Shown here piece by piece: positions 1 through 32,686 of a stretch of 32,686 nt of DNA; within the stretch, counting starts at the first letter, position 1; each line of letters begins with the position of its first letter. Origin of the DNA: Bdellovibrionales bacterium (GTDB taxonomy: Bacteria; Pseudomonadota; Alphaproteobacteria; UBA9219); the NCBI GenBank assembly GCA_050252315.1, contig JBFWLD010000002.1, positions 1 through 32,686 on the forward strand, in the 5' to 3' direction. A program made the translations under genes and the position numbers. The notes beneath the pieces were generated by a model. That model was given only the letters and a program-made list of their open reading frames with translations. It made no database searches and was not told where the DNA came from.

Positions 1-6627: not shown

Positions 6628-7932
6628 TTAAGCCGAAGCTTTATCTGCCATATGGAACAGCGTCTTGAGAAAGGCGACCGTTAAAACCGCGTAAACCGCA
6701 AGATAGGCAATGAGCGTAAGACCGATCATCGGCGGCGGCACTTTGGAGGCCGCATCCGCCGTCAGCAGCAAATTCTGAACCAGCCAGGGCTGGCGTCCGA
6801 TTTCCGTTACAAACCAGCCCAGAATAGTTGCCGCCCATCCGGAAAAGGTCATGCCGACAAGAGCCTTTGCCAAGAGCGGCGTGAGGTCGCCTTTCCTCTT
6901 AAGCGTCCATGCGGCCAACCAGGATGTCAAAAACATCAAACCGCCAAGCCCAACCATCAAACGAAACGACCAGAAAACCGGGGCTACTGGTGGGTGACGG
7001 TCTTTGAACTCGTCGAGGCCTTTGAGTTCGCCGTCCAACTCGTGCGTCAGGATCAGGCTCGACACGTTCGGGACTTCGATGGCAAATTTGTTGGAGCGGC
7101 TTTCTTCATCCGGCCAGCCAAACAAAACCAGCGGCGCGCCTTTGGTTGTTTGCCAGAGCCCTTCCATAGCCGCGACTTTTTGCGGTTGGTGTTCCAGCGT
7201 GTTGATCCCGTGCGCATCGCCAACCAAGACTTGGATCGGGATCAGCAGAGCCGCAAGATACACGCCGGTTCTGAGCGCGTTCATCACAGCCTCGCCTCGA
7301 TCCTTACGCAACCACCGATAAGCGGAAATACCTGCCACCAAAAACGAAGCTGTCAGCCCCGATGCCAACAGCATATGCGTCAGCCGGTACGGCATGGAGG
7401 GGTTCCACAAAATAGCGAACCAATCCGTTGCATGGGCCTGACCATTAATCATTTCATATCCGACCGGCGTTTGCATCCAACTGTCTAGACACAAAATCCA
7501 ATAAGAGGAAACGGTCGTACCTGCGGCGACAAGGAATGTCGATAGGCTATGGACAAAAGACGATACACGCTTAAAGCCGAAAAGCATGATGCCCAAAAAC
7601 GTGGCTTCGAGGAAAAAGGCGGTTAAAACTTCGTACCCCAGCAACGGTCCGGCGATATTTCCCACCGTATTCATGAACCCCGGCCAGTTCGTTCCGAACT
7701 GAAACGACATGGTGATCCCGGACACGACCCCCAACGCAAAACACAGCGCAAAAATCTTCGTCCAGAAAAAATACGACTCCATCCACGCTTCATTTCGCGT
7801 TTTAACGTAACGACGTTTGAAATAAAACAGGATCCATCCCAAAGCAATCGTCGTGGATGGAAAAACAATGTGAAAGGTAATATTCGCGGCAAACTGTATG
7901 CGCGCCAAAAGCACAGGATCAAGGTCGAACAT
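6628..7932 (-). CDS. cydA: Cytochrome bd-type quinol oxidase subunit I, short Q-loop (cyanide-insensitive-oxidase-like), 434 aa
   Basis: The N-terminus LARIQFAANITFHIVFPSTTIALGW and the segments GYEVLTAFFLEATFLG and EIGRQPW are typical of CydA. At 434 aa it is well short of the long-Q-loop type. The SD is gggggaatcATG. Confidence 0.9.
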   Translation of the reverse strand: MFDLDPVLLARIQFAANITFHIVFPSTTIALGWILFYFKRRYVKTRNEAWMESYFFWTKIFALCFALGVVSGITMSFQFGTNWPGFMNTVGNIAGPLLGYEVLTAFFLEATFLGIMLFGFKRVSSFVHSLSTFLVAAGTTVSSYWILCLDSWMQTPVGYEMINGQAHATDWFAILWNPSMPYRLTHMLLASGLTASFLVAGISAYRWLRKDRGEAVMNALRTGVYLAALLIPIQVLVGDAHGINTLEHQPQKVAAMEGLWQTTKGAPLVLFGWPDEESRSNKFAIEVPNVSSLILTHELDGELKGLDEFKDRHPPVAPVFWSFRLMVGLGGLMFLTSWLAAWTLKRKGDLTPLLAKALVGMTFSGWAATILGWFVTEIGRQPWLVQNLLLTADAASKVPPPMIGLTLIAYLAVYAVLTVAFLKTLFHMADKASA

Positions 7933-7947
7933 GATTCCCCCAATAAC

Positions 7948-7980
7948 ATAAGGATGAATTCCTTATGCAAAGGAATCCTT
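7948..7980. promoter_or_regulatory. Two adjacent palindromes sharing AAGGA/TCCTT half-sites, in the cydA/luxI divergent intergenic region
   Basis: ATAAGGA-TGAAT-TCCTTAT (7948-7966) and AAGGA-A-TCCTT (7970-7980). They sit 16-48 nt upstream of the cydA start codon. No known regulator consensus was recognised; they do not match the FNR/Anr box TTGAT-N4-ATCAA. Confidence 0.3.
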
Positions 7981-8058
7981 ACTTTGTCGTTAAACTAAAA
8001 ATACATACCATTGCACCAAACGTTACATTTGCGTTTATTATGAATACGTTAGCTATCC

Positions 8059-8074
8059 CTACGACTATTCGTAG
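8059..8074. promoter_or_regulatory. Candidate lux-box-like operator upstream of the AHL synthase gene
   Basis: CTACGA-CTAT-TCGTAG is a perfect 6-4-6 palindrome that fits the minimal CT-N12-AG pattern of LuxR-type boxes. It is centred about 66 nt upstream of the synthase ATG. A possible -10 (ctaatt) lies near 8098. Confidence 0.35.
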
Positions 8075-8132
8075 CTATGACAACAGACTCATTTCTCCTA
8101 ATTTCCTCTCATGGTTTTTGGGAGGTGTAGGT

Positions 8133-8780
8133 ATGCTATACGCAATAAATATAGAAAATGCGCATGAATACGGCGATGCGATGGCTCAACTCTATCGACT
8201 ACGTTTCAGACAATTCAAGGAACGCCAGAGTTACGCCGTTCCCGTTTATAAAGGTATGGAATACGATCAATACGATACGCTGGCGACCGTCAATCTGGTT
8301 TGGATTGACGAAGACGGCATCGTTCGTGGCAGCTCTCGACTTAATCCGACGGATCGCCCTTATATGCTGGCTGACCTTTGGCCGCAAATGTCCGATCAGC
8401 CCTTGCCGCATGACTCACGCATCTGGGAAGGAACGCGTATCTGCATCGAAAAAAACCTGTCCGGCGAGCTGCGCGAACGCATTAAATGGGAAATCATTCT
8501 GGGCTATTTGGAATTCGGCCTTGCCAACGGTATCGAAAAATATATTGGCGTGATGATGAATTATATCTGGCGGCGCGTTTTTATCCAATCCGGATGGGGC
8601 GCGGATTATTTGGGTGAAGAGCGGCTCATCGACGGTCTGAAAACTCGCGCCGGTCAAGTATTCGTTTCTCAGGAAGCTTTGTACCGCGTTCGGCAGACAA
8701 CGGGGATTACCTCGCCCGTTCTCCAAAACATGCTGCGCGTTGAGCTGGACTCCGAAACCACCGAAGCCTTGGCTTCCTAA
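8133..8780 (+). CDS. LuxI-family acyl-homoserine-lactone synthase, 215 aa
   Basis: Autoinducer-synthase signatures are present: LYRLRFRQF, EYDQYD, RGSSRLNPT and WEGTRICI. The start was set at the ATG at 8133, preceded by gggaggtg (SD). The longer track ORF starting at 7965 is not supported. Confidence 0.85.
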   Translation: MLYAINIENAHEYGDAMAQLYRLRFRQFKERQSYAVPVYKGMEYDQYDTLATVNLVWIDEDGIVRGSSRLNPTDRPYMLADLWPQMSDQPLPHDSRIWEGTRICIEKNLSGELRERIKWEIILGYLEFGLANGIEKYIGVMMNYIWRRVFIQSGWGADYLGEERLIDGLKTRAGQVFVSQEALYRVRQTTGITSPVLQNMLRVELDSETTEALAS

Positions 8781-8812
8781 GCTTTCAGGATTACGACCCT
8801 CATGAGAAGAAA

Positions 8813-9139
8813 ATGAATACCCCAAAAAGAATAAGCAAAAAAATTAACGCAGGCACACATCAACTCTTACTACGCCTTGAGCCTTGTCTTTGGAATGATT
8901 TGGAGGAAATCGCACGCAGAGAGGCCCTATCTGAAGATGATTTATGGACACGGATATGGCAAGCTAAACCTCCCAAGACGTCTATCGCTCAGGCGGCGCG
9001 CGTTTTTATTGTCGATTATTTCCGCCATGAATATATCAAAAGATGCGGCCATGGCGGTAAGGCTAAGATTGAGCCCTGTATGTCGGGGCAACTTTACGAG
9101 CCTGACGAGCCCGCTATTATCTGGACGACCGACGAATAA
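8813..9139 (+). CDS. Ribbon-helix-helix (RHH_4-like) small protein, 108 aa, between the QS synthase and receptor genes
   Basis: The core LLLRLEPCLWNDLEEIARREALSEDDLWTRIWQ...SIAQAARVFIVDYF follows the pattern I recall for the alphaproteobacterial RHH_4 family. That pattern is a beta-strand, then FW..L..IA...G.S...L, then a C-terminal A.R.F.L.YY-like helix. The ORF starts 32 nt after the luxI-type stop, and its last 23 nt overlap the convergent luxR-type gene. Confidence 0.6.
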   Translation: MNTPKRISKKINAGTHQLLLRLEPCLWNDLEEIARREALSEDDLWTRIWQAKPPKTSIAQAARVFIVDYFRHEYIKRCGHGGKAKIEPCMSGQLYEPDEPAIIWTTDE

Positions 9140-9893
9140 ACACCGCCTCATCCAAGCCCAGAATCCCGCTGTTTACCGCCCGCATTACCGCATACATTCG
9201 ATTGGGCGCGTTAAACTTTTTAAGGATATTGCGTACATGAAAATCTACGGCGTGGCGGCTCATGTTCATATCATGTGCGATGCAATCGTCTTTTTTCGCG
9301 CGAGCCATGTGACGGATAACTTCTATCTCGCGGCTGGTTAAAACCACGCGATAGTCATCCATGCCTTTACGTTTGTCATGCACCGCGCAAAACACAACGT
9401 AAAATTGCTGCGCAATCGCATTAAAAAGCCCTAGCTTATAACGGACGTCTTCCGGTTTGTCGGACGCATCATTCGTACTGTTCGCAACGCCGATGCCGCC
9501 CAGTTCTCCCGTCAGCCCGCGCAGGCATACTGCCGCGCCATTGTAAAACCCTGACTCACAACATTCATGCATGCAGATTTTTTGCTGGGGCGTAAGATCC
9601 ATAACTAACGGCAAGGCGTCCCAGATAAACGGCCCCACATGACGAAAACCAAAACGTCGCACAGGGTCGATATACTCATATCCCTTTTCAACATAATGTT
9701 TCATCCACCCGTCCGGGTAATTACGCATTACCCCGTGCCCTTCCCTTAGCCCCAAGCTGGGGTGGTCCGACATGAGGCTAAACAAAACACGATCGTAGCC
9801 GCAGACGTCAAAAAGGGCTTGCTCAAGCAAGGTATAGAGTTCTTCTGCGCTCTTCGCCTCGTTTGAGCTAGAAATGAACTGGGTCAGATCCAT
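9117..9893 (-). CDS. LuxR-family AHL-responsive transcriptional regulator, 258 aa
   Basis: The N-terminal autoinducer-binding domain pattern is present (YPDGWMKHYVEKGYEYIDPV...GPFIWD). The C-terminal GerE/LuxR HTH is present (LTSREIEVIRHMARAKKDDCIAHDMNMSRHAVDFHVRNILKKF). The first ATG is at 9893; the track ORF begins earlier at a TTG. Confidence 0.85.
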   Translation of the reverse strand: MDLTQFISSSNEAKSAEELYTLLEQALFDVCGYDRVLFSLMSDHPSLGLREGHGVMRNYPDGWMKHYVEKGYEYIDPVRRFGFRHVGPFIWDALPLVMDLTPQQKICMHECCESGFYNGAAVCLRGLTGELGGIGVANSTNDASDKPEDVRYKLGLFNAIAQQFYVVFCAVHDKRKGMDDYRVVLTSREIEVIRHMARAKKDDCIAHDMNMSRHAVDFHVRNILKKFNAPNRMYAVMRAVNSGILGLDEAVFIRRSSR

Positions 9894-10125
9894 GTGTGAA
9901 CACGATTGCTTGCAATATTTGGAATTAACGTGCTCGCAGACTAATACATTGCTATTATGATTCCAAGACAATAGTAACTATACACCCTAATACCCCTACA
10001 TTTGTATGTATTATCCTTTTTCTTATTATATCTTTGTCCCAAAGCGTAATAAAAAGATTTACATCACATAATTTGCATGGTGTTCTCCTCGGCCTACACC
10101 TGCACACAACTTGGGAATATCCACG

Positions 10126-10548
10126 ATGCTTCATCCTTTCTTGACGCGTTGCCGCCTTAATAACGTCTCTTTCTTTTCCCTTGATTTTTATCGCTTTAAA
10201 CACACGGAAGAAACGATTGTCTCTTCCGACAAAAAGCAGAAAATACAAACGCGGCCTTTATGGGTCGTTGGTATTTCTCCTTTCGACCCCGAACTATCCG
10301 AGGAATCCGGTCACATCGTCCATTTGGGCTATCCCAGATTTACAGCCCGGTGGACCCTGAACGACGAACTCATCGAACAGATCGACACGCCTGATTACTA
10401 CGATGAAGATCTCAACATGATTATCTATGACGTTATTCCTCTGGATGGTTCCGAGGGGCCTTCGGAGGAGTGGCTGCTTGAAGCGGTTTGTGCCGTCGGC
10501 TATTCACGCGGCTTGATCACCATGGCTCCTGCTATCGAAAAGCACTGA
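10126..10548 (+). CDS. Hypothetical protein, 140 aa, acidic C-terminal half
   Basis: ATG at 10126. Translation: MLHPFLTRCRLNN...RPLWVVGISPFDPELSEESGHIVHLGYPRFTARWTLNDELIEQIDTPDYYDEDLNMIIYDV... No domain was recognised. It is divergent from luxR across an AT-rich 232-nt region, and it ends 10 nt before the 3' end of tRNA-Arg. Confidence 0.5.
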   Translation: MLHPFLTRCRLNNVSFFSLDFYRFKHTEETIVSSDKKQKIQTRPLWVVGISPFDPELSEESGHIVHLGYPRFTARWTLNDELIEQIDTPDYYDEDLNMIIYDVIPLDGSEGPSEEWLLEAVCAVGYSRGLITMAPAIEKH

Positions 10549-10558
10549 TTTAGAAAAA

Positions 10559-10635
10559 TGGCGGACCCGAGACGATTCGAACGTCCGGCCTTTGCCTTCG
10601 GAGGGCAACGCTCTATCCAGCTGAGCTACGGGTCC
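10559..10635 (-). tRNA. tRNA-Arg (anticodon CCG)
   Basis: The reverse complement folds as a 77-nt cloverleaf. Acceptor GGACCCG/CGGGTCC, then TA, D-arm GCTC-AGCTGGATA-GAGC. Anticodon arm TTGCC-CTCCGAA-GGCAA (anticodon CCG). T-arm GGACG-TTCGAAT-CGTCT. Discriminator G and an encoded CCA. Confidence 0.92.
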
Positions 10636-10775
10636 GCAAGGTCGGAAAGGTCGGCACCTTAGGCGATTTTTTCCTCCGGCGCTACCCGATTTTTCATCAA
10701 AAATCGAGATACTTGGACGAAAGGCTCAAAGACGGCTATAGTAACGTAAATCCTTTAACCATAAGGTCTTGGCTT

Positions 10776-11165
10776 ATGCGCTTTTTGACTTGGCTTATCA
10801 ACCTCCCTATCTTTCTGGTCGTAATCGTTTTTGCCCTACAAAACCGCTTCCGCGTGCCTATCAGTTTTTGGCCTTTCGACCTCGAGGTCACCATTCCGGT
10901 TTCTCTTTTGGCGCTGGGGCTGCTTTTGGCTGGTTTTGTTATGGGCGGAATGGTGGGCTCCGTCCCGCTACTGCGTAGCCGCATGGAGGCGCGCAGCCTT
11001 CGTAAACAGCTCGCGGCTCTTCAAAAAAAGACCGACGAGAAAACACCTCTTTCTTCTGCACCTTCAATGCTTTACAACGGTCGCTATCCTACGATTTCTA
11101 ACACCCAAGAACCTTCGCGCCCTTCTTCTAAAAAACGACGTTGGTTCGGAAAGGATTTTTCATGA
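10776..11165 (+). CDS. LapA-like / DUF1049-type inner-membrane protein, 129 aa
   Basis: MRFLTWLINLPIFLVVIVFALQNRFRVPISFWPFDLEVTIPVSLLALGLLLAGFVMGG has two TM helices around the conserved QN...V...F motif typical of the LapA domain. The stop overlaps the pyrF ATG (ATGA). Confidence 0.7.
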   Translation: MRFLTWLINLPIFLVVIVFALQNRFRVPISFWPFDLEVTIPVSLLALGLLLAGFVMGGMVGSVPLLRSRMEARSLRKQLAALQKKTDEKTPLSSAPSMLYNGRYPTISNTQEPSRPSSKKRRWFGKDFS

Positions 11166-11863
11166 CCCGCCAAAGCCCCATTTTTTGCGCTATTGACACA
11201 CCAGACGCTATCCAAGCCGTTTCGCTGGCCTCTCATTTGAAAGGCTGTGTTGGCGGTCTCAAGTTCGGGCTGGAATATGTTATGTCGAACGGGCCTCAGG
11301 GCGTGGTGCCTTTTAAAGGGTTCGGGATGGACATTTTTCTGGATGTTAAACTGCACGATATTCCCAATACGGTCGCGGGCGCTATTTCGTCGTTGTTGCC
11401 GATCGAACCGGATTTTATCACGATCCACACCAGCGGCGGGCCAGCCATGATGCAGGCTGCCGCCGAGGCCGCAGCCAAGGCCAAGGGGAAACGGCCTAAG
11501 CTGCTCGGCGTTACGGTTTTAACCAGCCTTGACACAGAAGATCTGAAAAAAGTCGGTCAACATCCCAACACAACCGAACAAGTTGAACGTTTGGCGCTTT
11601 TGGCTAAGGACAGCGGGCTGGATGGGATTGTTTGCTCTTCTGCCGAAGTTGCGCCTTTGCGTAAGGCTCTGGGACCGGATATGGTCTTGATGGTCCCCGG
11701 CATTCGTCCGGCGTGGGCCGCTGCCAACGATCAGAAACGTATCATGACGCCACGCGACGCAATTGATGCGGGTGCGACCTATCTTGTCATCGGGCGCCCG
11801 ATCACCAAGGCCGATGATCCGACCGAAGCAGCGCGTCGTATCAACGATGAAATCTTTGCATGA
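11162..11863 (+). CDS. pyrF: Orotidine-5'-phosphate decarboxylase, 233 aa
   Basis: Signatures FCAIDTPD, LKFGLE, IFLDVKLHDIPNTV and LVIGRPIT are present. The ATG at 11162 overlaps the upstream stop. Confidence 0.9.
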   Translation: MTRQSPIFCAIDTPDAIQAVSLASHLKGCVGGLKFGLEYVMSNGPQGVVPFKGFGMDIFLDVKLHDIPNTVAGAISSLLPIEPDFITIHTSGGPAMMQAAAEAAAKAKGKRPKLLGVTVLTSLDTEDLKKVGQHPNTTEQVERLALLAKDSGLDGIVCSSAEVAPLRKALGPDMVLMVPGIRPAWAAANDQKRIMTPRDAIDAGATYLVIGRPITKADDPTEAARRINDEIFA

Positions 11864-12546
11864 GCGTTGCCGCCAAAATATGCGGCATAACCGATCGGGA
11901 GGCTTTACACGCCGCTATTGAAAGCGGAGCCTCTCTGATCGGATTTGGTTTCGTGCCTGCCTCCAAACGTTTTATCGAACCGGCACAGGCCAAGGCGCTT
12001 TTGATGCGTTTGCCGCATCCGGCGTTATGTCGTTTTGTCAAAGCGCCGCCGACTGCCGGAACCAACGAAATCGTTCTTACGGCCTTGTTTGTCGATCCGA
12101 AGGATACGGAAATTGACGCGGTCGTCGAGGCTTTATCGCCTTTTCTCGGACTGATCCAACTGCATGGTGCCGAAACGCCCGAACGCGTCGCCACTATCCG
12201 AGAACGGACCGGACTTCCCGTCATGAAGGCCATTGCGGTTGCGGACGAAAAAGATTTGCAGAAAGTTCCGGCGTATGAGGATGTTGCCGACTTGCTGCTG
12301 TTCGACGCCAAGCTTCCCGACGGCTCCAGCGGTGGGGCGGGCGTGAGTTTCGATTGGACCTTGCTGACCGGAAGAAAGTGGAAACGACCGTGGCTGCTGG
12401 CTGGTGGGCTGTGTCTTAAAAATGTCGTTCAGGCGGTTCAGAAATCCGGGGCGGACTTTGTGGATGTCTCCACCGGCGTGGAAACCGACGGCAAAAAGGA
12501 CCCGCTTAAGATCAGCGCTTTCATACAGGTTTGCCATGAACTCTGA
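11860..12546 (+). CDS. trpF: N-(5'-phosphoribosyl)anthranilate isomerase, 228 aa
   Basis: Signatures KICGIT, LIGFGFVPASKRFI, IQLHG, FDWTLL, LAGGL and VDVSTGVE are present. The ATG overlaps the pyrF stop (ATGA). Confidence 0.88.
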   Translation: MSVAAKICGITDREALHAAIESGASLIGFGFVPASKRFIEPAQAKALLMRLPHPALCRFVKAPPTAGTNEIVLTALFVDPKDTEIDAVVEALSPFLGLIQLHGAETPERVATIRERTGLPVMKAIAVADEKDLQKVPAYEDVADLLLFDAKLPDGSSGGAGVSFDWTLLTGRKWKRPWLLAGGLCLKNVVQAVQKSGADFVDVSTGVETDGKKDPLKISAFIQVCHEL

Positions 12547-13711
12547 CGCGCAGCGTTCGGCTTTTGTCCGGACCTATATTCTTCCTTTTTTGGATATGCG
12601 CCGGAACCTTGTTTTCCTCGGCACCTTTTTAGGGTTGTTCGGCTATAATCTGGTCCTCACCGTTTCAACCTATGATCTTGCTTCCGCCGGATATTGGGAT
12701 ATTCTTGCCTATTTTGCGGGAGCCTTCATCCTGACAGGTTTTGTTTACTGGCCTCTGCTTTACATGGGGTTCAGCGCACTTGACGGCGTAGCATGGCGAG
12801 CGTTTATCTTTTTGACGCAACTCCTTTCCATGCTGGCCTATATTTATATAAGCGTGGGTCCGGTTCTTCTGGGACTAATCAGCGGCGTTTTGTTAGCGCC
12901 GTTTTGGTGCGTTCATCACATAGCCATGGTTCAAAACACCAGCAAGGAAAATCGCGGCTATGAAGTGACGTTGAGCATGCTGATTACTACAGGCGCAGCG
13001 GTTATCGCTTCGGCTTTAAGCGGCTATTATCTGGAAATTCAAAACGAAAGCATGGCCAATGGGCTGGCTTTGGCAGGCATGGCGCTCGGCACCTTGTGTC
13101 TTTTACTCGCCTCTAAAATCATTCGTCAGCACAGCATGCGCGCCTTTATCGGCGAATGCCGACGTATCATCAAGCTCAATCCCTATATGGCGCGTCGCAT
13201 CCTGTCGCAAAGCGTTTACGACATTCCCAGCCTGACCATCGCTAGTCTGATGTATCTGATGGGCCTTTCGCCGACGATTATGGCGACCGTATTTATCGCG
13301 CGGCTTGCCGTGATGTTTGTAATTTCGCCTTTCATTGGGACCGTAGCCCACACCTATCGTCGTCATGCTTATGCGATCGGCCTTGCTCTTATTGGAGTGG
13401 CGTGGGTTCTGCTGGCCTGTGCGCCGCCGAACGGAATTACTTTTTTTGCCTTTATTATGCTATACGGTATCGGCCTTCGCTTTGCCAACAGCAGCTTGAT
13501 GACCGGTCTTTATGAAATGCAAAGTTATGCCTCTATGCTCTGGACCGAAACTTTTTGGGCAATCGGACGCATCGGCGGCCTTTTTGCGCTGACGCCGCTT
13601 ATGTTCTATAATACCTATCTCTATCTTTTCGTTCTTGTCGGCTTAACCGGCCTTATCTTCGTTCTTAACCGCAAGTGGCAACAAACCTATATCAACGCCC
13701 AAGCCATGTAA
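12536..13711 (+). CDS. MFS-like polytopic transporter, 391 aa; paralogue of 16579-17736
   Basis: About 12 hydrophobic helices. The ATG at 12536 overlaps the trpF 3' end by 11 nt. It shares the loop motif NTSKENRGYEVTLS with the other MFS-like ORF (NRTTDNQGNETALS) at an equivalent position. Confidence 0.7.
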   Translation: MNSDAQRSAFVRTYILPFLDMRRNLVFLGTFLGLFGYNLVLTVSTYDLASAGYWDILAYFAGAFILTGFVYWPLLYMGFSALDGVAWRAFIFLTQLLSMLAYIYISVGPVLLGLISGVLLAPFWCVHHIAMVQNTSKENRGYEVTLSMLITTGAAVIASALSGYYLEIQNESMANGLALAGMALGTLCLLLASKIIRQHSMRAFIGECRRIIKLNPYMARRILSQSVYDIPSLTIASLMYLMGLSPTIMATVFIARLAVMFVISPFIGTVAHTYRRHAYAIGLALIGVAWVLLACAPPNGITFFAFIMLYGIGLRFANSSLMTGLYEMQSYASMLWTETFWAIGRIGGLFALTPLMFYNTYLYLFVLVGLTGLIFVLNRKWQQTYINAQAM

Positions 13712-13722
13712 GGAAAACACCT

Positions 13723-14679
13723 ATGAAAAAATTTAGCGAACTGAAAGAAAATGAAGTCTTGGCCCTCGCGATTTCTAGCGAAGAAGAAGACGCGCGCATC
13801 TACATGAACTTTGCAAACCGTTTGCGCGATGATTTTCCCGATACCGCTAAAATGTTCGACGAAATGGTCGAGGAAGAACAGCGTCACCGCAACAGGCTGC
13901 TCGATCTATATCGCGCCAAGTTCGGCGAACGCATGCCCTATATCACCCGTCAGGACGTTCGCGGTTTTATGAAACGCAGCCCGATTTGGTTACTTGAAAC
14001 GCTCCGTATTGACACGGTGCGCCAACAGGCCGAAATGATGGAGGTAGAGGCTTATAATTTTTACTCCAAGGCTGCCGAGCGATCACACGATGTCGATGTC
14101 CGCAAATTGCTTGGCGATCTAGCCTTGGAAGAAAGCGGCCATGCCGCCCGCGCCGAAGCCGCTGAACGCAAAGCCCTGCCCGCCGATAAACGAGAAAAAG
14201 AGGACGACCGTGCGCGCCGTCTTTTCCTGCTGCAAATCGTGCAGCCCGGACTTGCCGGACTGATCGACGGGTCCGTCTCCACCATGGCGCCGATTTTTGC
14301 CGCCGCCTTTGCCACCCATCAATCCCATGACGCTTTCCTTGTCGGTATGGCGGCCTCCATCGGATCGGGTATCAGCATGGGCATCACCGAGGCTATGTCT
14401 GACGACGGCGCGCTTTCCGGTCGCGGCCAGCCATGGGTGAGAGGCACGGCCTGTGGTCTTATGACCACAGCAGGCGGCTTGGGACACACCCTGCCCTATC
14501 TGATTTCCGATTTCTGGACCGCTACCGGCGTTGCTATCGTGCTCGTCATTCTTGAATTATGGGCAATTTGCTGGATCCGCTGGAAGTACATGGAGACGCC
14601 GTTCCACTCCGCCCTCGTTCAGGTCGTGCTCGGCGGCGCTTTGGTCATTCTGGCCGGTATTCTGATCGGGAATGGGTAA
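13723..14679 (+). CDS. mbfA: Erythrin-VIT1 fusion protein (membrane-bound ferritin-like iron exporter, MbfA type), 318 aa
   Basis: The N-terminal ferritin-like/rubrerythrin diiron motifs are present (SSEEEDARIY, EEEQRHRNRL, EVEAYNFY, EESGHA). They are fused to a C-terminal VIT1/CCC1 membrane domain (GLIDGSVSTMAPIF, GISMGITEAMSD). The SD is aaggaaaacacctATG. Confidence 0.85.
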   Translation: MKKFSELKENEVLALAISSEEEDARIYMNFANRLRDDFPDTAKMFDEMVEEEQRHRNRLLDLYRAKFGERMPYITRQDVRGFMKRSPIWLLETLRIDTVRQQAEMMEVEAYNFYSKAAERSHDVDVRKLLGDLALEESGHAARAEAAERKALPADKREKEDDRARRLFLLQIVQPGLAGLIDGSVSTMAPIFAAAFATHQSHDAFLVGMAASIGSGISMGITEAMSDDGALSGRGQPWVRGTACGLMTTAGGLGHTLPYLISDFWTATGVAIVLVILELWAICWIRWKYMETPFHSALVQVVLGGALVILAGILIGNG

Positions 14680-14684
14680 CGCCT

Positions 14685-14996
14685 ATGGTCGATTTTTATG
14701 ATCTGATAGGCCTTGCCGGGGTTTGTTTATCCATGGGCAACTATGCCCGTCTGCAATGGCAACGGGACTATGCCAAACGTATGGCCTTTTCGCTTGGCAA
14801 TTTCATGGGGTCTTGCTTTATCATTTTGTCCCTGCTCCACAAATGGAACCTGTCCGCCTTTGTCGTCAACGCCCTTGTCGCCTCAATCAGCGCCTATGGC
14901 GTTTACCGGTGCCTGAAATACAAAATCCGCGAACGGCAAACCGCTACCCTGCCCTTGAGGCAGACATCAAATCCTTCACAAAATCAGCAGGATTAG
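14685..14996 (+). CDS. Small membrane protein with three predicted TM helices, 103 aa
   Basis: The ATG at 14685 is 5 nt after the mbfA stop. Translation: MVDFYDLIGLAGVCLSMGNYARLQW...FSLGNFMGSCFIILSLLH...AFVVNALVASISAYGVY. The family was not identified with confidence. Confidence 0.55.
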   Translation: MVDFYDLIGLAGVCLSMGNYARLQWQRDYAKRMAFSLGNFMGSCFIILSLLHKWNLSAFVVNALVASISAYGVYRCLKYKIRERQTATLPLRQTSNPSQNQQD

Positions 14997-15257
14997 GGTT
15001 GGAGAAGCCAGTGCATCGGTGTATGCACGAGAAAACCAGCCTATACAGATAAGCGGCTAGAGCCTTTACCGAAAAGGTTGACGCCCTTTCTATTGCCAGA
15101 AAAGGCTCTACCTATTTGCTGCCGAGCAGATTCACGCGTTTAGGTTGTCGTCTAAGGACGCCAACCTAATCACGATCTGCTCTAGGTTCAGGCTATCGCT
15201 TTATAAAACGATCAAAGAATTGCGGATATTTTTTGGCGTTTCTGTAGCCTGCGTACG

Positions 15258-16244
15258 CTATTCAAGTCCAAGAAGGATGGCAACTTCGTCGTCAAGTTCC
15301 AACATATCCGTTTCCAAGATTCTGCGTTCGTGTTCACGACTACGGTCGCCGGGCAAGCGCACTTTTCTACTTCCATCAGCCATCTCTTGTGCCCTGACGA
15401 TGCGTAAAAGGTCACTGGCATTATGCTTGAACTCAGCCAGATCAACCAACAAGTTCGGGTTAAAAGCCAGAATGAAAAGCCCCCAATCCTTATCAAAGGT
15501 TTCAAAATCACACCATGTCGAACCTGAAAGAGGTCCCGCCATCATCTCCACAATCATGGCCAGGGCAGAGCCCTTGTATGATTTATCGAAAGGCAGGATA
15601 GCGCCATCCATAGCGGCAACAGGATCTGTGGTAACGTCACCGTTTTTATCAATGGCGACACCGTCTGGTATTTTTTGACCGCGCATCTTAGCCATCACCA
15701 ATTCATACCAAGTGATAGCTGATGTCGCCATATCAACTACGAAAGGCCCATCCTCTGTCGGGAAAGCTACGGCTAACGGGTTGGTGCCGAAAAGTGGCGT
15801 TTTAGCCCCAAAGGCGGCAATAGTACCCGGTGCGCGAGCCATAACGATGGCTATTGCATCATGTCGCGCGATTTTCTCGGCATAAAACCCTAACGCCCCC
15901 ACACTGCTAAAAATGCCGTTGGCTCCGACTATTCCTACTCCGCTTGAGGTGACTTTTTCAATCGCAACTTGAGTGGCTTTTTGCGCTATATAAAAGCTAG
16001 GCTGTCGGTTGCCCAATAGGCGGGCTGACAAAACCGATTGGTGCTGCACCTCAATCGGCATAACTGGTTTAATGTTTTGTAAAGGGGTTGTGCCAATCAG
16101 CTTCAATAAGCCTTGCCCATCAATGCCTCGTCGTTCGGCGTATAGCATCACTTCTGCACAGTTTTCTGCAGCCTCTGGTTCAAAGAACTGCTGCAAAAAT
16201 TCTGGCACGCGTTGCTCAAGCTTTTTATACGATACGACTTTCAT
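15258..16244 (-). CDS. Ldh_2-family (malate/L-lactate/sulfolactate dehydrogenase type 2) oxidoreductase, 328 aa
   Basis: The segments GIDGQGLLKL, LFGTNPLAVAFP, VVDMATSAITWYEL, PDGVAIDKNG and PFDKSYKGSALAMIVEMMAGPLSG are typical of Ldh_2 proteins. The SD is gggggtaaagaATG. Confidence 0.8.
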   Translation of the reverse strand: MKVVSYKKLEQRVPEFLQQFFEPEAAENCAEVMLYAERRGIDGQGLLKLIGTTPLQNIKPVMPIEVQHQSVLSARLLGNRQPSFYIAQKATQVAIEKVTSSGVGIVGANGIFSSVGALGFYAEKIARHDAIAIVMARAPGTIAAFGAKTPLFGTNPLAVAFPTEDGPFVVDMATSAITWYELVMAKMRGQKIPDGVAIDKNGDVTTDPVAAMDGAILPFDKSYKGSALAMIVEMMAGPLSGSTWCDFETFDKDWGLFILAFNPNLLVDLAEFKHNASDLLRIVRAQEMADGSRKVRLPGDRSREHERRILETDMLELDDEVAILLGLE

Positions 16245-16349
16245 TCTTTACCCCCAGCTATTTTCGCGCCCAAATTCCGATCTTTTCTGCATTATTCTAC
16301 CGCTACACGCCTCCCGCTGTCGATAAGCACACGGTAAACACGGATGTCT

Positions 16350-16379
16350 GGAAAAAGAAAAACGGGCCAAAGGCCCGTT
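16350..16379 (-). terminator. Rho-independent terminator downstream of the CAT-anticodon tRNA
   Basis: An 8-bp stem aacgggcc/ggcccgtt (16361-16368 / 16372-16379) has a 3-nt loop. On the minus strand it is followed by tttttctttttc. Confidence 0.7.
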
Positions 16380-16392
16380 CTTAAAGGATTTT

Positions 16393-16467
16393 TGGTAGCA
16401 GCGGAGGGATTTGAACCCCCGACCAAGGGATTATGATTCCCCTGCTCTACCGCTGAGCTACGCTGCC
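16393..16467 (-). tRNA. tRNA with CAT anticodon (elongator Met, or Ile2 if lysidine-modified)
   Basis: The reverse complement folds as a 75-nt cloverleaf. Acceptor GGCAGCG/CGCTGCT, then TA, D-arm GCTC-AGCGGTA-GAGC. Anticodon arm GGGGA-ATCATAA-TCCCT. T-arm GGGGG-TTCAAAT-CCCTC. Discriminator A and CCA. It lacks the C1xA72 mismatch of initiator tRNA. Confidence 0.88.
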
Positions 16468-16578
16468 ACCCTGCGGTCGTGTGAGAGTGGAGAGATACGC
16501 GAAAGAGCCCCCTTAAGTCAAGCTTTTATCGGCTAAAAGGGGGGCTTTGAACCCTTTTTTACCATACAGAAAAAAGGA

Positions 16579-17736
16579 TCAATCCTCGATAAAACGTAGA
16601 AAAGCCAGACCTTTTCTTTTCGGACGGACATTGAGCATAAACAGCCCGCTGATCGCTAGACCTAAAAGAGGATAGGTTACCGGTGCAAAAAAGCTGACGA
16701 TAATGGCTGCGGTATAAGCCGGAATTCGCCCATTGCAATACAGAAACTCTCTTGCGACGATCCCGGCGGACGAACGGCGCTTAAACCAGCGCCCCATTTC
16801 CATAGGGTTAAGCAATGCCATTCCGACAGACAAAACGGCAAGTCCCCATGACAGCACCCAGATATAAAAATGTCCGATGCCGACCAAGCACCAGCCGAGA
16901 AGCATACAAAAACCTCCGAGTTGTCCGGCCCTGAATCCACCTTTTTGGATAAGCCATCCGGCCAGAGGGGTGAGCGCCATACCAATAATCGGTCGCACCG
17001 ACATATTGATCCCTGCGCCAAGCGGCGAAATCCCGATAGCCCTCATCCAAATCGGCAGACCGCCTTCGACCATCACGTTAAACAATCCGGCAAAGACCGT
17101 AATACGCGTCGAAGGCTTGTTTTTCCCAATGAGCCTCCATGCGCGTTTGACAGGCTGTCGCGCGGTAATCGGAATATAAAGAAAAAAGGCTCCGACAATT
17201 CCCACAATGGAACTCATCGCAAGGGCCGTAAAATAAAAATCATACTGCAACGACAAGCCGCCAATAAAAAGGCCTGCAGAATAGAAAGCCATGGACATAT
17301 AGGAACTCAACGCTGTTTCATTCCCCTGATTATCAGTCGTGCGATTTTTAGCAAAGCGATAGGCATACAAAGTAAGAAAGGGGGAATAGGCAAAACTAAA
17401 CGCAAAGCCATTCAACCATGGCGAGGTACGATCCACAAAAAATAGGCTAACGGCGATTAACTGGATCGTCGCTAAAAGCCAGCGTGACTTATAACGCTCC
17501 AACAGCCAAAACGTGAATGGAACGCAGATACACCCCATAAAGACCATGCGAAAGGTCTGATAGATAACACTATCCAGCGCTCCCTGCCCTGCCAAGGAAA
17601 AGTTCAAAGCAAAGGACAACACGCCATAGCCCGTATAGGCTAGAATGCCCAAAATAAAAATTTTGGCGCGCGTGATGTTTTGCCAAGGACGCACAAAGGC
17701 GCGGTGCAAAAAAGGGGTGACCTTTGATCTGGGCAT
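16579..17736 (-). CDS. MFS-like polytopic transporter, 385 aa; paralogue of 12536-13711
   Basis: About 12 hydrophobic helices. The ATG at 17736 (MPRSKVTPFLHRAF...) is 13 nt after the mnmA stop. The longer track ORF would overlap mnmA. Confidence 0.7.
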   Translation of the reverse strand: MPRSKVTPFLHRAFVRPWQNITRAKIFILGILAYTGYGVLSFALNFSLAGQGALDSVIYQTFRMVFMGCICVPFTFWLLERYKSRWLLATIQLIAVSLFFVDRTSPWLNGFAFSFAYSPFLTLYAYRFAKNRTTDNQGNETALSSYMSMAFYSAGLFIGGLSLQYDFYFTALAMSSIVGIVGAFFLYIPITARQPVKRAWRLIGKNKPSTRITVFAGLFNVMVEGGLPIWMRAIGISPLGAGINMSVRPIIGMALTPLAGWLIQKGGFRAGQLGGFCMLLGWCLVGIGHFYIWVLSWGLAVLSVGMALLNPMEMGRWFKRRSSAGIVAREFLYCNGRIPAYTAAIIVSFFAPVTYPLLGLAISGLFMLNVRPKRKGLAFLRFIED

Positions 17737-17749
17737 TAAAACTCTTGTG

Positions 17750-20154
<2,405 letters not shown>

Positions 20155-20195
20155 TTAACCATACTTCCTTTTCATCCCTCCTCTCAGGTTAGCCT

Positions 20196-21881
20196 ATGTC
20201 CAATCCGCTATCAAATGTGAAAATCGGTTTTCGTATCAATATTCTGACCGTCTTACTGGCGCTTGGGATGATTCTTGTCTTAACGCTCAGTGCAACGTCG
20301 CTGAACAGTGTCCTTGTCCATGCCTATGGAAAACGGACCGAGTCGGCGATCGACATCGCCTATACGCTTCTGGCGGAATATCAGACCCGCGAAAAATCCG
20401 GGGAGCTAACCAGAGAGGATGCCAAGGCCCGTGCACTTAAAAGGCTCTCCAGCATCCGCTATGACGGCGACAATTATTATTGGGTGAACGATCTGAACGG
20501 CATCATGTTGATGCATCCGACTTCGACGAAGCTGAACGGTACGGATATTCGCTCAATCACCGATCCGGATGGAAAAAAGATTTTTTCCGATATGATCGAA
20601 CTGGCTAAAACCAAAGGCCAATCGGTTTACCACTATCAATGGCAGGACAAAGGGGTTCAGAAACCCAAGATTTCTTTCGTCAAAAAAATTCCAGAATGGG
20701 ATTGGATGGTTGGAACCGGCGTTTATGCCGATCAAATCCAACGCGATGTGACGAGTGAAGTTAAAGACCTTGGGTATATCGTCGCTATCTTACTGCTCGT
20801 CGGCATCATTATCGCCTATGCCATTGGTCGTAGCATCTCGAAACCCGTACAAAAAATCACCGACGTGATGAAGGAACTGGCTGAAGGCAATTTGAATGTC
20901 GTGATCGGTATGGAAGGACGCAAGGATGAAATCGGCGACATGGCGCGTACGGTTCAAATCTTCCAAGATAATGCCAAACAAATCGAAAAGCTCAAGGCCG
21001 AACAGGCCGAGGCCGAACGCCACGCCGCCGAAGAAAAGAAAAAGGCCATGAACACGCTTGCCGATGATTTTGAAAAAAGCGTCGGACACATTGTCAATGT
21101 GGTGGCCTCTGCCGCGACGCAGCTTCAAGCCAGTTCGAAAAACCTGTCCGAAATGTCGGATCAAACTAGCCGTCAGACCGCTACGGTTGCTGCGGCTACC
21201 GAAGAGGCCTCCAGCAGCATCCAGACCGTCGCGTCTGCCGCTGAGGAGCTTTCGGCCTCCATCAGCGAAATTAACCGCCAGATCGAGGATTCAACCCGCA
21301 TCGCCGCCAGCGCCGTCAGTGAAGTCAAAAAGACGGATGAAACCGTCTCCACGCTTTCCGAAGCCGCGACGCAGATCGGTGATGTCGTTAAGCTGATTCA
21401 GGATATTGCCGAACAAACCAACTTGCTTGCCCTGAACGCCACCATTGAGGCGGCGCGCGCGGGTGAAGCTGGGAAAGGTTTTGCCGTTGTGGCCAGCGAA
21501 GTCAAAAATCTGGCCAACCAAACCGGTCGAGCCACCGAAGAGATTTCGAGAAAAATCGTCACGGTGCAATCGGTTTCCAACGACTCCGTTGAAGCCATCC
21601 GGAATATCGGCGGCATCATTGAAAAAATTGACGAAAACACGAAAATCATTGCGGAAGCTCTGCGTCAGCAAGACGAGGCTACCCGTGAGATTTCGAATAA
21701 CGTTCAACAAGCCTCTTCGGGAACCAGCGAAATTTCCAGCAGCATCGTAAACGTTACGCATGCCGCCAAGGAATCCCAAGGCGCGTCAAACGAGGTTTTT
21801 GAGGCATCCAGTGAACTTTCGCGCTCCTCAGAAAGCCTTCGCCACGAAGTCGAAGGCTTTGTGAACAAAATTCGTCAGTAG
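20196..21881 (+). CDS. Methyl-accepting chemotaxis protein with a periplasmic single-Cache (sCache_2-like) sensor, 561 aa
   Basis: Two TM helices flank YDGDNYYWVNDLNGIMLMHPTSTKLNG...DPDGKKIF...WDWMVGTGVY (Cache signature). A HAMP domain follows. The MCP signalling hairpin is present ([35 protein letters not shown]). Confidence 0.88.
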   Translation: MSNPLSNVKIGFRINILTVLLALGMILVLTLSATSLNSVLVHAYGKRTESAIDIAYTLLAEYQTREKSGELTREDAKARALKRLSSIRYDGDNYYWVNDLNGIMLMHPTSTKLNGTDIRSITDPDGKKIFSDMIELAKTKGQSVYHYQWQDKGVQKPKISFVKKIPEWDWMVGTGVYADQIQRDVTSEVKDLGYIVAILLLVGIIIAYAIGRSISKPVQKITDVMKELAEGNLNVVIGMEGRKDEIGDMARTVQIFQDNAKQIEKLKAEQAEAERHAAEEKKKAMNTLADDFEKSVGHIVNVVASAATQLQASSKNLSEMSDQTSRQTATVAAATEEASSSIQTVASAAEELSASISEINRQIEDSTRIAASAVSEVKKTDETVSTLSEAATQIGDVVKLIQDIAEQTNLLALNATIEAARAGEAGKGFAVVASEVKNLANQTGRATEEISRKIVTVQSVSNDSVEAIRNIGGIIEKIDENTKIIAEALRQQDEATREISNNVQQASSGTSEISSSIVNVTHAAKESQGASNEVFEASSELSRSSESLRHEVEGFVNKIRQ

Positions 21882-21895
21882 GAAGAAAAGAAAGG

Positions 21896-23194
21896 TCAGG
21901 CTCCGCGCTTAGCGCGCAAGGTTGCCCAATAATCCAGCCTTTTTTTGACTTCACGTTCAAAACCGCGTTCGACCGGACGGTAATAGGATTCTCGGCGCAT
22001 ACCATCCGGGAAATAATTTTGGCCGGAAAAACCGTCCGGTGCGTCGTGGTCATACTGATAGCCTGCGCCATACCCCTCGTTGCGCATGAGTTTCGTCGGC
22101 GCATTCAAAATATGTTTAGGCGGCGCCAAAGAACCGTTCCGTACCGCCGAAGCGCGAGCCTGATTATACCCGACGTAAGACGCATTCGATTTTGGAGCCG
22201 TCGCCAGATAGATCAGAGCTTCGGCGAGCACGAGTTCGCCTTCCGGACTGCCCAGACGTTCATAGGATTCCCATGCCGCCAGCGTTAAAGGCATGGCCTG
22301 CGGATCGGCCAGACCGACATCCTCCGCAGCAAAACGCAACATCCTGCGCGCGATGTAACGCGGGTCTTCGCCCCCATCCAGCATACGCGCAAACCAATAA
22401 AGCGCCGCATCGCAATCAGAGCCGCGTAACGATTTATGCAACGCACTAATTAAATTGTAATGGCTTTCTTGGGCTTTGTCATAAAGCGGGACACGCTTTT
22501 GAACAAAGCTGGATAGGGCAGCGCTATCTAACGGTTCCTTGAGGTCGTTTTCCAGCAGGGATTCCGCCATCACCAAGGCATAGCGTCCATCCCCATCGGC
22601 CATAGCAATCAGAGAGTCTCGCGCCTCGGTCGTCAAAGGCAGGGTTTTCCCCAACAGCGCTTCGCTACGAGACAGGAGAGTCCCAATCGCTTCCTCATCC
22701 AACCGCTTAAGCACAAAAACTTGACAACGGGACAGCAAGGCGCTGTTCAACTGAAAGGACGGGTTTTCCGTTGTGGCACCGACAAGCGTTACCGTCCCGT
22801 CTTCCACATACGGGAGCAACACATCCTGTTGCGAGCGAGTGAACCGATGAATCTCATCCACAAACAGCAAGGTTCCCTGCCCGGTTTCGCGACGTTTGCG
22901 GGCCGCTTCAAAGACTTTGCGCAAATCGGCCACGCCGGACGCCACCGCTGAAACCGGATCGAAATAAAGTCCGACGCTTTGTGCCAGCAACCGGGCAATG
23001 GTCGTCTTGCCGCAGCCCGGCGGCCCCCATAACACCAACGAAGCCAAACGCCCATTACGCACCATGCGTCCGATCGGCGCGGCATCGTCCAACAAATGAG
23101 ACTGGCCGACCACATCGGCAAGCACCTGCGGTCGCATGCGGTCAGGTAACGGTCGCGTATCAGGTTGAGCAAATAAAGAGTCAGCGTTGGTCAT
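21896..23194 (-). CDS. rarA: Replication-associated recombination protein A (AAA+ ATPase RarA/MgsA), 432 aa
   Basis: Walker A (GPPGCGKTT) and Walker B (LFVDEIHRF) motifs are present. The MgsA C-terminal segments SALHKSLRGSD, ALYW, DPRYIARR, YLA.APKSN and YQYDHD are present. Confidence 0.9.
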   Translation of the reverse strand: MTNADSLFAQPDTRPLPDRMRPQVLADVVGQSHLLDDAAPIGRMVRNGRLASLVLWGPPGCGKTTIARLLAQSVGLYFDPVSAVASGVADLRKVFEAARKRRETGQGTLLFVDEIHRFTRSQQDVLLPYVEDGTVTLVGATTENPSFQLNSALLSRCQVFVLKRLDEEAIGTLLSRSEALLGKTLPLTTEARDSLIAMADGDGRYALVMAESLLENDLKEPLDSAALSSFVQKRVPLYDKAQESHYNLISALHKSLRGSDCDAALYWFARMLDGGEDPRYIARRMLRFAAEDVGLADPQAMPLTLAAWESYERLGSPEGELVLAEALIYLATAPKSNASYVGYNQARASAVRNGSLAPPKHILNAPTKLMRNEGYGAGYQYDHDAPDGFSGQNYFPDGMRRESYYRPVERGFEREVKKRLDYWATLRAKRGA

Positions 23195-23323
23195 AATGCA
23201 TACTACACCGTGCGTGACGAGACAGAAATGATAAATATAAAACCAAATTTCGTCTGTACAAGGAAGAGCTAATTAACCATAATTCTGGGATCAAGTTTCC
23301 CGGTTTTTTTTCGAGGAATCTCT

Positions 23324-24664
23324 ATGCCCCACGCTTCCCCCGACGCCTTGCGCGAACGTCTTGCTTTTATGCGAATCGACGAAAAGACAAGCGCCTACCT
23401 TCATGACTTTTGGCCCATCGTCGAAAAAAATCTTACCTCTGTGCTGGACGGGTTTTACGACCATGTGTCCGGCGTTCCTTCGCTTCGCGCGCTTTTGGGG
23501 TCCCAAATCCCCCGTCTGAAAACAGCGCAAAAGAAGCATTGGGAACGCTTATTTTCCGGCACGTTTGATGAACATTATTATGAAAGCGTCAATCGTATCG
23601 GTCTTATTCACAACAAAATCGGCTTAGAGCCGCGTTGGTATATCGGCGGGTACAATTACGTTCTGAGCTGCCTTACCGATCTTGCTACCAAGACCTATCG
23701 CTGGTCGCCGGAAAAATTGACTCGTACCATTCGCGCGGTTAATTGCGCTGTCATGATTGATATGGATATTGCCATTTCTACTTATCAGGAAGCTTTGCTC
23801 GAAGAACGGATGCGTCGCGGAAAAAAACTTGACGAACTCATGCTCGGTTTCGACGAACAAACCTCAGCGCTTGTGCAAACGGTAAAGAATTCCGCTTTTA
23901 ACCTGCAACAAACCGCTCTGGTTATGTCGGAAACAGCACAAGACACGATTTCTCAATCGGCAACCGTGGCCGCTGCTGCCGAAGAAGCCAGCGCCAACGT
24001 TCAGACCGTTGCTTCGGCAGCGGAGGAACTTTCGGCTTCAGTCTCTGAAATCTCACGACAGGTTGAAAGCTCCGCCAGCATCGCCAAAAAAGCTGTCGGC
24101 AATGCCAAACAAACGAGTCAAATCGTCGATAAGCTTGCCATAGGCGCACAAAAAATCGGCGACATTATCAAACTCATCAATGCGATCGCCGGACAGACCA
24201 ACTTGCTCGCGTTAAATGCCACCATCGAAGCGGCACGCGCAGGCGAAGCTGGAAAAGGGTTTGCTGTTGTTGCCAGCGAAGTCAAGAATCTGGCCAACCA
24301 AACCTCTAAAGCCACCGAGGAAATAGGCCAACAGGTCACGGAAATTCAAGCATCCACCCAAGAAGTCGTTAGCGCCATTCAAAATATCGGTGAAATCATC
24401 GGTGAAATTGATGATATTTCCGCCAATATTCTTGTCTCCGTCGAACAGCAAGGGGAAGCTACGCGTGAAATCGCACGCAATGTTCAAGAAGCGTCAACAG
24501 GAACGCGCGAGGTTACCGTGAACATTACTAGAGTTAGCCAGGGCGCAGAAAAGACCGGCAAGGCGGCGGATGATGTGTCCCACGCTGCGGAAACCCTTGA
24601 GAAAGAATCCCGTCATCTGAGCGACGAGGTTCAAAATTTCCTGTCCAGCGCCAAAGCGATTTAA
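23324..24664 (+). CDS. Globin-coupled sensor / soluble methyl-accepting chemotaxis protein (HemAT-like), 446 aa
   Basis: The N-terminal protoglobin/sensor-globin pattern is present ([15 protein letters not shown]...LDGFYDHV...[38 protein letters not shown]). There is no TM segment. The C-terminal MCP signalling domain is present. The SD is gaggaatctctATG. Confidence 0.82.
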
Positions 24665-24678
24665 TAGAAAAGGCTCAT

Positions 24679-26109
24679 CTAGCGAACCAGAATCGTCATT
24701 AGGCTGCCTGCGCGGTTGAAGGTCAGGCGCCAACTTCTGGCTTTTTGAGACAGCGCATCCACCGCGTCTTCGACCGAGGCAATCTTCTCGCCATTCACCG
24801 AAACCAACACATCGCCTTTGCCAATGCCTAGACCTGCGACGGAAGACTCCGGACTAATGGAAACGATGAGTACGCCTTTGCTGTCTATCGGCAGACCATA
24901 CTCAACGGCAACCGCCGGTGAAATGTTGACAATGTTGGCTCCGGCAAGTGGGCTACGCCCTTTGATCGCGGTTTCCTGACGCGCAGGGTCCTCCGGCGGG
25001 GCAACCAAAGGTAAGCGCACAATCTGCATTTTGCCTTTGCGAACCACTCCAAGATCGGCCTCGCCCCCAAGAGGGCTCGTTGCAATACGGTACGAAAACG
25101 CTGCCGGGTCTTCGACGGGCTTGCCGTTCACGCTGGTGATGACATCGCCGATTTTAAGCCCGGCCTTGGCCGCCGGTGATGATGGCATAAGCCCATTGAC
25201 CAAAAGCCCCATCGGTCGAACCAATCCCAACGATTTGGCCATATCCGCCGTTACAAGCTGGCCTGCGATCCCTGTCCACGGACGGGCCACATGCTGGGTT
25301 GCGCCATCCGCCTTCTCTTTCGACAAACCGGCCAAGGTCGCGGAAACCATGTTCGAGGGCACAGCAAAACCGATCCCCATGTTGCCGCCATCCTTCGTAT
25401 AGATCGCGGCATTGACGCCGATCAACCGGCCATCCATCGTGATGAGCGCGCCTCCGGAATTGCCCGGATTAATCGCGGCATCCGTTTGGATGTAGTAATT
25501 CAGATCATTGATGTCGAGGTTCGTCCGCGCCAACGCTGAGACAATGCCGCTGGTCACGGTTTGGCCGACGCCAAACGGATTGCCGATCGCGATCACAAGA
25601 TCGCCAACTTCGACATCATCGGAATCCTTAAGCGCGACATAGGGCAAGGCTTCGCCTTTCGGATCAATTTTCAAAACCGCCAAATCGGAATGGTCATCGG
25701 ATAAAAGAAGCTTTGCTGGGAACTCCCGGCGGTCTGCCAGAACAACCGTGATCTCATCCGCATCTGCAATCACATGGTTGCTGGTTACGATCAAGCCATC
25801 CGGTTTCACGATTACGCCCGATCCCAACGAGTTTTCCAAACGCTGGCGCGACAGGCCTTGCGGCATGCCGCCGAAGAAATGCTGAAAAAACGGGTCCATG
25901 ACAAAGGGGGACATCACGCGCTGGCGCACCAATTTTTGCGTGTAGATATTCACAACCGCCGGGGCTGTTTTTTTGACAATCGGCGCATAGCTGAGCTGGA
26001 CCTGTGCCGGAGATGTCGGGACTTCGCGTTGCGTTTCAGCCAACGATGGAAAGGATAAAAGCGCAAGCGCCGCAAAAACGACCACTCCCATCGGCATATT
26101 CTTCGTCAT
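24679..26109 (-). CDS. DegP/HtrA (Do-family) periplasmic serine endoprotease with two PDZ domains, 476 aa
   Basis: A signal peptide is present. The trypsin-fold triad context is present (TSNHVI, DLAVLKI, TDAAINPGNSGGAL). Two PDZ-like segments follow (GLKIGDVITSVNG and GIGKGDVLVSVNG). Confidence 0.9.
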   Translation of the reverse strand: MTKNMPMGVVVFAALALLSFPSLAETQREVPTSPAQVQLSYAPIVKKTAPAVVNIYTQKLVRQRVMSPFVMDPFFQHFFGGMPQGLSRQRLENSLGSGVIVKPDGLIVTSNHVIADADEITVVLADRREFPAKLLLSDDHSDLAVLKIDPKGEALPYVALKDSDDVEVGDLVIAIGNPFGVGQTVTSGIVSALARTNLDINDLNYYIQTDAAINPGNSGGALITMDGRLIGVNAAIYTKDGGNMGIGFAVPSNMVSATLAGLSKEKADGATQHVARPWTGIAGQLVTADMAKSLGLVRPMGLLVNGLMPSSPAAKAGLKIGDVITSVNGKPVEDPAAFSYRIATSPLGGEADLGVVRKGKMQIVRLPLVAPPEDPARQETAIKGRSPLAGANIVNISPAVAVEYGLPIDSKGVLIVSISPESSVAGLGIGKGDVLVSVNGEKIASVEDAVDALSQKARSWRLTFNRAGSLMTILVR

Positions 26110-26197
26110 TCGAGACCTCTGTTAAAAAGTTCGATGAAAAGCAAGTATGCCAATAATTTGGACCTGAATTGTGAAAATTCAAGGGCAAAAGATCAGA

Positions 26198-26935
26198 TTA
26201 GCCGCGGGTGCACCGATCGGCTTTTACAAGTGGAATAAGGACTTTATTCGGATCATTGGCAATTGGGCGCTCGGCCATATAATTGGAAACCGCGCGAACA
26301 GATTCAAACAAGCAGACAATACCTTCCGTAAGTTTCTCCCTTGAACCAGAGGTCGCTTGCCCGATCTCTTTCGTAAGCTTGCCCATCACAGGCGACCATG
26401 GCGCTCCCGCAGCCGGGATTGAACAAATGTCGAAAACGTGACTAGAACAAACGATGGGCAAATCAAACGGTCCATTGCGGTTAGCATCCCAACGTAATGT
26501 GGGGTAACTTTCTTTCTCCTGTTTTTTAAAAGCATCCCCCAACAAACTCCGAGCAAAAGCAACCACATTCAGTTCAACATAGTCATAAATAGAAGGAACA
26601 TGCCCCCCAACACTATCTCCAAACGGAAGGACTAATTTAGAATTCCGCACCTCGACAGAGGGCTTCAAACGCCCTTTCGGGTCAAAAGAATAGTTACAGG
26701 ATTGGATTGCAGAAACTTGAAAAAACGGCAAATCTGTTGGTTCAACAAAAATAGAAAAAAGGAGATCCTGCCTAAGAGAACCCCCTGTTTGACATTCGCA
26801 TAGTTCGCCGGACAATAGCTGGGCTGCATAAGGAAAACTTTGTCTACCCAAAGACATTGTCTCCATCTGAAAGCGCGAAAAACATTTTACATAATTATTG
26901 GAATTTGTGCGGAACTTATTCACTTTCAAAGTCAT
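26198..26935 (-). CDS. Orphan hypothetical protein, 245 aa, in lower-G+C DNA
   Basis: This is a long uninterrupted ORF with ATG and aaggatgtaggataATG upstream. I can recognise no domain. The Cys content is unusually high for its size, and no signal peptide or TM helix is obvious. Confidence 0.5.
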   Translation of the reverse strand: MTLKVNKFRTNSNNYVKCFSRFQMETMSLGRQSFPYAAQLLSGELCECQTGGSLRQDLLFSIFVEPTDLPFFQVSAIQSCNYSFDPKGRLKPSVEVRNSKLVLPFGDSVGGHVPSIYDYVELNVVAFARSLLGDAFKKQEKESYPTLRWDANRNGPFDLPIVCSSHVFDICSIPAAGAPWSPVMGKLTKEIGQATSGSREKLTEGIVCLFESVRAVSNYMAERPIANDPNKVLIPLVKADRCTRG

Positions 26936-27039
26936 TATCCTACATCCTTATATCGAATAAAAACATACCTTACTAAATCAGAAAATCATCCTCAACTCAA
27001 AGTTATGGTTAAAAAATCACTCCCCTTTGAAAAATAGAA

Positions 27040-27969
27040 TCAGGACATGCTGTCAGCTTCCTCAGCAGGTTTCTTTTCTAAATGCGAAAGGACCTGATAG
27101 GTCGCGAGGCCTCCGACGACGACCGCGACGCCAAGATACTGGGTGGGTTTCATATATTCCCCCAGAAACAGGACGGAAAAAATTGAAGTAAAGACCGGCT
27201 CGATCTTGATGAAGAGACTCCACTTGAAGGCTCCCAGCATGGCGATCCCATAGAACATAATCAAGATGCCGATACCCAGCGAAAGGGCGCTAAGCGACGT
27301 CCAGCCCCATCCGGCGAGGCTGTGCGGCGGGACGGGCATCTGCCAAAGCGCCACCGGCAAGACGCAAAAAGACGCAACGATAAAGCTTTCCGCACCGACG
27401 ACTGCTGGGTTGCGGTACTTCATTTGGCTGCCATAGACATACATTCGGTTCATCGCGGCAAAGGCTGCTACCAACGAAAGGCCTACGCCGATCCAATTGA
27501 CGGCAGGCGTTTGGCTCCACAAATCCAGCACATAGGTCAACCCGGCAAAAACAAGAAGCGTAGAGGCAAGGATATAGGGCTTGAACTGCATCTCGCCTTT
27601 CCAGACCATGAAGAACAGCAGCATAATTGTGGCCGTGTACAGAATGGTTAGGACTATGGGACCTTGCAGATAGACCAAGGCCGTCAAAATGCCTGTCGCC
27701 GAGACACCCTGCCAAAAACCGCCGATCAGCGATTGTTTAGTATTTTCACGCGACGTAAAAAGCGGTTTCCCCGTTGCCCAACAAAAGCCGGACAACATCA
27801 ACGCGCGGGCAATCGTTGTAAAAAAAAGGACAAAGGTCGCGTTCGCGCCATCGGCATAGGCCGCGCGCGACGCTGGCGGGTAAAAGCCGAAAATGGCGGA
27901 GGCGATAACCGCAAGAAAAATGCCGACCTTGTCGTTAGGCTTTACAAGGACATCCGGCGCGCGCGACAT
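27040..27969 (-). CDS. DMT-superfamily (EamA-like) transporter, 309 aa
   Basis: Ten hydrophobic helices are arranged as two five-helix halves. The FGFYPPASR and SVLFLGE segments are typical of EamA domains. The ATG lies 1 nt after the stop of the upstream lipoprotein gene. Confidence 0.8.
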   Translation of the reverse strand: MSRAPDVLVKPNDKVGIFLAVIASAIFGFYPPASRAAYADGANATFVLFFTTIARALMLSGFCWATGKPLFTSRENTKQSLIGGFWQGVSATGILTALVYLQGPIVLTILYTATIMLLFFMVWKGEMQFKPYILASTLLVFAGLTYVLDLWSQTPAVNWIGVGLSLVAAFAAMNRMYVYGSQMKYRNPAVVGAESFIVASFCVLPVALWQMPVPPHSLAGWGWTSLSALSLGIGILIMFYGIAMLGAFKWSLFIKIEPVFTSIFSVLFLGEYMKPTQYLGVAVVVGGLATYQVLSHLEKKPAEEADSMS

Positions 27970-27970
27970 T

Positions 27971-28276
27971 TTATCGTGACTTGCAGGAACGCAGGCAGGA
28001 TTTCAAATCGGCCTTGCAATCCGCAACGGCACCGAGCACGCCCGTCATTTGGCCATTGCGTCCGACGGGTTCTTGCGCCGCCGAGGTGGACATGCACCGG
28101 TCATAATCAGCGTTGCAGGCACTACGGCAGGCTTCCTGAGGATTATCAAGGAACATCACGGCGCCCGTTGAGTCCGTATAGGTATCGGCATGGTGGGCGG
28201 CGCCGGAACAAGCGGCAAGAGCCCCTATGATAAGGCATAAAGAAAGGGCCTTTCCGAAAGTTTGATTAAACTGCAT
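27971..28276 (-). CDS. Small cysteine-rich lipoprotein, 101 aa
   Basis: A signal peptide with lipobox LAAC is present (MQFNQTFGKALSLCLIIGALAAC). The SD is strong (gggagggcctttccATG). The mature part carries CRSACNADYDRC ... CKADLKSCLRSC. Confidence 0.7.
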   Translation of the reverse strand: MQFNQTFGKALSLCLIIGALAACSGAAHHADTYTDSTGAVMFLDNPQEACRSACNADYDRCMSTSAAQEPVGRNGQMTGVLGAVADCKADLKSCLRSCKSR

Positions 28277-28320
28277 GGAAAGGCCCTCCCGTTTATTTTT
28301 TAAGATGTCAAAGAGTAACC

Positions 28321-28752
28321 TTAAACAGCGGCCTCTGCAACGTCTTCTTGGACTTCGTTTTGAACCGGTCCGCTGTCTTGGCCCTTGGCCTCAACATCGC
28401 GATCAACGAACTCGATAAAAGCAACCGGAGCTGCGTCGCCGTAACGGAAACCGGCCTTCAACACGCGCGTGTAGCCGCCATTGCGATCCTTATACCGATC
28501 GGCCAAAATCGAAAACAGCTTGGCGACAACCGCATCATCACGCAGCATAGCGAAAGCTTGGCGACGGTTGGCCAGCCCACCCTTCTTGCCGAGCGTAATC
28601 AGACGTTCGACGATCGGGCGAAGATCCTTGGCCTTTGGCAAGGTGGTTTTGATTTGTTCGTGCTTAATCAACGCGGCGGCCATATTGGCGAACATCGCCT
28701 TACGATGGCTGCTGGTACGGTTAAGTTTACGACCTGACATTTTATGACGCAT
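28321..28752 (-). CDS. rplQ: 50S ribosomal protein L17, 143 aa
   Basis: The translation [46 protein letters not shown] is canonical L17. The SD is aaggaggaaatcgccATG. Confidence 0.95.
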
Positions 28753-28889
28753 GGCGATTTCCTCCTTATGATGCCTGGCCCCTGTGATACGTTCGTGCAG
28801 GAACCGATTGCGTTTGGGCCAGCCTGTTTGTCAGCACCGGCCCTTTTAAAAGAGTTCAGGGACCGTTTGGCCCCTGCCCTCCATTTTAG

Positions 28890-29906
28890 TTAGAACGGCT
28901 CTTCGAGCTTCTTGGCCAAATCTTCGATATTCTCAGGCGGCCAATTCGGGATCTGCAACCCAAGGCTCAGGCCCATCTGTTGCAGAACTTCCTTGATCTC
29001 GTTGAGGCTCTTGCGGCCAAAGTTCGGCGTGCGAAGCATTTCGCTTTCCGTCTTTTGAACCAAGTCACCGATATAGACGATGTTATCGTTCTTGAGGCAG
29101 TTCGCCGAACGGACCGACAATTCAAGCTCGTCAACCTTACGCAGCAAGTTGCGGTTAAACGGCAGCTCGCCAACGGCTTGCTCTTGCGGCGCGGCAGCGC
29201 GAGGCTCTTCGAAGTTGATGAAGAGCTGCAACTGGTCTTGCAAGATACGAGCGGCAACCGCCACCGAATCCTCCGGTGAGATCGAGCCGTCGGTTTCAAT
29301 GTTCAGCGTCAACTTGTCATAGTCCGTGACCTGACCGACGCGGCTGTTGTCAACCTTATACGCGACCTTGCGAACCGGGCTGAACAACGCATCGACCGGG
29401 ATCAAACCGATCGGCATATCTTCCTTGCGAAGCGCGGAAGCCGGGATGTAGCCCTTGCCAGTTTCAACCGTCATTTCCATATTCAGATGAGCGCCGCGAT
29501 CCAAATTGCAGACCACGAGATCCGGGTTCATGATTTCGACATCAGCGCCCGTTTCGATCTGCCCAGCGAGGACTTCGCCCGGCCCTTCCGCACGCAGGCG
29601 GATTTTGCGAGGACCTTCGACATGCATGCGAAGCGCCAGCGCTTTAATGTTCAGGATGATGTCCGTCACGTCCTCACGCACGCCGGGGACAGACGAGAAC
29701 TCATGCAAGACGCCTTCGATCTGGATCGAAGTAACAGCAGCACCTTGCAACGACGACAGCAACACGCGGCGAAGCGAGTTTCCCAAAGTCAGTGCAAAAC
29801 CGCGTTCCAGCGGTTCTACAACCAACGATGCGTTACGCTTCTGATCGTCTGACGGCAAGACCTGTTTGTTGGCTTGAATGAGCGCTTTCCAATTCTTTTG
29901 CAACAC
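28890..29906 (-). CDS. rpoA: DNA-directed RNA polymerase subunit alpha, 338 aa
   Basis: The N-terminus [11 protein letters not shown]...[27 protein letters not shown] is canonical. The C-terminal-domain segment [24 protein letters not shown] is canonical. Confidence 0.95.
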
Positions 29907-29964
29907 GGATCGACCTCATTGGTTCGAGAAAAATAAAAAATACCCCAAAACGACGTTCGTAAAA

Positions 29965-30372
29965 TTAAACGCGACGACGCTTGGGAGGACGCACCCCATT
30001 GTGAGGAATAGGTGTTACGTCACGAATGGTTGTCACCGTGAAGCCGATGGACTGAAGCGCACGAAGCGCCGATTCACGACCTGAACCGGGGCCCTTGACT
30101 TCGACCTCAACCGTGCGCATGCCATGCTCCATGGCTTTGCGGCCTGCATCTTCGGCGGCCATCTGCGCGGCATACGGCGTGGATTTACGCGACCCCTTGA
30201 ACCCCATCAAACCCGACGAAGACCACGAGATCGTGTTGCCCTGCGCATCCGCAATCGTCACGATGGTGTTGTTGAAACTTGCATTTACATGCGCGACTCC
30301 GCTCACAATATTTTTACGTTCGCGGCGGCGCATACGGGTACCGGCTTTACCCTTTTGATCTTTTGCTGCCAT
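29965..30372 (-). CDS. rpsK: 30S ribosomal protein S11, 135 aa
   Basis: [30 protein letters not shown]...[11 protein letters not shown]...[19 protein letters not shown] is canonical S11. Confidence 0.95.
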
Positions 30373-30465
30373 TGGTTTTATCCTTTTAACATCCGAACCC
30401 GAAACCGGGCTTTGTTTTCATCCATAACGAGGAAAGCGGAAAGTCCGTTTCCGCCTTCGTCAACC

Positions 30466-30846
30466 TTATTTACGGGTTGCGATCTTCTTGCCCGCAATCG
30501 CTTTGGCCGGGCCTTTGCGCGTGCGCGCATTGGTGTGCGTACGCTGGCCGCGCACGGGAAGGCCTTTACGATGACGCAAGCCGCGATAGCAGCCCAAATC
30601 CATCAATCGCTTGATGTTCATGGCAACTTCACGACGAAGGTCACCTTCAACCTTGTAATTCTGGTCAATGTCCTCACGGATACGAAGCAACTCGGCTTCG
30701 GTCAGTTGGTTGACGCGCTTGACGGGGTCAATCCCGATACGCGCACAAATCTCCAACGAGTTTGTGGGACCAATTCCATAGATGTAACGCAAAGAAATGT
30801 GCAGAGGCTTACCTGCCGGAATATTAACGCCTGCAATACGGGCCAC
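30466..30846 (-). CDS. rpsM: 30S ribosomal protein S13, 126 aa, GTG start
   Basis: (M)[25 protein letters not shown]...[27 protein letters not shown] is canonical S13. The GTG at 30846 is preceded by aggagagccac. Confidence 0.95.
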
Positions 30847-31146
30847 GTGGCTCTCCTAAGTTTTTAAGCGACCGGTCCAAACGTATCCTACAACTTTCGC
30901 TAAAGATACTCCCAGTCTTTCAGACCGCCGATAAGTTCAACGACTCATTTGTTGGCGATCCACCTCATGTGGGACTTTCCCGCGATGCGCCTAGGCTCTA
31001 GGACCAAGCTTCACCCAATGCAAAAGCCATCCGGCGCCTTCTTTTCAAGTAAAGAGGCCAGACAGCACATCGTTGGATGGTATTATAAAAGCATGAACCA
31101 CCACAGCGTCACGGGCACGGCCTCCCCACAAGGGGCCGAGGAGCGC

Positions 31147-31174
31147 AGTATAGGCACCCCCCCGGCTAAGTCAA
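31147..31174 (-). promoter_or_regulatory. Near-consensus sigma-70-type promoter facing the rpsM operon
   Basis: On the minus strand: TTGACT (31174-31169), a 16-nt spacer, then TATACT (31152-31147). The predicted start near 31140 leaves a leader of about 290 nt before the rpsM GTG. Confidence 0.5.
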
Positions 31175-31254
31175 CCCCATGAAAGCACGTTTCTTTCACT
31201 TTTGTGATAATTTCATGGAGGGTGCTACAAGGCTAAGAAAAAACATATAACCCA

Positions 31255-32686
31255 TTACGATTTAATACTTTTTGGCAAAAAATCCTTCACTTTGTAAGGG
31301 ATTCTTATATCAAACACCGTCCCTTTATAAAGTTCGGAGGAAACACTGACCGTCCCGCCAAGCTTTTGGACCTCGGATTCAACAGCCTCCATCCCAATCC
31401 CACGCCCCGAAATGCTTGTTACGCTTTCGCTGGTGGTAAAATTGGTAATAAAAATACGCTGTATGACGCTTTGATCGTCTTCGAATCGCCAGTCGCCTTC
31501 CGGATCTAAGGCCGCCAGTTTGGCTCGAACACGCGAGGGATCAATACCGTTGCCATCATCGGCAATCCGAATCTGAAGCTCCTCGTCCGACGTAGCCGGA
31601 TCTTTTATCAACGAACACCCAATAATCACTTGTCCGGCAGCATCTTTGCCGCGGGCCATACGCGTCACAGGCGCTTCGATCCCATGATCCGCAATGTTGC
31701 GACAGATATGGGTCAAAGAAAAAATCAATTCCTGAATCGGTCGCGTTAGCACGCGTGGATTGTCTCCTTCAAACTTGATCGGCTTGACCTGTTTATCCAA
31801 CACGCCGACAAGTTCGCGAAGCTCGCGTTCGAACGAATGGAAACAATCGCGAATGGGAACTGCCGCGATTTTATCTAGATAGGATTTAATCACGCTTTCA
31901 TCGACCTGATGCTCCCGCATCTCTAGCGCGAAATCATAAATGTCATCTTCACCGATCTCACGCACATTGCCGCGCCACTCATATTCGGTGCCAATCAGAC
32001 TGCTGACTTCCTCCGTCACGCGGGCCAGCGCATCCCCTATCCGTTGCCGGACATGCCTCAGTTTCTTAACAAAAACCTCATCGCTATTCACGCTTTCGTC
32101 GCGCAGTTCGCTTTCAGCCTGATGCATCACTTCGCCGAAATCAACCAGATTGAACTGTTTGACCGTGGCTTTGAGCGTATGTATCTGACGTAAAATTTTC
32201 ACCGAATCCGCAAGACCGATTCCGTCCTTCTCCGACGAACTCAAAAAATCGCGTACATGCGCCATCGTTGATTGGAACTGGTTACGGTCTTTGAAAATAC
32301 GACAAATCATCTCTGCAAAATTTTGCTGCCGCTTGGCGGCCTGACGCGCGGCATATTCCTCTGTCTGGTCCGTCGCAATCAATACAACGCGCGCAATATG
32401 GCCATCCGGCCCATTGATCGGTTTATAGATCAGCGTGACGCGACGCTTCTGACTGTGGGGGAAAAACTGGGGGAAAAACCGGACGACATCTTCAAACCCA
32501 AGCGCATGACCGGGCTGGTAAAGCACATCAAGCCAATCCATAAAATCCGAACGATCCGCTTCGGGAATTTGTAAAACTTCCGTGATGAGCCGCCCCGAAG
32601 GCACGCACTCCAACAAATCCCGGCAGGCTTGTGAATAGACCTCACCGCAACGGCCATCGCGTCCGAAAAACAAAAAGCCTTGCCCT
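31255..32686 (-). CDS. CheA-type histidine kinase (PAS-like region, Hpt, CheA-class ATPase domain) lacking a CheW-like P5 domain; the 5' end lies outside the window
   Basis: An Hpt motif is present (LRQIHTLKATVKQF...MHQAESELR). CheA-class catalytic boxes are present: HICRNIADHGIEAP..R...GK (N box), IADDGNGID (G1), IFITNFTTSE (F) and SGRGIGMEAV (G2). The protein ends 13 residues after GTVFDIRIPYK. The reading frame stays open to the window edge (the TTG at 32673 is only the track's start). Confidence 0.75.
   Translation of the reverse strand, partial: GQGFLFFGRDGRCGEVYSQACRDLLECVPSGRLITEVLQIPEADRSDFMDWLDVLYQPGHALGFEDVVRFFPQFFPHSQKRRVTLIYKPINGPDGHIARVVLIATDQTEEYAARQAAKRQQNFAEMICRIFKDRNQFQSTMAHVRDFLSSSEKDGIGLADSVKILRQIHTLKATVKQFNLVDFGEVMHQAESELRDESVNSDEVFVKKLRHVRQRIGDALARVTEEVSSLIGTEYEWRGNVREIGEDDIYDFALEMREHQVDESVIKSYLDKIAAVPIRDCFHSFERELRELVGVLDKQVKPIKFEGDNPRVLTRPIQELIFSLTHICRNIADHGIEAPVTRMARGKDAAGQVIIGCSLIKDPATSDEELQIRIADDGNGIDPSRVRAKLAALDPEGDWRFEDDQSVIQRIFITNFTTSESVTSISGRGIGMEAVESEVQKLGGTVSVSSELYKGTVFDIRIPYKVKDFLPKSIKS

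Follow-up and report, generated by a model that had tools for sequence, protein, structure and literature searches.

The window, a stretch of DNA of 32,686 nucleotides, contains a quorum-sensing locus in which a gene for a ribbon-helix-helix (RHH) protein of the RHH_4 family (PF13467) is situated between a luxI-type AHL synthase gene and a convergent luxR. With moderate confidence it is proposed that the lux box, luxI, the RHH_4 gene, luxR and orf140 make up a four-gene AHL cassette in which the RHH_4 protein is a quorum-induced relay factor. AHL-bound LuxR would occupy the lux box at 8057–8076 and the activated promoter would give a transcript extending over luxI and, by read-through of a 32-nt gap, over the RHH_4 gene, the product of which would thus be produced only at quorum. 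This protein, presumably a dimeric DNA-binder recruited as a copy from a stand-alone RHH_4 family, would then pass the quorum signal on to more genes as a transcription factor of the second tier, in the manner of GinA, and an additional feedback of the protein on the circuit is possible. The layout is shared with related uncultured bacteria and may represent an accessory regulator of a new type, built into the locus.

Genes, promoter and transcript layout of the locus

The gene luxI (8133–8780, forward strand) encodes a synthase of 215 aa that matches Pfam PF00765 (Autoind_synth, E 1.4e-24), and NCBIfam models of TraI-type AHL synthases matched it under their cut-offs. The receptor gene luxR (9117–9893, reverse strand) encodes an AHL receptor/transcription factor of 258 aa with the domains PF03472 (Autoind_bind, E 6.8e-23) and PF00196 (GerE, E 3.9e-12), 83% identical to its orthologue in locus L170, and the window thereby contains a synthase adjoining a receptor, as expected of a LuxI/LuxR pair. 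The gene order given in the preliminary description, luxI (215 aa), a 32-nt gap, a 108-aa ORF and a convergent luxR (258 aa), was recovered without any change of position. The lux box, the overlap between the 3' ends of the ORF and luxR and the fourth conserved gene were not mentioned there.

A longer version of luxI, starting at 7965 and encoding 271 aa, appears both in the mechanical ORF list and in an automated gene call. The search with the luxI protein gave 94 homologues with a top identity of 84%; relatives at 84–62% identity are mostly about 205–215 aa long and those homologues whose N-termini were inspected begin with MLYAIN. Since, in addition, the extension would enclose the conserved lux box, 8133 and not 7965 is taken to be the correct start.

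When aligning the region upstream of luxI with those of L170 and L001, the only strongly conserved block is the lux box (CCCTACGACTATTCGTAGCT; no strand assigned), the presumed LuxR-AHL site of the luxI promoter, which is 20 bp long and centred 66 nt upstream of the luxI ATG with -10-like hexamers ~30 nt downstream of it. It occurs once in the window, where 0 chance matches are expected, and a search of the window showed no further lux box, neither in 9894–10125 nor elsewhere. In L001 the 20 bp form a perfect palindrome (ACCTACGAATATTCGTAGGT), the box is kept 48–73 nt upstream of the luxI ATG in L170, L001, L002, L008, L090 and L091, and the pattern CTACG-N6-CGTAG was matched in 30 of 170 loci, mostly just upstream of luxI.

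The 32-nt gap (8781–8812) between luxI and the 108-aa ORF contains no detected terminator or promoter-like site. With the lux box upstream, this makes it most likely, as far as can be read from the sequence, that the ORF is read through from the LuxR-AHL-activated luxI promoter. Among relatives the RHH gene starts 0–80 nt after the luxI stop, in L091 with an ATGA overlap, and the protein P0048 is a fused luxI-RHH_4 read-through product. At the other end the 108-aa ORF shares its last 23 nt with the 3' end of luxR, and nothing resembling a terminator was detected between these convergent genes.

RHH proteins (Arc, CopG, MetJ, antitoxins) commonly repress their own promoter, which for the RHH_4 gene would be the luxI promoter. 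The protein might instead be an RsaL-like autorepressor that binds the promoter of luxI (or of luxR/orf140) and caps the AHL level, giving homeostasis or a higher threshold, a reading that is considered possible but rather unlikely. This feedback is favoured by a survey of other bacteria in which RsaL or RsaM, both negative regulators, accounted for 40 of the 48 cases of a single gene situated between luxR and luxI (PMC3386692). However, the upstream alignment of the window, L170 and L001 revealed no second conserved operator or motif besides the lux box, and the palindromes at 7947–7984 are specific to the window, being kept in neither L170 nor L001. A promoter with the lux box only would fit an output role better than autorepression.

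The intergenic region between luxR and the divergent orf140 (9894–10125, no strand assigned), in which the promoters of both genes are presumed to lie, showed only short conserved blocks when aligned with L170 and L001. The fourth gene of the module, orf140 (10126–10548, forward strand), encodes a conserved protein of 140 aa that is 76% identical in L170 and gave no match in Pfam, NCBIfam or PADLOC, while single-sequence structure prediction (pLDDT 40) gave no usable model. A role of the RHH gene in toxin-antitoxin systems or defence was rejected, as there is neither a partner toxin gene nor a PADLOC match, and a search for a direct repeat of the tRNA-Arg end, a sign of a genomic island, found none.

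The 108-aa ribbon-helix-helix protein

The 108-aa ORF (8813–9139, forward strand) matches PF13467 with 30.9 bits (gathering score 25) and an E-value of 2.7e-7, residues 20–69 aligning to profile positions 15–66 of 67. No other Pfam-A family was found at E ≤ 1 and NCBIfam gave nothing; insofar as these libraries carry models of RsaL, RsaM and TraM, the ORF is not a member of any of the three. A word-index search returned the ORF itself only, while exhaustive searching with phmmer brought up 310 relatives, with P0096 as the nearest (58% identity over residues 4–81). When the profile of the ORF and its relatives was run against the PDB it matched 3kk4 (E 2.5e-8), which is BP1543 of Bordetella pertussis, deposited as "uncharacterized"; in the literature searched no paper mentioning PF13467 was found.

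The AF2 model has a pLDDT >90 at residues 11–70 and places strands at residues 7–13 and 16–22 and helices at 24–36, 41–51 and 58–78. The strand-helix-helix core consists of strand 16–22 and helices 24–36 and 41–51, to which strand 7–13 and helix 58–78 are added, so that the core of the protein spans residues about 7–78, while residues 80–108 form a tail predicted to be disordered. Foldseek with this model gave 3kk4_A as the top match with probability 1.00 and a TM score of 0.55, and single-chain Arc at rank 4 with probability 0.75; the E-values were weak, the best being 0.038. The earlier assignment of the ORF to RHH_4 is accordingly upheld by the Pfam threshold, the profile match to 3kk4, the modelled core and Foldseek.

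The RHH fold is overwhelmingly DNA-binding, and the 108-aa protein is probably a small dimeric DNA-binding protein. In an alignment of 50 RHH_4 sequences, including that of the window, no variation is seen at R21, L22, E23, W27, R36, E37, K52, S57, A61, R63, V64, F65, Y69, E73 and G79-H80-G81. In the first strand the window protein has Q-L-L in place of the near-invariant R17-T18-S19; its DNA-reading strand is HQLLLRLE as compared with the family consensus HRTSVRLE, and DNA recognition may for this reason be altered or weakened.

The replacement of consensus residues in this strand by hydrophobic ones could also suggest that the protein works by protein contacts, either as a LuxR anti-activator similar to TraM or QslA or as a partner of orf140 or, in mixed dimers, of a housekeeping RHH_4 paralogue. 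The family has a conserved extra helix and a GHxxAGHG motif, and stand-alone housekeeping paralogues exist, making mixed dimers conceivable. Nevertheless, such a role is regarded as very improbable, as the protein shows no relation to TraM or other anti-activators among the Pfam-A matches, RHH_4 being the only one, and as DNA binding is the rule for the fold.

The preliminary description also singled out a Cys/His-containing tail, which did not hold up as a distinct feature. Near the C-terminus the family has the motif YFRxAATEEGHxxAGHG, and the "GHG" of the window protein is a remnant of the family-wide ATEEGHxxAGHG, so that the tail consists of a decayed family motif followed by a sequence that is unconserved and predicted to be disordered. 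Metal binding by this tail was considered and rejected, since its cysteines are not conserved, the second one being missing from the closest homologue, and the region is predicted to be disordered.

Conservation and evolutionary rate within the cassette

A set of 168 luxI-anchored loci from genomes and metagenomes was compared. An RHH_4 ORF was found in 19 of these, in all 19 cases downstream of luxI and on the same strand, and the luxI-RHH_4 arrangement is not due to chance. The complete convergent order, luxI → RHH_4 → ← luxR, is present in the window, L170, L001, L008 and L090–L094 and recurs in nine of the ten sampled lineages of the LuxI clade to which the window belongs, confirming that the ORF is conserved beside luxI homologues. 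A linkage of the form luxR → luxI → RHH_4 was also seen in loci of Bryobacterales and other Acidobacteriota.

The stand-alone RHH_4 family belongs mainly to alphaproteobacterial and unclassified metagenomic assemblies. Stand-alone copies 137–138 aa long score as high as the luxI-linked copies; they do not adjoin luxI, the neighbour in L173 and L174 being a gene with a DnaJ domain. The neighbour-joining tree of RHH_4 copies is star-like and compatible with a single as well as with repeated recruitment to luxI.

The RHH gene is absent from L002–L004, and luxI, luxR and orf140 are intact there. This argues against the autorepressor, as the circuit can evidently persist without RHH_4. All loci of the convergent clade have orf140 beside luxR, the three without the RHH gene among them; judged by this distribution orf140 accompanies the locus more consistently than the RHH gene does. 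It is a second candidate component of the quorum-sensing circuit.

Rates were compared by dN alone, since synonymous changes have reached saturation in the comparison with either of the two available relatives. Against L170, dN is 0.46 for the RHH gene and 0.11–0.17 for luxI, luxR and orf140; the RHH gene has a rate about four times that of luxI and luxR and, by this measure, is under the weakest constraint in the cassette. Fast protein evolution could mirror co-evolution with a lineage-specific operator, as would suit an autorepressor. It would also suit a decaying passenger, a gene whose ancestral function has come under relaxed selection in the sub-lineage of the window so that only the luxI/luxR/orf140 core matters. 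A stepwise fall in the PF13467 score within the clade, from 77 bits in L092 and 61 in L008 to 31.0 in L170, 30.9 in the window and 23.3 in L001 (just under 25), points in the same direction, as do the outright loss in L002–L004, the replaced consensus of the DNA-reading strand and the decayed C-terminal motif. Decay is nonetheless held to be improbable. No disruption of the reading frame is seen in the window, L170 or L001, an independent sequencing run contained an identical protein, the model of the core has high confidence and the stretch shared with P0096 is still conserved to the extent given above although synonymous sites are saturated. The columns invariant in the 50 sequences are likewise kept in the window protein, by definition, as this protein is one of the 50. 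With regard to the proposed relay role, the fast evolution, the falling Pfam scores, the loss in L002–L004 and the changed DNA-reading strand count against it.

Comparison with known systems

Accessory genes in luxI/luxR loci, such as RsaL, RsaM, TraM and MupX, set the timing and sharpness of the population switch, and to our knowledge only a few kinds of them are known. The view that an RHH protein is not a described type of quorum-sensing modulator agrees with the literature searched, in which no ribbon-helix-helix gene was found in the slot between luxI and luxR, nor any of this kind among the known accessory genes, and the RHH_4 gene may therefore be a new type of modulator.

Among RHH proteins in general, Arc, CopG and MetJ share the strand-helix-helix core with the window protein but have no detectable sequence relation to it, and RHH_4 differs by its added N-terminal strand and long third helix. 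BP1543 (3kk4) and the stand-alone RHH_4 proteins are of the same family by profile, 3kk4 being the best structural match, whereas the copy in the window is shorter, more divergent and located behind a lux-box promoter. For PF13467, a widespread family with a single solved structure, a copy in this position suggests the hypothesis of a quorum-induced DNA-binding protein.

RsaL of Pseudomonas, the classic example of a modulator encoded within its locus, is a small protein that binds DNA, as the window protein presumably does, and its gene too lies between luxI and luxR homologues. Its fold is a tetrahelical helix-turn-helix, its gene is divergent from lasI and it binds beside the lux box (PMC3386692, PMC10710839), in contrast to the ribbon-helix-helix ORF of the window, which is co-oriented with luxI and has RHH_4 as its sole Pfam match. 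RsaM, TofM and AbaM are further cases in which one small gene, lying between luxI and luxR, modulates the AHL output, but RsaM is a distinct single-domain family, reported from 62 genera of proteobacteria and for the most part from Burkholderia and Acinetobacter (PMC10710839), while the window ORF belongs to RHH_4. In the afeI-orf3-afeR locus of Acidithiobacillus, orf3 lies between both genes in the orientation of afeI (PMC3759942); it was rejected as a likely homologue, Acidithiobacillus being listed among the genera with RsaM in the luxI/luxR locus (PMC10710839).

The luxI-proximal half of the cassette has a parallel in GinA of Komagataeibacter (Gluconacetobacter) intermedius, a small protein for which reviews give a length of 89 aa and whose gene directly follows the luxI homologue ginI. 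The window ORF is similarly short and follows luxI on the same strand after a gap of 32 nt. In 2008 Iida et al. reportedly found ginA to be transcribed by read-through from the promoter of ginI, and the same operon logic would apply to the window ORF. In K. uvaceti the locus tags of ginR and ginI are adjacent (PMC7970039), which places ginA on the far side of ginI, and the order ginR-ginI-ginA consequently resembles luxR → luxI → RHH_4 of Bryobacterales and not the convergent layout of the window. No Komagataeibacter locus occurred among the best 80 LuxI loci of the genome scan, which include no acetic acid bacteria, and no Komagataeibacter plasmid among the records listed by a plasmid tblastn with LuxI and two RHH queries. 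The lux box and the probable read-through from luxI fit a GinA-type induced gene no less well than a repressor of the RsaL type.

A broader proposal, judged unlikely though not negligible, is that RHH_4 constitutes a third class of in-locus luxI/luxR genes after RsaL and RsaM, recruited from a housekeeping paralogue in the uncultured LuxI clade and in Acidobacteriota, including GinA and forming a portable four-gene cassette with orf140. If GinA belongs to this class, the proposal would explain how GinA controls genes and give PF13467 its first function. Whether GinA is an RHH_4 protein or not would thus bear on acetic acid bacteria as well: either the family would explain how GinA controls genes of acetic-acid fermentation, or the locus described here is a different solution to the same task.

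Gene order and fold of the intervening ORF

The gene order given in the preliminary description was confirmed for all four elements, and each of the three genes carries a Pfam domain. A luxI-type gene at 8133–8780 (+, 215 aa; Autoind_synth, E 1.4e-24) is followed by a 32-nt gap (8781–8812), a 108-aa ORF at 8813–9139 (+) and a convergent luxR-type gene running from 9893 down to 9117 on the reverse strand (Autoind_bind and GerE), the 3' ends of the ORF and luxR overlapping by 23 nt. The NCBIfam scan also matched the synthase and the receptor and gave no match for the ORF. An automated gene call placed the luxI start at 7965 (271 aa), and a mechanical ORF list likewise extends to 7965. This start was rejected as an over-extension and 8133 retained because LuxI relatives with 62–84% identity are mostly 205–215 aa, with the N-terminus MLYAIN in those read and homologue starts at 8133, and because a conserved regulatory site, the lux box, lies within 7965–8132. 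The cydA-luxI intergenic region also holds, at 7947–7984 and immediately upstream of the start of cytochrome bd subunit I, two adjacent palindromes with a common AAGGA/TCCTT core (AAGGATGAATTCCTT at 7950–7964 and AAGGAATCCTT inside 7970–7984), for which no conservation was found in L170 or L001, the loci of the two closest relatives.

Assignment of the ORF to the ribbon-helix-helix (RHH) family RHH_4 (PF13467), proposed earlier from the sequence, holds and the RHH fold stands. The ORF exceeds the Pfam gathering score of 25 bits (30.9 bits, E 2.7e-7). A word-index protein search returned the ORF itself as sole match and an exhaustive HMMER search 310 relatives at E <= 1e-3. One of these, the database protein P0096, is close (58% identity over residues 4–81), the others being ~28–48% identical and ordinary RHH_4 proteins wherever read or annotated by Pfam. 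When the ORF and its luxI-linked relatives were combined into a profile, one solved structure was matched, PDB 3kk4 (E 2.5e-8), an uncharacterised entry for the Bordetella pertussis protein BP1543. The AlphaFold2 model, built on a 50-sequence alignment, has a mean pLDDT of 77 (above 90 for residues 11–70) and consists of two strands (7–13 and 16–22) and three helices (24–36, 41–51 and 58–78), with residues 80–108 disordered. When the model was compared with the PDB using Foldseek, 3kk4 ranked first (probability 1.00) and single-chain Arc repressor fourth (probability 0.75), with the weak E-values that are usual for small intertwined folds.

The Cys/His tail noted earlier did not hold up as a feature of its own. 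In relatives the motif YFRxAATEEGHxxAGHG is conserved immediately after the RHH_4 core, and the matching stretch of the window protein, YFRHEYIKRCGHGG, retains E73 and G79-H80-G81, all invariant in the 50-sequence alignment, the remaining motif positions being lost. Since only this remnant is left, with zero conservation and modelled disorder past residue 80, the tail is regarded as the family motif in decayed form plus an extension free of constraint, and not as a separate module. Its first Cys is also found in P0096, the second is absent there, and luxR overlaps its last seven sense codons and the stop codon. The preliminary description was mostly right, gene order and fold included.

Occurrence of RHH_4 genes beside luxI

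The survey comprised 168 luxI-anchored loci, of which seven came from exact look-up of three LuxI homologues, 80 (the best LuxI loci of the scan) from species-representative genomes, 80 from metagenomes and one, L170, from the same kind of look-up with the closest LuxI homologue. Six-frame ORFs were scanned with the HMM from the 310-relative search together with LuxI and LuxR of the window. An RHH_4 gene was found in 19 of the 168 loci, every time downstream of luxI and in the same orientation, a frequency that we infer to be far above chance for a family with few copies per genome. In the neighbour-joining tree, loci with LuxI at least 63% identical to that of the window form a clade in which luxI and luxR are always convergent, and here the luxI-RHH-luxR layout recurs (window, L170 with LuxI 84% identical and P0096 as its RHH protein, L001, L008 and L090–L094). 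The RHH gene is absent from one lineage (L002–L004), where no remnant of it was detected in the 188-nt gap. P0048, a 331-aa database protein, is a frameshifted LuxI fused to RHH_4. The ~150 more distant loci are mostly luxR-luxI tandems lacking the RHH gene. A second RHH-bearing group consists of Bryobacterales, other Acidobacteriota assemblies and unclassified metagenome contigs, with the RHH gene downstream on the luxI strand, adjoining luxI in three loci (L061, L065 and L066) and 0.6–1.7 kb off in eight (L024, L029, L126, L128, L129, L135, L147 and L152). In the two of these inspected, L128 (3600–6500, an unclassified metagenome contig) and L029 (4600–6600, an Acidobacteriota assembly), luxR and luxI are followed by a small ORF, an XRE-type gene on the opposite strand and RHH_4. 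Judged by eye from their translations, adjoining ORFs resemble an antirestriction protein and a methyltransferase and may mark a mobile element.

Divergent from luxR lies orf140 (10126–10548, +, 140 aa), for which no match was found in Pfam, NCBIfam or PADLOC. It is 76% identical to its L170 orthologue, and since an orthologue keeps this position in every locus of the convergent clade, even in the lineage lacking the RHH gene, the conserved unit is taken as lux box, luxI, (RHH_4), luxR and orf140. The four-gene module is flanked in the window by cytochrome bd oxidase genes on one side and on the other by tRNA-Arg(CCG) (10559–10635, -), 10 nt past the end of orf140, in L001 by purA and a transglutaminase-like gene, in L002 by PhyH and triose-phosphate isomerase, and in L172 (same contig as L092) by an exosortase/glycosyltransferase cluster. 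These differing flanks suggest that the module may be a portable cassette; a direct repeat of the tRNA-Arg end, as an integration repeat, was not found in the window. The setting in L172 (1–6417), where the module is embedded among exosortase (EpsH/EpsI) and glycosyltransferase genes, hints at control of exopolysaccharide production. Elsewhere in the window (30814–30928, -) Rfam identified an alpha-operon ribosome binding site (48.8 bits, gathering score 38), ordinary ribosomal-protein operon regulation.

Two of the best-scoring database relatives that were looked up are stand-alone genes of 137–138 aa beside a DnaJ-domain gene, one (L173, 3001–3417) near cobS/cobT and accA and the other (L174, 3001–3414) near greA and recA. 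Because such copies occur in housekeeping surroundings, and Azospirillum chromids carry several RHH_4 copies away from luxI, the luxI-linked genes look like recruited members of the family, with the stand-alone genes as their likely source. No mention of PF13467 was found in the literature searched.

Proposed regulation, and divergence, of the RHH gene

When the sequences upstream of luxI were aligned between the window, L170 and L001, one block stood out, at 8057–8076 in the window (CCCTACGACTATTCGTAGCT), with CCCTACGAATATCCGTAGCT in L170 and, as a perfect 20-bp palindrome, ACCTACGAATATTCGTAGGT in L001. Its ends, ACCT...AGGT, are those of the classical lux box (Vibrio fischeri site). The motif occurs once in the window with zero matches in shuffles, and its core CTACG-N6-CGTAG was matched in 30 of 170 loci, mostly just upstream of luxI. 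In clade members the lux box lies 48–73 nt before the luxI ATG, with a -10-like hexamer ~30 nt further on. No terminator-like or promoter-like site was found in the luxI-ORF gap, nor any terminator-like site between the convergent ORF and luxR, and in relatives the RHH gene starts 0–80 nt after the luxI stop (overlapping as ATGA in L091). The most economical reading would be a single transcript over luxI and the RHH gene, activated by LuxR-AHL and placing the ORF under quorum control. Speculatively, and independently of the RHH protein, transcripts running on from luxI-RHH into the 3' overlap with luxR might lower luxR expression through convergent transcription.

We give about even chances to the full reading, in which LuxR-AHL would activate the luxI-RHH transcript at quorum and the RHH_4 protein would dimerise, bind DNA and relay the quorum signal to other genes, as GinA, a small protein encoded downstream of ginI, does. 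RsaL-like negative feedback of RHH_4 on the luxI promoter is the more doubtful alternative. Self-repression is common among RHH proteins. Negative regulators predominate among genes between luxI and luxR (PMC3386692), but the upstream alignment showed no second conserved site in the luxI promoter and L002–L004 kept the circuit despite loss of the RHH gene.

In the comparison with L170, the RHH gene has a dN of 0.46, luxI of 0.13, luxR of 0.11 and orf140 of 0.17, given as dN and not as a dN/dS ratio because synonymous sites are saturated. In the lineage of the window, the RHH gene is the member of the cassette under the weakest constraint. Pfam RHH_4 scores in the clade are 77 bits (L092), 61 (L008), 31 (L170), 30.9 (window) and 23 (L001), with the low scorers together on a single sub-branch in the LuxI tree. 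The luxI-linked copies do not cluster in a low-resolution tree of RHH_4 copies, and their branches are longer than those of the two known stand-alone genes and of most copies whose context is unknown. Relaxed selection or decay, to which such divergence might point, is considered unlikely; the frame is intact, invariant positions of the 50-sequence alignment are kept, the core is modelled confidently and a second sequencing run contains the identical protein. On the strand that contacts DNA in RHH folds, HQLLLRLE in the window and HRVLLRLE in L170 stand in place of the consensus HRTSVRLE. Action by protein contacts is considered very improbable.

Comparison with known quorum-sensing loci

RsaL, RsaM and TraM are discounted on sequence grounds, as RHH_4 is the sole Pfam match of the ORF. 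Intervening genes in a 2012 survey of luxI/luxR topologies were RsaL, RsaM, MupX, mobile-element genes, one LuxR-like gene and five unknowns (PMC3386692). The afeI-orf3-afeR locus of Acidithiobacillus, with a gene between the pair, is similar to that of the window as compared by layout alone (PMC3759942), and Acidithiobacillus is among the genera carrying RsaM in the luxI/luxR locus (PMC10710839). Nothing relevant on an RHH gene within luxI/luxR loci was found in the literature searched, in line with the preliminary view that such a regulator is not a characterised class in this slot. The ORF is a real conserved accessory gene, and putative regulator, within an AHL locus, and its fold is undescribed for that position in this literature.

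According to reviews, GinA (89 aa) is encoded downstream of ginI, is quorum-induced and acts in gene regulation. Among characterised proteins it is the sole candidate for an equivalent of the 108-aa ORF. In 2008 Iida et al. reportedly described read-through from the ginI promoter into ginA and, at about -45, an inverted repeat of LuxR type, which would be the same arrangement as the single luxI-RHH transcript read here. In K. uvaceti ginR adjoins ginI (PMC7970039), so that ginA lies beyond ginI, a position that resembles luxR-luxI-RHH_4 in the Bryobacterales loci. This positional likeness is suggestive and no proof, and the feature in the window may turn out to be GinA-type biology.
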